From the sequence record SRR31156797_4552: a stretch of DNA of 64,000 nt. One strand, given 5' to 3'. Below are positions 1-64,000 of this stretch, piece after piece. The notes beneath the pieces were generated by a model that did no database searches, was not told the DNA's origin, and saw only the letters and a program-made list of their open reading frames with translations. The translations under genes were made by a program, and so were the position numbers. The stretch's first letter is position 1. Each line of letters opens with the position of its first letter.

Positions 1-771
1 GGGGCCGAATTCACGCATGAACCAGATGGTAGCGAGAATGAAGACCAGAATAAGGATGTTGTAAAATCTGTAAGGAATGGTTTCCACGAATACGCCATAA
101 GCGTTCATGGTGTAGCCGATGCCCTGCAGGCCGTCACGGATTAGACCGACTTCGTAGGCTACCCAGGTGGAGATCAGTGCGATACCGGCGATGGGTGCTG
201 CGGTGGCATCGATGACGAAAGCCAGCTTCTCGCGGGAAACTTTCATTTTATCAGTCACCGGGCGCATGATGGGGCCGACGGTGAGGGAGTTCGCATAATC
301 GTCAAAAAAGATGAAAAGGCCGAGCACCCAAGTAACGAACTGGGAACTGCGCGGGCTTTTTGCCTTTTTAGCCAGAGCATCAGCGATTGCTTTTGCGCCG
401 CCCATTTTGGAAACCAGCGCAATGAGACCGCCGATGGCCAGACACTGGAGTACGATACCTGCGTTCCATGAATCAGCAAGAGAGCTGAGGATTTCGTTGG
501 ACAGGCGCAGGAAGCCGCCTACAAAGCCGTTGTAAATGTCAAAGCCTTTGGCTTCGAGCATGAAAGCACCGGAAAATACACCGATGAAAAGTGAAAGAAC
601 AACGTTTTTGGTAATGAAGGCCAGAACAATGGCAACCAGCGGCGGAATGAGTGTAAACATACCGAACATTTTGGCATTTGCCGGACCGAGGCTGGAGTCA
701 GCCGCAAAAGCGGGCTGGCAGAGCAGTGTAAATAATACTGTTAGTAAGAACAGTCCTCTCCAATTGCGCAT
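1..771 (-). CDS. Na+/H+ antiporter NhaC-family membrane protein (3' end runs off window)
   Basis: Own translation from ATG at 771: MRNWRGLFLLTVLF...LIPPLVAIVLAFITKNVVLSLFIG...IFFDDYANSLTVGPIMRPVTDKMKVSREKLAFVIDATAAP (NhaC-family signature); AAGGGGG SD upstream; open to position 1. Missing from ORF track because truncated. Confidence 0.9.
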   Translation of the reverse strand, partial: MRNWRGLFLLTVLFTLLCQPAFAADSSLGPANAKMFGMFTLIPPLVAIVLAFITKNVVLSLFIGVFSGAFMLEAKGFDIYNGFVGGFLRLSNEILSSLADSWNAGIVLQCLAIGGLIALVSKMGGAKAIADALAKKAKSPRSSQFVTWVLGLFIFFDDYANSLTVGPIMRPVTDKMKVSREKLAFVIDATAAPIAGIALISTWVAYEVGLIRDGLQGIGYTMNAYGVFVETIPYRFYNILILVFILATIWFMREFGP

Positions 772-1098
772 ATCTAATTTCCCCCTTGAAATATTATGTG
801 TCGCAAAAAAATATGATCTGCTGATCTACTAGAATTTCAACATAAACGCAAATTTGATTTTGTATCTGTTTAATTTTCCATGATAAAATTCTGAAATGAC
901 AGGATTTAAGTACAGAGAATTAACCAAATAGTAATATCATGTCCTTTCCTAAGTATGCAGGAAGTCCGGCTCTTATTTAGTTTCGGGGCAAAAAGTTCCA
1001 TTGTACCCCGCGGCGAATTGGGTTATGGAGTTGCCTGTACAGACACCATTGATAATACGAAAAATGCACAATCCTAAATAACGTTATAAGGAAATCAG

Positions 1099-2367
1099 AT
1101 GTTTTCAAAAAATAAAGCTCTCAAAAGCATATTTGATTCCAGCATTGATGAACTTTGCAAGAGCGAAGGGCTCTCCAAAGAGACCATTATTCAGGGCATT
1201 GAAGATGGGACTATGGTTCTGCTCGGGAACCCCAACCACAAGAATGTAACTCCCACCCTTATCGGGCAGCCCGCAAAGGTAAAAGTTAACGCTAACATTG
1301 GTACTTCTCCTTTTAAGAATGACCGTGAAAAGGAAATGAAGAAGCTTGATACCGCATGGAAAGCAGGCGCACACGCCGTTATGGACCTTTCCACTGCCGG
1401 TGATCTTGATGGAATCAGGACCGATATGCTCAACAGCTGCCCCCTGCCGCTGGGTACCGTACCCATTTACGCTATGGCGCAGCAGTATGTTGCACGTGAT
1501 GAAGATCCCGCAGGTTTCTCCATCGATGAACTTTTTGCAGAAGTGGAAAAAGAAGCTGAACAGGGCGTAGATTTCATGACTCTGCATTGTGGTTTGACCC
1601 GTCGTGGCGCTGAATGGGCAACTGAAGAAGGTGAGCGTCTGCTGGGAATCGTTTCCCGTGGCGGTTCTATCCTTGCCCGTTGGATGCGTGATCATGATGC
1701 GGAAAACCCGCTGCTTACCAACTATGACCGTCTTCTTGAAATTTGCCTCAAGCACAACGTTACTTTGAGCCTCGGCGATGGCCTCCGTCCCGGTGCTGGG
1801 GAAGATGCCGGTGATGCTGCACAGTGGGAAGAAGTTCTTGTTCTGGGTAAGCTTGCCAAGCGTGCTCACGAATATGGAGTTCAGGCCATGATCGAGGGCC
1901 CCGGCCACGTGCCCATGAATCTTGTTGAAGCACAGATTCGTGGTATTAAGGCTGCTACCTACAACGCACCTCTTTATGTTCTCGGACCTTTGGTAACTGA
2001 CTCTGCACCCGGCTATGATCATATTGCCGGTGCTATTGGTGGTGCTATAGCGGTTCAGAACGGTGTGGACTTTCTTTGTTACCTGACTCCTGCAGAGCAC
2101 TTGACCCTGCCTGAGATTGACGATGTCTGGAATGGCGTAAAAGCTTCTCTCGTTGCTGCACAGGCCGGTGAAGTTTCTCTTGGCCGCAAGGATGCTGTTC
2201 AGCGTGACAAAGATATTTCTATCGCCCGTAAGGAACTTGATTGGGACCGTATTGCTGAACTGGCAATTGATCCCGCTCTGGCCTGCGCACGTAGAAAAGA
2301 CCACAAAGATGAAAAAGAATGCGCTATGTGCGGAAAATTCTGCGCAGTTCGCATGCTTTCCGAATAG
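1099..2367 (+). CDS. thiC: Phosphomethylpyrimidine synthase ThiC (radical SAM)
   Basis: KVNANIGTS, MDLSTAG, GIVSRGGS, SLGDGLRPG, EGPGHVP, YLTPAEHL and C-terminal CAMCGKFC cluster motif. Confidence 0.9.
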   Translation: MFSKNKALKSIFDSSIDELCKSEGLSKETIIQGIEDGTMVLLGNPNHKNVTPTLIGQPAKVKVNANIGTSPFKNDREKEMKKLDTAWKAGAHAVMDLSTAGDLDGIRTDMLNSCPLPLGTVPIYAMAQQYVARDEDPAGFSIDELFAEVEKEAEQGVDFMTLHCGLTRRGAEWATEEGERLLGIVSRGGSILARWMRDHDAENPLLTNYDRLLEICLKHNVTLSLGDGLRPGAGEDAGDAAQWEEVLVLGKLAKRAHEYGVQAMIEGPGHVPMNLVEAQIRGIKAATYNAPLYVLGPLVTDSAPGYDHIAGAIGGAIAVQNGVDFLCYLTPAEHLTLPEIDDVWNGVKASLVAAQAGEVSLGRKDAVQRDKDISIARKELDWDRIAELAIDPALACARRKDHKDEKECAMCGKFCAVRMLSE

Positions 2368-2416
2368 TCCTGACTAATACTAAAGAGCCGCTCTGTACGT
2401 TCTATAGATGATAATG

Positions 2417-2450
2417 GCCCGTAACACCGCTGGTGTTACGGGCTTTTTTT
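2417..2450 (+). terminator. Rho-independent terminator after thiC
   Basis: GCCCGTAACACC-gct-GGTGTTACGGGC followed by T7. Confidence 0.85.
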
Positions 2451-2595
2451 GTGTACCCTAATGCAATAAATATTAAACGATCGTTTGAATGCGAGCTTTT
2501 GTCCGCTTTTTGCAGAATCTTCTGCAAGCTGTTTTTCCGGAAAAAATGTTAGGCCGAATTTAGTTGTCCAACTCGCTATTCAAGGACGGGATGTT

Positions 2596-3252
2596 ATGCT
2601 GCAATACGTACGCGAACCCATGAGCGGGTTAACTCATTTTATAGGTTTCTGTCTTGCCATTGTCGGGCTGGTCGCGTTGCTGATTTCTTCGGTCAATCCG
2701 ACCAGTGTTATGCATGTGGTGACTTTTTCGGTTTTTGGCGGAGGGATGGTTTTGCTTTACCTTGCCAGCACTCTTTATCACTGGTTGCCCCTTTCCAAGC
2801 AGGGCATCATGTGGCTGCGCAAGTTGGATCATTCCATGATTTACATCTACATCGCCGCAACCTATACGCCTATTTGCCTTGTGGGCTTGAAAGGTGCGTG
2901 GGGCTGGTCGCTGTTTGCTGCGATTTGGGCCATGGCTGTGGCCGGGATCATTACAAAAATGGTCTGGCTGAGCGCTCCGCGTTGGCTGTCTACCGGGTTT
3001 TATCTCGCCATGGGCTGGCTGGTGATTGTTGGGGCATATCCCTTAATTCAGGCTTTACAGACCGGAGCTTTGCTCTGGCTGCTGGCCGGTGGGATTATGT
3101 ATTCAATCGGTGCGGTTATTTACGCCTTGAAGCGGCCTGATCCGTGGCCGGAATTTTTTGGCTTCCATGAGATTTTCCATGTATTTGTCATGGCTGGAAG
3201 TTTCTGTCATTTCTGGGTTATGTATGAATATATTACTGTGCTTGGCTGGTAA
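2596..3252 (+). CDS. Hemolysin III / PAQR-family membrane protein
   Basis: EPMSGLTH, ASTLYH, RKLDHSMIYIYIAATYTP, GFHEIFHVFV, CHF motifs; ATG at 2596 preferred over upstream TTG. Confidence 0.9.
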   Translation: MLQYVREPMSGLTHFIGFCLAIVGLVALLISSVNPTSVMHVVTFSVFGGGMVLLYLASTLYHWLPLSKQGIMWLRKLDHSMIYIYIAATYTPICLVGLKGAWGWSLFAAIWAMAVAGIITKMVWLSAPRWLSTGFYLAMGWLVIVGAYPLIQALQTGALLWLLAGGIMYSIGAVIYALKRPDPWPEFFGFHEIFHVFVMAGSFCHFWVMYEYITVLGW

Positions 3253-4224
3253 TTATTTGGAGAAGTGATCAAATCCTCCGGCAGTGTATTCTTTGCCATT
3301 GAGCAATATTTTGTGATCCCCGGTGATTGTGCCAATTTGGTGCAGGCCGGGGATTTCTGCTTTTAATTCTGCAAATCTTTCAGCAGAAGCAGCTCCAAAA
3401 AGGGCGTAATCCTCACCACCTAGAAAAGCGTGTTCTGCAGCGGGAATTGATTTTGATTCCGCGTAGCGGATGATCTCTTCGTGTAGTTGTGATTCATCCA
3501 GTGAAATTTCAGCTCCTAAATTGCCGTTACAGCAGCCTAGAAAACGGGGCAAATCACGGGCCAGACCGTCTGAAAGATCCATCAGTCCCTTTACGTGAGG
3601 TGACTCGGCCAGTTTGATCCCGGCTTCTACACGCATGGTCGGTCGCAGGTGGGCTTGGACACATTCAGGGTAATAATCAATAGCTTTTGTCTTCGATTCT
3701 TCAAGCACCAGCAGTCCTGTGCGGGCCATACCTGCCGGACCGTGCAGAAATAGAATATCGCCCGGTTCGGCATTACCACGCGAAAGAAAACGTCCTCCTG
3801 CAGCTTCGCCCCAGACTGTCACTGAAATTCCCAGATATTGACCGCCGGAAAGATCGCCTCCGGCTAGAATCAGGCCATGTTGTTGGGCAAGGGCGGACAT
3901 GGATTTAAAGAAAGGCTCCCAGAATTCACTTTCGAGGTTGGGCGGAATAATCAGACCCAGTGCAAATCCACAGGGCTGGCCTCCCATGGCTGCAATATCA
4001 CTGATATTAACCGCAAGGGATTTGTAGCCGATGTCTGTCGGAGAGAAGTACGAGCGTCTGAAGTGCACATCTTCCAGAAACAAGTCCTTACTGATGCATA
4101 GATCGTTTTCAGTACGCAGGATGGAACAATCGTCTCCACGTCCAAGGGTGACATGACCGTTCTCGGATGGAAAATATTTATCGATCAGGATCAGGAAATC
4201 CTGTTCTGAATTTAATTTTGTCAT
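3253..4224 (-). CDS. thiL: Thiamine-monophosphate kinase
   Basis: GRGDDC, EDVHF, NISDIAAMGG, GGDL, MDLSDGL, GGEDY motifs. Confidence 0.92.
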   Translation of the reverse strand: MTKLNSEQDFLILIDKYFPSENGHVTLGRGDDCSILRTENDLCISKDLFLEDVHFRRSYFSPTDIGYKSLAVNISDIAAMGGQPCGFALGLIIPPNLESEFWEPFFKSMSALAQQHGLILAGGDLSGGQYLGISVTVWGEAAGGRFLSRGNAEPGDILFLHGPAGMARTGLLVLEESKTKAIDYYPECVQAHLRPTMRVEAGIKLAESPHVKGLMDLSDGLARDLPRFLGCCNGNLGAEISLDESQLHEEIIRYAESKSIPAAEHAFLGGEDYALFGAASAERFAELKAEIPGLHQIGTITGDHKILLNGKEYTAGGFDHFSK

Positions 4225-4227
4225 TGC

Positions 4228-6351
4228 TTACAGCATCTCCACAAAATCTTCGACAATGACCTTGGGGCCGAAGCCGGGGAAATTGATACGCAGCTTGTTT
4301 GGCTCAATGCGCTCTATGATCTTGCCGCGTCCGAAGATCTTGTGCTTGCAATGACCAAGCTTCATGGGCGAGGGCTTTTTGGAAGCTGAGATTGAAGGAG
4401 CTGTGTCGACATAGGCGGCAGGATTTACCGGAGCAGTTTTTTTCTTTGCCATGCCTCCGGAATAGGATTCCTGCAATTCATCGAAAAGCTCGGGATCAAG
4501 CTCACGCAGAAACGGGCTGGGAACTGCCGGTTCAGAGAAATCTGTGTTCTTGCGGTTGATGGAGGCCGGGGCGCACATGATAAGTTCCTGCCGTGCACGG
4601 GTGCAGGCCACGTAGAGTAATCTGCGTTCCTCTTCATATTCATTAGGTTTCTGCATGGATTTGCGGGACGGAAAACGGTCCTCAACAAGATCAATGATGA
4701 TAACCGCATTCCATTCGAGCCCCTTAGCGGAGTGGATGGTGGAAAGGGTGACTACGTCTTCCTCTTTCTCTTCCTCGCTGTGTTGATCGGGATCAAGGCA
4801 AAGGTCGGTCAGGAAATATTCCAGATCATCATAGTTTGATGCAATCTGGTTGAGTTGTTCAATTCCGGCCTCGCGGCGCGGGTAATCGTCCGGGTACTGA
4901 GCCACTAACAATGGCTTGTAAAGCGGCACGATGATTTCAAGGCAGGTTGCCGGGGAGGAGTTCTTTTTTCGCAGCCCGTCAAGATCGCGCAGAATATCCT
5001 GTAGCAACTGGTACTTCTTCGTAAATTTCCCCAGTGCTTTCCGGTCTGCTGAAATTACAGCTTGAGCGATTTTTGTTGCGGTCTTGGGGCCTACTCCCTT
5101 GATGTGTCCAAGGGTGCGCTGCCAAGCGATTATATCCGCCGGGTTGCTGACCAATCGCATAAAGGCCAGAACATCTTTGATATGCGCAGCTTCATTGAAT
5201 TTCAGGCCACCGTATTTTTTGAATCCTACACCCAGTCGTTTCAGGGCAACTTCTAGCCCGTAACTTTGGTATCCGGCGCGGAAAAGTACCGCTACTTCTT
5301 CGGGGCCGTGTTTCTTCTGCAATTCGATGATCCGGTCCAGCACGCGGTTGGATTGGCTGAAATCGCTGAGCGGAACCATGAGTTGCGGCTTGCAGCCCCA
5401 TGTCTGTTCGGTGAAAAGTTTCTTATCGAATTTGGTCTCGGCCCCGTCCAGAATAGCGTTGGTCAGGTCGAGGATGGGTTGGGTGGAGCGGTAGTTCTGC
5501 TCCAGCCGCACGACTTTTACATCTTCAAAAATATCAGGAAATTTCAAAATGTTGGTAACGTCTGCGCCACGGAAAGAATAAATGGACTGAGCATCATCAC
5601 CCACAGCCATGACGTTTCCGTTTTTTCCGGCCAGCAATCCTACGATACGGGCTTGCACAAGGTTGGTATCCTGATATTCGTCGACCATGATGTACTGGTA
5701 GCGTGAACGCAGGGAGTTGCGCAGGAATTTGTCCTCTTGCAGCAGTTTTTCAAGGTAGAAGAGCAGATCGTCATAATCCATCAGGCCGTGCTGTTTTTTG
5801 TAAATAGCGTAGCCCTTGGCAATTTGTTCCATTTCGGAAGCGTAGGTTGCCAGATGGAATGCCTCGGAATTGACAAGCGTATCAATGGAAAGTTCTTTGT
5901 TACGCGACTTACTGATCATATCCAGAAGGGTGGATTTCTTGGGGTATGAGCGGTCACCCTTACCGAATTTCAGGCTGTCTTTGACTTCTTTAACCGCTGC
6001 TTCAGAGTCACTGCGGTCCATGAGGGTTATGCCGTTCGGGAAGCCGATTTCAGCGGCATTTTGCCGCAGTACGGAATATGCAAAAGCGTGAAATGTTCCG
6101 CCCTGAGTGCCGTGTAGATTTCTGCCCAGAATCAGTTCGGTACGCTGGAGCATTTCCTGCGCGGCCTTGCGGGTGAAGGTCATCAGCAGGATGGATTCCG
6201 GCGGGATACCTTGTTCCACCAGCCATGCCAGGCGATATACAATTGTACGGGTCTTGCCGCTGCCTGCACCTGCAATTACCAGCACCGGACCTTGAGGATG
6301 TGTTGCAGCTTCATATTGAGCCGGGTTCAATTCATTTTTGAAATCGATCAT
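4228..6351 (-). CDS. UvrD/PcrA/Rep-family ATP-dependent DNA helicase
   Basis: LNPAQ, AGAGSGKT, VDEYQD, VGDDAQSIYSFRGA, QNYRS, TIHSAKGLEW, EERRLLYVACTRA; ATG 6351 with GGAGG SD. Confidence 0.95.
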   Translation of the reverse strand: MIDFKNELNPAQYEAATHPQGPVLVIAGAGSGKTRTIVYRLAWLVEQGIPPESILLMTFTRKAAQEMLQRTELILGRNLHGTQGGTFHAFAYSVLRQNAAEIGFPNGITLMDRSDSEAAVKEVKDSLKFGKGDRSYPKKSTLLDMISKSRNKELSIDTLVNSEAFHLATYASEMEQIAKGYAIYKKQHGLMDYDDLLFYLEKLLQEDKFLRNSLRSRYQYIMVDEYQDTNLVQARIVGLLAGKNGNVMAVGDDAQSIYSFRGADVTNILKFPDIFEDVKVVRLEQNYRSTQPILDLTNAILDGAETKFDKKLFTEQTWGCKPQLMVPLSDFSQSNRVLDRIIELQKKHGPEEVAVLFRAGYQSYGLEVALKRLGVGFKKYGGLKFNEAAHIKDVLAFMRLVSNPADIIAWQRTLGHIKGVGPKTATKIAQAVISADRKALGKFTKKYQLLQDILRDLDGLRKKNSSPATCLEIIVPLYKPLLVAQYPDDYPRREAGIEQLNQIASNYDDLEYFLTDLCLDPDQHSEEEKEEDVVTLSTIHSAKGLEWNAVIIIDLVEDRFPSRKSMQKPNEYEEERRLLYVACTRARQELIMCAPASINRKNTDFSEPAVPSPFLRELDPELFDELQESYSGGMAKKKTAPVNPAAYVDTAPSISASKKPSPMKLGHCKHKIFGRGKIIERIEPNKLRINFPGFGPKVIVEDFVEML

Positions 6352-6360
6352 GATGTATAT

Positions 6361-6453
6361 ATGCCTCCGGCGGCCCTTCAGGTCAGGGAGCAAAGAAATT
6401 TTTTGAAAAAAGTTTCTCTGCACTCTTCAAAAACTGTTAATTAGGCTTCGCCG
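6361..6453 (+). repeat. Intergenic palindromic REP/MITE-like element, copy A
   Basis: ATGCCTCCGGCGGCCCTTC...AGAAATTTTTTGAAAAAAGTTTCTCTG-ACTC-TCAAAAACT...GGCTTCGCCG; aligns by eye with 43599-43684. Confidence 0.75.
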
Positions 6454-6482
6454 CTTCGTGTGTAAAATTAGTTGTGAATTTG

Positions 6483-7778
6483 TTAATTTGGCAGAGTAAT
6501 ATTGAACCAGTCAAGTATGATTTGTCCGGTCTGGTGCATGGTGTTTATCTGTTGTCCGTCGGAACTGTAGAAGAATGCGTCTTTTACAGTATGTGTGCCG
6601 GTTCTGCCGTGGAATCCGAAAATTTCCGTCCGGTCGAATTTTGCTTTGAGGTCAAATCCTGATTTAGCAGTGCAGATTAAGTCCGGTGGATTGCCGATAG
6701 GGCTGTCACCATAAGCTTCGCTTTTAGTGAGAACTTTTTCCACGACCTGTTGTCCGTTGAATTCGAGTTGCATGAGTTTGTCGGTTATTTCAGTCGTGAT
6801 TTTTTCTGCTTGTGTGGGCATAACCTGTCCGTGTGCAAAATCAGATGTATGGATATATATTCTTCCGGGATCAAGAGCAAATGCTTTGCTGGCCGGGGAA
6901 ATGATGGTTGAATCCCACTGGTCCTTAGCAGGTTGGGCGTATTCAAGATAGCCATGCTGTACGAGGAATGTGTTCAGGTCCACTTCAGTTTCAAGTGCTG
7001 CAAAACCGTGGTCGGCAAATGAAATTAGCTTTTTTTCTCCCGGCAGAGCTTCGAATTTGTCCAGCACTACACCGATTGCCCGATCCCACTTGTGCATGAA
7101 TTCAGCAGCCTTGGGGTAAAGGGGATGGTTCTCGTCTTCGAATGCAGGATAGAAAAAATGGAAAAGGCGGTCTGTCTCTGTAAAAACGATGGTGAATAAG
7201 TCCCACGCAAGATCGTTCCAGAACATTTCCAGTGCTTTCAAGCGGCATTCAAGGGTGAGTGCAACTTGATCAAAAAGATAATCCGGGTCCATAATGCCCC
7301 GGCTGGTATCCGCTTCAAGTTGGTATCCGGTATCGCGTAATGGTCCAAGTAAGAATGGTGGCTGCACAGCCTTCGCAAGGGACTCTGCTACAAAGCCGGA
7401 AATAAGCATGCCCCGCAGTGGCTTGGCGGGGTAGGTATTGGGTAGGTTGATGACTTTGCTGATTAATCCTTTTTCACCCAACGCATCGAAAATTGTTGGG
7501 CAGAGCACCTGTTCGAAATTATTGATGGAAAGGGTGTAATTTTGCGGATTTATTGATGTGAACCCGTAAATTCCGTGCTTTTTAGGTTTCTGTGCTGTAA
7601 AAAAAGAAGTCCAGTTTACCGGAGAAAGTTCCGGTAACTCGGCTGTGATGGGTTCGCATTTTCCCGTAATACGTCTAAGATTGGGCATTTTTTTTGCCCA
7701 CTGCAAAGCAAGAGAGGCTGGAAGTCCATCTAGCCCCAATACTACGAATCTTTTACGTTCTGTTGGATTTAAAAGCAT
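6483..7778 (-). CDS. Alkaline-phosphatase-superfamily nucleotide pyrophosphatase/phosphodiesterase
   Basis: VVLGLDG, PELSPVNWTS, HGIYGF, ETDRLFH, ADHGF, TGTH metal-site motifs. Confidence 0.85.
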   Translation of the reverse strand: MLLNPTERKRFVVLGLDGLPASLALQWAKKMPNLRRITGKCEPITAELPELSPVNWTSFFTAQKPKKHGIYGFTSINPQNYTLSINNFEQVLCPTIFDALGEKGLISKVINLPNTYPAKPLRGMLISGFVAESLAKAVQPPFLLGPLRDTGYQLEADTSRGIMDPDYLFDQVALTLECRLKALEMFWNDLAWDLFTIVFTETDRLFHFFYPAFEDENHPLYPKAAEFMHKWDRAIGVVLDKFEALPGEKKLISFADHGFAALETEVDLNTFLVQHGYLEYAQPAKDQWDSTIISPASKAFALDPGRIYIHTSDFAHGQVMPTQAEKITTEITDKLMQLEFNGQQVVEKVLTKSEAYGDSPIGNPPDLICTAKSGFDLKAKFDRTEIFGFHGRTGTHTVKDAFFYSSDGQQINTMHQTGQIILDWFNITLPN

Positions 7779-7845
7779 ATTATTTGAGTATGGTACAGAA
7801 CTAAACTATTAAAATTTTTTAATAAAAGTGCGAAGCGCAGTAAAT

Positions 7846-8730
7846 TTATAAAACTACAAGTTCATACTTTTTCATAAAATGTACGGGATTGTATGATTCT
7901 TTTGCTTTGCGCAAGCCGGGTTCACCGAGATCCTGCTCACGGTTAACGAATTCTTTGTCGCTGGCGTTGTTTTCGAGGAACATCTGGTTAATAGCCTGAT
8001 ATACCCCTTTGAAATAGGTGTTTCCTTTTTCAAAATGAATAACGATGGTGTCATCACCTAAAGGTTCGGCAATGGTGTAGGCGATGATGCGGTTGTCGAT
8101 GCGCAGGGTTCCGCCGGTAAGGTTTTTGATGGTGTCCATTTCCTTGAGTACCTTGGCAATGGCTTCGTTTTCGGCCACCAGTGCGGGGGAGAAATTTTTT
8201 TCTTCCTGCCAGCGATACCATTCAAGCTGCATTTCCAGCACTTCTTCTACACAATCCGGAGTGATTTCACGATATTCATAATCGTACTTTTTCATGAATT
8301 GGCGGTAGAGATTCTTCTTTTTATGGAAACGGTTTCCACGCAGTTCTGTCAGTTCCTGCACAGAGTATACGTAATCGAAATGGTCACGGTTCTCGGTAAT
8401 TTCGATTCTGTCGCCGAAAATTTCTTTGAGATGCAGGGCCAGTTTTTCAGGTACGCGGGTAAATTTGGTGCCGGGGGTGTTCATGAGTTCGCACTTTTTC
8501 CAGTCCGCGCTGAACCAGTCCCCTATGGGGGCCCAATTGATTATTTCAGGCTTGGTCTGGCGTACGTGGATAAGTCCTGATTTTCCGCAGCGTAATTCAA
8601 GACCGTAATGTTCGGTCCAGCCCCATATGTTGGCAAAGGTGAAATCAGAAGTGCGTTGCGGGCAGGCTGCTAGAGCCCTTTCAAATTCGTCCTGACATTC
8701 AAGGGTTATGGGCTTGAATTCGTTATTCAT
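7846..8730 (-). CDS. Stand-alone DUF2156 (MprF-synthase-like, GNAT-fold) protein
   Basis: SDFTFANIW, DYVY...L.G.RFHKKKN, IHFEKG, GVYQAIN, NREQDLG.PGLRKAKESY pattern typical of stand-alone DUF2156 proteins. Confidence 0.8.
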   Translation of the reverse strand: MNNEFKPITLECQDEFERALAACPQRTSDFTFANIWGWTEHYGLELRCGKSGLIHVRQTKPEIINWAPIGDWFSADWKKCELMNTPGTKFTRVPEKLALHLKEIFGDRIEITENRDHFDYVYSVQELTELRGNRFHKKKNLYRQFMKKYDYEYREITPDCVEEVLEMQLEWYRWQEEKNFSPALVAENEAIAKVLKEMDTIKNLTGGTLRIDNRIIAYTIAEPLGDDTIVIHFEKGNTYFKGVYQAINQMFLENNASDKEFVNREQDLGEPGLRKAKESYNPVHFMKKYELVVL

Positions 8731-10114
8731 TACTGGTCCTTTTATTGTTTTTCTTGATCATGCTGAATTTCTGCCAGTTCTTGCATGAGAATGTGTAAAA
8801 AATGATGGATGCCTGCAATCCCTGTGAGATGAGCATGGCCATCCATATTCCGGTGGCTGAATGCATAACTTCATGACCCAGAACATAGGCCAACGGCAAT
8901 CTGCATCCCCAAACAGTGATGGCGAAAATGAACAGGTTGTAGATGGTCGCTCCTGCACCGTTCAAAGCTCCGGCCATGATCATGGAGGTCAGGGTGAACG
9001 GAATGGCGAGCATATTGTAGTAAAGATAGTTTACAGCTTCATCAAGGACCACCTGTTCCGGGGCGATGATGGAGGTTACCGGATAAATAACCTGCCAAAG
9101 CAGCAGCGCGGTGATGCTTAGGAACCCGATAGCCAGAAATAGTATTCTATACCCGAATTTTTTGGCTTCGTCAGCTTTACCGTCACCAAGGTAATGCCCG
9201 ATGATGATCGAAGCGGTCATGTTGAAGGCAAATGCGGGCAGGAATAGGATAGATTCAATGCGGATACCCGCGGTCATACCTGCCAGCGCGATTACGTTAT
9301 TTTCGGGTAGGCTGGCGGTGATGGAATAAAGTACCATATATCCGGAATGCCAGACTAATTGCATCAATCCGCTGGGCCATGCAACCTTGAATAGATAAGG
9401 GAAGGCACTTTTCATCCACCTGAGAGGTGCAATGCATTTGCGGTGCAGGTCACCAGAGCGATAGAGAACCGCGAGGTTGAAGAGCGCCCCCATGGTTACG
9501 GAGCCGAATGTTGCCCATGCAAGGCCCTTGTAGCCGAGATCGGGCATTCCCCACATGCCTAAGCCCAAGCCTAAGTCTCCGATAGTGTTGGTGGTCGTGA
9601 CAATAATCATGCTGTACAGGGGAAGCATGACTTTTTTTTGCGCCCGGAAGACCGCATTGGTAATGATCAGCATGTAGTAAATAGGCACGAGATAGAGAAA
9701 TACTTCGATGAAATATTCCATCACGTAACGCATTTCGGTGGGGACTTGTAGAATAGTCAGGATTCCGTTGCGGTATGGAAAGCCGAAGGTGAAGATTATC
9801 AGGCCTAATATGGCTCCGAGGATGCAGCACAGACCAACATACCGTTTTGCCCTCAGCATCATGCCTGCACCGATGGATTGGCTGATTGCGGCCACTGATC
9901 CGTTGGCGGTTGCCATGGCGATGACCAGAAAGAAAAAAAGTGACTGACTGATCATACCCATGGAAGCCTGAATTTCACGCCCCAGTTTGGACGCTACCCA
10001 GACATCCACAAGACCGATCATCAAGTGGAAGAGCATCATCAGTATTTGCGGCCATGACAGGTTCCATATGGTTCTGTATGGAGCGTTGGTCATGTCTGCT
10101 GTAGTCATATTCAT
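8723..10114 (-). CDS. MATE-family (MOP superfamily) transporter
   Basis: About 12 TM segments, LSWPQIL, LVDVWVASKLG, GLAWAT, GIWMAMLIS; overlaps the DUF2156 gene by 8 bp. Confidence 0.9.
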   Translation of the reverse strand: MNMTTADMTNAPYRTIWNLSWPQILMMLFHLMIGLVDVWVASKLGREIQASMGMISQSLFFFLVIAMATANGSVAAISQSIGAGMMLRAKRYVGLCCILGAILGLIIFTFGFPYRNGILTILQVPTEMRYVMEYFIEVFLYLVPIYYMLIITNAVFRAQKKVMLPLYSMIIVTTTNTIGDLGLGLGMWGMPDLGYKGLAWATFGSVTMGALFNLAVLYRSGDLHRKCIAPLRWMKSAFPYLFKVAWPSGLMQLVWHSGYMVLYSITASLPENNVIALAGMTAGIRIESILFLPAFAFNMTASIIIGHYLGDGKADEAKKFGYRILFLAIGFLSITALLLWQVIYPVTSIIAPEQVVLDEAVNYLYYNMLAIPFTLTSMIMAGALNGAGATIYNLFIFAITVWGCRLPLAYVLGHEVMHSATGIWMAMLISQGLQASIIFYTFSCKNWQKFSMIKKNNKRTSNE

Positions 10115-10401
10115 AAGCGGGAAAAACTCCGTAAAAATTCAAAACGTAGTCAGCCTTATATAGCAGATCCGGTGTTTAAGAATCAGAGGAAAGGCGGATT
10201 TGGCTGCGGAGCTAGGAGTTTAGTTACAGTTTCAGGAAAAGCAAGAGTTGAACAGCTATAATATTATTTTTGCTCTTGTGGTTTATTGTATAGGTTATAG
10301 ATTTATTCTCATGAGTCTGGGGCATGTACTTTGTGCGCTGCTTTGTTTATGTTATTAAAAAAATGAACCAAAAGAGATTGTAAATATAAGGAGGCTGAAT
10401 A

Positions 10402-10809
10402 ATGGCGAGCGATGAAAATTTCTGTCCTAGGGTGCGGTTGAATCTATGGCTGGAAACAGAAGAAGGTATGCTTTTCGGTCTTGGAAGGGCGCAGTTGCTG
10501 GAGCAGATTGAAAAACAGGGTTCGCTAAATAAAGCAGCTAAGGCACTCGGAATGTCCTATCGTGCGGCATGGGGAAGACTCAAGAATACCGAAGAAGTAC
10601 TCGGTGATTCTCTTGTGCTCAAGACTCGTGGTCGCAAGGGCTGCAGTCTTACACCGCTGGGAGAACGGGTGCTCGAAGACTACCGCCAATGGGTACAGGA
10701 AGTTGAGAATTTCGCGGTCATGACCGCCCGTAAATCATTTCCTTGGAATATCGCTTCTTATGAAGAAGACATGGAACGTATTGCGCAGGAGAAGAAGGGT
10801 AAGAAGTAA
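10402..10809 (+). CDS. ModE-like winged-helix transcriptional regulator (N-terminal domain only)
   Basis: FGLGRAQLLEQI, GSLNKAAKALGMSYRAAW, LTPLG; GGAGG SD. Confidence 0.85.
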   Translation: MASDENFCPRVRLNLWLETEEGMLFGLGRAQLLEQIEKQGSLNKAAKALGMSYRAAWGRLKNTEEVLGDSLVLKTRGRKGCSLTPLGERVLEDYRQWVQEVENFAVMTARKSFPWNIASYEEDMERIAQEKKGKK

Positions 10810-10839
10810 GTTACTCCTTACTACCTTCAGGAGAATAAA

Positions 10840-10992
10840 ATGTTTTTTGATTTGAGTTTACTGAAAACAAAACTACCTGTCTTGGCCCTTAGTTTGCTGC
10901 TTTGCCTTTCATGTGCGGCATGTAAAACCGTGGATACATCCGGCCAAGTTTCAGGAACTGTTTCAGCGGTTGATGGTGGAAGCAGTAAGTAG
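10840..10992 (+). CDS. Small putative lipoprotein (50 aa), below the ORF-track cutoff
   Basis: AGGAG SD; MFFDLSLLKTKLPVLALSLLLCLSCAA-CKTVDTSGQVSGTVSAVDGGSSK with lipobox-like SCAAC; terminator follows. Confidence 0.65.
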   Translation: MFFDLSLLKTKLPVLALSLLLCLSCAACKTVDTSGQVSGTVSAVDGGSSK

Positions 10993-11019
10993 AAAGACAG
11001 ATTTTGACTGATCTAATTT

Positions 11020-11058
11020 AAACACCCCCTGTTCTTAATGGAGCAGGGGGTGTTTTTT
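11020..11058. terminator. Bidirectional terminator between convergent genes
   Basis: AAACACCCCCTGTTC...GAGCAGGGGGTGTTTTTT. Confidence 0.8.
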
Positions 11059-11932
11059 AATCCAGAATATAATCAAGATATTTATTATTTGAGGGACGGT
11101 CGGTGTTCTCGTTATTGCCGTTACTGTTCGAGTTGTCTGGGGTGCTGTCAGGCTTAGTGTCTTGTTTGTTCTGGTATGTGTTTCCTGAGTTGGAATAATC
11201 CGTGTCCTGACTGTTTGAATATGAGTTGCCCGAATTGTTGATTGAGTTCGTTGTAGTGGAGCTGTGGCTTGTCTGTCGTGTGCAGCCCGGTCTGTTCACG
11301 TTGATTGTCGGGTTGATGTTTACGTTGGCATTAGGATTCGTACTTTGACTGATGACCGGGTCTTGGTTTGGCCAGCCTTGCTGGTTATTGTTGTTGGTGT
11401 TTGAATAACCAGAATTTGTCGGTCCTGATACTCCGGGATAATGCCATGCATTCATGGCATTTCTCATTTGAACTCTAACCCGGTCATGTCCTTTCATTGC
11501 GTAGCCTATGAAAATATAGTTTGTTCCCCTATAGCGTGAAACTACAAGGTAAGAGTCATACCATTTCCCATCATGGTCATAGCCGGAAAAAAATCTGAGT
11601 ATTGCCGGATAGCCGGAAACGTGTCCCGGCTGTTCATTTAAAAAACGCTGGTACGGTAAGCCCTTGCGTCTTAATCTTTGAGTCCACTTTTCAAGTTCTG
11701 CAACAAGTGAATCTGAGGTCCTTTTTGCGTATAACTGAATTACAGCGTCATTTGTTGGCGGATAGCATTGTTTGACAAGGTGGTTGACGTCATACAGCGG
11801 AGGCATTCTTTTGGTCATTTGCCAGCCGGAAGGGCATTGAAGACCGTCGGCCATGTTTTGGGCGATGGAAATTGGAGGGAATAGGAGGGCTGTCAAAAAT
11901 GCCAGAAAAAAGAATCTTATTGCCTGTTTCAT
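11057..11932 (-). CDS. Secreted hypothetical protein with Asn/Ser/Thr-rich low-complexity C-terminus
   Basis: Signal peptide MKQAIRFFFLAFLTALLFPPISIA; GGAGG SD; ~150-aa globular region then an N/S/T/D-rich tail. Confidence 0.75.
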   Translation of the reverse strand: MKQAIRFFFLAFLTALLFPPISIAQNMADGLQCPSGWQMTKRMPPLYDVNHLVKQCYPPTNDAVIQLYAKRTSDSLVAELEKWTQRLRRKGLPYQRFLNEQPGHVSGYPAILRFFSGYDHDGKWYDSYLVVSRYRGTNYIFIGYAMKGHDRVRVQMRNAMNAWHYPGVSGPTNSGYSNTNNNNQQGWPNQDPVISQSTNPNANVNINPTINVNRPGCTRQTSHSSTTTNSINNSGNSYSNSQDTDYSNSGNTYQNKQDTKPDSTPDNSNSNGNNENTDRPSNNKYLDYILD

Positions 11933-12070
11933 TTGTTGCCTCCTGCTTAAAAGGTTCACTCCTCATCAATTATATACCACTATCAGGACCAATGACAGCA
12001 TATTTTGTTTTGTGGTCTATTAGACTGGTAACCAGAGGCAAAATCTTGTCATCATATTAAATATTACAAG

Positions 12071-12105
12071 AAAGCCCCCTGTTTCTGTAAGAAACAGGGG
12101 GCTTT
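12071..12105 (-). terminator. Terminator after acc operon
   Basis: AAAGCCCCCTGTTTC-tgtaa-GAAACAGGGGGCTTT. Confidence 0.8.
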
Positions 12106-12131
12106 GGTACAAGGAATAGAGTGTAGTGGCT

Positions 12132-14390
12132 CTATCTGTAATACAGATTGCGTCCGCCTACGGTCAGGAATGCCTGATGCAGGTTGCGGCGGATGTCGCG
12201 GCGATCCCAGATGTCCTGAATGTGACCTCTGGAGAGCGCGTTGTACGCGGAATGGTAATCCGGCGGGATATCCATACCGGTGGTTTCCTTGATAACTCCC
12301 GGACCTGCGAAGCCGATGCGTGAAGAACGCACAGCGTACTGGTAAGGGGAGCAGCCGAGGAAACTTGCTACCGGACCGGCGTAGGAGTTGGTATCGTACA
12401 GGACGATGTAGAGTCCGCCGGACTCGATGTAGCGGCGTACTGCCATGGTTACACGCGGCATCTGGATCAGACCGTTAGTACCTTCCTGAATACGGATTCC
12501 GGCAGTGCCGTGTACGTATGCGAGGAAGGGGTAACGTTTCTTACCGGCCAGTTCGAGGGCACGGATGAATTTTTCACCTTCTGCTGCACCAACGGAACCG
12601 CCACGGAAGGGGGCTACGAGAGTGGCGCAGGTCACCTTGGTGTGCTTGATAGCACCTTCATAGGTGATGCAACCGGACTGAAGGCCGGTTTTGGCCTTGG
12701 CACCATCCAGTCTTTCCTGAAAGTTAGGAAAGCCGGTGGGGTTGGCGGAGCAGATGGATTTGTTGAATTCACGCACTGTGCCCCAGTCGAAGAGGTTGGC
12801 CATGTACCAGCGGTATTCCATGGGAAAATGGTGTCCGCAAGTGGGGCATACCCCGGCAAATTCATCGAAAAGGTCACGGGACCAGATTTCGAGGCAGCCG
12901 TTCTTCTCAGCGTTGGGACAGGTGATTTCCTTGTCTTCGCTGGCGCGCGGGCTGATGTAGTGACGGTAATCAGACGGCGGAATATCCGGTTCCGCATCAA
13001 CGGAAAGCTTGGTCAGAGCCGCTTCAACTTCAGACACGCTTTTGGTGCTTGCGCCCATCTTGCCGAGGAGCATGTGCTTAAGCTTGTCGAATTTGTTGGT
13101 CACAACATGCATTTCGTCCTTGGCTTCATCTGCAAGAGCCTGAATCTTGGACTGGTACTTCCTGATCATGTCGTAGCGAACTGTGGAGTACGCTGCGGCC
13201 ATGGCATCAACTTTTGCGGAGTTGAGCTTTTCAAGGAAGGAACGCTTGTCGTCAAAAGCATCCTGTGCCATGCGGCGGTATTTTTTGTAACGCTTCCAGA
13301 GCAGCCTGTCTTTGGCATTGGGGCTGATCTGCCAGCGGACGAATACGGATTCGTCGGTAAGATCTTTTTTATTACGGTTCTTGATGGCTGCCTTACTGAA
13401 CAGGCGAAGGCCCTTTACGCTCAGAACCACTTCATCTGTGGCCCGGATTACTTCAGAGCGCACCATCTTGTAGAAATCAAAGTGTTCAGGACGTGCACCC
13501 AGTGCGGGTTCACGGATGATTCCGTCGATGTAACCGAAACGCAGGTTGTCATCCGCAGTGATGCACTGAGACTTGGCACAGGTTTCGATCAGCTCGACAG
13601 GAGCACGCTCGCCTCCGCGGATACGGCCTTCAATTGCGGCTGCACCTTCGGGGGAGATAACGGAATAATAACCGTGGGAAAGCATGAGGCGCTTATCTGC
13701 CATGGCGATTGCTTCCGCACCACCGGAGCCACCCTCGGAAATAACGGAAATGACAGGCACATCAAGGCCGCACATTTCATAGATGTTTTCCGCGATCTGC
13801 TGTGCCGCACCGGGGTAATCTTCCACCGGATAGGAACCGGGGGTGAATACGTAGGTGTGGATGGGGATGTTCTCACGGGCTGCAACTTTCATGTAGCGCA
13901 GGGCGTTGGCATTACCCCAGGGCTTGATGCAACCCCCGTTACGGAATTCCTGACCGTGCCCTTTTTCCTGACCTACGACCATGACCGGCTGGTTGTGGAC
14001 CTTCTTGCCCACGCGGCGGGTGATGTAGGCTCTGGCGATAACCATGCCGGGGTCGATGCTCATGTCATCCTTACCACCTACGACAGTGTAGTTGTCATAG
14101 ACGTTCTCAAGGATGTCTTCAAGGCAGATTCTTTCGGAATGACGTACGATACGAACCTTGTCCATGGCGGATAGGGTTTTGTCGAGGTCTTTTTCCAGTA
14201 CTGCGAGGCTCTCGTCGTAAGTGTTGAGCTTATCCCACAGTTCTTCCTGAGTTTTGTTTATGCTGGTTTCAAGGAAGGCATCAAGCTTGCCTGCGAAGGC
14301 AGTAAGGCGTCTGTCCTCGGCATCGCCGAGAATATCACGCGCATACTGGACCCGCTTGACCAACCCGTCCAGTTTTTTTTCTATATCCAT
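12132..14390 (-). CDS. accA/accD: Acetyl-CoA carboxylase carboxyltransferase, fused alpha (AccA) and beta (AccD) subunits
   Basis: Alpha motifs GQEKG, EGGSGGA, YSVISPEG; beta-type Cys4 finger CPNAEKNGC...CPTCGHH, FRGGSVG, GIRIQEG, IGFAGP. Confidence 0.9.
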   Translation of the reverse strand: MDIEKKLDGLVKRVQYARDILGDAEDRRLTAFAGKLDAFLETSINKTQEELWDKLNTYDESLAVLEKDLDKTLSAMDKVRIVRHSERICLEDILENVYDNYTVVGGKDDMSIDPGMVIARAYITRRVGKKVHNQPVMVVGQEKGHGQEFRNGGCIKPWGNANALRYMKVAARENIPIHTYVFTPGSYPVEDYPGAAQQIAENIYEMCGLDVPVISVISEGGSGGAEAIAMADKRLMLSHGYYSVISPEGAAAIEGRIRGGERAPVELIETCAKSQCITADDNLRFGYIDGIIREPALGARPEHFDFYKMVRSEVIRATDEVVLSVKGLRLFSKAAIKNRNKKDLTDESVFVRWQISPNAKDRLLWKRYKKYRRMAQDAFDDKRSFLEKLNSAKVDAMAAAYSTVRYDMIRKYQSKIQALADEAKDEMHVVTNKFDKLKHMLLGKMGASTKSVSEVEAALTKLSVDAEPDIPPSDYRHYISPRASEDKEITCPNAEKNGCLEIWSRDLFDEFAGVCPTCGHHFPMEYRWYMANLFDWGTVREFNKSICSANPTGFPNFQERLDGAKAKTGLQSGCITYEGAIKHTKVTCATLVAPFRGGSVGAAEGEKFIRALELAGKKRYPFLAYVHGTAGIRIQEGTNGLIQMPRVTMAVRRYIESGGLYIVLYDTNSYAGPVASFLGCSPYQYAVRSSRIGFAGPGVIKETTGMDIPPDYHSAYNALSRGHIQDIWDRRDIRRNLHQAFLTVGGRNLYYR

Positions 14391-14399
14391 AATGTATTA

Positions 14400-15818
14400 T
14401 TAGAATTCCAGTATGTTTGTTGATTTTTTGGCCAGAAACTTAAGGTTGGACTTCAGGGGAACTTCCTTTCTATCCTTGCCTTCCAGAACGAATTCATCAA
14501 GGAATTCGAGTCCGCGTTTCTTGGATTCTTCAAGGTCCTTGCCCCAGATAATGGCCAAAGCCAAGTTGGGGTCAAATTCTGTGGGAATCTGGTAGGGCAG
14601 GTCTTTGGGGATGTGGGTGTGCATTTTGAGCCATCCATGCTCATCCCAATGGAGATTTTCAATTTTGCCTGCCCACGGTGCGAATTTGTCGTCAGTGTCT
14701 TCTGCAATGATTCTGTATTCGATCCCCACACCTTCAAAGGTGATATCATCCTGAGTGTAGCCCATGTCATCGCCGAGGGCGAGTCTGATCTGTTCTTTGA
14801 TCAGGTTTACGTCCGGGTTACCCTTGATGCGTGAAATGGCAGCGGAAACACCGTTTTCAACCTGAATACGGGTGTTGACTTCCATGAGGAAGGGCGCGCC
14901 TTTAGGTGTTACGATCCATTCCCATGTTCCCACGTTGTCGTAGTTGATTTCGCGGGCCATGCTCAGGGAGTGCTCGACGACGTCATCGAGAACTTTTTTA
15001 GCATCAAAGGAATAGGCGATGCTTTCAGGGCAGAATCCGGGAGCAACTTCAATTCTTTTTTGGCGGCCGGGGCTCTGCACGGAGCAGTTTCTGGTGCCGA
15101 AGTGGACGTGTTGTTTGCCGGAGCGTTCGGAAACAATCTGAACTTCAAGGTGGTTGAAGTTGAAGATGCGTTGTTCGATGAGTACGCCTTCATCGTTGAA
15201 GGTACGCAGGGAGTAGTTTCTGATCTGGCGGTAAACTTGACGGAATTCCTCGATGGAGTAAACCTCGTCGATACCCATACCACCACCGCCGGCAGAAGCT
15301 TTTACGAGAACAACGGGATTGCGTACGCCCTGTTCTTTCTGAAATTCGAACAGGTTGGATGCGATTTCTTCCGCTTCAAGTTCATCGTAAATGGCCCTGT
15401 CGGAACCGGGGATGGTAGGAACGCCGAGCTTTCTTGCCAGACGCTTGGTGTTGATCTTGTCGCCGAGATCGCGGATTACCCACCAGGAAGGCCCGATGAA
15501 AGTCATAGGACGATCTCTTTCGGTTACCCTGCGGGCGAAACGAAAGTTTTCAGAGAAGAATCCGTAACCCGGATGCACGGCAGTACACATGGTCTCATCC
15601 GCAACGGAGAGGATGTCCCCGGCATCGTTGTAGGATCTGATTTTGTAGACCGCAGCTTCACCGCCAAGCTCTCTGGCAATGGTTACGTGTCCGGAATCCT
15701 TGTCCTCAGCCGTGTATACACTGACAAAACTGAGTCCGAGATCTTTACATGCCTGCATAATGCGCACGGCGATCTCGCCTCTGTTAGCAATAAGTACTTT
15801 ATCTGTTTTGGGATTCAA
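14400..15818 (-). CDS. accC: Biotin carboxylase
   Basis: KVLIANRGEIAVRI, HPGYGFFSEN, KASAGGGGMG, MEVNTRIQVE; TTG start with AGGAG SD. Confidence 0.92.
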   Translation of the reverse strand: MNPKTDKVLIANRGEIAVRIMQACKDLGLSFVSVYTAEDKDSGHVTIARELGGEAAVYKIRSYNDAGDILSVADETMCTAVHPGYGFFSENFRFARRVTERDRPMTFIGPSWWVIRDLGDKINTKRLARKLGVPTIPGSDRAIYDELEAEEIASNLFEFQKEQGVRNPVVLVKASAGGGGMGIDEVYSIEEFRQVYRQIRNYSLRTFNDEGVLIEQRIFNFNHLEVQIVSERSGKQHVHFGTRNCSVQSPGRQKRIEVAPGFCPESIAYSFDAKKVLDDVVEHSLSMAREINYDNVGTWEWIVTPKGAPFLMEVNTRIQVENGVSAAISRIKGNPDVNLIKEQIRLALGDDMGYTQDDITFEGVGIEYRIIAEDTDDKFAPWAGKIENLHWDEHGWLKMHTHIPKDLPYQIPTEFDPNLALAIIWGKDLEESKKRGLEFLDEFVLEGKDRKEVPLKSNLKFLAKKSTNILEF

Positions 15819-16163
15819 AATGACTCTCCTGAGTCTTTCTGGTTAATTCAATATATTATGTTTGGTGAACCTGTTTTTTTCAAAAAAATACGCAACCGTT
15901 TTAAGCCAAATAAGGCTTCTGTCAAGTTAAATATAACTAACACTTACGTAGGTATAATCAGCCCCGCTCTGATTTTGAGGGTAAAATTATAACCAGTAAG
16001 AGGAGTTAGGTTGGTGGTTTCGTTGAAAGTTGACCTTAGAGGACTGCTTTAGTTTTTTTGAGTATGAACTCCGCCAGAAGTCATTTCAGCTTGCCCTGAT
16101 AAAACAAAGATACCTTATTCGTCAAATTCCTGATTCAGGCTTGCTGGTCTGTCTTTAAAAAAT

Positions 16164-16198
16164 AAAATCCCGCATTTTATGATGTAAAATGCGGGATT
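16164..16198 (-). terminator. Terminator after TPR lipoprotein gene
   Basis: AAAATCCCGCATTTTA-tgatg-TAAAATGCGGGATT. Confidence 0.75.
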
Positions 16199-16220
16199 AA
16201 AGGTGCTTGCTCAAAAAAAA

Positions 16221-16919
16221 TTAAATGAGGCCGAAGCTGATCATGTTGAGGAAGTCGGTGTCTTCCTCTTCTTGAGGTTTAGCCGCAACAGGTTCATCGT
16301 TGGTCTCGGTGGATTCGCCTATGAGTCCGAAACTGATTGTATTCAGGATGTCTGTTTCTTCCGGCTCAGTGGTAACAGGCCCTGCTTTGGCTTTAGTGGA
16401 TTCTTCCACGATTTTGTCTAAGGCAAGGTCTTTCTTTTCATCCGGGAGGTTCAACTCCGTGACGAAAGTTTCTGTCTCAGAAATTTTCTGCGGGGTGAAT
16501 TTGTCCTGCCAGACAGACATGCGGGTATACATGGTTATGTGCTCAAGTGCCTTGTCGGAATTTCCGAGTTCCTTGTAGGCACGAGCAAGTTTTCTGTGAG
16601 CAAGCCTAATGTGGCCCTGCTCCAGTTCGAGGTTAAGTCCTTTGCTGATGACTTCAACAGCTTTTTTGTATTTGCCTTCCCGGAGGTAGCAGTCGCCGAG
16701 CATGATGTAGCTAGGGCCGTATTCCGGGTTGGCGTCGATTGCCTTTTCAAAATAGACAGAGGCCGCCTTGTCTTTATTGAGCATGAAGGCGACGGTTCCT
16801 GTCTGGTGAAGCCCTGCGGCCTCATTTTTCGTGCCGCAACCGGTAAGCAGGGCTGCGATTATCAGGGGCAGTCCGATCAAGGTAGCCTTGGTCCTGATGC
16901 TGGTAAATGTTTTATTCAT
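16221..16919 (-). CDS. TPR-repeat lipoprotein
   Basis: Lipobox LLTGC; TPR helices (AASVYFEKAIDANP, YIMLGDCYLREGKYKKA, HRKLARAYKELG); duplicated acidic C-terminal motif. Confidence 0.8.
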   Translation of the reverse strand: MNKTFTSIRTKATLIGLPLIIAALLTGCGTKNEAAGLHQTGTVAFMLNKDKAASVYFEKAIDANPEYGPSYIMLGDCYLREGKYKKAVEVISKGLNLELEQGHIRLAHRKLARAYKELGNSDKALEHITMYTRMSVWQDKFTPQKISETETFVTELNLPDEKKDLALDKIVEESTKAKAGPVTTEPEETDILNTISFGLIGESTETNDEPVAAKPQEEEDTDFLNMISFGLI

Positions 16920-17105
16920 AATTTTATAGACAGTAATCCTGTTTTTCCCCGATTAAGGGCTTTTGAGTTTTACTTTCACTTCGTTTCATGCCCTAAAGTT
17001 TTCGAATGAGCAAGCAGGATCAAGGTTACATTTTCGATTTTTTGCGGCTTTGGATTGTGCTGTTAACTGTTCCTGAGTTGTTGGTATTCTATGCTTTTGG
17101 AGGTG

Positions 17106-18377
17106 TTATCCGATCTTTGGCAGCTCATCCCAACAGGTGGTGTAGGCAGGTGATTTATAATTCATGTTCATCTTCCATGGCTGCTCAAGACCTTCGGAGG
17201 CATAGCTCAGGGTGCGTCTGCCGAAACGTGCGTTGGCTGAGTCGAGCAGGTTCATGAGTTCTTCTTTTTTAGTGGATTCGGTTTTATGCTCCAGTTCCAG
17301 TAGGTTACATTGGCGGTTGTATTTCCCACACAGGTCGAGCAGGACCACCCTGGTCTTTTTATATTTAAACCCTTCCTTATATATGGAACGAATGCATTGC
17401 AGGCCGGTGTTGATCAGTTCCGGGGTGTAGTCTGTGGCAATGGGCAGCATGCGTGTTGCTGAGTTGGAGTATTGCGGCTGGTTGTTGAAGCGGTTGGTGG
17501 TCAGGTAGACCATTACTCCGTTGGTGAGGGATTGCTGTTCACGCAGTTTTTCCCCGGCCCGGGCAACATAGGCAGCAACAGATTCTTCTAGGTCGGATAA
17601 GGTTGAAACCGGACGTCCGAAGGAACGGGATGAGGATATGGTTTTCTTGGGCTGTGGTGAATTGTCTAATTCAAAACAGGGCGTGCCGCGCAGTTCAAGG
17701 GCGGTATGCAATCCGGTAACGGACATATTCTTTTTAAGCCAGAGGTTGGGCAGATCTTTAAAAGTTCGGGCTGTGCTGACTCCTCGTGCTATTAATCTTT
17801 TGCCGTGTCTTCTGCCGATACCCCAGACATCGGTTACCGGAACTTTTTCCAGTAACCGGTCCATGTCATTTCTGGCGCAGAGACTAAAAGTTCCTTTGGT
17901 TTGCGGATATTTTTTGGCAAATCTGCTGGCAACCTTGGCCAGTGTTTTGGTGGAACCGAATCCTACAGAGACGGGAATTCCGGTCCACTTGAGAATTCTG
18001 GTTCTGATTTTCTTCCCGATAGAGGGGAGTTCGCGGAGCATGCAGGGCGGGAATTCAAGGAAAGATTCATCTATGGAATAAACCTCAAGGTTTGGGGTAA
18101 GGGAGGCTAGAGTGGAGGTCACTCGTTGCGAAAGATCACCGTAAAGGGCGTAATTGGATGAAAATATTTCCACATTATTCTGCAGGAAAAAAGATTTATA
18201 TTTATAGGCTGGGGCACCCATGGGAACGCCTATGTCTTTTGCTTCCTGTGATCGGGATATTACGCAACCGTCATTGTTGGAAAGAACTACCACCGGGCGG
18301 TGTCTGATTTCCGGGCGGAAGAGCCGTTCGCATGAAACGTAGAAGTTATTGCAATCCACCAGTGCGAAGATTCTCAT
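17106..18377 (-). CDS. umuC: Y-family DNA polymerase V catalytic subunit
   Basis: ALVDCNNFYVSCE, SNNDGC, SSNYALY, YSIDESF, SRSFG, SPAYTTCW. Confidence 0.93.
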   Translation of the reverse strand: MRIFALVDCNNFYVSCERLFRPEIRHRPVVVLSNNDGCVISRSQEAKDIGVPMGAPAYKYKSFFLQNNVEIFSSNYALYGDLSQRVTSTLASLTPNLEVYSIDESFLEFPPCMLRELPSIGKKIRTRILKWTGIPVSVGFGSTKTLAKVASRFAKKYPQTKGTFSLCARNDMDRLLEKVPVTDVWGIGRRHGKRLIARGVSTARTFKDLPNLWLKKNMSVTGLHTALELRGTPCFELDNSPQPKKTISSSRSFGRPVSTLSDLEESVAAYVARAGEKLREQQSLTNGVMVYLTTNRFNNQPQYSNSATRMLPIATDYTPELINTGLQCIRSIYKEGFKYKKTRVVLLDLCGKYNRQCNLLELEHKTESTKKEELMNLLDSANARFGRRTLSYASEGLEQPWKMNMNYKSPAYTTCWDELPKIG

Positions 18378-18811
18378 TATATAGCCTTGTGAATGATGTA
18401 GGTTACAACTCCCCAGACTTCAAAAGAAGTCTCTTCGGTAATTTCCAGCAGGGGGTACTCGAGGTTTTCCGGCGCAAGGAAAAGTCTGCCTTCCCGCACC
18501 TTCAGCCGTTTTACGGTAAGTTCTCCGTTGAATATGGCGATGATGATGGAATTGTTGTGTGCGTCCATGGAGCGGTCAACAACAAGTATGTCTCCCTCTT
18601 TGATGTTGGCATCATGCATGGAGTTGCCGTAAGCCCGGACGAGAAAGGTTGCTGCTTTATTGCTGATCAGGTGCTCATTGAGGTCCATCTTTTTATCGAT
18701 GTAGTCATCTGCAGGGGAGGGGAAGCCTGCTATGACTTCGGACAGGAGTAGAGGTATTTCAATCCTGTTTTCGGCTTTCGGGGCAAGTATTTCAGGAAAA
18801 GATTGTTTCAT
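18377..18811 (-). CDS. umuD: DNA polymerase V accessory subunit (S24 self-cleaving peptidase)
   Basis: AGFPSPADDY cleavage site, GNSM Ser, TVKRL Lys; TAATG coupling to umuC; ATG 18811 preferred because the track's TTG at 18847 is the -35 box. Confidence 0.9.
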   Translation of the reverse strand: MKQSFPEILAPKAENRIEIPLLLSEVIAGFPSPADDYIDKKMDLNEHLISNKAATFLVRAYGNSMHDANIKEGDILVVDRSMDAHNNSIIIAIFNGELTVKRLKVREGRLFLAPENLEYPLLEITEETSFEVWGVVTYIIHKAI

Positions 18812-18817
18812 GTTTAT

Positions 18818-18848
18818 TTTATATTGACTTTTTTGGTCTGTTGTCAAT
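18818..18848 (-). promoter_or_regulatory. sigma70 promoter of umuDC with overlapping inverted repeat
   Basis: TTGACA-N18-TATAAA ending 6 nt before ATG; ATTGAC-N14-GTCAAT at 18823-18848. Confidence 0.6.
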
Positions 18849-18869
18849 CTTAGATAAACAATATGGAAT

Positions 18870-18905
18870 AAAAAAAACCTGAACTTTTAAGTTCAGGTTC
18901 TTTTT
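18870..18905 (-). terminator. Terminator after DHH gene
   Basis: AACCTGAACTT-tt-AAGTTCAGGTT flanked by A/T runs. Confidence 0.75.
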
Positions 18906-18906
18906 A

Positions 18907-19824
18907 TTATTTTTTGTCCATGAACATTGCGACCATTTGGCCGAGAGCAGCGTCGGCTTCATCGTGGGGGACCTGACAGGTTCCGACTTGCTTGTGTCCG
19001 CCGCCGCCGAATTTGAGCATTACACTACCTACATCGATTTTGCTGGTGCGGTTAAGAATGCTGTGACCTACGGAAAACACAGTGTTCTGCTTCATCTTAC
19101 CCCAAATTATCTGGATGCTGATGTTGCATTCCGGGTACATGGAGTAGAGGGTGAACCTGTTGCCTGGGTAGATTTCTTCCTGTTCGCGCAGGTCGAGAAT
19201 GGCGACATTGCCGAACATCTCGGTCCGTTCTTTCAGCATCTCGCGGAATTGTGCATCGCGCTTAAAATAAAGGTCTACACGTTCCTTGACGTCAGGCAAA
19301 ACGAGAATCTCCTCAATGGGCAACTCCCGGCAGTAGTCGATGAGGTGTTCCATGAGTTGGTAGTTACTGACTTCGAAGTGTCTGTATCTGCCAAGTCCGG
19401 TGCGCGGATCCATGATGAAGCCGAGCATAATCCAGCCCTTGGGGTTGGCTACTTCTTCGGCAGTGATGTCTCCGCTGTCCACTTTGTCCACATAGTGGAG
19501 CATCTCATCGAATTTGTCAGCGAACTTTTCATGGCCGCCGAAGTATTCCCAGATAACACGGGCCGCACTCTTGGCCGGTTTAGACATTCCCTTGTAGTCC
19601 AGCTTCATGTTGAGGCGTTCATCCTCACTTGAGTGGTGGTCGAACCAGTAGCCGCAACCTTCTATATATGGGACATTTGCAACTATGTCGTTGGGGTCAC
19701 CGGGGTAGCGTCCATCCTGTACATCCTTGGGATGGACAAACATCCAGTTGTCCATGATTCCGATTTCTTTGAGCAGGACAGCGCAGGCAAGGCCGTCAAA
19801 GTCTGATCGTGTCAAAAGCCGCAT
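18907..19824 (-). CDS. DHH-family phosphoesterase (exopolyphosphatase-related)
   Basis: RSDFDG, FDHH, VDKVDS, GGGGH motifs. Confidence 0.85.
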   Translation of the reverse strand: MRLLTRSDFDGLACAVLLKEIGIMDNWMFVHPKDVQDGRYPGDPNDIVANVPYIEGCGYWFDHHSSEDERLNMKLDYKGMSKPAKSAARVIWEYFGGHEKFADKFDEMLHYVDKVDSGDITAEEVANPKGWIMLGFIMDPRTGLGRYRHFEVSNYQLMEHLIDYCRELPIEEILVLPDVKERVDLYFKRDAQFREMLKERTEMFGNVAILDLREQEEIYPGNRFTLYSMYPECNISIQIIWGKMKQNTVFSVGHSILNRTSKIDVGSVMLKFGGGGHKQVGTCQVPHDEADAALGQMVAMFMDKK

Positions 19825-19955
19825 TAAACTCTCCGTGTGCTGGGAATGATGATTATAATTCCACGAATATTTTTTTGAAATACTTAATTGAAAACAGTTC
19901 TAATTACAATCTCATTTTAATTATAGATTGTGGTTTCGCAAAATTTTAACCATGA

Positions 19956-20378
19956 CTATTTGATGACCAGAACAGGGCTTTCGGCAATGTGCAGGACTTT
20001 ATGGGTCACGCTGCCAACAACAAGCCCTTCGAGGTCAGACTTGCCTTTGGAACCCATGATGATCAGGTCGCACCCTTCTGTTTCGGCAACAGTCTTAATT
20101 GATTTTGCTGTGGAGCCGCCGATTATTTTCTCTTCATAATCAATGGCTTTGTCTTTAAGAAGGGCTGCCTTTTGTTCGACGATTGCGTAGGACTCGCGGG
20201 TAGCGTCATCAATCGCTTTCTGGAAATTGGGTTCTCCCAGTCCGGTGGGAACAGGGCGATGGCAGTGGAGGATGATAAGTTTGCCACCGGACATTTCCGC
20301 AAGGGATGCTCCATAGCTTACAGCTCTTTCCGAGTGCTTTGAATCGTCAACAGGAATCAATATTTTGTTAAAAATCAT
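19956..20378 (-). CDS. Universal stress protein
   Basis: KILIPVDDS, DLIIMGSKG...GSVTHKVL, PVLVIK. Confidence 0.92.
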   Translation of the reverse strand: MIFNKILIPVDDSKHSERAVSYGASLAEMSGGKLIILHCHRPVPTGLGEPNFQKAIDDATRESYAIVEQKAALLKDKAIDYEEKIIGGSTAKSIKTVAETEGCDLIIMGSKGKSDLEGLVVGSVTHKVLHIAESPVLVIK

Positions 20379-20635
20379 GTCAGTTCTCCTTCTATGGATG
20401 TTTATGGGATATTACTTGAAGCGGCGGATTGCTGCAACACTATGTGTTTGATCAATTGTATAAGTGGTTGTTTTTGGTGTTACTGAATGGTTGACCAGCC
20501 CATATTTTGGGTGTGTTTGTCATTTCAAAGTAGGGTTAATTGTAGTCTTAAAAATATATATTTGTCATATAGTTCAATTAAAGTAATAGTTTATAGAAAA
20601 AAGTGATTCGTTAATCAAAAAGTGATGAAAAAGTG

Positions 20636-20664
20636 TTGACAGGAATCAATACTGAACGTAGATA
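20636..20664 (+). promoter_or_regulatory. Putative sigma70 promoter for the candidate ncRNA
   Basis: TTGACA-N17-TAGATA with A-tract-rich upstream sequence. Confidence 0.55.
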
Positions 20665-20670
20665 CTGTTT

Positions 20671-21040
20671 CCAGTTGATGTCGCTCTGAAAATGAGTTCA
20701 GGGTAGATGTCTGCAAGGGGCTGATGTAGCCTTCAGGTCTAGCAAGTTTCCTGCTTCCGACGACTGTAGGGGTCTTAGGAAGAAAGTTTGAAAGCTTCAC
20801 CTGATAATGTTGGATGACGATTCAACCGCAACCGCAACTTGCAAGAGTTACTTTGACACAACACGGGGAGAAGCCCGCATCTCTCCCCGAGTCTGATGGA
20901 CATCGGCATTGATCAAAATAAAAGCCCATGATGTGCGGACATGTTCCGGATGTCAGGTTTTTACAGATCAGCTTAGTAAAACACCTTCCGTTTCCATTCC
21001 TTAAAGCATAGGCCCCTCCACCACCGGAGGGGCTTTTGTT
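20671..21040 (+). ncRNA. Candidate ~370-nt structured non-coding RNA (unassigned)
   Basis: No credible ORF between a promoter and a strong terminator; GC-richer than its AT-rich flanks; several hairpins and a repeated GATGT motif. Confidence 0.5.
21011..21040 (+). terminator. Rho-independent terminator
   Basis: GGCCCCTCC-accacc-GGAGGGGCT followed by TTTGTT. Confidence 0.8.
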
Positions 21041-21213
21041 CTTTACGGCAAAGATTAGTGGTAAGTATTTTGGAGAATAGGGATATTAATACTTATTTAT
21101 AAAGTTGCTATTAGGGGTGTGATCACTTTCTGAGTTGACCTTTACTTGATTTTACGTGTAAAGATTTTTTTGTGTCGATAAATTTCAACAAATTGAAATA
21201 ACGAGACTTTATA

Positions 21214-21786
21214 ATGACCAAAAAGGATACAGTTTTAAAAGCGGCCAAAGAGCTTTTCGGAGAGCTTGGTTATAGCGGTACTACATTCAAAAAAATAGCT
21301 GACCGTGCCGGTGTTGCAGTGGGATTGCTTTCCCATCATTACGGAAATAAAGAAAAACTTTTTCGCGCGGCCGGTTTTGATGTTGCTGAACGTTTGACTC
21401 AGGCCTTGCAGGATGAAGTGGTGCAGGCAGAAAATGGTTTTGATGCCGTATACAGATTTGCCCGCCGCTATCTTGAATTTTCCGTTGATCCTGATGAAGA
21501 TTTTCTGGTACTGATCAGATGTTCACCATACAGTGATCTTAAAACCGGGGAAGACAGGGACGCAATGGTTCATAAGTTCGTTCAGATTCCAGTGCTGCTT
21601 GAAAACTGTGTTGCCCGTGGTGTTCGTGACGGTTCCATTCCCAATCTTCCTGTTTCTGAAACCGCTGCCGTTGTCCAGTGTAACCTCGTCGGTGCGGTTA
21701 GGACCAATCTACTTACCCCGTATAGTCCTCCTAGTCTTTATAAGGAAATTTTGAATTTTATCAGCAGAGCACTTAAAGCTGCATAG
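21214..21786 (+). CDS. TetR/AcrR-family transcriptional regulator
   Basis: VLKAAKELFGELGYSGTTFKKIADRAGVAVGLLSHHYGNKEKL HTH. Confidence 0.9.
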   Translation: MTKKDTVLKAAKELFGELGYSGTTFKKIADRAGVAVGLLSHHYGNKEKLFRAAGFDVAERLTQALQDEVVQAENGFDAVYRFARRYLEFSVDPDEDFLVLIRCSPYSDLKTGEDRDAMVHKFVQIPVLLENCVARGVRDGSIPNLPVSETAAVVQCNLVGAVRTNLLTPYSPPSLYKEILNFISRALKAA

Positions 21787-21927
21787 CTTTATTGTTTCAA
21801 CGTTGTTTTTATTTCCCGGATAGCTTTTGCTGTCCGGGATTTTTGTTTTTTAAGGGGGATTTGTAATTCTGGACAAATGTTGATGGAAATGATCTATTAT
21901 TAATATCAAAAAAGAGTATGGGGCTGG

Positions 21928-24045
21928 TTGGAACATATTGTATTGAATATGGGAGTGGGTTTGATTTTAAGAAAAAGTGTATTGCTAAGAGCTTTATGCT
22001 TGCTCTGTATGGCATTTTATTTGTTCTGCGGGCAGGTTGTCCATGCTGAAAATATTCTTGTGGAGGGAGATAATAACTATCCGCCATATGAGTATTTGGA
22101 AGACGGTGTACCGACGGGATTTAATGTGGATATTATCCGCGCTGTGGCAGAAACTTCCGGGTTAAATATAGGTATTAACCTCCTGCCTTGGAGTGAAGTT
22201 GTTGAGAATCTTGAGAAGGGGGCTAGTGATGTGGTCCTCGGAATGTATTTTTCCCCTGCCCGGACTGAACTTTTCGACTTTTCAATTCCCCATAACATCA
22301 TTTCACATTCAATTTTCGTGCGTTCCGGATCGGATATTAAAAGTCTTGAAGACCTTCATGATAAAGAAATACTGGTTCAACGCAGCGATATTATGCACGA
22401 CTATGCTTTGGAGCACTATCCTGACGCGACGATTGTTCCTGTGCCCGATCAGGGTTCGGCTTTGAAGCTTTTGTCGTCCGGTAAGCATGACGTTGCCCTG
22501 CTTGGGAAGATGCAGAATCTCTTTCGTGCTGCCGAGGAAGGTATAGATAATCTGGAAACCACCGGAGCTGATTTTGCATTTGGAAAATATTGTTTTGCTG
22601 TTCGCAAAGGCAATGTGGAATTGCTGGGCCGGTTGAATGAAGGACTGAACCTGATTAAGAAGTCTGGTAAATATGATGAGATTTATGAGAAATGGTTCGG
22701 TGTTTATGAACGACAGAGTCTTTACGATAAAATTATCCATTATGCATTTTTGGTCCTGACTCCTCTTTTAATTATTCTTGCGCTGTCCATGCTTTGGGTT
22801 GGGTTGTTACGCCACAAGGTCAGGCAGAAGACTGAATTGTTGCGGGAAGAACTTCGGGAAAGACACCGGATCGAACAGAATTTGCAAGAGGTCCAACTTT
22901 ACTTATCAAGTGTCATCAATTCAATGCCCTCTGTCATTATTGGGGTGGATAAAGAGTGCAGAATTAATCAGTGGAATCTTGAGGCGGAAAAGGTGTACGG
23001 CCTTAAGCGTGAAGATGTTCTTGAAAAGGAATTAGTCGAGGTTGTGCCCCATTTGATTGATGAGTTAGAGCGGGTCGGCAGTGCTTTGAAGACTGGGGTA
23101 AAGGTGGTTGACCCACAGGTCCGCAGGTATGTTGATAAACGTGTCCGTTATGAAAACATAACTATTTATCCTCTGAATGAGCCCGGTGTTGAGGGGGCGG
23201 TAATCAGGATTGATGATATTACCGACCGTATGAATTTTGAGCAGATGGTGATGCAGAATGAAAAAATGCTTTCTGTTGGAGGACTTGCTGCCGGGATGGC
23301 TCATGAAATCAATAACCCGCTGGCTATTATCTTGGGAAATGTACAAAATATCACCCGTCAGACATCTCCCGGATTGGAAACTAATGATCTTGTTGCGCAA
23401 GAGTGTGGAACAACCATAGATGTGATCCATGACTACATGGAAAAGCGGGGAGTTTTTCATAAAATCGAAAGTATCTTTGAAGCCGGAGTTCGTTCAGCCA
23501 AGATAGTTTCAAATATGCTGAGCTTCAGTCGTAAAAGTGATAAGATCAAGGGCTGTCGTAGTTTGCCTGAATTATTAGATATGACGGTGGATCTGGTTTC
23601 GAGTAGTTATAGTTTGAAAGAAAAATATGATTTCAAGCAGATTGAGATAGTCAGGGAATTCGAGGTCGGGGTTCCCGATGTGTGGTGTGAGAGTAACGAG
23701 ATACAGCAGGTTTTTTTGAATCTTATTAGAAACGGGGCCGAAGCTATACAAGAGAAGGAATATGAAGACGATAGTCCGCGTATGGCTCTAAGGGTAAAGC
23801 GTGCCGGAGAAATGGTCAGGGTTGAGATCGAAGATAATGGCCCCGGCATGGAGGAGGGCGTAAGTAAAAGAATTTTTGAACCTTTTTATACTACAAAGGA
23901 CGTTGGCAAAGGAACTGGTTTGGGGCTTTCAGTGTCTTATTTTATTGTTACTGAGCATCATGGTGGAACCATGGAAGTTGATTCCAAGCCTGGAGAATGG
24001 ACCCGGTTTATAATGCAGTTGCCGATTGAAGAAATAAAATGTTGA
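21928..24045 (+). CDS. Sensor histidine kinase: periplasmic SBP family-3 domain, TM, PAS, HisKA, HATPase (start may be 21949 or 21961)
   Basis: DNNYPPYEY...GFNVD; LAAGMAHEINNPL; QVFLNLIRNG; DNGPG; GKGTGLGL. Confidence 0.9.
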   Translation: MEHIVLNMGVGLILRKSVLLRALCLLCMAFYLFCGQVVHAENILVEGDNNYPPYEYLEDGVPTGFNVDIIRAVAETSGLNIGINLLPWSEVVENLEKGASDVVLGMYFSPARTELFDFSIPHNIISHSIFVRSGSDIKSLEDLHDKEILVQRSDIMHDYALEHYPDATIVPVPDQGSALKLLSSGKHDVALLGKMQNLFRAAEEGIDNLETTGADFAFGKYCFAVRKGNVELLGRLNEGLNLIKKSGKYDEIYEKWFGVYERQSLYDKIIHYAFLVLTPLLIILALSMLWVGLLRHKVRQKTELLREELRERHRIEQNLQEVQLYLSSVINSMPSVIIGVDKECRINQWNLEAEKVYGLKREDVLEKELVEVVPHLIDELERVGSALKTGVKVVDPQVRRYVDKRVRYENITIYPLNEPGVEGAVIRIDDITDRMNFEQMVMQNEKMLSVGGLAAGMAHEINNPLAIILGNVQNITRQTSPGLETNDLVAQECGTTIDVIHDYMEKRGVFHKIESIFEAGVRSAKIVSNMLSFSRKSDKIKGCRSLPELLDMTVDLVSSSYSLKEKYDFKQIEIVREFEVGVPDVWCESNEIQQVFLNLIRNGAEAIQEKEYEDDSPRMALRVKRAGEMVRVEIEDNGPGMEEGVSKRIFEPFYTTKDVGKGTGLGLSVSYFIVTEHHGGTMEVDSKPGEWTRFIMQLPIEEIKC

Positions 24046-24063
24046 TTTCGGTAAGGAGGATCC

Positions 24064-24966
24064 ATGCGAGTCGTGATTACCGGAGGGACCGGATTTATCG
24101 GGAAAAAGCTGAGTCATGAACTAGTTTCAAGGGGGTATCAGGTTATTTGTCTGACTCGTTCCAGTCGTCCTTCTGAAATTTCTGGAGTCCGTAATGTTGT
24201 CTGGGATGGCAAAAGTTCTTCGGGGTGGCTGGAGTATGCTGATGGTGCGGAGGCCGTAATTAATCTTGCCGGAGAGAATATTGTGTCCGGGCGCTGGTCT
24301 GCAGCAAAGAAGCAATCTATTCTTGTCAGTCGGGTTGATGCGGGCGAAGCGGTCAGTGAAGCTGTTGCAAAAACTAAGAATAAACCGAAGGTGGTTATTC
24401 AGGGATCAGCCATCGGGTATTACGGTGATTGCGGTGCTGAGCCGGTTAATGAAGAGTCTCCACAAGGTAGTTTATTTCTTTCGGAAGTGGTCGAAAAATG
24501 GGAAGAGAGCACAGCTTCAGTTGAAGAGTACAAGGTGCGGCGAGTGATTATCCGTACGGCCATGGTTCTGGGCCAAGGTGGTGCACTGGCAAAGATGATT
24601 GGCCCTTTCAAAGCTGGCTTGGGCTGTTATCTTGGTGCGGGACATCAGGGTGTCTCATGGATTCATATTGCAGATGAGGTTCGGGCCATAATTTTCCTGA
24701 TTGAAAACGAGAAATGTAGCGGAATTTTTAATCTAAGTTCCATTCATCCGCTGACCTTTAATAAGTTCGCAGATACTCTCAGCAGTGTGCTTGATAAACG
24801 AGTGTGGTTGCGCGCGCCCCGTTTTGTTCTCAAACTGGTTCTTGGCCAAATGGCCGAGGAGGTGCTTCTAAGTGGGCAATTTGTTATGCCGGTGAAACTT
24901 ATTTCAGCCGGATTTAAGTTTAATTTCCCCGATGCAGGGGATGCTTTGCGGGATATATTGTCTTAA
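24064..24966 (+). CDS. TIGR01777/YfcH-like NAD(P)-dependent epimerase/oxidoreductase
   Basis: ITGGTGFIG, INLAGENI, SAIGYYG, SWIHIAD. Confidence 0.9.
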   Translation: MRVVITGGTGFIGKKLSHELVSRGYQVICLTRSSRPSEISGVRNVVWDGKSSSGWLEYADGAEAVINLAGENIVSGRWSAAKKQSILVSRVDAGEAVSEAVAKTKNKPKVVIQGSAIGYYGDCGAEPVNEESPQGSLFLSEVVEKWEESTASVEEYKVRRVIIRTAMVLGQGGALAKMIGPFKAGLGCYLGAGHQGVSWIHIADEVRAIIFLIENEKCSGIFNLSSIHPLTFNKFADTLSSVLDKRVWLRAPRFVLKLVLGQMAEEVLLSGQFVMPVKLISAGFKFNFPDAGDALRDILS

Positions 24967-24991
24967 ATACGATGTTTTTGTTTAGGTAAAG

Positions 24992-25021
24992 AAAGGGCAA
25001 CCTGATTGGCTGCCCTTTTTT
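24992..25021. terminator. Bidirectional terminator
   Basis: AAAGGGCA...TGCCCTTTTTT between convergent genes. Confidence 0.7.
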
Positions 25022-25025
25022 GATT

Positions 25026-26063
25026 TTACTTCTTCCATTTGCGCGAATATCTTTTCTTTTTCCCGGATTTTCTTTTGGTCCGTTCTGCAATTTCAGCAGT
25101 ATTTTTTTCAGCTTCTTCTTTTAATTTCAGGTAATTCTCAAGCCTACGCTGGGTGATGGCCTCGCTTTCAAGGGCTTCACGGACTCCGCAACCAGGCTCT
25201 CGTTCATGGCTGCAATCTGAAAAACGACACATCTCTTCCGCTTCCACGATTTCACTGAAGGCCCGGTCAATGCCGGCATGGCAGTCGTGTAGCTGCAACT
25301 CGCGTATACCCGGAACATCAATGAGTAATGCACCGCTGGGCATGACATGTAAGGAGCGGGTGGTCGTGGTATGGCGGCCTTTGTCGTCTCCGTGGCGGAT
25401 GGCACCGGTTTTTTCTTTTTCTGTGCCGTTAATGGTGTTGAGCAGAGTTGTTTTGCCCACCCCGGACGAGCCGAGCAGGGCTACTGTTTCTCCGGGTTTG
25501 AACCATTTTTGCAGGCTCTGCACACTTTGCGGGTCCTTGCCGTTGATAGTCACGATAGGCATGGATTCGTAAAGATGTTCAGCCTGTTTGCGGTATTCCT
25601 GCGCTTCTGCGGTTAGGTCTTCTTTGGTCAGTACCAGTACGAAATTTACACCGGCCTCAAGGGCTAGGCTGATATAGCGCTCAATGCGGTTCAGATTGAA
25701 CTCGGTGTTGCAGGAGGAGACAATGAAAAGTGTATCAATGTTGGCGGCAATGGGCTGCAGCTTAACTTCCTGACCGGGGGCCATGCGTTGGAGCAGACTG
25801 GTGCGTTCAAGCACTTTTACCGGGACCATGGTTTCGCGGTCCATGAGCAGCCAGTCACCCACGGTGGGTTGCTCATTCAGACTGCCTATACCTTTACCTG
25901 CTATTTTAAGCAGCAGTTCGGACTGCCCGGTGGAAACAACCAGATGTCCCTTATGGGTCATGGTAACCCTGGCGGGGATCATTTCATTGTTGTCTGTTTC
26001 CAGCTGATTTTTAAAGCAGTCCTTCCAGCCTAATTCATCCAGTGAATAATGTTTTTGGTTCAA
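25026..26063 (-). CDS. rsgA: Ribosome small subunit-dependent GTPase A family
   Basis: Circularly permuted TKED / GSSGVGKT / GRHTTT / DVPG and Zn finger CRFSDCSHEREPGC. Confidence 0.9.
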   Translation of the reverse strand: MNQKHYSLDELGWKDCFKNQLETDNNEMIPARVTMTHKGHLVVSTGQSELLLKIAGKGIGSLNEQPTVGDWLLMDRETMVPVKVLERTSLLQRMAPGQEVKLQPIAANIDTLFIVSSCNTEFNLNRIERYISLALEAGVNFVLVLTKEDLTAEAQEYRKQAEHLYESMPIVTINGKDPQSVQSLQKWFKPGETVALLGSSGVGKTTLLNTINGTEKEKTGAIRHGDDKGRHTTTTRSLHVMPSGALLIDVPGIRELQLHDCHAGIDRAFSEIVEAEEMCRFSDCSHEREPGCGVREALESEAITQRRLENYLKLKEEAEKNTAEIAERTKRKSGKKKRYSRKWKK

Positions 26064-26289
26064 GAAATCCTCTGCTGAGAATGTTGTGGTTAAAGTGTTT
26101 ATATCAATCTTTCAACTTAAGGTACAAATGGATAACAGGCAAGGGGTGGAGTGTAATATATTCCCGTTACTTTTCTATCATCGTGCCTTTCTTTGATCTG
26201 TTTTTCTTTCATTATTAATAGTGGTGTGTTAGATTCACAGTAAGGACAGAAGTGGATTTTGCCCAACAGCTTGAATCGCGGGAGTTGAT

Positions 26290-27255
26290 ATGAGCAAGGA
26301 AGTCCGGGATCTGATCAAGACGCATCTGCCTGATTACCGCAGTTCCCGTTTCGGGAATTTGTATACCGATACCACTGAATTCATGAATATTGATTTTAGT
26401 GATGTTATTCAGCTCGGAAATGAGCATTTTCTTGTATCTAAAAATGAGATGGAACGCAGGTTCGGTCTTGACGATCCCAAATACTGGGTCAAGAGATGCA
26501 AGCGGCTGGAAAACGGACAGCCTCAGATTTTAAAGCTTGTTTTTTACGAAAAGTTTCCCATGAATATCGGTCCCTTCAAGATTGAGTGTTTCCGAAGTCC
26601 GCGTAAGGAAGCGCGTATTCTTGATCTGGTCAAGGGCGATATGCGTTTCATGCAGGGGTACTCGGTGAATGATTCCGCTGGTAACAATGTGCGGGTGCTG
26701 GATATTATTCGCGGTAAGCGCCTCGATGTCTGGGTTCATAATATCGCGGTGGATCATCGTATTTATTTTCATGAACATTTCCCGGACATTTTTGAGAAGT
26801 ATATAGGGGCTTGTGAAGCCATCAAATTTTTGCATGATAATGATGAAAAGCATGGAGATATCCGTCGTGATCATCTTTGGGTTGAATACGAAACCGGAGA
26901 TTACAGGTGGATAGATTTTGATTATGCTTTTGAACTTTATGAAAATCCATTCGGCCTTGATGTGTTCGGACTGGGGAGTATCCTGATTTATCTTGTGGGA
27001 AAAGCCAATATAACTCCCCAGACCATGAAAGATCATAACATTGATCCGGGTATGCTCTCGGGTATAACTCCAGGTGATTATTCGGTGGTGATCGGGAACA
27101 GGGTTGTAAATCTGAAGAAGATTTACGATTACATACCGCCATCATTGAATAATATACTCATGCACTTCTCGTCTTCCAGCTCAGTTTTTTATGAGAGTGT
27201 AGATGAGTTGATGCTGGATATGAATAACAGCTTGAAGGAAATACGTAGTTTGTAG
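26290..27255 (+). CDS. Cytoplasmic protein-kinase-like (Ser/Thr kinase fold) protein
   Basis: ILKLV Lys, RKEARIL Glu, HGDIRRDH catalytic loop, IDFD, DVFGLG. Confidence 0.7.
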   Translation: MSKEVRDLIKTHLPDYRSSRFGNLYTDTTEFMNIDFSDVIQLGNEHFLVSKNEMERRFGLDDPKYWVKRCKRLENGQPQILKLVFYEKFPMNIGPFKIECFRSPRKEARILDLVKGDMRFMQGYSVNDSAGNNVRVLDIIRGKRLDVWVHNIAVDHRIYFHEHFPDIFEKYIGACEAIKFLHDNDEKHGDIRRDHLWVEYETGDYRWIDFDYAFELYENPFGLDVFGLGSILIYLVGKANITPQTMKDHNIDPGMLSGITPGDYSVVIGNRVVNLKKIYDYIPPSLNNILMHFSSSSSVFYESVDELMLDMNNSLKEIRSL

Positions 27256-27295
27256 GCAGTTTTGCGCAGTTCAAGTCTGCAGGAGGGAAATCAAT

Positions 27296-27784
27296 ATGGA
27301 ATCCATGAAGATGCTGGTTGCTTTTGATGGTTCTGAGAATTCATTCAAGGCTGTGGAATATGTGGGCAATATTGCCCGTAATTGTTCCGGCGGAGAAATA
27401 GTGCTGCTGTATGTGGAGAGGCTGCCGGATAAGGATATATTTCCCGATGATGAAGCCTGGGAAAAGCAGTGCGGTGATAATGAACAGGCTATGATTGTGA
27501 AATTGGGTGAGGCCGAGAAAACTCTTGTCTCAATGGGAGTGAATCCGGAAGAAGTCAAAACAGAGTATTTTGCCAGTTGTAAGTCTCCGTTCCACGAAAC
27601 TGATATCTGCTCAACTGGGCGCAGTATCGGTATGGATATTTTGCGTATCCGCGAAGAAGGGGAATATGGGACTATTGTTATCGGCAGACGCGGGGTTAGT
27701 AAGGCTGAAGAATTTCTGTTCGGCTCCGTATCCACCAAAGTGGTACAGTCTGCTGTCGGCTGTACAGTCTGGGTGGTTAACTGA
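27296..27784 (+). CDS. Universal stress protein
   Basis: LVAFDGSENS, IVIGRRG...FGSVSTKVV, TVWVV; AGGAGG SD. Confidence 0.9.
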   Translation: MESMKMLVAFDGSENSFKAVEYVGNIARNCSGGEIVLLYVERLPDKDIFPDDEAWEKQCGDNEQAMIVKLGEAEKTLVSMGVNPEEVKTEYFASCKSPFHETDICSTGRSIGMDILRIREEGEYGTIVIGRRGVSKAEEFLFGSVSTKVVQSAVGCTVWVVN

Positions 27785-27821
27785 TTAGGTTTTTTATGAC
27801 CGCTCATAGTCCGGGAGTGCC

Positions 27822-28805
27822 GTGTTGAAGAAAGTTGTTTGTTGCCTCTTCATATTGTTATTTGTGGGTGTTGTTTCTGCGCATGCAAAGCCCAAGGTGC
27901 TCTTTATTGAGAGTTACCATGCTGAGTATGTATGGGATCAAGAGCAGAGAACTGGGCTTGAGTCAGTATTTCAGGATCAGGTGGAGGTCTTTAATTTTCA
28001 GATGGATACTAAACGGTTGCATACTTCGGCGTACATGGAAAGGGCTGATCAGGCATGGCAGTATTATTTGAAGATAGATCCTGACGTAGTGGTTTTGTCC
28101 GACGATAATGCGATGATGTTGCTTGCCGGACGATTTCTTAGGACTGACACTCCTGTAGTTTATATGGGGATTAACAATAATCCTCGTAATTACGTTCCCT
28201 TGGGTAAAAATATTACCGGAGTTCTTGAGCGGCCACTGTATAAGAGGACAGTTAAGTATTTAAAAGAATTACTCAATATTGGAGATGGAAAGGTCCTTAT
28301 TTTACTGGATAAAAGTACGACTACGGAAGCTTTTAAAGCTGCAGTGTTTAAAGATAGTAGCAGCATGCTTGTCAGCGGTATTGAAACAGATATTATGTTG
28401 TTGTCTTCTTTTGAGAAATGGAAGAAGTCTGTCAAGATTGCTCGCGAGCATGGTTATAAAGCAATCGTTATCGGGCTATATCATCGTATTTTTAATAAAG
28501 GACTTCACGTGGATAGTGAGGATGTTCTAGCATGGACATCCGAAAATTCTCCTGTTCCGGTTTTTGCATTCTGGGAAATGAGTGTGGGTAAAGGGAAGGC
28601 TGTTGGAGGAATGGTCTTGAGCGGTAAAGTACAAGGACGTGCCGCAGGTAAGATAGTAATGAAGATTCTTGCTGGAATCCCTGCCAGTTCCATTTCTCCT
28701 GTAATTCCTACTCAGGGAGAATTCGTTTTCAGTCAATATGAGTTGGATAGATGGAAAATTAGGTTGCCTCGTTATATTAAAAAAGAGACTCGCATGGTTG
28801 AATAG
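27822..28805 (+). CDS. Periplasmic ABC-substrate-binding-like (type I PBP) protein, orphan
   Basis: Signal peptide; ESYH...MDTKR, DDNA, YMGINN, TGVLE, AVGG pattern. Confidence 0.75.
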   Translation: MLKKVVCCLFILLFVGVVSAHAKPKVLFIESYHAEYVWDQEQRTGLESVFQDQVEVFNFQMDTKRLHTSAYMERADQAWQYYLKIDPDVVVLSDDNAMMLLAGRFLRTDTPVVYMGINNNPRNYVPLGKNITGVLERPLYKRTVKYLKELLNIGDGKVLILLDKSTTTEAFKAAVFKDSSSMLVSGIETDIMLLSSFEKWKKSVKIAREHGYKAIVIGLYHRIFNKGLHVDSEDVLAWTSENSPVPVFAFWEMSVGKGKAVGGMVLSGKVQGRAAGKIVMKILAGIPASSISPVIPTQGEFVFSQYELDRWKIRLPRYIKKETRMVE

Positions 28806-28913
28806 CAACTAGTGTGTGTCTATTTTGTTACGCCGTGTTTGTTCGCTTGACTCAAATGAAATGGTCTTTTATTGAGTTTTCCTCTTTGGCAAAATATCCA
28901 AACAGGTGGAAAA

Positions 28914-29360
28914 ATGAAAAACAAGATAAATCTTTTGTTTTTGTGTACAGGTAACTCTTGCCGCAGCCAGATGGCTGAGGGATGGACCCGGCATTTGAAA
29001 TCTGACCAGATCAATGCTTATTCCGCGGGTATTGAAACGCATGGGCTGAATCCTTCCGCCGTAAAAGTTATGGCTGAAGTAGGTGTTGATATCTCCATGT
29101 ATAAATCTACCCATATTGATGAACTGCGGGATGTTCCCATCGATATAGTGGTTACTGTCTGCAATCATGCCCATGAGACTTGTCCTTTCTTTCCGGGCGG
29201 TAGCAAAGTTGTCCATGTTGGCTTCGATGATCCGCCGAAAATGGCAAAAGAAATTGCGGAAAAAGGCGGCTCCAATGAAGAGCAGCTAGATAGCTTTCGC
29301 AAGGTCCGCGATGAGATCAGGAGATTTGTTGAGACCCTGCCTGAAGGGCTGGTTGATTAA
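28914..29360 (+). CDS. arsC: Arsenate reductase, LMW-PTP family
   Basis: CTGNSCRSQMAEG, VTVC...CP, FDDP, FRKVRDEI. Confidence 0.88.
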   Translation: MKNKINLLFLCTGNSCRSQMAEGWTRHLKSDQINAYSAGIETHGLNPSAVKVMAEVGVDISMYKSTHIDELRDVPIDIVVTVCNHAHETCPFFPGGSKVVHVGFDDPPKMAKEIAEKGGSNEEQLDSFRKVRDEIRRFVETLPEGLVD

Positions 29361-29643
29361 AAACACCTGTTTTAAATGTATTAAGATAAGCCTCCTGTTT
29401 TCAAAGCCGGGGGCTTTTTCTTTTTGTCATGGTTCATGCTATTTAAGTTTTTTCAAGAGACGGTTCTTTTGGAACTATATGAATTGTATTCTTTTTAATC
29501 TATTTAACAGTGTGTTGATCGCGCAATCAGTATTTTTTGGTTGTCTTTTTTGGTTAATGCGTAATATAAGCGATTCTGATTATGGCAAAACACAATGTGT
29601 TTTCAGGGGATGATTTATAAATTTTTACAAGGCGGCAGGAGAG

Positions 29644-30855
29644 ATGGAGTCTTTAAGAGAGTTGTACCGTATTGGAGTGGGACCTTCTTCAAGTCATACA
29701 ATGGGACCGCGTATGGCTGCGGAAAGGTTTCTGGAGAAACATTCTGGTGCACCCCGGTTCAGGGTAACGCTTTTTGAGAGTCTTGCCGCAACAGGTAAGG
29801 GGCACCTTACCGACTGGGCGATTCTTAGTGTGCTTGGTGATGATAAAACTGAGCTGGTTTGGAGGGCTGAGGAGAAGATGCCTGAGCATCCCAATGGTAT
29901 GCAGTTTGAAGCCTTGGATGATTCCGGTTCTGTCGTGGATACCTGGAAAGTTTACAGTGTTGGCGGTGGAGCTATTCGTGAAGAAGGTGCTGCGGCTTCC
30001 AGTGCGAAACCGGTCTACGGCTTGAGTACTATTGCTGAGATTATGGCCCATTGCGAAGATAAAGGCATTACCTATTGGGAATATGTAGAGCAGTGTGAAG
30101 GGGCTGAAATTTGGGATTTTCTGCGTGGTGTCTGGGAAGTCATGGAAGCCTCCCTTGAGCGCGGTCTTGAGGCGGAGGGTGTATTACCCGGTTCTATTGG
30201 GCTTCGCAGGCAGGCTAAATCTTATTACCGCCGCACCAAACATGCCGGTCCGGATATGCAGCTTACCGGCATGACTACTGCCTACGCTCTTGCTGTTTCT
30301 GAAGAAAACGCCGGCGGCGGGGAAATTGTAACTGCTCCCACTTGCGGATCATGCGGTATTGTCCCTGCAACTCTGCGCTATCTTAAAGATACTCAGGAGC
30401 ATATCAAAGAAAATGATTTGCTTCGCGCATTGGCTACTGCCGGACTGTTCGGCAATGTGATCAAGACTAACGCTTCTATTTCCGGGGCTGAAGTCGGTTG
30501 TCAGGGTGAGGTCGGTTCAGCTTGCGCAATGGCATCCGCAGCAGCAACTCAGCTTATGGGCGGTACTTTGCGCCAGATTGAATATGCGGCGGAAATGGGT
30601 CTTGAACATCACTTGGGTCTGACCTGTGATCCCGTGGATGGACTGGTGCAGATTCCTTGTATTGAGCGCAATGCCTGTGCTTCTACCCGTGCCCTTGCCC
30701 GTGCTCAGATGTCCATTCTTTCTGACGGTTCCCACCGCATTCCTTTTGATGAGGTCGTGGAAGTTATGAAGAAAACCGGGCATGATCTGCCCAGTCTTTA
30801 TCGTGAAACTTCAGCGGGCGGATTGGCGAAAGCATATAATGAACGCGGGAAGTAA
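29644..30855 (+). CDS. sdaA: L-serine ammonia-lyase, Fe-S dependent, single chain
   Basis: GVGPSSSHTMGP, TGKGH, APTCGSCG, GCQGEVG, GLTCDP, PCIERN. Confidence 0.92.
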   Translation: MESLRELYRIGVGPSSSHTMGPRMAAERFLEKHSGAPRFRVTLFESLAATGKGHLTDWAILSVLGDDKTELVWRAEEKMPEHPNGMQFEALDDSGSVVDTWKVYSVGGGAIREEGAAASSAKPVYGLSTIAEIMAHCEDKGITYWEYVEQCEGAEIWDFLRGVWEVMEASLERGLEAEGVLPGSIGLRRQAKSYYRRTKHAGPDMQLTGMTTAYALAVSEENAGGGEIVTAPTCGSCGIVPATLRYLKDTQEHIKENDLLRALATAGLFGNVIKTNASISGAEVGCQGEVGSACAMASAAATQLMGGTLRQIEYAAEMGLEHHLGLTCDPVDGLVQIPCIERNACASTRALARAQMSILSDGSHRIPFDEVVEVMKKTGHDLPSLYRETSAGGLAKAYNERGK

Positions 30856-30883
30856 ATAGTAAAAAATGTTTGGTTGATATTTG

Positions 30884-30914
30884 AAAGGCCGGGGCTGATG
30901 CTCCGGCCTTTTTT
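30884..30914. terminator. Bidirectional terminator
   Basis: AAAGGCCGGGGC-tgat-GCTCCGGCCTTTTTT. Confidence 0.8.
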
Positions 30915-30927
30915 ATTGTTGCCTAAA

Positions 30928-31884
30928 TTAATACAGGTGGCAGGAGACCTTATGTCCGTTTTCAGTCTCATTCAGTTCCGGCTGGGTTTGAGAACAAATT
31001 TCCATAGCCTTGGGGCAGCGGGGATGAAAGGGACAGCCTGATGGCGGCGAGATGGGGCTAGGCATATCTCCGGCAATGATCACATCTTCTCCTTGAACAG
31101 CCGGGTCAGGAACCGGAACAGCATCAAGCAAAATCTGGGTGTATGGGTGCTGGGGATTGCGGTAAAGCTCTTCGGCTGTTGCAATTTCCATGAGTTGGCC
31201 CAAGTACATGACCGCCACCCGGTCGCTGATGTGGCTGACTACTGAAAGGTCGTGGGAAATGAAAACATAGCTCAGTCCGAATTCCCGCTGGATGGATTTG
31301 AGCAGGTTGAGGACCTGCGCTTGTACGGATACATCCAGCGCGGATACAGGTTCATCGCAGATGATAAGGTCCGGGTTCATGGCAATTGCACGGGCAATTG
31401 CTACACGTTGGCGTTGCCCACCGGAAAATTCGTGGGGATAGCGTTTGTGATGCTCTGGTCTTAATCCCACCTGCACTAGCAGTTCTTCGACTCGTTGTTG
31501 GATTTCATCTTTGCTTCCGGATTTATGGATGCGCATGGATTCGGAAATAATTTTTCCGATTCTCTGGCGTGGATTGAGCGAAGAATACGGGTCTTGAAAG
31601 ACCATCTGAAGCATGGTTCCCCGTTTACTGGCGGTCCATTCATTAAGTTTTCGGCCTTTGAAAATTATACTGCCCTGATTCGGCTTTTCCAGTCCGGTCA
31701 GCAGACGGGCGAGGGTCGATTTGCCGCATCCAGATTCCCCTACAAGGCCTAGGGTTTCGCCTTTTTTTACATCAAGAGTGATTCCGTTGACAGCCTTGAC
31801 CGTTGCTTTGGACAGGGATAGCAGTCCATTACTGACGGGGTAGTGGCGCTTAAGGTCTTTTATTTCCAGTATATTTTCATTCAT
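30928..31884 (-). CDS. Oligo/dipeptide ABC transporter ATP-binding subunit (OppF/DppF-like)
   Basis: GESGCGKS, FQDPYSSLNP, FSGGQRQR, HPYT, GCPFHPRC. Confidence 0.9.
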   Translation of the reverse strand: MNENILEIKDLKRHYPVSNGLLSLSKATVKAVNGITLDVKKGETLGLVGESGCGKSTLARLLTGLEKPNQGSIIFKGRKLNEWTASKRGTMLQMVFQDPYSSLNPRQRIGKIISESMRIHKSGSKDEIQQRVEELLVQVGLRPEHHKRYPHEFSGGQRQRVAIARAIAMNPDLIICDEPVSALDVSVQAQVLNLLKSIQREFGLSYVFISHDLSVVSHISDRVAVMYLGQLMEIATAEELYRNPQHPYTQILLDAVPVPDPAVQGEDVIIAGDMPSPISPPSGCPFHPRCPKAMEICSQTQPELNETENGHKVSCHLY

Positions 31885-31899
31885 TGCTAGCTCGTGATT

Positions 31900-32862
31900 T
31901 TATGTGTGCAGCCAGCAGCGTACCTGTCTGCCGTCTTTATCTAAAAGTTGCGGTTCCTGTTCGCGGCAAAGGTCGAAAGCCCGTTCGCAGCGAGGATGGA
32001 AACGGCAGCCCTTTGGTAGGTCCAGCAGGGCCGGGACGTTACCGGGGATGGGGGTGAGTTCGGTGCGGCAGCCCAGTCGGGGAACAGAATTGAGCAGCCC
32101 CTGTGTGTATGGATGGAGCGGTTCCTTAAAAATATCTGAGATGGGTGCGGATTCAACAATTTGTCCTGCGTACATAACCGCAACCCTAGTTGCCACTCGT
32201 GCCACTACGCCGAGGTCGTGGGTGATGAGCATAAGCGAGCCGTTCATTTTGTGCTTGAGGTTATCCAGCAGCCGCAGAATCTGAGATTGGATGGTCACGT
32301 CCAGTGCGGTGGTTGGCTCATCGGCAATGAATATTTCCGGGGAACAGACTAGTGCCATGGCGATCATGACTCGCTGGCGCATACCGCCGCTCAGTTCATG
32401 GGGAAAGTTGCTGATTCGTTTATGGGGATTAGGAATTCCGACCAGCTTAAGTGCTTCGACTGAGGCTTCGGCAGCCTGTTTTTTATCCAGGCCTTTGTGT
32501 AGACGCAGTGTTTCGCCGATCTGATCTCCGATTTTGAAAACCGGATTGAGCGAAGTCATGGGTTCCTGAAAGACCATGGAGAGGCGGTTGCCACGTATTT
32601 TTTGCATTTCCTGTTCGGACAACTGCACAAGATCCTGATTGCGGTAGAGTACCTGTCCTTCTGTGATCCGTCCCGGCGGATCGGGGATAAGTCCCATTAC
32701 CGAGAGGGATAGTACGGTCTTTCCGCAGCCTGATTCCCCCACAATGGCTAAAGTTTCTCCTTGCCCTAAGTCCAGACTGGCATTATCCACAGCCTTAATG
32801 ATTCCGCCCGGAGTGGCGAAAGATGTGGTCAAATTCTTGATTTTTAAGATTGGTGCGGTCAT
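31900..32862 (-). CDS. Oligo/dipeptide ABC transporter ATP-binding subunit (OppD/DppD-like)
   Basis: GESGCGKT, FQEPMTSLNP, LSGGMRQR, DEPTTALD, GCRFHPRC. Confidence 0.9.
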   Translation of the reverse strand: MTAPILKIKNLTTSFATPGGIIKAVDNASLDLGQGETLAIVGESGCGKTVLSLSVMGLIPDPPGRITEGQVLYRNQDLVQLSEQEMQKIRGNRLSMVFQEPMTSLNPVFKIGDQIGETLRLHKGLDKKQAAEASVEALKLVGIPNPHKRISNFPHELSGGMRQRVMIAMALVCSPEIFIADEPTTALDVTIQSQILRLLDNLKHKMNGSLMLITHDLGVVARVATRVAVMYAGQIVESAPISDIFKEPLHPYTQGLLNSVPRLGCRTELTPIPGNVPALLDLPKGCRFHPRCERAFDLCREQEPQLLDKDGRQVRCWLHT

Positions 32863-32961
32863 AAATGGTGAGTTATGTATAATTTTGCAGGATCGCGGAA
32901 CACGTCTATCATTTATTAATTGAGATAACTGAAAAATTCAATCGACTTTGGAGTAATATAC

Positions 32962-34281
32962 GTGGATAAAATTGCTGTAATCGGTGGCGGGTTGGCAGGT
33001 TGTGAATGTGCAATGCAGCTGGCTAAGGCTGAAGTTCAGGTAGTTCTTTATGAAATGAAGCCCGATAAATATTCCGAGGCCCACCATTTGCCCGGTCTGG
33101 CTGAGCTGGTCTGTTCTAATTCTCTGCGTTCCGGCGAGCTTAATACCGCCATCGGGGTGCTCAAGAAAGAAATGGAAGCCCTCGATTCCGTGCTCATGAA
33201 AGCTGCTATGCAAGCCCGTGTTCCCGCAGGTTCTGCTCTGGCAGTGGACCGCGAGGTCTTTTCCAAGCTGGTTACCGAGGAAATTGAACAGAACGAATTC
33301 ATCACCGTGGTTCGCAAGGAAATTTCTTCCCTTGATGATCCTGAGCTTGCTGATTTTTCAAAAATAGTTGTTTGCGCAGGCCCGCTGGCTTCCGAAGGGC
33401 TTACCGAAAGTCTGATTTCCAAGATCGGTGAACAGCGTCTTTATTTTTATGATGCTATCGCGCCTATTGTCAGTCGTGATTCCGTTAACATGGATGTGGC
33501 TTTTTACGGTTCCCGCTATAAGCCTGAAGATGATGATTATTTGAACTGTCCTATGAACGAGGAGCAGTACTATTCTTTCATCAAGGAACTCAAAGAGGGC
33601 GAGCGCGTTGTTCCCCGTGAATTTGAAAAGGAAATCCATTTCGAAGGTTGCCTGCCCATCGAGGAAATGGCTGATCGCGGAGAGAAAACTTTGTCATTTG
33701 GACCGCTCAAACCCGTGGGTCTGATTGATCCGCGCACCGAAGAACAGGCGCACGCCGTGGTTCAGCTGCGTGCTGAAAACAAAGACAAAACAGCCTTTAA
33801 CCTCGTTGGTTTCCAGACTAAGCTTAAGTACCCGGAGCAGAAACGTATTTTCCGTATGATCCCCGGTCTTGAAGATGTGGAATTCCTGCGCATGGGCTCC
33901 ATCCACCGCAACACCTACGTCAATGCTCCTGAAGTGCTGGACGAGAAACTTGCACTCAAGGCTGACCAGCGTATCCATCTTGCAGGACAGATTACCGGAG
34001 TAGAAGGGTATCTTGAATCCGCTGCCTGCGGGCTTTGGGTTGGGCGCATGCTCGCCGAGCAGGCTAAGGGCAACGAACTTCCCGCGCCGCCGCCGGAAAC
34101 TTCCATGGGCGCATTGCTCGGTCATTTGCGTGAAAAGAAAAAGAATTTCCAGCCCTCCAATGTCCAGTTCGGACTCATGCCTGCTTTGAATAAACGTGCG
34201 CCTAAACGGGTTCGTAAAGAATTGTATGGCAAACGTGCGATGGAATTATTCGAAAGCTGGTACGAAGAAAATATCAAGTAA
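32962..34281 (+). CDS. trmFO: Folate/FAD-dependent tRNA m5U54 methyltransferase
   Basis: IGGGLAGCE, AELVCSNS, FYDAIAPI, FEGCLPIE, VGFQT, HRNT, AGQITGVEGY. Confidence 0.95.
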   Translation: MDKIAVIGGGLAGCECAMQLAKAEVQVVLYEMKPDKYSEAHHLPGLAELVCSNSLRSGELNTAIGVLKKEMEALDSVLMKAAMQARVPAGSALAVDREVFSKLVTEEIEQNEFITVVRKEISSLDDPELADFSKIVVCAGPLASEGLTESLISKIGEQRLYFYDAIAPIVSRDSVNMDVAFYGSRYKPEDDDYLNCPMNEEQYYSFIKELKEGERVVPREFEKEIHFEGCLPIEEMADRGEKTLSFGPLKPVGLIDPRTEEQAHAVVQLRAENKDKTAFNLVGFQTKLKYPEQKRIFRMIPGLEDVEFLRMGSIHRNTYVNAPEVLDEKLALKADQRIHLAGQITGVEGYLESAACGLWVGRMLAEQAKGNELPAPPPETSMGALLGHLREKKKNFQPSNVQFGLMPALNKRAPKRVRKELYGKRAMELFESWYEENIK

Positions 34282-34282
34282 A

Positions 34283-34312
34283 GCCTTCGGCGACCCTGCC
34301 GGGGCCTTAAAC
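34283..34312 (+). repeat. Partial REP-like element (variant)
   Basis: GCCTTCGGCGACCCTGCCGGGGCCTTAAAC resembles the GYCTYCGGCGGCCCT head of copies A and B. Confidence 0.45.
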
Positions 34313-34397
34313 GGTTTATTAGTTTTATCTGACGGTCTCCCATCACTTGTAACGAAGCTTATTGAAAGGCTTTGAAGAGATGGGGGCTGGGGCATAT

Positions 34398-35729
34398 ATG
34401 ACTCAACAACATCCATTTGAAATTAAACCGAACCGGACATTGCTTACTCTAGCAATTCCGGTTCTTTTCTCTATGGTCGCCGAGCCTTTGACCGGGTTGG
34501 TAGATACTGCCTTTGTAGCCAAACTCGGCCCTGAACCGCTGGCCTCACTTGGTATCGGGACCATTGTATTCTCGTCTGTATTCTGGATTTTTGGTTTTCT
34601 GGGCATCGGTACCCAGACTGAAGTTTCGCATGCCTTGGGTAAGAACGATCTCGAACGCGCATCTTCCCTTGGCTGGATGGCAGCAGGTATTTCCGCTGTG
34701 CTGGGCATAATGTTGATAATTTTCGTCTTCCCTTTTCTGGGCAATATTGCGGGGGTGATGGGCGGGGAAGGAAATGTCAGCAAACTGGCTGTCGATTACA
34801 TGGGCTACCGTCTGCTGGGTGGGCCGGCAATGCTGATTGTCCTGGCCTGCTTCGGTTCTTTACGGGGCTATCAGGATATGCGTTCTCCGCTCTGGATAGC
34901 GGTGGGCATGAACTTGATCAATGTCTTGCTGGACTGGTGTCTTGTGTTCGGCAAGGGGCCGTTCCCAGTCATGGGTGTTGGCGGTGCCGCACTGGCAAGT
35001 GCTATCAGCCAGTGGATCGGTGCGATCTGGGCAGTACTGGTGGTGCGTAAGCATTACGGATTCAATACCGGATTCAGCCTTGCAGATGCTCGCAGGCTGT
35101 TTGTTATCGGTGGGGATATGTTTGTGCGTACCGGGTGCGTGTGTTTGTTTTTGTTGCTCTGTACCCGTTTTGCCACCAAGGCTGGTGCGGAATCCGGGGC
35201 CGCACATCAGGCCATTCGTCAGTTCTTTGTTTTTTTGGCTCTTTTTCTGGATGCTTTTGCCATCAGTGGACAGTCGCTGGTGGGCTATTTCGTGGGTCGT
35301 GCGGACCGTGTGACAGCGCGTAAGGTTGCTGCGTTGGTTTGTAAATGGAGTTTCGGCACCGGGATGTTGCTGACCATCGGCATGTACTTGGGCCAAGGCC
35401 CTGTGGTTTGGCTGCTGGTCCCCGAGGAAGCAGCCATGGTTTTCGGACCGGCTTGGCTGGCGGTTACTTTTTTACAGCCCATTAACGCGCTTTCCTTTGC
35501 AACAGACGGAATTCATCTGGGAACCGGGGATTACCGTTACCTGCGAAACGCCATGCTCATTGCTGTTCTGACAAGCGCCTCACTTCTTTTTGTGGTAGAT
35601 TGGCTTGAGCCGCAACAGATGCTGTTCTGGATTTGGATTGTGGCTGGAATATGGACCACACTGCGTGCTTTGCTGGGTATGATTCGCATTTGGCCCGGAA
35701 TTGGAGACGGGCCGCTTGCTGTGCGTTAA
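34398..35729 (+). CDS. MATE-family efflux transporter (DinF-like)
   Basis: LAIPV...AEPLTGLVDTAFV, RGYQDMRSP, GAAHQ, LDAFA. Confidence 0.9.
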   Translation: MTQQHPFEIKPNRTLLTLAIPVLFSMVAEPLTGLVDTAFVAKLGPEPLASLGIGTIVFSSVFWIFGFLGIGTQTEVSHALGKNDLERASSLGWMAAGISAVLGIMLIIFVFPFLGNIAGVMGGEGNVSKLAVDYMGYRLLGGPAMLIVLACFGSLRGYQDMRSPLWIAVGMNLINVLLDWCLVFGKGPFPVMGVGGAALASAISQWIGAIWAVLVVRKHYGFNTGFSLADARRLFVIGGDMFVRTGCVCLFLLLCTRFATKAGAESGAAHQAIRQFFVFLALFLDAFAISGQSLVGYFVGRADRVTARKVAALVCKWSFGTGMLLTIGMYLGQGPVVWLLVPEEAAMVFGPAWLAVTFLQPINALSFATDGIHLGTGDYRYLRNAMLIAVLTSASLLFVVDWLEPQQMLFWIWIVAGIWTTLRALLGMIRIWPGIGDGPLAVR

Positions 35730-35731
35730 TG

Positions 35732-35760
35732 TTGACATAGTAAGTGAACAATCATATCTA
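35732..35760 (+). promoter_or_regulatory. sigma70 promoter of the cbiK operon
   Basis: TTGACA-N17-TATCTA directly upstream of the riboswitch. Confidence 0.6.
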
Positions 35761-35766
35761 GCCTTT

Positions 35767-35946
35767 GCCTGAGGCGCTCTCGCGAGCTTAATAGGGAATC
35801 CCGTTAAAATCGGGAACGGACCCGCCGCCGTGAGTCCTGCAAGGTTTCATCCCGTGTGACTGGAATAAATCCGGTCTGCGTGCCACTGAATTAATTTTCG
35901 GGAAGGCCGGGTGGAATAGGACGAGTCGGAAGACCTGCCCGGGTGC
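35767..35946 (+). ncRNA. Cobalamin riboswitch
   Basis: AATAGGGAA, CCCGTTAAAATCGGG, ACGGACCCGCCGCCGTGA, GCCACTG...GGGAAGGC, GAGTCGGAAGACCTGCC (B12 box); upstream of cobalt/corrinoid genes. Confidence 0.93.
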
Positions 35947-36060
35947 AAATCACGATCATTCTGACGGATAACGGGGCTTTTACCTGTCAGAAACTACTGC
36001 ATATGTGCTCACATGTGCGGTTTCGCTATTCTTAAGCCCCCCAAATTTGAGGAGACTGTT

Positions 36061-36963
36061 ATGCAGTGCCGTTTTGGGGACAAATTCAAGTTCATCCCCG
36101 CATTTATTCTGGTTTGTTTTTTGCTGATTCCTTCACTTGCCATGGCCGGACACGGTGAAGCGAAGCCTGTTAAAAAAGGGATTATGCTGGCCGCATTTGG
36201 TTCCAGTATGCCTGAAACCAAGCCTGCATTTGATGCCATCGACAAGGCTGTGAAAAAGGCTTTCCCCGGTGTACCTGTACGCTGGTCCTATTCTTCCGCC
36301 ATCATCAGAAATATTCTGGCAAAAGAAGGCCGCGCAGTGGATTCTCCGGTTATGGCTATGACCAAAATGATGGACGAAGGCTTTACTCATGTTGCAGTGC
36401 AGTCCCTGCATACCATTCCCGGTGAAGAGTTCGAAGGCATCTACGACACTGTGAAAAGGTTCGAAGGTATGCCTAAAGGCATGAGCAAAGTAACCGTTGG
36501 TAAGCCGCTTCTTTACTCCGATGAAGATATGCAGCGCACCGTAAAGGCAATCATCGCCAATATTCCCAAGGATCGTAAGGCTAAAGATGCAGTTGTGCTC
36601 ATGGGCCACGGAACACATCATGCTGCAAACATCTATTATCCTGCTTCTCAGGATTACTTCTCCAAAGTAGATCCCAAGATTTTCGTAGGCACTGTTGAAG
36701 GTGCTCCTTCTCTTGACGACGTGAAAGTTTTGCTCAAAAAGAGCAAAGCCAAGAAAGTATATCTCATGCCTTACATGTCCGTTGCCGGTGACCATGCCCG
36801 TAACGACATGGCTGGTGATGAAGATGATTCATGGAAATCTGAACTGTCCAAGCTGGGCTACAAGTGTGTTCCCGTACTCAAGGGTACCGCTGAATTTTCA
36901 CAGGTTCTGGACATCTGGGTTGATCATCTCAAGGTTGCTTTCAAGCACCTCGGTGATCACTAA
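36061..36963 (+). CDS. cbiK: Periplasmic sirohydrochlorin cobaltochelatase
   Basis: Signal peptide; AFGSS, QSLHTIPGEEF, MGHGT, GTVEG, VAGDHARNDM. Confidence 0.9.
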   Translation: MQCRFGDKFKFIPAFILVCFLLIPSLAMAGHGEAKPVKKGIMLAAFGSSMPETKPAFDAIDKAVKKAFPGVPVRWSYSSAIIRNILAKEGRAVDSPVMAMTKMMDEGFTHVAVQSLHTIPGEEFEGIYDTVKRFEGMPKGMSKVTVGKPLLYSDEDMQRTVKAIIANIPKDRKAKDAVVLMGHGTHHAANIYYPASQDYFSKVDPKIFVGTVEGAPSLDDVKVLLKKSKAKKVYLMPYMSVAGDHARNDMAGDEDDSWKSELSKLGYKCVPVLKGTAEFSQVLDIWVDHLKVAFKHLGDH

Positions 36964-36991
36964 TTTGGGCGACCATTAATTAAATCAGGCG

Positions 36992-38053
36992 GTGAAGATG
37001 GTATTTTCAGGTAATCGAAGGGCACAGGCAGTTCTTGTACTGTCATTACTCGTGCCGATTTCCATCTTCGCTGCCTGTCTTTTCGGGGCCTATAGTACTG
37101 ATTCGGCGCAGGTTCTGGCGGTATTCAAATCCGCTCTGGGAATAGGCGTACAGAAGGTTGATCAGGCCCTTTCTTTTATTGTTATCGATCTGCGTTTGAG
37201 CCGGGTTTGCCTGTCATTTCTGGTGGGCATGTCGCTGGCTGTGGCCGGGACTGTGTATCAGGGAATCCTGCGCAACCCTTTAGCTGATCCGTTCACACTC
37301 GGAGTGAGTAGCGGGGCCGCTTTTGGAGCCAGTCTGGCTATCTTTTCCGGTTCGACCATGCTCGGGGCGGAGCTTTGGGCCAGATTCGGGAATTTGTTCC
37401 TGCCGCTGGCAGCACTTGCCGGGGCCATGGCTGCGCTTGGTGCCGTACTCATGCTTGGACGCATCGGCGGAAGGCTTCGCAGGGAAACCATGGTTCTTGC
37501 CGGGATTGTGGTGGCGACTTTTCTTTCCGCACTCATTTCCCTGCTCAAGTCTCTCGATGAGGAGTCTGTAACCTCCATTGTCTTTTGGATCATGGGCAGT
37601 TTTCAGGGACGCGGATGGTCCCATTTACAGCTGTTTCTGCCGTACTTTATTGCTGGGATGATACCGCTGGTTTACTATTCCCGGGAGCTGGATATTTTGT
37701 CTCTTGGCGAGACTCAGGCCCGTCATTTGGGCATGGATGTTTCCCGTGTGCGTATGGCGCTGCTTATCGGTTCCGGTCTGCTGACCGGGGCAGCGGTGGC
37801 TGTTTCCGGAATTATTGGATTTGTGGGGTTGATTGTCCCACATCTGGTACGCATGTTTCAGGGAGCGGAGCACAGACCGTTGCTGCTTTCATCTTCCCTG
37901 CTGGGCGGATTATTGTTGGTCTGGTCTGATGTTATTGCCCGGTCGCTGCTTTCTGGCGGTGAGGAATTACCGGTGGGGGTTGTTACAGCACTGCTTGGCG
38001 GACCTTTTTTCTGCATCGTGCTTCGTTCCGGTTTTAGGAGTGGCAGCGTATGA
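36992..38053 (+). CDS. FecCD/BtuC-family ABC permease
   Basis: RNPLADPFTLGVSSGA, IGFVGLIVPH, ELPVGVVTALLGGPFF. Confidence 0.92.
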   Translation: MKMVFSGNRRAQAVLVLSLLVPISIFAACLFGAYSTDSAQVLAVFKSALGIGVQKVDQALSFIVIDLRLSRVCLSFLVGMSLAVAGTVYQGILRNPLADPFTLGVSSGAAFGASLAIFSGSTMLGAELWARFGNLFLPLAALAGAMAALGAVLMLGRIGGRLRRETMVLAGIVVATFLSALISLLKSLDEESVTSIVFWIMGSFQGRGWSHLQLFLPYFIAGMIPLVYYSRELDILSLGETQARHLGMDVSRVRMALLIGSGLLTGAAVAVSGIIGFVGLIVPHLVRMFQGAEHRPLLLSSSLLGGLLLVWSDVIARSLLSGGEELPVGVVTALLGGPFFCIVLRSGFRSGSV

Positions 38054-38826
38054 TCAGAATTATGGACCTTAAAGCCGGATACGCAGGTCGTGAGGTTTTG
38101 CACGGACTTAATCTGGAATTCTCAGCTGGTTCCATGACTGCCATCCTCGGCCCTAACGGTAGTGGCAAGACCACACTAGTTACTTCAATTTCTGGTGTGC
38201 TTTCACCTTTGGCTGGAAGAATTGAGATTGAAGGTCGAGAGGTTGATGCATATCGTCCCCGCGAACTTGCCGGGATAATGGCAGTGCTGCCGCAACGGGT
38301 GGACCCCGCCTTCGGGCTGACTGTGAAATCTATGGTTATGATGGGGCGTTATGCGCACGGTTCCGGTTTCTTCGGTTATGACGCCGATGATGAACGAATT
38401 GTCGCTGAAGCTATTGAACGGGTAGGGATTAACCATCTGGCTGAGCGTTCCGTTGCTGAACTTTCAGGCGGAGAATTTCAGCGGGTGCTTATGGCTCGCA
38501 CAGTGGCTCAGCAGGCCCGGATAATGGTGCTGGATGAAGCTTCGGCAGGAGTGGATGTTGCCGGGAAGATTGAGCTTTTTGATCTCCTGAAATCTATGAA
38601 CCGTAACGGGGCAACCATCGCTTGTGTTATCCATGACCTTAATCTGGCTGCCCTTTATTTTGACCGCTTGGTTTTTTTGTCCAAAGGTAATGTTGTGCTG
38701 GACGGTTCTCCGGTGGAAGTAATCACAGAGGAAAATATTTCAAATGTTTATGAAACTTCTGTTGCGGTTGTCGAACATCCGCGTCTCGGCGTTCCGCAGG
38801 TTCTTTTTTCTCCTGCTGCTGATTAG
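38050..38826 (+). CDS. Cobalamin/iron-chelate ABC transporter ATP-binding protein
   Basis: GPNGSGKT, LSGGEFQR, LDE, HDLNLA; ATGA overlap with the permease. Confidence 0.92.
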   Translation: MIRIMDLKAGYAGREVLHGLNLEFSAGSMTAILGPNGSGKTTLVTSISGVLSPLAGRIEIEGREVDAYRPRELAGIMAVLPQRVDPAFGLTVKSMVMMGRYAHGSGFFGYDADDERIVAEAIERVGINHLAERSVAELSGGEFQRVLMARTVAQQARIMVLDEASAGVDVAGKIELFDLLKSMNRNGATIACVIHDLNLAALYFDRLVFLSKGNVVLDGSPVEVITEENISNVYETSVAVVEHPRLGVPQVLFSPAAD

Positions 38827-39682
38827 TTTTGCAGGTACTTCGGCATCCGAGGGACAGGCTGCGGTTTCCATTACTGATGATTTTGGTAATGAGATAACTT
38901 TGCAGGATCCGGCTAAGCGTATCGTAGCCTTGTACGGATCATTCAATGAGATTTTGTACGCTATGGATCTCGGAGAGAGGTTGGTGGCCCGCACGGCTGC
39001 GGATCATTACCCGGAGCAGATAACAGCCTTACCATCAATTGGTACGCACATGCGGCCTAACCCGGAACTGATCGTGGCCCTTAAGCCTGATCTTGTCCTG
39101 CAGATGGCCGGGCGTTCTCAGGCGGCAACAGCTCTTGAGCCGCTCAAAACAAGAGGCATTCCCTGCGCCATGTTTAAGGTGTCCTCGTTTGAGGATATGT
39201 TTTCCATGGTTCGCAGGTTGGGTGTTGTTACCGGGGAACCGGAGTCGGCTGCTAATTTGATTGAGTCCATGAATGCGCGGCTGGATGCGGTGCTGCAAAA
39301 ATATGTAACCTCATCAGTGCTTCCGTCAGTCTTTTTTGAAATACGTTACCCCAATCTGCTGGCAGCAGGGCAGGGATCGATAGTTAATGACATTATCCTC
39401 CATGCCGGGGGTATTAATTGCGTCAGTAATTATAAAAAGATAGTGCGCATGGGCGAGGAAGAGTTGATGCGGATTAATCCGCAAACTTATGTTTATCAGA
39501 ACGGTCGTATGAATCCGTCGCCGGTCAAGCCTGATCAGCGCAGCCACTTCAAGCTTATTGATGCGGTGCGTAATAATAAAATTTTAAAGGTGGACGAGTC
39601 GGTTTTTTCCCGGCCAGGTCCCAGAAATGTGGAAGCCGTGGAGATTCTTGCGGACTTTCTGTTTAATAACAAAGAGAAGTAA
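38744..39682 (+). CDS. BtuF/FepB-type periplasmic binding protein (start uncertain; overlaps previous gene)
   Basis: ITDDFG...PAKRIVAL, PNPELIVALKPDLVL, SRPGPR. Confidence 0.88.
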   Translation: MFMKLLLRLSNIRVSAFRRFFFLLLLISFAGTSASEGQAAVSITDDFGNEITLQDPAKRIVALYGSFNEILYAMDLGERLVARTAADHYPEQITALPSIGTHMRPNPELIVALKPDLVLQMAGRSQAATALEPLKTRGIPCAMFKVSSFEDMFSMVRRLGVVTGEPESAANLIESMNARLDAVLQKYVTSSVLPSVFFEIRYPNLLAAGQGSIVNDIILHAGGINCVSNYKKIVRMGEEELMRINPQTYVYQNGRMNPSPVKPDQRSHFKLIDAVRNNKILKVDESVFSRPGPRNVEAVEILADFLFNNKEK

Positions 39683-40390
39683 ATGAGTAATTCTGGAAAA
39701 ATATATGGTATCGGGGTCGGCCCCGGTGATTCTGACCTGTTGACTGTGAGAGCGGTACGGGTACTTGAGAAAGTGGATGTGGTCTTTGCTGCTTCTTCCA
39801 CCAAGAATGAATATTCCCATTCCCTTGAAATTGCCTCAGAATTTGTGCGGGAAGATTGCGAAGTGGTTAAGCTTGGCTATCCCATGACCCGTGATAAGGA
39901 TGTATTGACCGAGGCTTGGGAAGAAAATTGCCGTATTGCCTGTGAGATGTTGAAGGGCGGTAAGACAGCGGCCTTTCTGACTCTTGGTGATCCTCTGATC
40001 TATTCCACTTTCGGTTACATGATGCAGACCATGAAACGGCTTTGTCCTGAGGTGGAATTCGAGGTTGTTCCCGGCATTACTTCCTATCAGGCCGCTGCAG
40101 CAAGATCGCAGCAGGTGCTGGTGGAATCCGGTCAGAATTTGTTGCTTACATCCGGTGTTGCTGATCCTGAGAAGTTTGCTGAGTCTTTAGGAATGGTGGA
40201 TAATGCCGTAATCCTCAAAGCTTATCGCAATTTTCCTGAACTCCGCAAGACAGTGAATAGGATTGATAAGATGGATGTTAAGTTCTACACCCGTCTGGGT
40301 CTGGAAGGTGAAGCTATTTATCTTGATATTAATGAGGTTCCGGAAAAAACGAACTATCTTTCACTTATGCTGATGACTGCTAAGAAGTAG
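39683..40390 (+). CDS. cbiL: Precorrin-2/cobalt-factor II C20-methyltransferase
   Basis: YGIGVGPGDSDLLT, YPMTRD, LTLGDPLIYSTF, VPGITS, YLSL. Confidence 0.9.
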   Translation: MSNSGKIYGIGVGPGDSDLLTVRAVRVLEKVDVVFAASSTKNEYSHSLEIASEFVREDCEVVKLGYPMTRDKDVLTEAWEENCRIACEMLKGGKTAAFLTLGDPLIYSTFGYMMQTMKRLCPEVEFEVVPGITSYQAAAARSQQVLVESGQNLLLTSGVADPEKFAESLGMVDNAVILKAYRNFPELRKTVNRIDKMDVKFYTRLGLEGEAIYLDINEVPEKTNYLSLMLMTAKK

Positions 40391-40410
40391 ATGAGAAGTT
40401 TTTCTAAAAG

Positions 40411-40448
40411 AAAGGCCGTGAATCTATAAGATTCACGGCCTTTTTTTT
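40411..40448. terminator. Bidirectional terminator
   Basis: AAAGGCCGTGAATCT-ata-AGATTCACGGCC followed by T8. Confidence 0.85.
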
Positions 40449-41397
40449 AACTTTTAATAATCGGTGTTCCTGTTTCATGAAGGTCTTTTTGCAGCAATTC
40501 GCGCATGCGTTTGCAGATGGGACCGGGGCGGACATCGTGAATGGGCTTTTTGTTGAAGCGCACAACGCCTACGGCATCAATGGATGTGCCGCAGATGATA
40601 ACTTCTTTTGCCAGCAGAATGTCTTCTTCGGATATGGCTCGGAAATCTACTTCAATCTCATCTTCAATGAGCTGAAGGGCGCGGGCAATGGTTGTACCTG
40701 CCAGTGAGTTGGTAAATTTTGGAGTGTACAGCTTGCCGTCAGGGCTTACAATGCAGACATTTTCAGTTGCTCCTTCAGCAAGAAAACTCAGGCTGTCAAA
40801 GCAGAAAGGAACGTCGAAACCTTCTTCCTTGGCATTGATCTTCATCATTACATTGGGAAGGTAGTCAATGGATTTGATTGTAGCCAGATAAGGCTGTTTT
40901 GCAGGTACCTTGCTCCTGAAAGCGGTAACGCCTTTTTCATACCATGATTCCGGTTTGGGGTCGTGCTTGTAGACTACGATGTACAAGGATGGGACCGGAC
41001 ATTCATAGGGGCTGATACCGAAACCTCCGGGGCCGCGTCCAAGAAGCACCCGGACCATACCGGAATCAACACCGGATGCTCCGGCTACTTCTAAAATGAT
41101 ATTACCCAGTTCGTCCCATGAGCAGGGCGGTTCCAGACTGATTGTACGTGCGGAACGTTTCATGCGGCGTAGGTGCGGTTCAAGCTGGTAAAGCTTGCCG
41201 TCTTCGAATTTCATGCTTTCAAAAACACCATCTCCGCGATGGACCAGATGGTCGTCCCAAGGCATGAGCATGAGTTTGGGGTCTGTACAGACCAATCCGA
41301 TGCGGTGCTCGTAAAAAGCGCAAATTTTCTCAGTTCCCGCGCGCATGGCGGAAAGCATTGCATCAATATATTCGTTGCTGTCTACTTTTCTAATCAA
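40447..41397 (-). CDS. PLP fold-IV aminotransferase (D-amino-acid transaminase / ADC-lyase / BCAT family)
   Basis: DDHLVHRGDGVFE, HLRR, IKSIDYL (PLP Lys), EGATEN, LAGTT. Confidence 0.85.
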   Translation of the reverse strand: MIRKVDSNEYIDAMLSAMRAGTEKICAFYEHRIGLVCTDPKLMLMPWDDHLVHRGDGVFESMKFEDGKLYQLEPHLRRMKRSARTISLEPPCSWDELGNIILEVAGASGVDSGMVRVLLGRGPGGFGISPYECPVPSLYIVVYKHDPKPESWYEKGVTAFRSKVPAKQPYLATIKSIDYLPNVMMKINAKEEGFDVPFCFDSLSFLAEGATENVCIVSPDGKLYTPKFTNSLAGTTIARALQLIEDEIEVDFRAISEEDILLAKEVIICGTSIDAVGVVRFNKKPIHDVRPGPICKRMRELLQKDLHETGTPIIKS

Positions 41398-41532
41398 TTC
41401 CGGACTCCATAAATTTATTTAAACCCCATCAGGGAGCATAGCCGCCATAAACTTCGGGAATTCATCTTTCGCGAAGCCGGGATACATTACCGCCAAAGGC
41501 AGGGCTTTCGCAAGTGGGAATACAGAATAAAT

Positions 41533-41568
41533 AAAGCGGTGAAGCTGTTTTGAGCTTCACCGCTTTTT
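41533..41568 (-). terminator. Terminator after asd
   Basis: AAAGCGGTGAAGCT...AGCTTCACCGCTTT. Confidence 0.8.
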
Positions 41569-41588
41569 AAAATTATTTGGTAGTTGCT

Positions 41589-42620
41589 TTACTGTTTCAC
41601 ACGAACCAGATCGCGCTCAATCAGAGTCTCAGCAATCTGTACGGTGTTAAGTGCAGCACCTTTGCGGATGTTGTCGGAAACGATCCACATGTTCAGGCCG
41701 TTTTCAATGGTTTCGTCTTCGCGGATACGGCCAACGAAAACATCGTCTTCGCCTGCGCAGTCGATAGCCATGGGGTAGAGGTTTTTCTCAGGGTAATCCA
41801 CAACGGTTATACCGGGGAAGCTGGAAAGCATGTTACGGCATTCCTCAACAGTAACTTTTTCCTCGGTCTCGATGTTTACGGACTCGGAATGGCTGTAGAA
41901 GACGGGCACGCGCACGGTGGTAGCGGTGAGCTTGATGGAATCGTCGCCCATGATTTTTTTAGTCTCGTTGACCATCTTCATTTCTTCTTTGGTGTAGCCG
42001 TTATCCATGAAAACATCGATGTGCGGCAGGCAGTTGAAGGCGATCTGGTGCGGGTAGGCACTGGGGACCACGTCCTTGCCGTTGAAAAGTCTGCTGACCT
42101 GAGTTTCCAGTTCGGTGATGGCTTTCTGGCCGGTACCGGATACAGCCTGATAGGTGGAAACAATGATACGCTTGATCTTTGCTGCATCGTGAATGGGCTT
42201 CAGCGCAACCACCATCTGAATTGTGGAACAGTTAGGGTTGGCAATGATGCCGGGATGCCAGTCAAGGTCTTCGGGGTTCACTTCGGGAACAACGAGGGGG
42301 ACTTTAGGGTCCATTCTCCAAGCACTGGAGTTATCCACAACTACGCAGCCTGCTTTGGCAGCAAGAGGAGCGAATTTTTCGGAGGTACCGCCGCCTGCGG
42401 AAAAAAGAGCAATGTCGAATCCTTCAAAGGAATCTTCTTTCAGCTCAATAACGGTCAGCTCTTCGCCTTTATAGGGAACCTTGGTTCCGGCGGAACGGGC
42501 GGAAGAAAAAGGAACAATTTCAGATGCGGGGAAGTCGCGCTGCTCAAGCACTTTGAGCATTTCACGTCCAACCGCGCCTGTGGCCCCTACAACAGCAACT
42601 CTGGGATTCTTGGTACTCAT
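41589..42620 (-). CDS. asd: Aspartate-semialdehyde dehydrogenase
   Basis: VGATGAVG, DNSSAWRM, ANPNCST, YQAVSG, RVPVFYSH, DNIRKGAA. Confidence 0.96.
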   Translation of the reverse strand: MSTKNPRVAVVGATGAVGREMLKVLEQRDFPASEIVPFSSARSAGTKVPYKGEELTVIELKEDSFEGFDIALFSAGGGTSEKFAPLAAKAGCVVVDNSSAWRMDPKVPLVVPEVNPEDLDWHPGIIANPNCSTIQMVVALKPIHDAAKIKRIIVSTYQAVSGTGQKAITELETQVSRLFNGKDVVPSAYPHQIAFNCLPHIDVFMDNGYTKEEMKMVNETKKIMGDDSIKLTATTVRVPVFYSHSESVNIETEEKVTVEECRNMLSSFPGITVVDYPEKNLYPMAIDCAGEDDVFVGRIREDETIENGLNMWIVSDNIRKGAALNTVQIAETLIERDLVRVKQ

Positions 42621-42712
42621 AGCTAAACTCCGTATTCTTGACCCGGACCATCGGCAGTCCGGTTTATTTGTTAATCACTTTCGGCAAAGGAAAATGCCGT
42701 TCGACAGCCGTA

Positions 42713-43585
42713 TTAAAATTTTAATGCCTGACCGATTTCAAGGCAGGCTTTAGCTCTGTTCAAGGTATAAAGGTGAACTCCGGGTGCGCCGCCGTCCAGC
42801 AGTTCTTGTGCCTGCTTGGTGGCGAATTCAATACCCAATTTGTATACTGCTTCATCGCCGCCCTCAACGTGGGCCTTTTCCAGCGCGCTGAGGAATTTAC
42901 CGGGAATAGCTGCTCCGCACAGGGAAAGGATGAACTTTGCAGACTTGAGACTCATGATGGGCAGTACTCCGGGTAGTACAGGGACATCAATGCCCATGCC
43001 TTTGAGTCTGTCGCAGAAATCAAAGTAGACCCGGTTGTCGAAAAAGAGCTGGGTGATAATAAATTCTCCGCCCTCATTGATCTTGTACTTCATCCATTTG
43101 AAATCTTCCTTAATGGAAGGTGATTCAAGATGTGCTTCCGGGTACCCGGCTACAGCAATACCTACGCCGGGATGTTTGTCTTTAACGTAAGTAACGAGAT
43201 CGGAGCCGTGCTTGAAGGTCTGGGTGTTGAAATCGAAGTCCTTGTCATCAGCAGGTGCATCACCGCGCAGAGCTAGGATGTTTTCGACGTCCGCATTTTG
43301 AAGAGCGGAAACAAATTCACTGATATTTTCAGGGCTGGCACCGACACAGGTCAGGTGTGCGAGAGGCTCAACCCCTGCATCCTGCTTCATTCTTTTAACA
43401 ATTTCAAGTGAATTGTCCTGTGTCCCGCCACCTGCACCGTAAGTAACCGAAGCAAACAGGGGATTCAGCACTTTGAGTTTTTCTACAACATCAAAGAATT
43501 TAGGCCACGACTCACGGTCTTTTGGCGGGAAGAATTCCAGAGAGATGAACTGTCCGTTTTTATTGATCAAATCGATAATCTTCAT
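42713..43585 (-). CDS. metF: 5,10-methylenetetrahydrofolate reductase
   Basis: SLEFFPPK, SVTYGAGG, AHLTC, LALRGD, YPEAH, TQLFFD, HLYTLN. Confidence 0.95.
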   Translation of the reverse strand: MKIIDLINKNGQFISLEFFPPKDRESWPKFFDVVEKLKVLNPLFASVTYGAGGGTQDNSLEIVKRMKQDAGVEPLAHLTCVGASPENISEFVSALQNADVENILALRGDAPADDKDFDFNTQTFKHGSDLVTYVKDKHPGVGIAVAGYPEAHLESPSIKEDFKWMKYKINEGGEFIITQLFFDNRVYFDFCDRLKGMGIDVPVLPGVLPIMSLKSAKFILSLCGAAIPGKFLSALEKAHVEGGDEAVYKLGIEFATKQAQELLDGGAPGVHLYTLNRAKACLEIGQALKF

Positions 43586-43598
43586 GGTGGTCTCCTGT

Positions 43599-43684
43599 AT
43601 GTCTTCGGCGGCCCTTCGGGGACCAGAGAAACTTTTGGAAAAGTTTCTCTGGACTCATCAAAACTTTTTGGCGGGGCTACGCCG
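43599..43684 (+). repeat. Intergenic palindromic REP/MITE-like element, copy B
   Basis: ATGTCTTCGGCGGCCCTTC...CCAGAGAAACTTTT-gg-AAAAGTTTCTCTGG-ACTCATCAAAACT...GGCTACGCCG. Confidence 0.75.
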
Positions 43685-43715
43685 TTTTATAAGGCAGATT
43701 GTGCGGGGAGGGATC

Positions 43716-44120
43716 TTATTTATTAAGTTCCCGTTCTTTCAGCATTTCTAGGATTTCGTAGTTGACGGGCAGGAATTTTACGTCGCGTATGTTGGTTAAA
43801 TCAAACCAATCAAAGCGTTGATTTTCAAGTGATGTCACTTGACCTGAAAATTCCCAGATGTCGAAAAAATTTAAGTGTACTGTATATTCCGGGTACTCTA
43901 CAGTCTTTTCCATCCAGAAGTCAAAGTTTGTAGGAGTTATACCCAACTCTTCCTGTAGTTCGCGTACCAGCGCATCACCCATGGATTCATTTATTTCAAC
44001 TTTGCCGCCAGGAAATTCCCACCAGCCTGCATAATCTTTACCTACTGGGCGTTCTGCAGAAATAAAGAGTCCATTTTTCCAGATAACACCAGCAACTACT
44101 TCAATTGGTTTTTTGTTCAT
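43716..44120 (-). CDS. mutT: MutT-like NUDIX hydrolase
   Basis: WEFPGGKVE...ALVRELQEELG Nudix box; TAATG coupling to the ABC-F gene. Confidence 0.85.
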   Translation of the reverse strand: MNKKPIEVVAGVIWKNGLFISAERPVGKDYAGWWEFPGGKVEINESMGDALVRELQEELGITPTNFDFWMEKTVEYPEYTVHLNFFDIWEFSGQVTSLENQRFDWFDLTNIRDVKFLPVNYEILEMLKERELNK

Positions 44121-46114
44121 TAACCTTCTTCCAAAAGTTGCTTCTTGCGTTCTTCCAGTTCGGTGATTTCTTCTTCGAGTACTGCCATTTTTTCCATCAG
44201 TTCATCGGCCCATGCGCAGGTTTCGGTGTAGCGGGAGTTGAGTTCAACCGCTGCTGCGCCGTCGTTGTATAGCGCGGGATCATTGAGTTGAGCTTCCATT
44301 TCAGCCTGATCTTCAAGGGTTTTCTCAAGGTCTTTTTCGAGTTTTTCATACTCGGCTGTCTTGGGCTTGAGCTCCTTGTACAGGGCATTGCGGATTTCAG
44401 CCTGTTTGCGCTTGTCTTCCTTGCTCAATTTTCGTTTGGCTGGTTTGTAGCTGTCACTGGAATCACCGGAATCGGATCGGGATGCAGATGCTGCAAGTTT
44501 TTCTTTGCGATGATTGTCGTATTCACCAAAAGAAAAAAATGTTTCGATTCCCGAATCTGTTAAGGACCAGATTTCGTCAGCCACTTCACCAAGCAGGTAA
44601 CGGTCATGCGCTACAAAGAAAAGCGTGCCGTCATAATCTTTTAAAGCCCGGATCAAACCTTCGCGACTTTCAAGGTCCAGATGGTTTGTAGGTTCGTCAA
44701 GAATGAGCAGGTTAGCACGTGAAAGGAAAAGTGATGCGAGGATCAGCCTGTTCTTTTCGCCACCGGAAAGTGCGGAAACCTTGCGCTCGAAATATCCTTC
44801 GCCAAGCAGGAATAGGCCTAGCACACTTTTGAGTTGTTCTTCGGTGGTGTCTGGGTCGCAGAGACGGCGGATTTCAGAAAGCGCAGTGGCTTCGTCACGA
44901 AGAATGTCACTTTGATGCTGGCTGAAGTAGGCCAGAGATGTGTTCTGACCGACCTTGGCAAAGCCTGCGTTGGGTTTAAGTGTGCCCATGATGACCTTGA
45001 GCAGGGTGGATTTACCCGCACCGTTGGGCGCGGCAAGTGCTACCTTTTTGCCCCGGAAAAGTTGGAAATTGAGCAGGGGCCAGATGGACGGCGGTTTCCC
45101 GTCATAGGAAAATTCAAGGTCAACAATGCTGATGGCGGCCTTGTCGCCTCGGGAGGTCGGCGGGAGACGAAAGCTCAGGGTTCTGCCGGAACGGTTTAGT
45201 TCGGCTTCTCCCTTAATCTTGTTTAGCTCCTTGGACATCTTCTCCACTTTCTTGATTTTAGACTGGGCCTGCGCGGCCTTACGGGCCTTGACCCGAAAGC
45301 GGTTGATGTACGAGTTCTCGGCCTCAATGCGTGCGGAAAGTTTGGCGGCTTCGCGGCTGCGTTGCTCTGCGTTCTCTGCCTGCCATTTGAGAAATTCGGT
45401 GAAATTACCACGTCTGACTTGGGGGCGGCCGGAACCGAGAAAAAGCACATGGGTACCGACTTTATCCAGAAAAATACGGTCATGGGCCACGTAGATAACT
45501 GCTCCACGGAATGAGAGAAGGTAGCTTTCCAGCCATTCCACTGCTTCAAGATCAAGGTGGTTGGTTGGTTCGTCCAAGAGGAGCAGGTCCGCACCTTGTA
45601 GCAGAACACGGCCCAGCTTGGCGCGTTCACGCCAGCCACCGGAAAGTTCTTTGATCTTGCTGAGCAGGTCATGTTCGGAAAAACCCAGCCCGGTCAGGAT
45701 GGTGCGGGCTTTGTGTTCCGGGTTGTATCCGAACTGATGTTCAAGCTCAGCTTGCTTTTCAGAAAGTCTTTCCATGAGCGCCTGATCATTTTTCTGTCCG
45801 GCTTCCTCCCATTGCTCCCAGAGTTTGTTCCAAGATGGCAGGGCGGAAAGTACCCAGCTGAGCAGGTTGTGCTCAAGGATTTCCCCGGTTAATTCCTGTG
45901 CCACATAGCCGAGGCGCGCGCCCTTAGAGATGGACAGTATACCTGCATCCGGTTCGATTTTTCCGGCAATGAGCTTTAGCAGGGTGGATTTACCGCAACC
46001 GTTCGGTCCTGCTACGGCAAGGCGCATCCCAGCACTGACTTCAAATGAAAGGTCGCTGAAAAGGTCTTCCCCGTTATAGGATTTTTCAAGGGATGAAATA
46101 GTAATTCTGGGCAT
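44120..46114 (-). CDS. ABC-F family ribosome-associated ATPase
   Basis: Two ABC domains (GPNGCGKS/LSGGW/DEPTNHLD; APNGAGKS/LSGGE/DEPTNHLD), linker, C-terminal coiled coil, no TM. Confidence 0.92.
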   Translation of the reverse strand: MPRITISSLEKSYNGEDLFSDLSFEVSAGMRLAVAGPNGCGKSTLLKLIAGKIEPDAGILSISKGARLGYVAQELTGEILEHNLLSWVLSALPSWNKLWEQWEEAGQKNDQALMERLSEKQAELEHQFGYNPEHKARTILTGLGFSEHDLLSKIKELSGGWRERAKLGRVLLQGADLLLLDEPTNHLDLEAVEWLESYLLSFRGAVIYVAHDRIFLDKVGTHVLFLGSGRPQVRRGNFTEFLKWQAENAEQRSREAAKLSARIEAENSYINRFRVKARKAAQAQSKIKKVEKMSKELNKIKGEAELNRSGRTLSFRLPPTSRGDKAAISIVDLEFSYDGKPPSIWPLLNFQLFRGKKVALAAPNGAGKSTLLKVIMGTLKPNAGFAKVGQNTSLAYFSQHQSDILRDEATALSEIRRLCDPDTTEEQLKSVLGLFLLGEGYFERKVSALSGGEKNRLILASLFLSRANLLILDEPTNHLDLESREGLIRALKDYDGTLFFVAHDRYLLGEVADEIWSLTDSGIETFFSFGEYDNHRKEKLAASASRSDSGDSSDSYKPAKRKLSKEDKRKQAEIRNALYKELKPKTAEYEKLEKDLEKTLEDQAEMEAQLNDPALYNDGAAAVELNSRYTETCAWADELMEKMAVLEEEITELEERKKQLLEEG

Positions 46115-46356
46115 CAGGTCTCCGGTTTAGGGCTATCGCCCTCACAAAAAGGCAGAAAATTAAATGAAATCTTTTATATAGATACGCGAAGCGCATGAAA
46201 AGTTGCGTCAGGCGATCATAAACTGAGTAAGCACGCCAAATTATATGTTCAAGCCGCAGATTGCAAGGGTAAATGGGCGTGTCAGGACGTTAATCAGTAA
46301 ATATGATTCAGGAATAAAGTTTTGACCGTGCTCGTGGTAAAAGTTATGCCCGAATC

Positions 46357-46632
46357 ATGAGCACATGGTACGTATATTTGCTGCGTTGCAGCGACAATTC
46401 TCTCTATTGTGGAGTTACTACCGATCCTGAGCGCAGGCTGGAAGAGCATAATTCCGGCAAGGGCGCGAAGTACACCCGTTGCCGGTTGCCTGTTGAATTT
46501 GAAGCATACGAAGCCTTCCCGGATAAACGGGCTGCTTATCGCGCTGAATATGCTGTTAAGCAGAAACGGGCGGGGCAGAAGGTTGGGTTTCTTAAAGAGC
46601 TAGCAATTCAAGAAATAGAAGAGCCGTCTTAG
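46357..46632 (+). CDS. Small GIY-YIG nuclease-family protein
   Basis: WYVYLLRCSDNSLYCGVTTDPERRLEEHNSGKGAKYTR. Confidence 0.9.
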   Translation: MSTWYVYLLRCSDNSLYCGVTTDPERRLEEHNSGKGAKYTRCRLPVEFEAYEAFPDKRAAYRAEYAVKQKRAGQKVGFLKELAIQEIEEPS

Positions 46633-46640
46633 TGCGCTAA

Positions 46641-46687
46641 TTGCGAAGCAAATTAAAAAGTTCCCCTTTCCCAGCCGCCGGAGGCAT
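46641..46687 (-). repeat. Internally deleted REP-like element, copy C
   Basis: Minus strand ATGCCTCCGGCGGC-TGGGAAAGGGGAACTTTTT-AATTTGCTTCGCAA; first 14 nt identical to copy A. Confidence 0.65.
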
Positions 46688-47379
46688 TACAAATACGTCC
46701 CCGGTTCTTTACACATCTCATCAAATTTCTGAAAAAAATCTCCAAAATGCTTGCCGTCCATCAGGCCGTGTAAGGCCTCAACAGCTACGGGCATGATCTT
46801 TCTGCCGGCCACATTTTCAGTGATATGACCGAACAGGATTCGTGGCACTGAGTCTGTATTGCAGTTCCCCCAAGGGTTGCTGGCAGAGGTGAAGGCCACG
46901 CCGTTGACCACGCTGAAATAGAACAGATTGGGCTTTTCGCCACCTGCGGGGGTGAGGGTCGGCTTTTCGTCTGCGGACTGACGAGCAACTTCGATGTTGG
47001 CGGCGGTTTCATTAAAATCTTCGCCGAGACGGCAGAGGCAGTTGGCGTGCAGGCTGCGTCCTTTGGGGATGTAGGTGAATGCCGGATGGATTACATCGTA
47101 GATGGCTGGTTTACCTTCCACAATGCGGGTGCGGAATTCCGGAACATCGTTTGCCGCACGGGTTGCCAGATAATAAAGAATGGATGAGAAGCGGATTTTA
47201 GTGGACCCGTTGTTCTGCTCTTTGCGGTAATTGAAAAGATCCGTCACATCCTGTTGCACGGTGAAGCCGTATCGGCTGGTGCACAGGGATTGAAAAAAGG
47301 TAAAGTGTTCGGCCCGTTCCCATGTCTCCATATCCAGAAATTCCAGTTTGCTTTCAGTCAGCAGAGCTTTGTTTGTCAT
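46687..47379 (-). CDS. CatA-like (type A chloramphenicol acetyltransferase family) O-acetyltransferase
   Basis: WERAEHF.FF, N.VPEFR.R, VPRILFG, HGLMDG.H (HxxxDG). Confidence 0.8.
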   Translation of the reverse strand: MTNKALLTESKLEFLDMETWERAEHFTFFQSLCTSRYGFTVQQDVTDLFNYRKEQNNGSTKIRFSSILYYLATRAANDVPEFRTRIVEGKPAIYDVIHPAFTYIPKGRSLHANCLCRLGEDFNETAANIEVARQSADEKPTLTPAGGEKPNLFYFSVVNGVAFTSASNPWGNCNTDSVPRILFGHITENVAGRKIMPVAVEALHGLMDGKHFGDFFQKFDEMCKEPGTYL

Positions 47380-47475
47380 AAGTTTTCTCGTATATATTTT
47401 GAAGTTTTTAAATCGATTTTGGGCCAGCTATAACGAAAGAAGGGGTGGTCCGTAAATAGTTCATTACTTATCTAA

Positions 47476-49203
<1,728 letters not shown>

Positions 49204-49213
49204 GATTAAGATT

Positions 49214-50866
49214 ATGTCAGGTAAATTCTGGGGATTTCTGGATACTGCTTCCCGTTACAGGCTTTTGGTTTCCGGGCACGGCAAACCTCATCTTATGGAA
49301 ACTGCCAACCGGATTATCAATAGCGCCGAGAGCAGCCGCGAAAAAAGTACGCTCATTGATCTGGGTGTGGATATGTTTTTGGCTGCATGGGAGGGCAGTC
49401 CTTTGGATGGGCAGCTTGCTTCCAACTTACTGGCCATTAATAAACAGATCAATTTTCTGCCTGCACCGTTGGTGGAAAATATGTCACTTATTGCTTCGAA
49501 CAGTGCTATTCCGGAAAATTTGGGCTACCTGCAACGGCTAATCGCTAAAGATGATAAAGATAAGCTGCTCGATTATCTTTCCAAACAGACAGAACGGGAA
49601 CCTGAGAATCTTTTTTGGCTTTCCCATTTGCTTGATCTGGCATTTTTCCTCGGGCGACACGAGGTTGCCAGTGCGGCCCTTGCCCGGGACTGGCCTACAC
49701 CCATGAATATGGTGTTAAATAAATATGCCGGGGATGTTGCTTTTTGCTCCGGTGATTATGAGCAAGCTGAGGCCATTTACTCAGACACTTCCGACGGCGC
49801 ACTCATTTTGGGTGAGAATTTATTGCGACTGGCAGAGAGTGTCGATCGTATGGGCAGGCGTGATGAGGCCCTGGTTCTCTGGCGGGATCGCATGACAGCC
49901 CGTCCGTGGCAGGTCAATACCTGGTTTAATGTTCATGACCGTTTACTCGGTGGCGGTGGTTCGAATCTGCTGGATGGTCAGGTCGCGGTTTGTTTGTACA
50001 GTTTCAATAAAGCGGATGATTTTGATGCGACTATTAAGTCGTTGGCGCAGTCTCCGTTGGATAATGTGCATATCTTCGCGCTCAATAACGGAAGTTCAGA
50101 CCATACGTCCGGAGTGCTGACCCGCTGGAAAGAGCAACTTGGTGAACGGTTCATCCGTATTGATCTTCCAGTGAATGTTGGTGCTCCGGCAGCGCGTAAC
50201 TGGCTGAAAAATATGAATGAGCTTAAGCTCTACGATTACGTAGCGTATCTTGATGATGATGCCTTTATTCCGGAGGATTGGCAGGCTCATTTCAGCGCGG
50301 CGGTGGATTCCTATCCTGATGCGGGGGTCTGGGGTTGTAAGGTGGTCAATGAGGATCAGCAGGAAGTCATTCAGCATGCTGACTTGCATTTACGGGAGAC
50401 TCCAGCGGGATTTGAGGACGTGGTCCGTAGCTTTGAATTTGCTTATCTTGATCCGTATAATCAGGATCTTGATTACGGGCAGTTTGATTATTGCCGTCCC
50501 TGCGTTTCCGTCACTGGATGTTTTCATCTTTTCCGGCAGGATGTATTGAGTCAAAGTGGCGATTTTGATTTGCGTTACTCACCTACCCAATATGATGATC
50601 TGGACCATGATTTGATGCTTGCCAAAGCTGGAAGAACCGCCGTTTATCAGGGTAAGCTTAAAGTGCAACACAAGCGTAAGTCCGGTTCAGCCGTATCCAT
50701 CAGCCGTGCCGCCCGTGGTAGCGGGGCGGGCAACGTGTTGAAGTTGGAATCCAAGTATGAATCCCGGGAAGTGGCAGCGATTATTGAGCGTGATATTGAG
50801 CGGCTGGAAAATGATTTTACTGAAAAGGCCCTTAAAGTCGGGCACGTGATGAAGGATCTGGAATAG
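49214..50866 (+). CDS. GT2-family glycosyltransferase with N-terminal TPR-like helices
   Basis: NNGSSD, NVGAPAARN, YLDDDA (DxD), VTGCFH, YDDLDH. Confidence 0.82.
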   Translation: MSGKFWGFLDTASRYRLLVSGHGKPHLMETANRIINSAESSREKSTLIDLGVDMFLAAWEGSPLDGQLASNLLAINKQINFLPAPLVENMSLIASNSAIPENLGYLQRLIAKDDKDKLLDYLSKQTEREPENLFWLSHLLDLAFFLGRHEVASAALARDWPTPMNMVLNKYAGDVAFCSGDYEQAEAIYSDTSDGALILGENLLRLAESVDRMGRRDEALVLWRDRMTARPWQVNTWFNVHDRLLGGGGSNLLDGQVAVCLYSFNKADDFDATIKSLAQSPLDNVHIFALNNGSSDHTSGVLTRWKEQLGERFIRIDLPVNVGAPAARNWLKNMNELKLYDYVAYLDDDAFIPEDWQAHFSAAVDSYPDAGVWGCKVVNEDQQEVIQHADLHLRETPAGFEDVVRSFEFAYLDPYNQDLDYGQFDYCRPCVSVTGCFHLFRQDVLSQSGDFDLRYSPTQYDDLDHDLMLAKAGRTAVYQGKLKVQHKRKSGSAVSISRAARGSGAGNVLKLESKYESREVAAIIERDIERLENDFTEKALKVGHVMKDLE

Positions 50867-50934
50867 TTAATTAAGTTCGTTGTTGTACATGTAATAATCT
50901 GTTAGAGTTTTCCAAACCATAAAAGGAGTGGGAA

Positions 50935-51162
50935 ATGAAAATTTTTTTTATTGCGAGCTTGTTGTGCCTTGCTCTGTTGGCGTTTGCCGGATGCGGTTCT
51001 AAACACCATACAATCACCAAGGCTGATGGTTCTACTGCGGTAAGTGTCGGCGCACCACAATACAATAAAGATTCGAATACCTATACTTATGAGAATCTTG
51101 ATGGCCAGCAGACAACAATTAAGCGGGAAGATGTGCAGCAGATTGAGGAAAACAAGAAATAG
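50935..51162 (+). CDS. YgdI/YgdR-like small lipoprotein
   Basis: Lipobox FAGC; ITKADG...PQY...YENLDGQQ.TI...V..I; AGGAG SD. Confidence 0.8.
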   Translation: MKIFFIASLLCLALLAFAGCGSKHHTITKADGSTAVSVGAPQYNKDSNTYTYENLDGQQTTIKREDVQQIEENKK

Positions 51163-51172
51163 CTAAGAATCT

Positions 51173-51216
51173 AAAAAAGCCGGGAACTCATACAAGTTGA
51201 GCTCCCGGCTTTTTTT
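51173..51216. terminator. Bidirectional terminator
   Basis: AAAAAAGCCGGGA...TCCCGGCTTTTTTT. Confidence 0.8.
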
Positions 51217-51233
51217 CGGCCTTCAATCAGAAT

Positions 51234-51776
51234 TTATTCCATGGTACTGGATAGTTTTTCAAAGTACGGACGTACTACTTTTACGTCTTCAGCAGGTGCT
51301 TTCATCATGGCTTTGGCGGTTTTCATGGAAGAAAGCATGTGTTCCTTGAACATTTTCTTTTGTTCCGGGCTCATGTTCGGATCAGCTTCCATTTGGGCGA
51401 TTGCTGCTTCAAGTTCAGCCATGCCCGCGTTGCCGTCTTCTTCCATGGCGATGGAGGCAAATGCCTTAACTACGCGACCTGCGGTTTCGGGCCATGTTTT
51501 GTAGGTGAATCCGTTTGCTTCGATGATCCTTTTTGCTTGAGGGGTATAACCATAAAGCATGGCAAATTCTTCATGAAGCATTTCAGGATTAAAGGGGTCT
51601 ACATCGCTTTCACCAGACTCTTCCATTTCCTCTTCCATTTGTTCCATGATTGGGTCTAGCTGTTCCAGTGTTTTAACAACCCGTTCTACCTGATCTCCGG
51701 TAAGGGGGGATATAGCATTCGCTGTGAATGCGAAAAGGAAGGTCAGTACGATTAGCACCAGTATTTTTTTAAGCAT
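51234..51776 (-). CDS. Secreted acidic helical hypothetical protein
   Basis: Signal peptide MLKKILVLIVLTFLFAFTANA; GGAGG SD; Met/Glu-rich. Confidence 0.75.
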   Translation of the reverse strand: MLKKILVLIVLTFLFAFTANAISPLTGDQVERVVKTLEQLDPIMEQMEEEMEESGESDVDPFNPEMLHEEFAMLYGYTPQAKRIIEANGFTYKTWPETAGRVVKAFASIAMEEDGNAGMAELEAAIAQMEADPNMSPEQKKMFKEHMLSSMKTAKAMMKAPAEDVKVVRPYFEKLSSTME

Positions 51777-51862
51777 TATTCCTCCATGCAGATTATTTAC
51801 CCCGACTAATGATTATGGGTATATATTAAATTAAGATTTTGTAAAGAGAGATGGAGAAAATG

Positions 51863-51896
51863 AAAGGTCCCCGCTTCTTTTGAAGCAGGGACCTTT
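51863..51896 (-). terminator. Terminator after glutamine synthetase
   Basis: AAAGGTCCCCGCTTC-tttt-GAAGCAGGGACCTTT. Confidence 0.75.
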
Positions 51897-51927
51897 CTTT
51901 GCTTAAGGATATGGCAGTAATTAATTT

Positions 51928-54114
51928 TTATTTGATGAACAGCATCTCGGAGTAGCTGGGCAGGCACCAGAGGTCGTCTGCAACAACTTCTTCGAGCTGG
52001 TCAGCGTACTTGCGGACTTCCTGCATTGCAGGAAGCGCGGTGCAGCAGAGGTATTTTGCTTCTTCTTCAATATCGCCTTCAGGCTTAGTATCCATGATTT
52101 TTTCAAGCTCGATGTTAGCTGTCTGCATGCCACGCAGTTTAGCAGTCAGATCTTCAAGGGTGCCGGTGGTGAATTCTACGCCAATGGCTTTCATCGCTGC
52201 GCAGGTTTCAGCCAGTTCTTTCTGGTAGCGAACTGCGCCGGGGAGGATGTGTGTTTTGGCGAGTTTAGTTACCAGTGCAGCCTCGGTGATGATGGCCTGA
52301 TTGTACTGTTCAAGATAGATTTCTTTGCGGCTTTCCAGTTCTTCTTCAGTGAATACATCGTACTTGGTGAACATTGCTACGGATTCAGCGGAAGAAATTT
52401 CGGGGATAGCATCTGCGGAGGTGCGCAGGTTGGGCAGGCCGCGTTCTTCAACAGCTTCTTTGTGCCATTCGTTAGAGTAGCCGTCGCCGTTGAATACGAT
52501 CTGACCATGGGCGTCCATGATGTCTTTAATGACTTTGTTTACAGCATCGTTGAGTTTGGATTCATCTCCGTCCATGAATGCTTCCATTTCATCAGCGATG
52601 AAATCGAGGGATTCAGCCATCATGGCGTTCAGGGCAACCTGAGGGCCGGCGATGGAAAGGTTTGAACCTACTGCACGGAATTCAAAACGGTTACCGGTGA
52701 AAGCAAATGGGCTGGTACGGTTACGGTCACCAGCATCTCTGGGCAGCGGAGGCAGGGTGTCTACGCCAGCTTTAAGAAAGCCTGTGGAAGTAGGAGTCGG
52801 GGAGTCGCCTTCCTGAATCTTGTTGAGGATTTCAGAGAGGTGCTCGCCGAGGAAGATGGACATGATTGCCGGGGGAGCTTCGTTGGCACCAAGGCGGTGA
52901 TCGTTGGAAGCGGTGGCAACTACTGCACGCAGAAGTTTACTGTGCATGTGTACTGCACGGATGACTGCGGAGCAGAAGATGAGGAACTGTGCGTTCTCAT
53001 GGGGGTTGTCGCCCGGATCGAAGAGGGAGCCGTGTCCGTTGCAGCTCAGGGAGTAGTTTACATGCTTACCGGAGCCGTTGATCCCTGCGAAAGGCTTTTC
53101 GTGAAGCAGGCAGACCATACCGTGACGCTTTGCTACGCTTTTCAGGGTGGTCATGATCATCTGGTTGTGGTCGGTAGCGATGTTGGACTGTTCGTATACA
53201 GGAGCGATTTCGAACTGTCCGGGAGCTACTTCATTGTGACGGGTTTTGACCGGAACGCCCAGTTTATAGAGTTCGTGTTCAACATCCATCATGAAGGAGA
53301 GCACGCGGCGGGGAACAGCTCCGAAGTAATGGTCGTCCAGTTCCTGACCTTTTGCGGGCTTGGCACCGAAAAGTGTTCTGCCGGACATCATGAGGTCGGG
53401 CCGTGCGAAGTAGAAGTTGCGGTCAATAAGGAAATATTCCTGTTCAGGGCCTGCATTGGAAGCAACGCGGTTGCCGGACTTGTCACCGAAAATATTCAGG
53501 ATGCGCTGTGCGGAAGTGTTGACCACCTGAGTAGCTTTCAGCAGGGGGGTTTTTTTGTCCAGTGCTTCACCTTTCCAGGAAATGAAAGCTGTGGGGATGC
53601 ACAGAAAAGTTCCATTGGGGTTTTCAAGGATGTAAGCAGGGCTGGTCACGTCCCATGCTGTGTAACCGCGAGCTTCAAAAGTAGCGCGCAGGCCGCCGTT
53701 GGGGAAACTTGATGCATCAGGTTCACCCTGAATGAGGAGTTTACCTTCAAATTCAGCAATGCAGTTACCGTTACCGTCAGGAGAGATGAAGCTGTCGTGC
53801 TTTTCTGCGGTCAGTCCGGTCAGCGGATAGAAAACGTGGGTGTAATGAGTTGCGCCTTTTTCCATGGCCCATTCTTTCATTGCGTTTGCAACGGTGTCGG
53901 CGATGGAAGGATCGATTGCGGCACCTTCTTCAATGGTTTTTTTCAGAGATTTGTAGACTTTTTTGGGAAGTCTGTCCTTCATTACGTTGTCGTTGAAGAC
54001 GTTGCAGCCGAAGAGTTCGGTGGGTTTGGTGTCGGCAAAGCTGAAGGAAGCTTCAGGGGTAGAGTAGTTGGTCACTGCAGTGATCGCACCCTGGCGGGAG
54101 GTGTTTGAACTCAT
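51928..54114 (-). CDS. glnN: Glutamine synthetase type III
   Basis: 728 aa; [75 protein letters not shown]. Confidence 0.95.
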
Positions 54115-54198
54115 TGGAAAAAACTCCTTGAATCTTTTTTATTTAGTGATCTTCGCTTGGCGAAGAATTTTGGCGTTAATCAAACCTGCTCAGACATA

Positions 54199-54214
54199 AG
54201 CAGAAGGCGTGCCG
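54199..54214 (-). promoter_or_regulatory. sigma54 (-24/-12) promoter of the GS III gene
   Basis: Minus strand CGGCACGCCTTCTGCT = GG-N10-GC, matching TGGCAC-N5-TTGC consensus. Confidence 0.75.
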
Positions 54215-54281
54215 TAGTTTTGAAAAGTTATGTATTATAGGTATTTATCTGTGTGTCGGTTTGTTTTGAAAGCTGATTGTC

Positions 54282-54388
54282 TTACAAAAATGTAGAATAG
54301 GCCTGGTTGTGTAGAGTGTGTTTGTTACAAAAATGTTATTAAATTTAAGTATTGCTCAAAAGAGGGGTAAATTGATTACAAAATTGTA
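54282..54388. promoter_or_regulatory. Three TTACA-N4-TGT(A) palindromes, putative enhancer (bEBP) sites
   Basis: TACAAAAATGTA 54283-54294, TACAAAAATGTT 54326-54337, TACAAAATTGTA 54377-54388. Confidence 0.65.
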
Positions 54389-54809
54389 TATTTTGATCGG
54401 GTAAACGGTTGTTTGAGGCTTAAAAGCCGTAGTGAACGTAAAAAAGCAGGTCGGGAAAGATTGCACATGTTTTACGTGTTGGAGATTCCCTACATTAATA
54501 TATGGAGAAAGTCAGCAGTAAACATTAAAGCTTTTACCCCTCTTTGACGTTCGGCTTGTTTTTGTTGGTGGTGTGGTCGGTGGATTTTGAGAAAACTGTT
54601 TTGTTTTTTGGAAGTTATTTCGGAAAACACATAGAGGTAATTTGTGAAATATGAGGGTGTGTGGTTGTAGTTATTTCTGTTTTAGTGACAGGTTGGTTGA
54701 TTGGCAGATCAGGTAAGTGTTTGCTTTTAAAATGTATGTGTTCTTGAGCTGTTAGCGTAATAGTTGAGTTTGATTGGATTTCTAATTGAATGGTTGTGCG
54801 GCCAATGTC

Positions 54810-54838
54810 TTGAATTTAGTGTAAAAAGGTGCTAAATT
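54810..54838 (+). promoter_or_regulatory. Putative sigma70 promoter of glnHPQ
   Basis: TTGAAT-N17-TAAATT with extended TG. Confidence 0.4.
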
Positions 54839-54946
54839 TTGCTACTTCGACAAATAATCGACGGGTAATTTTCTCGTTGATCGGTCTATCTTCATTTTTA
54901 TTGTTATGAAGATTTTTTAGAAATGATGTTTATTCTTGGAGGATTC

Positions 54947-55690
54947 ATGAAAAAACTGCTTTCAATAATCGTTGCCGCTCTGATTACCGCGACCATGGTC
55001 GGAACTGCTTTCGCAGGTAAACTTACCGTTGCTTGTGACACCAGCTTCCCTCCTTTTGAATTTAAAGATCCTGCTACCGGAAAGCACACCGGCTTTGACG
55101 TTGAGCTTTGGGAAGCTATCGCTAATAAGATCGGTGTTGATTATGATCTGCAGCCCATGGACTTCAACGGCATCATTCCCGGTCTTCAGTCCAACCAGCT
55201 TGATGTTGGTATCGCAGGTATCACCATCAAGCCTGAGCGTGCTAAAGTCGTTGACTTCTCTGACGGTTACTACAATTCCGGTCTGCTCATCCTTGTTAAG
55301 AAAGACGACAATTCCATCAACGGTATTGAAGATCTTAAAGGTAAGATCATCTCCACCAAACTGAGTACTTCTTCCGCTGATTTCGCAAAGAGTGCTAACG
55401 CTAAGGAAGTTAAGCTTTACCCCAACAACGACGCTATGTTCATGGAACTCATGACCGGCGGTGCTGATGCGGTTATTTTTGACTCCCCCGTTATCGCAGA
55501 CTTCATGCGTAAGGCCGGTAAAGGTCAGGTTAAAGTTGTTGGTCCTCTGTACAACGGTCAGCAGTACGGTATTGCTTTCCCCAAAGGAAGCGACCTCGTA
55601 GCCAAAGTTAACGCAGCTCTTAAAGACCTGCGCAAAGACGGCACCTACCGTGAACTGTACGTAAAATGGTTCGGTACTGAGCCTAAATAA
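54947..55690 (+). CDS. glnH: Glutamine/polar amino acid ABC transporter substrate-binding protein
   Basis: DTSFPPFEF, GFDVELW, PMDFNGIIPGLQ, YGIAFPKGS, KWFGTEP; GGAGG SD. Confidence 0.9.
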   Translation: MKKLLSIIVAALITATMVGTAFAGKLTVACDTSFPPFEFKDPATGKHTGFDVELWEAIANKIGVDYDLQPMDFNGIIPGLQSNQLDVGIAGITIKPERAKVVDFSDGYYNSGLLILVKKDDNSINGIEDLKGKIISTKLSTSSADFAKSANAKEVKLYPNNDAMFMELMTGGADAVIFDSPVIADFMRKAGKGQVKVVGPLYNGQQYGIAFPKGSDLVAKVNAALKDLRKDGTYRELYVKWFGTEPK

Positions 55691-55768
55691 TTTATTTGTA
55701 ACTATTCCAGTATGTTTTGTGGGGCGGCTATTTGGCCGCCCCTAATTATTTTTTAAACAGAGGTCCTA

Positions 55769-56437
55769 ATGGCATTCGCATTTGACACATCAGTTTTCTG
55801 GGACACATTTCCCATGCTCATGCGTGGTCTCAAGCTTACAATTGAGATTACCATCGGCGGTCTATTTCTTGGATTTATACTTGGAAGCGCAGCAGGTTTG
55901 ATGAAGCTTTCCCGCAATTTTTTTACCAGAAAGATTGCCGGGGTTTACGTTGAAACCATCAGGGGGACGCCCATGCTTGTTCAAGCCATGTTCCTCTATT
56001 ACGGGGTTCCTATGGCTCTCGGAATGCGTATTCCTCCCATTACCGCCGGTATAATCATTATCGCAGTCAATTCGGGTGCCTATATTGCCGAAATCGTTCG
56101 TGGCGCGGTTCAGTCTATCCACAAAGGACAGTTTGAGGCCGGACGTTCTATCGGCCTGACCAATGCCCAGACCATGCGTTTTATTATCTGGCCGCAGGCA
56201 CTCAAGCGCATGATTCCACCTCTTGGCAACCAGTTTATTATCAGCCTTAAAGACACCTCCCTGCTTATGGTTATCGGTGTCGGTGAGCTTATGAGAACCG
56301 GTCAGGAAATCACCTCCGTGAACTTTCGTGCCTTTGAGGTATACCTTGCAGTTGCCTGCGTTTATCTTGTTATGACTCTGTCCATCGCATTTGTAATGCG
56401 CCGTATAGAGAAAAAGCTCAATACTTCCCGGAGGTAG
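55769..56437 (+). CDS. glnP: Glutamine ABC transporter permease
   Basis: [38 protein letters not shown]. Confidence 0.9.
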
Positions 56438-56441
56438 TGAA

Positions 56442-57173
56442 ATGATTGAGATTAAGAACCTTCACAAAAGTTTCGGGAAGCTTGAAGTCATCAAAGGGAT
56501 CGACCTCAAAGTTGAGTCCGGCGAAGTTGTCTGTATCATCGGGCCTTCCGGGTCCGGCAAATCCACCGTGCTGCGTTGCATCAACAAACTTGAAGAGCCC
56601 ACTTCAGGGACTATTGTCGTAGACGGTCATGATATCATGGCTCCTGCAACCAATATTAACGAAGTGCGTGCTGAAGCCGGTATGGTTTTCCAGCAGTTTA
56701 ACCTTTTTCCGCACATGACCATTCTTGAGAACGTGACCCTTGGCCCGGTTAAGGTTCGTAAGATATCCAAGAGTGATGCTGACGAACTAGGTCTTAAACT
56801 TTTGGATAAGGTTGGGCTTAGAGACAAGGCTCGTAACTATCCGGAACAGCTTTCCGGTGGACAGAAGCAGCGTGTTGCAATTGCCCGGTCTTTGGCTTTG
56901 CAGCCTAAGGTTATTCTTTTTGACGAGCCTACTTCCGCACTCGACCCTGAATTGGTTGGTGAAGTTCTGGAAGTAATGCAGAAGCTTGCCAAGGAAGGTA
57001 TGACTATGATCGTAGTTACCCACGAGATGGGGTTTGCAAAGGAAGTTGCAGACCGTCTTATCTTCATTGATGAGGGTATTATTCAGGAAGAAGGCGATCC
57101 TACTGAAGTTTTTGCTAATCCCAAGAATCCTAGACTAAAGGATTTTCTTGGAAAGGTTGTTTCCCATATTTAA
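56442..57173 (+). CDS. glnQ: Glutamine ABC transporter ATP-binding protein
   Basis: [37 protein letters not shown]. Confidence 0.92.
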
Positions 57174-57194
57174 GGGAATCCTACAATTGTGAAT

Positions 57195-57229
57195 AAAAAG
57201 GGCAGTCCTCAGGGGCTGCTCTTTTTTTT
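57195..57229 (+). terminator. Terminator after glnQ
   Basis: AAGGGCAGTCC...GGGCTGCTCTT followed by a T run. Confidence 0.75.
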
Positions 57230-57327
57230 GTTTTGTATTCGTTGTTTTACGGGAATGGGTTGACGTAGCAGCTTCTTTGCTAAATAACGGTAGTATCTTT
57301 AATTTTGAAATTTGGGAGGCAGATAAA

Positions 57328-57903
57328 ATGAAAAAAATTCTGAGTTGCAGCATTGTTGTCCTTGTTCTGGTCCTGATAAGCTCTTTTGCCTTTGCTGACG
57401 GTTGTCCTGAGCTGCGCGGAACTTGGGTTGGGTTGGTCAAGATGATTACTAAAGACGGAAATATTAAAGAACATAAGGCTGTTTTTGTAATTAAGAAGCA
57501 GGAGGGCAATCTCTTTGCCGGTGAAAAAGCATGGTTTGCTGAGAATAAAGAAAATTTAATTACCGAGGGATTTAGCGGTATTATTGGAGCAGATGGCGCA
57601 AGTCTCTATTTTGCGGAGCATGATGAAGGTTATACTTTAGGAACTTTGACCGGAAAGGAAAATATGTCCCTGTACTGCCTTGAGAATGGACGTAAAGCTA
57701 AAGCTATCTACTATACTATGGAGAGAATTCGTTTTGCCCGTGCCTTTGTTGATATCGATAAAGATGGCAGTAAAACCGTTATCCGGTCCGAAATCGTGAA
57801 GGTTTACCCTCTTAATGCTGGACGTATTATGCGTGAAGCTGACTTAAATAAAGACGGAAAACTGAGCAAAAAAGAATGGGAAGAGTGGAAGAAGAAGCAG
57901 TAA
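57328..57903 (+). CDS. Secreted protein with C-terminal EF-hand pair
   Basis: Signal peptide; DIDKDGSKTVIRSE and DLNKDGKLSKKE loops; GGAGG SD. Confidence 0.75.
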   Translation: MKKILSCSIVVLVLVLISSFAFADGCPELRGTWVGLVKMITKDGNIKEHKAVFVIKKQEGNLFAGEKAWFAENKENLITEGFSGIIGADGASLYFAEHDEGYTLGTLTGKENMSLYCLENGRKAKAIYYTMERIRFARAFVDIDKDGSKTVIRSEIVKVYPLNAGRIMREADLNKDGKLSKKEWEEWKKKQ

Positions 57904-58094
57904 TTTTGTTTTAAGATTTTAAAAAAGGCACGGATTTTGGTCCGTGCCTTTTGCTTTTTGAGGCTGTTATTGTTTTATTTTTAGATTAGCTTGGGTTAAT
58001 GGGGGATTCAGTTTTTTGCGATTGAAAAAAATACCTGACCATGGAATAGTCATAATTAAATAAATCAATAAACGTAAGCTGATGCGGGGGGTTT

Positions 58095-58592
58095 ATGAGC
58101 GATGCGTGGGCGGTGTTGTTAGCTGGAATTGGGGGATTTGGTCTGGCTTATGCTCTGATGCAAACGCGGGAGCAGGGCAGGATTGAAGATAAAGAATTTC
58201 AGCAGTGGCGCAAAGAGATACGGAAGATGGCTTTGTTGATTACCAATCATACGCCCCGGCAGTATGGCGGGTGCGCAAATGACAAGGCTGCCCATATGGC
58301 TGTAGCAAAGCTGCGCCAATTACATACCGGACTGGCGGTTAGGATTTTGCCTGATGATTCTATCGGATTGAAACTTTTAAGCAGCCTTAACCGGTTGATA
58401 GAAGATATTAACGGTGGAAGAGTTGGGCAGGAAAGTCATGCGGAAGTGGTCAGTTTATTTGCAGCCTTGCTGGCTGAGCGGAGAGGTGTTGGGCTGTCGC
58501 CATCCGGATTGTCGTTGAGCGGATTTTTTCGCTGGGTGTATCAATTGCCGGAGTACCTGACCGAATATGACCGGGATCGTAAGGCTAATTAA
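58095..58592 (+). CDS. Hypothetical protein with N-terminal membrane anchor
   Basis: 165-aa ORF with hydrophobic N-terminus, G-rich SD, terminator at 58604-58636. Confidence 0.6.
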   Translation: MSDAWAVLLAGIGGFGLAYALMQTREQGRIEDKEFQQWRKEIRKMALLITNHTPRQYGGCANDKAAHMAVAKLRQLHTGLAVRILPDDSIGLKLLSSLNRLIEDINGGRVGQESHAEVVSLFAALLAERRGVGLSPSGLSLSGFFRWVYQLPEYLTEYDRDRKAN

Positions 58593-58637
58593 TATTTCTA
58601 TGGAAAAGCCCATCATGATTAACATGAAGGGCTTTTA

Positions 58638-59909
58638 TTATATTCTGGCAAAGAATTTACGCTCTGCAGCAGTCAAGTGCCGGAGATCTGTTGCTTTTTT
58701 ATAGTAAAGATTAAAAACCATCAGGTGCATCCAATGGTGACGTGTTTGTTCATTTTTGGTGTTCATTACGGTATGCCATTCATTTTCAGCATATTCTTTT
58801 TCAAGTTTTACCAAGCATGGATGCTCAATAAGCAGCTTACGTATGCAATTGAGGAGAGAAGTGAAATTTTCTTCTGTTCTGTTGAATATTGTCAGTGCTA
58901 CTTTGCATGTGGGACAGAGGTCTTCTTGTAATAGGGAATTGAGGGTATATATTAACCCTTCCGTGCATCGCCATGTTGAGCATTTGCCGATGAGTGCAGA
59001 TTGGTTCGCAAAAGTTACCGTAAATCCATTTTCGCCGTTGCGGCTGAATACATCTTCATTTTTTTGTCCTGAGAAGTGAGTATTCAGGTTGGAGACTAGT
59101 ATGTTTCGCAGGTCTTGATCGTTGTGGACGCTGTAAATTGCGGGTGTTCTTTCAAAGCTGCTTCCTGTGTGCCGCAATACACGAATTGTTTTGATGAAAT
59201 CCTCGTTAGAAATGGTCGGCGTGCCAAAATTGCTCGGCTGATGGATAATAGAGAGTTTACTACGGACATGTATAGGGTTGAATTCGTTCGCGCCGAGTTT
59301 GGGGGCTAGATGCAGGTCAATTGTTTTGCCTTTCATACGTCTTTTTGCAACGGTTTTGGCGACAAGGTCTCGTAGTTTTTTTTCGAACAGGGCTATGTCA
59401 TGTGCCTGCCATGCGAGATATTTGTTTATCTTTTCAAAATTACGCAGGAAGTGGTGTTTGAATGCTTTCGGGTCAGAATAAAGAGATCTCACATAATATT
59501 TTATTATGCGGTCATTTTTGATGGTGAAGTTGGGACCGCCGCTTTTATAATGTATGCTCGGTCTGCAGACTAAAAGTCTTTTGTCACCTGAGTACGGAAT
59601 TTCTACCTGTGTTATTATTCCATCTTTTAAATCCGGAGGGTCTTGGCCGTTATCAGGGCGATATACTCTTCCCGCTTGGGTTATGCGACAGAGGGCGGGC
59701 TTGCGCATACGGATTTTTTCTTCATGCAGGGTAATCTGCTTAATGGAATTTTGCTCGATGATATTTTCCACAAGCTCTGCATTGGATGCGGCAAAGAATT
59801 CCTCTTCCGGGATAGCTTCTATCTGCGGGATGATGCTGGTGCAAACGTTCTCAAAAATTACGCTTAAGTCACAGTCATTAAATAAATTGTTGCGATGCTG
59901 TTTAACCAT
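58638..59909 (-). CDS. Hypothetical protein with degenerate C-terminal restriction-endonuclease-like domain
   Basis: ATG 59909 with AGGAGG SD; FERTP...DLRNILVSNLN...F..NG...LIGKC.TW...ALTIFNR pattern. Confidence 0.65.
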   Translation of the reverse strand: MVKQHRNNLFNDCDLSVIFENVCTSIIPQIEAIPEEEFFAASNAELVENIIEQNSIKQITLHEEKIRMRKPALCRITQAGRVYRPDNGQDPPDLKDGIITQVEIPYSGDKRLLVCRPSIHYKSGGPNFTIKNDRIIKYYVRSLYSDPKAFKHHFLRNFEKINKYLAWQAHDIALFEKKLRDLVAKTVAKRRMKGKTIDLHLAPKLGANEFNPIHVRSKLSIIHQPSNFGTPTISNEDFIKTIRVLRHTGSSFERTPAIYSVHNDQDLRNILVSNLNTHFSGQKNEDVFSRNGENGFTVTFANQSALIGKCSTWRCTEGLIYTLNSLLQEDLCPTCKVALTIFNRTEENFTSLLNCIRKLLIEHPCLVKLEKEYAENEWHTVMNTKNEQTRHHWMHLMVFNLYYKKATDLRHLTAAERKFFARI

Positions 59910-60125
59910 GGTTTGCCTCCTGTGAGGCAAGATTTTGACTCTTTTTTCGTTTTTATTGAAAAACATGCATAAATTATTCCGAAGATAAGACAATGTTGGG
60001 GTGGACTAAATTTAACCACATCTCATTTATGAGTATTTCATTATTCTTCAACTGGTTTAAACTTGGATCATAATGTATGATCCAAGTTCATATATCGGTA
60101 TTCTCTTAGATTACACGGGGTAATA

Positions 60126-60890
60126 ATGCGTTATATTGTCTGGGCAGCAATCTTTTGGCTTTTGTTCACGTCTGGAGCAGAAGCGGTGAAAATCAGGGTC
60201 GGTGGAACCGGATATTGGTCGCCATATTGTTACCTCACCCCGGATGATCCTCTAAAACTTAAAGGTTTTACTGTTGATTTTCTTAAGGAAGTCTTCAATC
60301 ATCCTGATGATGAGCTTATTCTTGTTGCTCTCCCGTGGCGAAGATGTCTGGCACTGCTGGAAAACAATGAGCTTGATCTTGTTCTTGATGGCAGCAAGGA
60401 ATCCCCGCGCCTTAAAAGCTTTTTATTTTCGCAGGAAATCTATCATCTTGATAATGTTTTGTTCTATCTCAAAAGTAGATTTCCAAGGGGACCGCATCTT
60501 AAAAATGTTGTTGATATAAACAAGTTTTCTTTGGGGGGAGTTTTCGGTTTTAATTATAAGCTGTATCCGTTTGATGTTTCGAAAGTTCAGCAGGGTGCAA
60601 AGGATATTGAAACCATGCTGAAGATGCTTGAAAGACAGCGTTTTGAGCTTGGGATCGGATTTGAGCAGATAGTGTGTTCGAGGATGAGATTAAGCAGCAT
60701 TGATGGGAGCGATATAGGATTTATCCGTATGCCTGGTGTTGAGCCGTTGCATTTTTATATTTTCGGCAATCATACACCTAAAACTGAGAAACTTATCAAG
60801 AGGATAAATTCTGCTTTGCAGGAAATGGCGGCAGATGGCCGACTTGATAAGTTGAAGCGTAAATATGGATTGCAGGGCGTTGGGAAGTAA
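60126..60890 (+). CDS. Periplasmic substrate-binding family-3 protein, orphan
   Basis: Signal peptide; WSPYCY, GFTVD, LPWRRC, INSALQEMAADG.L..L..KY. Confidence 0.8.
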   Translation: MRYIVWAAIFWLLFTSGAEAVKIRVGGTGYWSPYCYLTPDDPLKLKGFTVDFLKEVFNHPDDELILVALPWRRCLALLENNELDLVLDGSKESPRLKSFLFSQEIYHLDNVLFYLKSRFPRGPHLKNVVDINKFSLGGVFGFNYKLYPFDVSKVQQGAKDIETMLKMLERQRFELGIGFEQIVCSRMRLSSIDGSDIGFIRMPGVEPLHFYIFGNHTPKTEKLIKRINSALQEMAADGRLDKLKRKYGLQGVGK

Positions 60891-60917
60891 ATGCTGTTTT
60901 GGGCGCATATCGATTTT

Positions 60918-60953
60918 AAACCTCCCCGGCTTGGTTAATACCGGGGAGGTTTT
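60918..60953. terminator. Bidirectional terminator
   Basis: AAACCTCCCCGG...CCGGGGAGGTTTT. Confidence 0.8.
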
Positions 60954-60973
60954 GTTTTTACTTTAGTGTTCCC

Positions 60974-62812
60974 TTAAATCACCCCATAAAGCGGTCCGCC
61001 GGATGCGGCCAGCGCGTCGACTCGTTTCTCCACTTCCGGGTCGGGATCAAGTGGCGGAGCCTGATAGGTTTTCATTCTGGCATCAATGATGACAGCCTTT
61101 TCGGTTCCCCAATGTTTGGCCTTAGTGAAGGCTCCGGCTCCGTAGATGTCGGTTGCCGGATCGGAACGGGTGAAAGTTACCCAGAGGAAATTTTCCCAGT
61201 CTTTGGCGGTGAAATCTGGATCATCCACAACCACGATCATGGGGAATCCCTCAATTCCTTTGGCGTGCTTGAGTGCCTCGCCAAGCTTTTCCATTTGCGG
61301 GTCCTGTGCTCCTCGGGAGGTATTACTTTTGCGTCCTTTGAGGAGTATGATTCCGGGAGCGAAAATTTTTGCATCCCCGAATCCTTCTGGAAGGGTGGGT
61401 AGCTGGGGTAGTTCTTTGGCCAGTTCACGTTTCTTTGATCCGGCAGCAGCGAAGATCAGCTTGGAGCCTTCGTTGAAACCCATGCCGGAGTAATCGAGGG
61501 TATCGATTGTAGTTCTGGTGATGAAGTGCAGGTCGCGTTTCAGGTTGGCGCGCTCGAGTATGTGTTTGAAGAAAACCGGGATGTTGTGGCAATTCTCGCC
61601 ATGCTCCATATCTTCTTTGGCGCCGATGAATAGGTATTTGGCAAGGGCGGTCTGGGTGTTGCCCAGCAGGGCCATGCCGTTGGTGAGCAGTTCTTGCGGC
61701 TGACGTTCTTTTGCGTAGGGAACGTAGCGTTCGCTGCCTACTGCCAGCAGCAGCGGATGGACCCCGGCTACGTCTACGGCATGAACTTCGTGCACTCCGG
61801 TAAATACTGACGGTACCAGCTCTGAAGTTAGTTCGTGGATAAAGTCGCCGAACATGGTGTCTTCCTGCGGCGGGCGTCCGACGGTGGTGAACGGCCAGAT
61901 TGCGTCACTGCGGTGGTAAACTTTATCTACTTTGAGCACCGGGAATTCGTGGGTCAGGCTGTAATAGCCGATGTGGTCTCCGAACGGGCCTTCAGGTTTT
62001 TGTTCATTACTGATGGTGCCGCAGATGCAGAAGTCGGCTTCAGCCGGAACGGGCAACCCGTTGGGACGCATGACCATAGGGATGCGGTGACCGCCGAGTG
62101 CTCCGGCAAAGAAAATTTCAGCCAGTCCTTCTGGCAGGGGCATCACAGCGGCAATGGTCATGGACGGTGCTCCGCCGACGACAATATTTACCTTGAGCTT
62201 TTCGCCTTTTTTTAATGCCTGCGCATGGTGGTGCCCGATACCGCGGTGGATCTGGTAATGCAGACCTACTTCGGTGTTGTTGTATTCGTTACCGGAAAGC
62301 TGCACCCGGTACATGCCGATGTTTGAACCTGCGAAACCGGAACTCTCCGGGCTTTCGGAATAGACCTGCGGCAGGGTGACAAATGCCCCCCCGTCCATGG
62401 GCCATGATTTGAGCTGCGGAAGTTGCGACAGTGTGGTTTCGTTAGCGGTTACCGGGCCTTCGGAAAGTTTACGCGGCATGGTATGGTAGGCGGTGCGCGG
62501 TGCGCCGAGATACTGCCACGGCTTTTTGATGGCTTCCATGGGATACATTTTCAGCTTCATGAGCCGTTCCACTGTTTCGATGGTATCGCGGAAAATGAAA
62601 TGCAGCCTTTCCTTGGTACCGAAAATATTTGCGGCCATGGGAAATTTGCAGCCCTTCACATTGGTGAAAAGAAGGGCAGGGCCGCCCGCTTGAAATACCC
62701 GTCTCTGGATAACTCCGGCTTCAATATTCGGATCAATTTCCTGATCTATGCGTAGCAGGTCCCCTTTGGCTTCAAGGGCATCAAGGCATTCTTTAGTGTT
62801 TTTGTATCCCAT
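60974..62812 (-). CDS. UbiD-family prFMN-dependent decarboxylase (likely menaquinone pathway)
   Basis: GPALLF, NIGMYRVQ, EGPFGDHIGYY, GRPPQED. Confidence 0.88.
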   Translation of the reverse strand: MGYKNTKECLDALEAKGDLLRIDQEIDPNIEAGVIQRRVFQAGGPALLFTNVKGCKFPMAANIFGTKERLHFIFRDTIETVERLMKLKMYPMEAIKKPWQYLGAPRTAYHTMPRKLSEGPVTANETTLSQLPQLKSWPMDGGAFVTLPQVYSESPESSGFAGSNIGMYRVQLSGNEYNNTEVGLHYQIHRGIGHHHAQALKKGEKLKVNIVVGGAPSMTIAAVMPLPEGLAEIFFAGALGGHRIPMVMRPNGLPVPAEADFCICGTISNEQKPEGPFGDHIGYYSLTHEFPVLKVDKVYHRSDAIWPFTTVGRPPQEDTMFGDFIHELTSELVPSVFTGVHEVHAVDVAGVHPLLLAVGSERYVPYAKERQPQELLTNGMALLGNTQTALAKYLFIGAKEDMEHGENCHNIPVFFKHILERANLKRDLHFITRTTIDTLDYSGMGFNEGSKLIFAAAGSKKRELAKELPQLPTLPEGFGDAKIFAPGIILLKGRKSNTSRGAQDPQMEKLGEALKHAKGIEGFPMIVVVDDPDFTAKDWENFLWVTFTRSDPATDIYGAGAFTKAKHWGTEKAVIIDARMKTYQAPPLDPDPEVEKRVDALAASGGPLYGVI

Positions 62813-62955
62813 TATATTTTCCTTGTGGTCATTTTTTTTATTTGTGCGGCGAGTGTATGGATTCAGGGGGCGGGAATCAAGCTTTAATCGGGCATAAAAA
62901 AAGAGCCTACCGGATCAAGGCAGACTCAAATTGTTGATTGTAGCAAAGCTAGTTG

Positions 62956-63333
62956 TTAGCCCAGCATCTTATTGGCCAGCAGCTTTTGAATGCCTACGAC
63001 ATCACTGCCTTTTTTCAGTTCTTTGGTGATAGGATCGCGACGCCCGGAAACCCACATTTTCAGTTCGGAATCCATGTCAAAATGCCCAGCCGTCTCCACG
63101 GAAAAGGTGGAGATGGATTTGTAAGGGATAGACATATATTCTACTTTTTTTCCGGTCAGTCCCTGTTTATCAATGAGGATTAACCTGCCTGAGGTGAATA
63201 CATACATATCACGGATGACCTTGAAAGCCCGCTCAACACTTTCGTTGTCTCCCAGAATGGGGGAGAGTTCTTCCTGTACATCTTCAACGCTTACTTCAGA
63301 GGCGTTGCCCATTAATCCATCAAGAATTCCCAT
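62956..63333 (-). CDS. Bacterial PH-domain protein
   Basis: RD..VFT..RLILIDKQGLTGKKVEY.SIPY, FSVETAGHFD.DSEL. Confidence 0.85.
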   Translation of the reverse strand: MGILDGLMGNASEVSVEDVQEELSPILGDNESVERAFKVIRDMYVFTSGRLILIDKQGLTGKKVEYMSIPYKSISTFSVETAGHFDMDSELKMWVSGRRDPITKELKKGSDVVGIQKLLANKMLG

Positions 63334-63404
63334 ATTATCTCCATTTTGTTTTCGGCTCGCAGCCGTCCTTTTTGGGAGGAATTATATAATAAATTTAAGT
63401 AAAA

Positions 63405-64000
63405 TCAATTACTTTTCAATGGGAAGACATTTGCAGAGTGTTTTTCGTGTAGCTCGATTAGATTATCGGGCAGGTATTGCTGATATTTTTTCTTGTACTC
63501 GTCTTCATATTGTCCATTAATAATATGGTTGACCTTGCCGATGATCCTCCTGCCCCATTTGTTTTTGGAACATCCTACATAGCTCAGAACATATTCAGGT
63601 AGCTCGCGGATGGGGATAAAAAGGAATTTGTCTTCCACAAAATTTTGTGAAACAAGCCATTGTAATTCATGAGGAAAGCCTATGGCATAGTCAATGGTGC
63701 GCTCTGCTTGAATGTTTTTTGCCAGTGTTTCAAGCAGGTCCATTTTGTAGTGGATTATTATTTTTTCAGAACTTTTGTTGTTGCTTATGATTTTGTCTAC
63801 CATGCCTCCGTAGCAGCGCCCTTTAGAAATTCCCATGCGCATGGTGGAAGCGTTAAATAAATCCTCTATGGAAATGAAACCTTGTTCATCCATAAAAGGT
63901 TTAAATTCATTCAACCGAGATCTCAGGGCAATAACTCCATTGGAAATATAAAGCATTACCGGATTGCTGAATTCAATGAATTTTTCACGGTCCTTTGTCT
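63405..64000 (-). CDS. TIGR02285-like periplasmic binding protein (5' end outside window)
   Basis: Frame open to window edge (TKDREKFIEFSNP...); GRCYG..VD, RTIDY.IGFP.E, YVGCSKNKWG..II. Confidence 0.7.
   Translation of the reverse strand, partial: TKDREKFIEFSNPVMLYISNGVIALRSRLNEFKPFMDEQGFISIEDLFNASTMRMGISKGRCYGGMVDKIISNNKSSEKIIIHYKMDLLETLAKNIQAERTIDYAIGFPHELQWLVSQNFVEDKFLFIPIRELPEYVLSYVGCSKNKWGRRIIGKVNHIINGQYEDEYKKKYQQYLPDNLIELHEKHSANVFPLKSN

Follow-up and report, generated by a model that had tools for sequence, protein, structure and literature searches.

A structured RNA with a CU-rich 3′ stretch upstream of tetR in Maridesulfovibrio: a candidate riboregulator

Introduction

What is encoded in the AT-rich spacer that separates usp from tetR? 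The question is raised by the window, i.e. the whole stretch of 64,000 nt (sequence record SRR31156797_4552) that was analysed here. An earlier note on this DNA had proposed a stand-alone structured non-coding RNA of about 370 nt with repeated GAUGU motifs, either an undescribed protein-titrating sRNA (compare CsrB/RsmZ and CrcZ) or otherwise structured sRNA, or a very long attenuated tetR leader. To our knowledge, almost no regulatory RNAs have been characterised in sulfate-reducing Desulfovibrionaceae. The regulatory-RNA catalogue of O. alaskensis G20 includes, in the part of it considered here, Rfam families only (PMC11124144). In the literature covered (supplementary sRNA tables lie outside it), no Desulfovibrionaceae sRNA was found in the usp-tetR spacer or elsewhere upstream of tetR.

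Results

The usp-tetR locus and its conservation

The main features of the locus are the following.

19956-20378, minus strand: usp (Pfam Usp)
20636-20664, plus strand: sigma-70-type promoter (TTGACA 20636-20641, 17-nt spacer, TAGATA 20659-20664)
20672-21043, plus strand: predicted RNA, about 372 nt (5′ end placed by the -10 box and 3′ end by the U-tract, both predicted)
21010-21043, plus strand: intrinsic terminator (stem 21010-21035) and U-tract
21214-21786, plus strand: tetR (Pfam TetR_N)

The RNA tract is flanked by usp and tetR and is richer in G+C (0.45-0.52) than the flanking intergenic DNA (0.22-0.31), as the earlier note had stated. Judged from the relatives of its TetR, the window belongs to Maridesulfovibrio; TetR is 99% identical in the nearest named contigs. 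One match to the RNA per genome was found in 25 of 26 Maridesulfovibrio genomes. The contig of the 26th begins inside tetR, so the RNA region is missing from that assembly. The same gene order (305-aa ORF, usp, RNA, tetR) recurs at all 25 related loci compared, with the RNA upstream of tetR and on its strand each time (25/25).

In a sample of the family, 10 of 201 genomes match the tract, three of these matches being stretches of at most 36 nt, and a profile search (nhmmer) upstream of orthologous tetR genes gave nothing in 72 loci of other genera (L009-L080). By these searches the RNA is confined to one genus.

The 305-aa ORF adjoining usp (18907-19824, minus strand) has no Pfam or NCBIfam match, yet its identity within the genus is 82-97%, and it accompanies usp and the RNA in every locus compared. 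TetR (21214-21786, plus strand) retains 55-64% identity over many Desulfovibrionaceae genera (80 loci kept of 161 confirmed), which is, as far as these sequences go, unusually high for its family. It has no NCBIfam equivalog above cut-off. The fixed position of the RNA next to a TetR that is 55-64% identical across the family suggests that the two may form a regulatory pair.

Promoter, terminator and family assignment

The promoter was compared in 26 sequences (the window, 24 full-length loci and the short variant L095 described below). TTGACA is found in 25, the 17-nt spacer in all 26 and TAGATA in 24, so the TTGACA-N17-TAGATA promoter reported earlier is in place and near-invariant. It is preceded by an A-rich tract, and TGAACG at the end of the spacer is conserved too. 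The site at 20636-20664 is not listed by the promoter scan, whose rule requires the second hexamer to end in T. In the four genomes searched, the promoter motif has one site per genome (4/4), plus one site with two mismatches in G011. A regulon sharing this motif was considered and is ruled out by its uniqueness in each of these four genomes.

The strong terminator of the earlier note was likewise recovered and is conserved in the homologues. Its hairpin (21010-21035) has 10 pairs (7 G-C), a loop of 6 and a T-rich tail, TTGTTCTTTA; in the consensus fold described below it has 14 pairs, and 95.3% of their cells are paired.

No known family accounts for the RNA. None of the 4227 models of Rfam 15 matches it at gathering score, in agreement with the earlier expectation; the best sub-threshold scores (18.6 bits against a cut-off of 50, and 18.1 against 41) are confined to the 3′ end. 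No description of the RNA was found in Rfam 15 or in the literature covered; it is a new family. Two familiar candidates were rejected. 6S RNA has no RF00013 match in the window, and a canonical 6S RNA lies elsewhere in the two genus genomes examined (2/2). Mimicry of, or complementarity to, 16S rRNA (GUAGGGG, CACCU) amounts to 6-8-mers at chance level (E at least 6.9). Elsewhere in the window, a Cobalamin riboswitch aptamer (RF00174, 79.9 bits) is found at 35755-35956 (plus strand).

Consensus fold

The predicted RNA has a minimum free energy (MFE) of -130.2 kcal/mol, with a z-score of -4.35 on the plus strand against -1.53 on the minus strand; the alternation of G-U and G-C in the helices also fits the plus strand. 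A consensus fold was defined as the pairs common to at least 10 of 25 independent MFE folds. It includes 124 pairs in 13 helices. Its elements are given below, together with the single-stranded stretch that precedes the terminator; all are on the plus strand.

20674-20682, plus strand: 5′ strand of P1, GUUGAUGUC, which pairs with 20899-20907 and closes the 5′ domain
20899-20907, plus strand: 3′ strand of P1, GACAUCGGC (consensus fold)
20698-20856, plus strand: multi-branched core of the 5′ domain (P2, P2b, arm P3, hairpin P4)
20698-20706/20848-20856, plus strand: P2 (consensus fold)
20710-20716/20839-20846, plus strand: P2b (consensus fold)
20733-20765/20771-20804, plus strand: arm P3 (consensus fold)
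20762-20773, plus strand: hairpin GACU-GUAGG-GGUC capping P3, nearly invariant (loop GUAGG, 20766-20770)
20809-20826, plus strand: hairpin P4 (consensus fold)
20857-20898, plus strand: hairpin P5 (its loop motif CCGCAUC, 20875-20881, is shared by at least 92% of 25 sequences)
20909-20971, plus strand: long hairpin P6 (UUGAUC.../...GAUCAG; 18+6 pairs, 14 of them changed on both sides)
20972-21004, plus strand: single-stranded CU-rich stretch CUUAGUAAAACACCUUCCGUUUCCAUUCCUUAA, proposed seed (33 nt, directly before the terminator)

In a MAFFT alignment of the 25 sequences, 84.4% of the cells of the consensus are paired, against 78.0% in shuffled alignments. Changes on both sides of a pair are found in 57 of the 124 pairs (42.6 +/- 3.2 shuffled) and in 232 cells (96.8 shuffled). 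None of 500 shuffles reaches any of these three values (paired cells, changed pairs, changed cells). When the partners are slid by 1-3 columns, only 39-48% of the cells are paired, a comparison in which the consensus is favoured since it was derived from the same sequences. RNAalifold gave 65 pairs, 29 of them with compensatory changes, for 13 sequences, and 46 pairs, 15 with compensatory changes, for all 25.

The support extends over the individual helices. P1 has 9 pairs with 95.1% of cells paired, and one pair changes from UA to CG in four sequences. In the core helices (helices 3-9), 75-100% of the cells are paired, and changes on both sides affect 4, 4, 3, 6, 1, 9 and 1 pairs. P5 has 14 pairs, of which 11 are changed on both sides; in one lineage GGGG/CCCC of its stem is swapped for AAAA/UUUU. 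P6 forms one long hairpin in all 25 homologues when these are folded singly. The hairpin capping P3 is conserved in at least 92% of the sequences.

Of the five local hairpins drawn in the earlier note, two are retained in the consensus: CGGGGAGA/UCUCCCCG corresponds to P5 and GGA-CAUGU-UCC to the tip of P6. The other three are not part of it. GTAG-atgt-CTGC and GGCT-gatgt-AGCC represent local alternatives, which 14 and 10 of the 25 sequences retain. The supposed GNRA hairpin, AACUU-GCAA-GAGUU, persists in only 3 of 25; in the consensus, its bases form part of a long-range helix instead.

Its own promoter, its own terminator, a covarying fold and the lack of an Rfam family all agree with the stand-alone structured ncRNA of about 370 nt first proposed, and there is little doubt that such an RNA is real.

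The CU-rich stretch, a short variant and the search for targets

Four elements of the RNA combine an unpaired state with conservation in at least 92% of the 25 sequences: GUAGG, CCGCAUC, CACCUUC and AUUCCUUAAA. The columns of GUAGG have a mean unpaired probability of 0.9-1.0, and the value for the P5 loop is 0.87. The last two elements are blocks of the CU-rich stretch, CACCUUC at 20982-20988 (mean unpaired probability 0.80) and AUUCCUUAAA at 20996-21005 (0.78). The RNA has the features looked for in a base-pairing sRNA with an anti-SD-like seed: it is a separate transcription unit, ends in an intrinsic terminator and exposes a conserved run of pyrimidines.

A short variant occupies the usp-tetR locus of one genome (L095:1340-1562, genome G195; about 220 nt). 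Promoter, 5′ CAGUUGA and terminator are retained, and its CU-rich stretch is unchanged in every letter. Nothing recognisable of P2-P6 is left, and its body is unrelated. The 3′ module is taken as the core of the RNA because the variant keeps the CU-rich strand and the terminator while it loses P2-P6.

Searches for a target of the seed gave none in the three settings covered (complement in four genomes, start region of tetR, duplex scan of the 64-kb window). In four genomes, the 21-nt seed complement was found only in the gene itself, plus one site with three mismatches in G002. Against the start region of tetR, z-scores range from -0.85 to +1.2, with no signal. The best non-self duplex of the window (-30.0 kcal/mol at 11841-11890) is antisense to an ORF and barely better than the minima of control seeds (-25.3 to -28.1).

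Hfq (Pfam PF17209) was not found in any of the four genus genomes searched (G001, G002, G003, G011), and the same search matched five control genomes. Any pairing by the RNA would therefore be independent of Hfq.

A multihaem cytochrome c-like gene carries CUAUUCCUCAAAAAAAGCCCC and a terminator at its 3′ end, where a model of the seed plus terminator gives two weak matches (38.8 and 32.3 bits; L125, G001:C1:2042083-2042149, minus strand; L127, G207). These matches may correspond to a 3′UTR element with a similar pyrimidine motif, or to chance.

Contigs from metatranscriptomes

Sequencing runs sharing words with the window do so in small shares only (0.04-0.20). Four metatranscriptome runs (X1-X3 from one study, X4 from a second) were compared with 20200-21500 in the form of assembled contigs of a relative, about 90-95% alike. 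Such contigs cannot show ends, strand or true level, and the depths that follow are to be read within that limit; sections that no run covers carry no information. In X2, short contigs confined to 20684-21035 have a summed word depth of about 4,000-100,000; the usp contig has a depth of 889 and a tetR contig starting at 21031 a depth of 181. In X3, the depth is 3,900-9,400 in the RNA region, against 300 and 258 in the flanks. In X1, the depth stays at about 550-620 for the most part, except for a 60-nt contig at 7,717; another X1 contig reaches across the terminator into tetR. X4 gave a single 218-nt contig with a depth of 23. These contigs are a hint that the RNA is very abundant and mostly stops at its terminator.

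Discussion

A proposed base-pairing RNA with an added 5′ domain

The reading preferred here is that the RNA, of about 372 nt, comes from a single-copy gene with its own transcription, is probably abundant and would act in trans through its CU-rich seed, without Hfq. A probability of roughly 0.4 is given to it. The seed mechanism itself, taken apart from the rest, is held with somewhat less than even confidence. The CU-rich strand (CACCUUC...AUUCCUUAAA) would pair with purine-rich, Shine-Dalgarno-like stretches of mRNAs, and this pairing would block their translation or alter their stability, independently of Hfq. The 5′ domain of 240 nt (P1-P5, including the conserved loops GUAGG and CCGCAUC) would be a further module, which might bind a protein or a second RNA, provide stability or control access to the seed.

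The 3′ module resembles that of known sRNAs. Base-pairing sRNAs that mask purine-rich ribosome-binding sites usually carry a conserved, unpaired run of pyrimidines next to their intrinsic terminator. mmgR/alpha-r8 (RF00519, 'suhB') and the Betaproteobacteria toxic sRNA RF02278 resemble the window RNA in being stand-alone genes with their own promoter and intrinsic terminator, and in the conserved unpaired pyrimidine-rich stretch adjoining the latter. However, the window RNA scores only 18.1 of 41 bits against RF00519 and 18.6 of 50 against RF02278, with its 3′ end alone, and it is four to five times longer, with a covarying multi-helix domain of 240 nt that they lack. RsaE/RoxS of Firmicutes are trans-acting sRNAs with conserved CU- or C-rich seeds resembling an anti-Shine-Dalgarno sequence, and Firmicutes sRNAs with this type of seed work without Hfq. 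The likeness of the window RNA to them lies in the Hfq-independent action proposed for it, Hfq not having been found in four genomes.

The 5′ domain calls for other comparisons. OLE, ROOL, GOLLD and raiA are large structured bacterial ncRNAs that came from comparative genomics and are all included in Rfam. The window RNA shares with them many covarying helices, highly conserved loop nucleotides and a probable high abundance; it differs in being smaller, in its restriction to one genus, in having no Rfam match and in its clear sRNA-like 3′ module. The probable kind of the RNA, a riboregulator with a CU-rich seed, is familiar, but its large covarying 5′ domain is not.

With a genus-wide and probably very abundant RNA, a well-supported fold, a candidate seed and hosts in which Hfq was not found, the locus offers a tractable way into Hfq-independent riboregulation of marine sulfate reducers. 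The RNA is also a clean candidate for a new Rfam family.

The 5′ domain as a possible protein scaffold

Simple pairing would need no more than a short seed and does not explain a 5′ domain of this size and constraint. The loops of the domain hardly vary, which suggests that its partner is a protein or another RNA. The RNA could be a ribonucleoprotein or protein-titrating RNA, in which the GUAGG and CCGCAUC loops, the CU-rich stretch or all of these bind a protein other than CsrA; the conserved fold would then be a scaffold, and pairing with mRNAs would be secondary or absent. The multi-helix fold, with strong covariation and loop sequences that hardly change, argues for this reading, such covarying folds with constant loops being typical of protein-recognised RNAs. 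The abundance hinted at by the contigs and the empty searches for pairing targets fit it as well. Against it, neither loop is present in L095, although this variant has the CU-rich stretch and occupies the same locus; no repeated motif is conserved; and only TetR and Usp are encoded alongside, with no other partner protein found beside the RNA. A scaffold for another protein is a serious alternative, if a rather unlikely one.

Readings that involve tetR in cis

The base-pairing and sensing roles could also be combined, in a two-part riboregulator. Its 5′ domain would sense a protein or ligand, and a G-rich loop would switch between its own hairpin and either the terminator arm or the seed, which would couple the signal to both the availability of the seed and read-through into tetR. 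The RNA would be an expanded member of an old lineage of tetR-linked anti-SD sRNAs spread over the Desulfovibrionaceae, possibly under the control of TetR. This composite reading is improbable.

A purely cis-acting leader or attenuator of tetR, with the 5′ domain sensing a signal, is judged a little less probable again. The pairing on which it would turn is between the following segments.

20767-20774, plus strand: G-rich loop, AGGGGUCU
21010-21017, plus strand: 5′ arm of the terminator, AGGCCCCU

Their pairing would disrupt termination and lead to read-through. The arm is the best partner of the loop within the RNA (-15.1 kcal/mol; next best -12.2), the energy of the loop-arm pairing is -10.6 or better in 23 of the 25 sequences, the RNA always precedes tetR on the same strand, and one X1 contig spans the terminator into tetR. 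However, the arm differs in the L008 group, L096 and L098, yet the loop is unchanged, so that there is no covariation between them. The terminator and its U-tract are conserved, and no known aptamer matches (Rfam). A promoter-like block (TTGAC...-10-like) lies between the terminator and the ATG of tetR in 26 of 26 aligned sequences, and the depth of the contigs drops from thousands to 181 (X2) and 258 (X3) at about 21031. The long attenuated tetR leader offered by the earlier note is unlikely because of this conserved promoter, to which the drop in depth is added.

The block, judged by sequence alone, reads TTGAC(C/G)TTT...CGT(G)TAA in all 26 sequences. The DNA before tetR also contains short repeats, which are given here with the block.

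21135-21199 of the window: tetR promoter-like block, TTGAC(C)TTTAC...TTTTACGTGTAAAGA, conserved in outline in 26/26
CTTTAC/GTAAAG: inverted repeat spanning the -10 region of tetR
21182-21199: 18-bp palindrome ATTTCAACAAATTGAAAT in the tetR leader, found in the closest relatives only

The inverted repeat and the palindrome are candidate TetR operators.

GAUGU copies and the idea of a CsrA sponge

The earlier note had pointed to repeated GATGT. Its five plus-strand copies are present at 20677, 20706, 20723, 20930 and 20949, and the statement that less than one is expected is correct (0.59 expected in 371 nt, 5 seen, Poisson p 3.7e-4). As a signal, the enrichment does not stand: the motif was picked post hoc, and among 637 pieces of 371 nt taken across the window in 100-nt steps, 23% hold a 5-mer whose enrichment is equal or higher. 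In the alignment, the number of homologues (of 25) with GATGT at these sites is, in order, 20, 15, 11, 6 and 5, and single homologues have 0-5 copies. The only conserved copy is the first, within the 5′ strand of helix P1. The fourth and fifth are opposed strands of hairpin P6, where GAUGUC can pair with itself through G-U.

A sponge of the CsrB/RsmZ/CrcZ type, titrating CsrA (or Hfq/Crc) on repeated GAUGU or GGA motifs, is for these reasons very improbable. CsrA is encoded in all four genus genomes searched (G001, G002, G003, G011), one copy reads GGAUGU (20947-20952), and there is a weak match to RsmY (RF00195, 13.2 bits). That score is far below the gathering score of 57, however; only one of the five sites has GAUGU in most homologues, and this site is a helix strand; GGA occurs 7 times against 7.1 expected and is absent from all the conserved unpaired elements (GUAGG, CCGCAUC, CACCUUC, AUUCCUUAAA); and Hfq was not found in the four genomes. 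CsrB/RsmY/RsmZ and CrcZ are, like the window RNA, multi-hairpin stand-alone RNAs, and CsrA is present in the genus, but the window RNA has no repeated conserved GGA or A-rich loop motifs and its RsmY covariance-model score is far under threshold. The GAUGU copies are rejected as a functional repeat, and a CsrA-like sponge built on them is not supported.

The last alternative, a small-protein gene or non-functional intergenic DNA, hardly deserves consideration: the window copy has ORFs of 27-32 aa on the plus strand, but no ORF of at least 20 aa is found at a constant place or in a constant frame among the 25 homologues (in some, the only ORFs are of 21-26 aa and lie elsewhere), the substitutions track base pairing and not codons, and the region is conserved throughout the genus, so that no conserved small ORF accounts for it, as the earlier note had supposed, and a coding gene is excluded for practical purposes.

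Units upstream of tetR in other genera

The preferred reading, an RNA acting in trans through a CU-rich seed, touches on what is found before orthologous tetR genes elsewhere in the Desulfovibrionaceae. In some other genera, a TTGACA-type promoter and a unit of roughly 150-420 nt precede tetR on the same strand. The units end in (A)CAC(C/U)CCUC (CUCCUC, anti-SD-like) just before a terminator. They are the following.

L012:2372-2830 (Desulfobaculum): single unit
L011:2484-2671: single unit
L019:2403-2656: single unit
L021:2502-2716: single unit
L009:2545-2871: single unit
L024, L029, L039, L040 and L051 (Nitratidesulfovibrio): two tandem units

These units resemble the window RNA in promoter, CU-rich end, terminator and strand relative to tetR, but their bodies are unrelated to it in sequence. 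A strict scan for CUCCUC followed by a terminator was positive in 7 of 68 upstream regions, against 0, 0, 2, 2 and 1 in five controls of equal size; four of the seven positives come from one genus. L012 and the window RNA have in common TTGACAGGA, ACUG..CGUA and the 5′ CAGUUG. The covariance model of the seed plus terminator (R1) gave a best E-value of 0.035, for the terminator only, and 0.38 for L012. Apart from tRNA, these loci have no Rfam match. On these comparisons, homology of the units to the window RNA is not established.

Sequences shared between the RNA and the tetR leader, as expected of a common operator or of pairing, were sought in seven Maridesulfovibrio sequences; none was found in the window or in L006, and the other five gave only A/T-rich 8-11-mers. 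In other genera, an inverted sharing between the 5′ end of the unit and the tetR leader is seen as a 10-mer in L011 and L021 and as an 8-mer in L019. In L011 and L021, the tetR leader contains GCTCAAACAG, whose reverse complement, CTGTTTGAGC, stands at the 5′ end of the unit; in L021 the CTGTTTGAGC motif forms a palindrome, CTGTTTGAGCAAACAG. The inverted 10-mer of L011 and L021 could be a shared TetR operator or a site of pairing between the sRNA and the leader.
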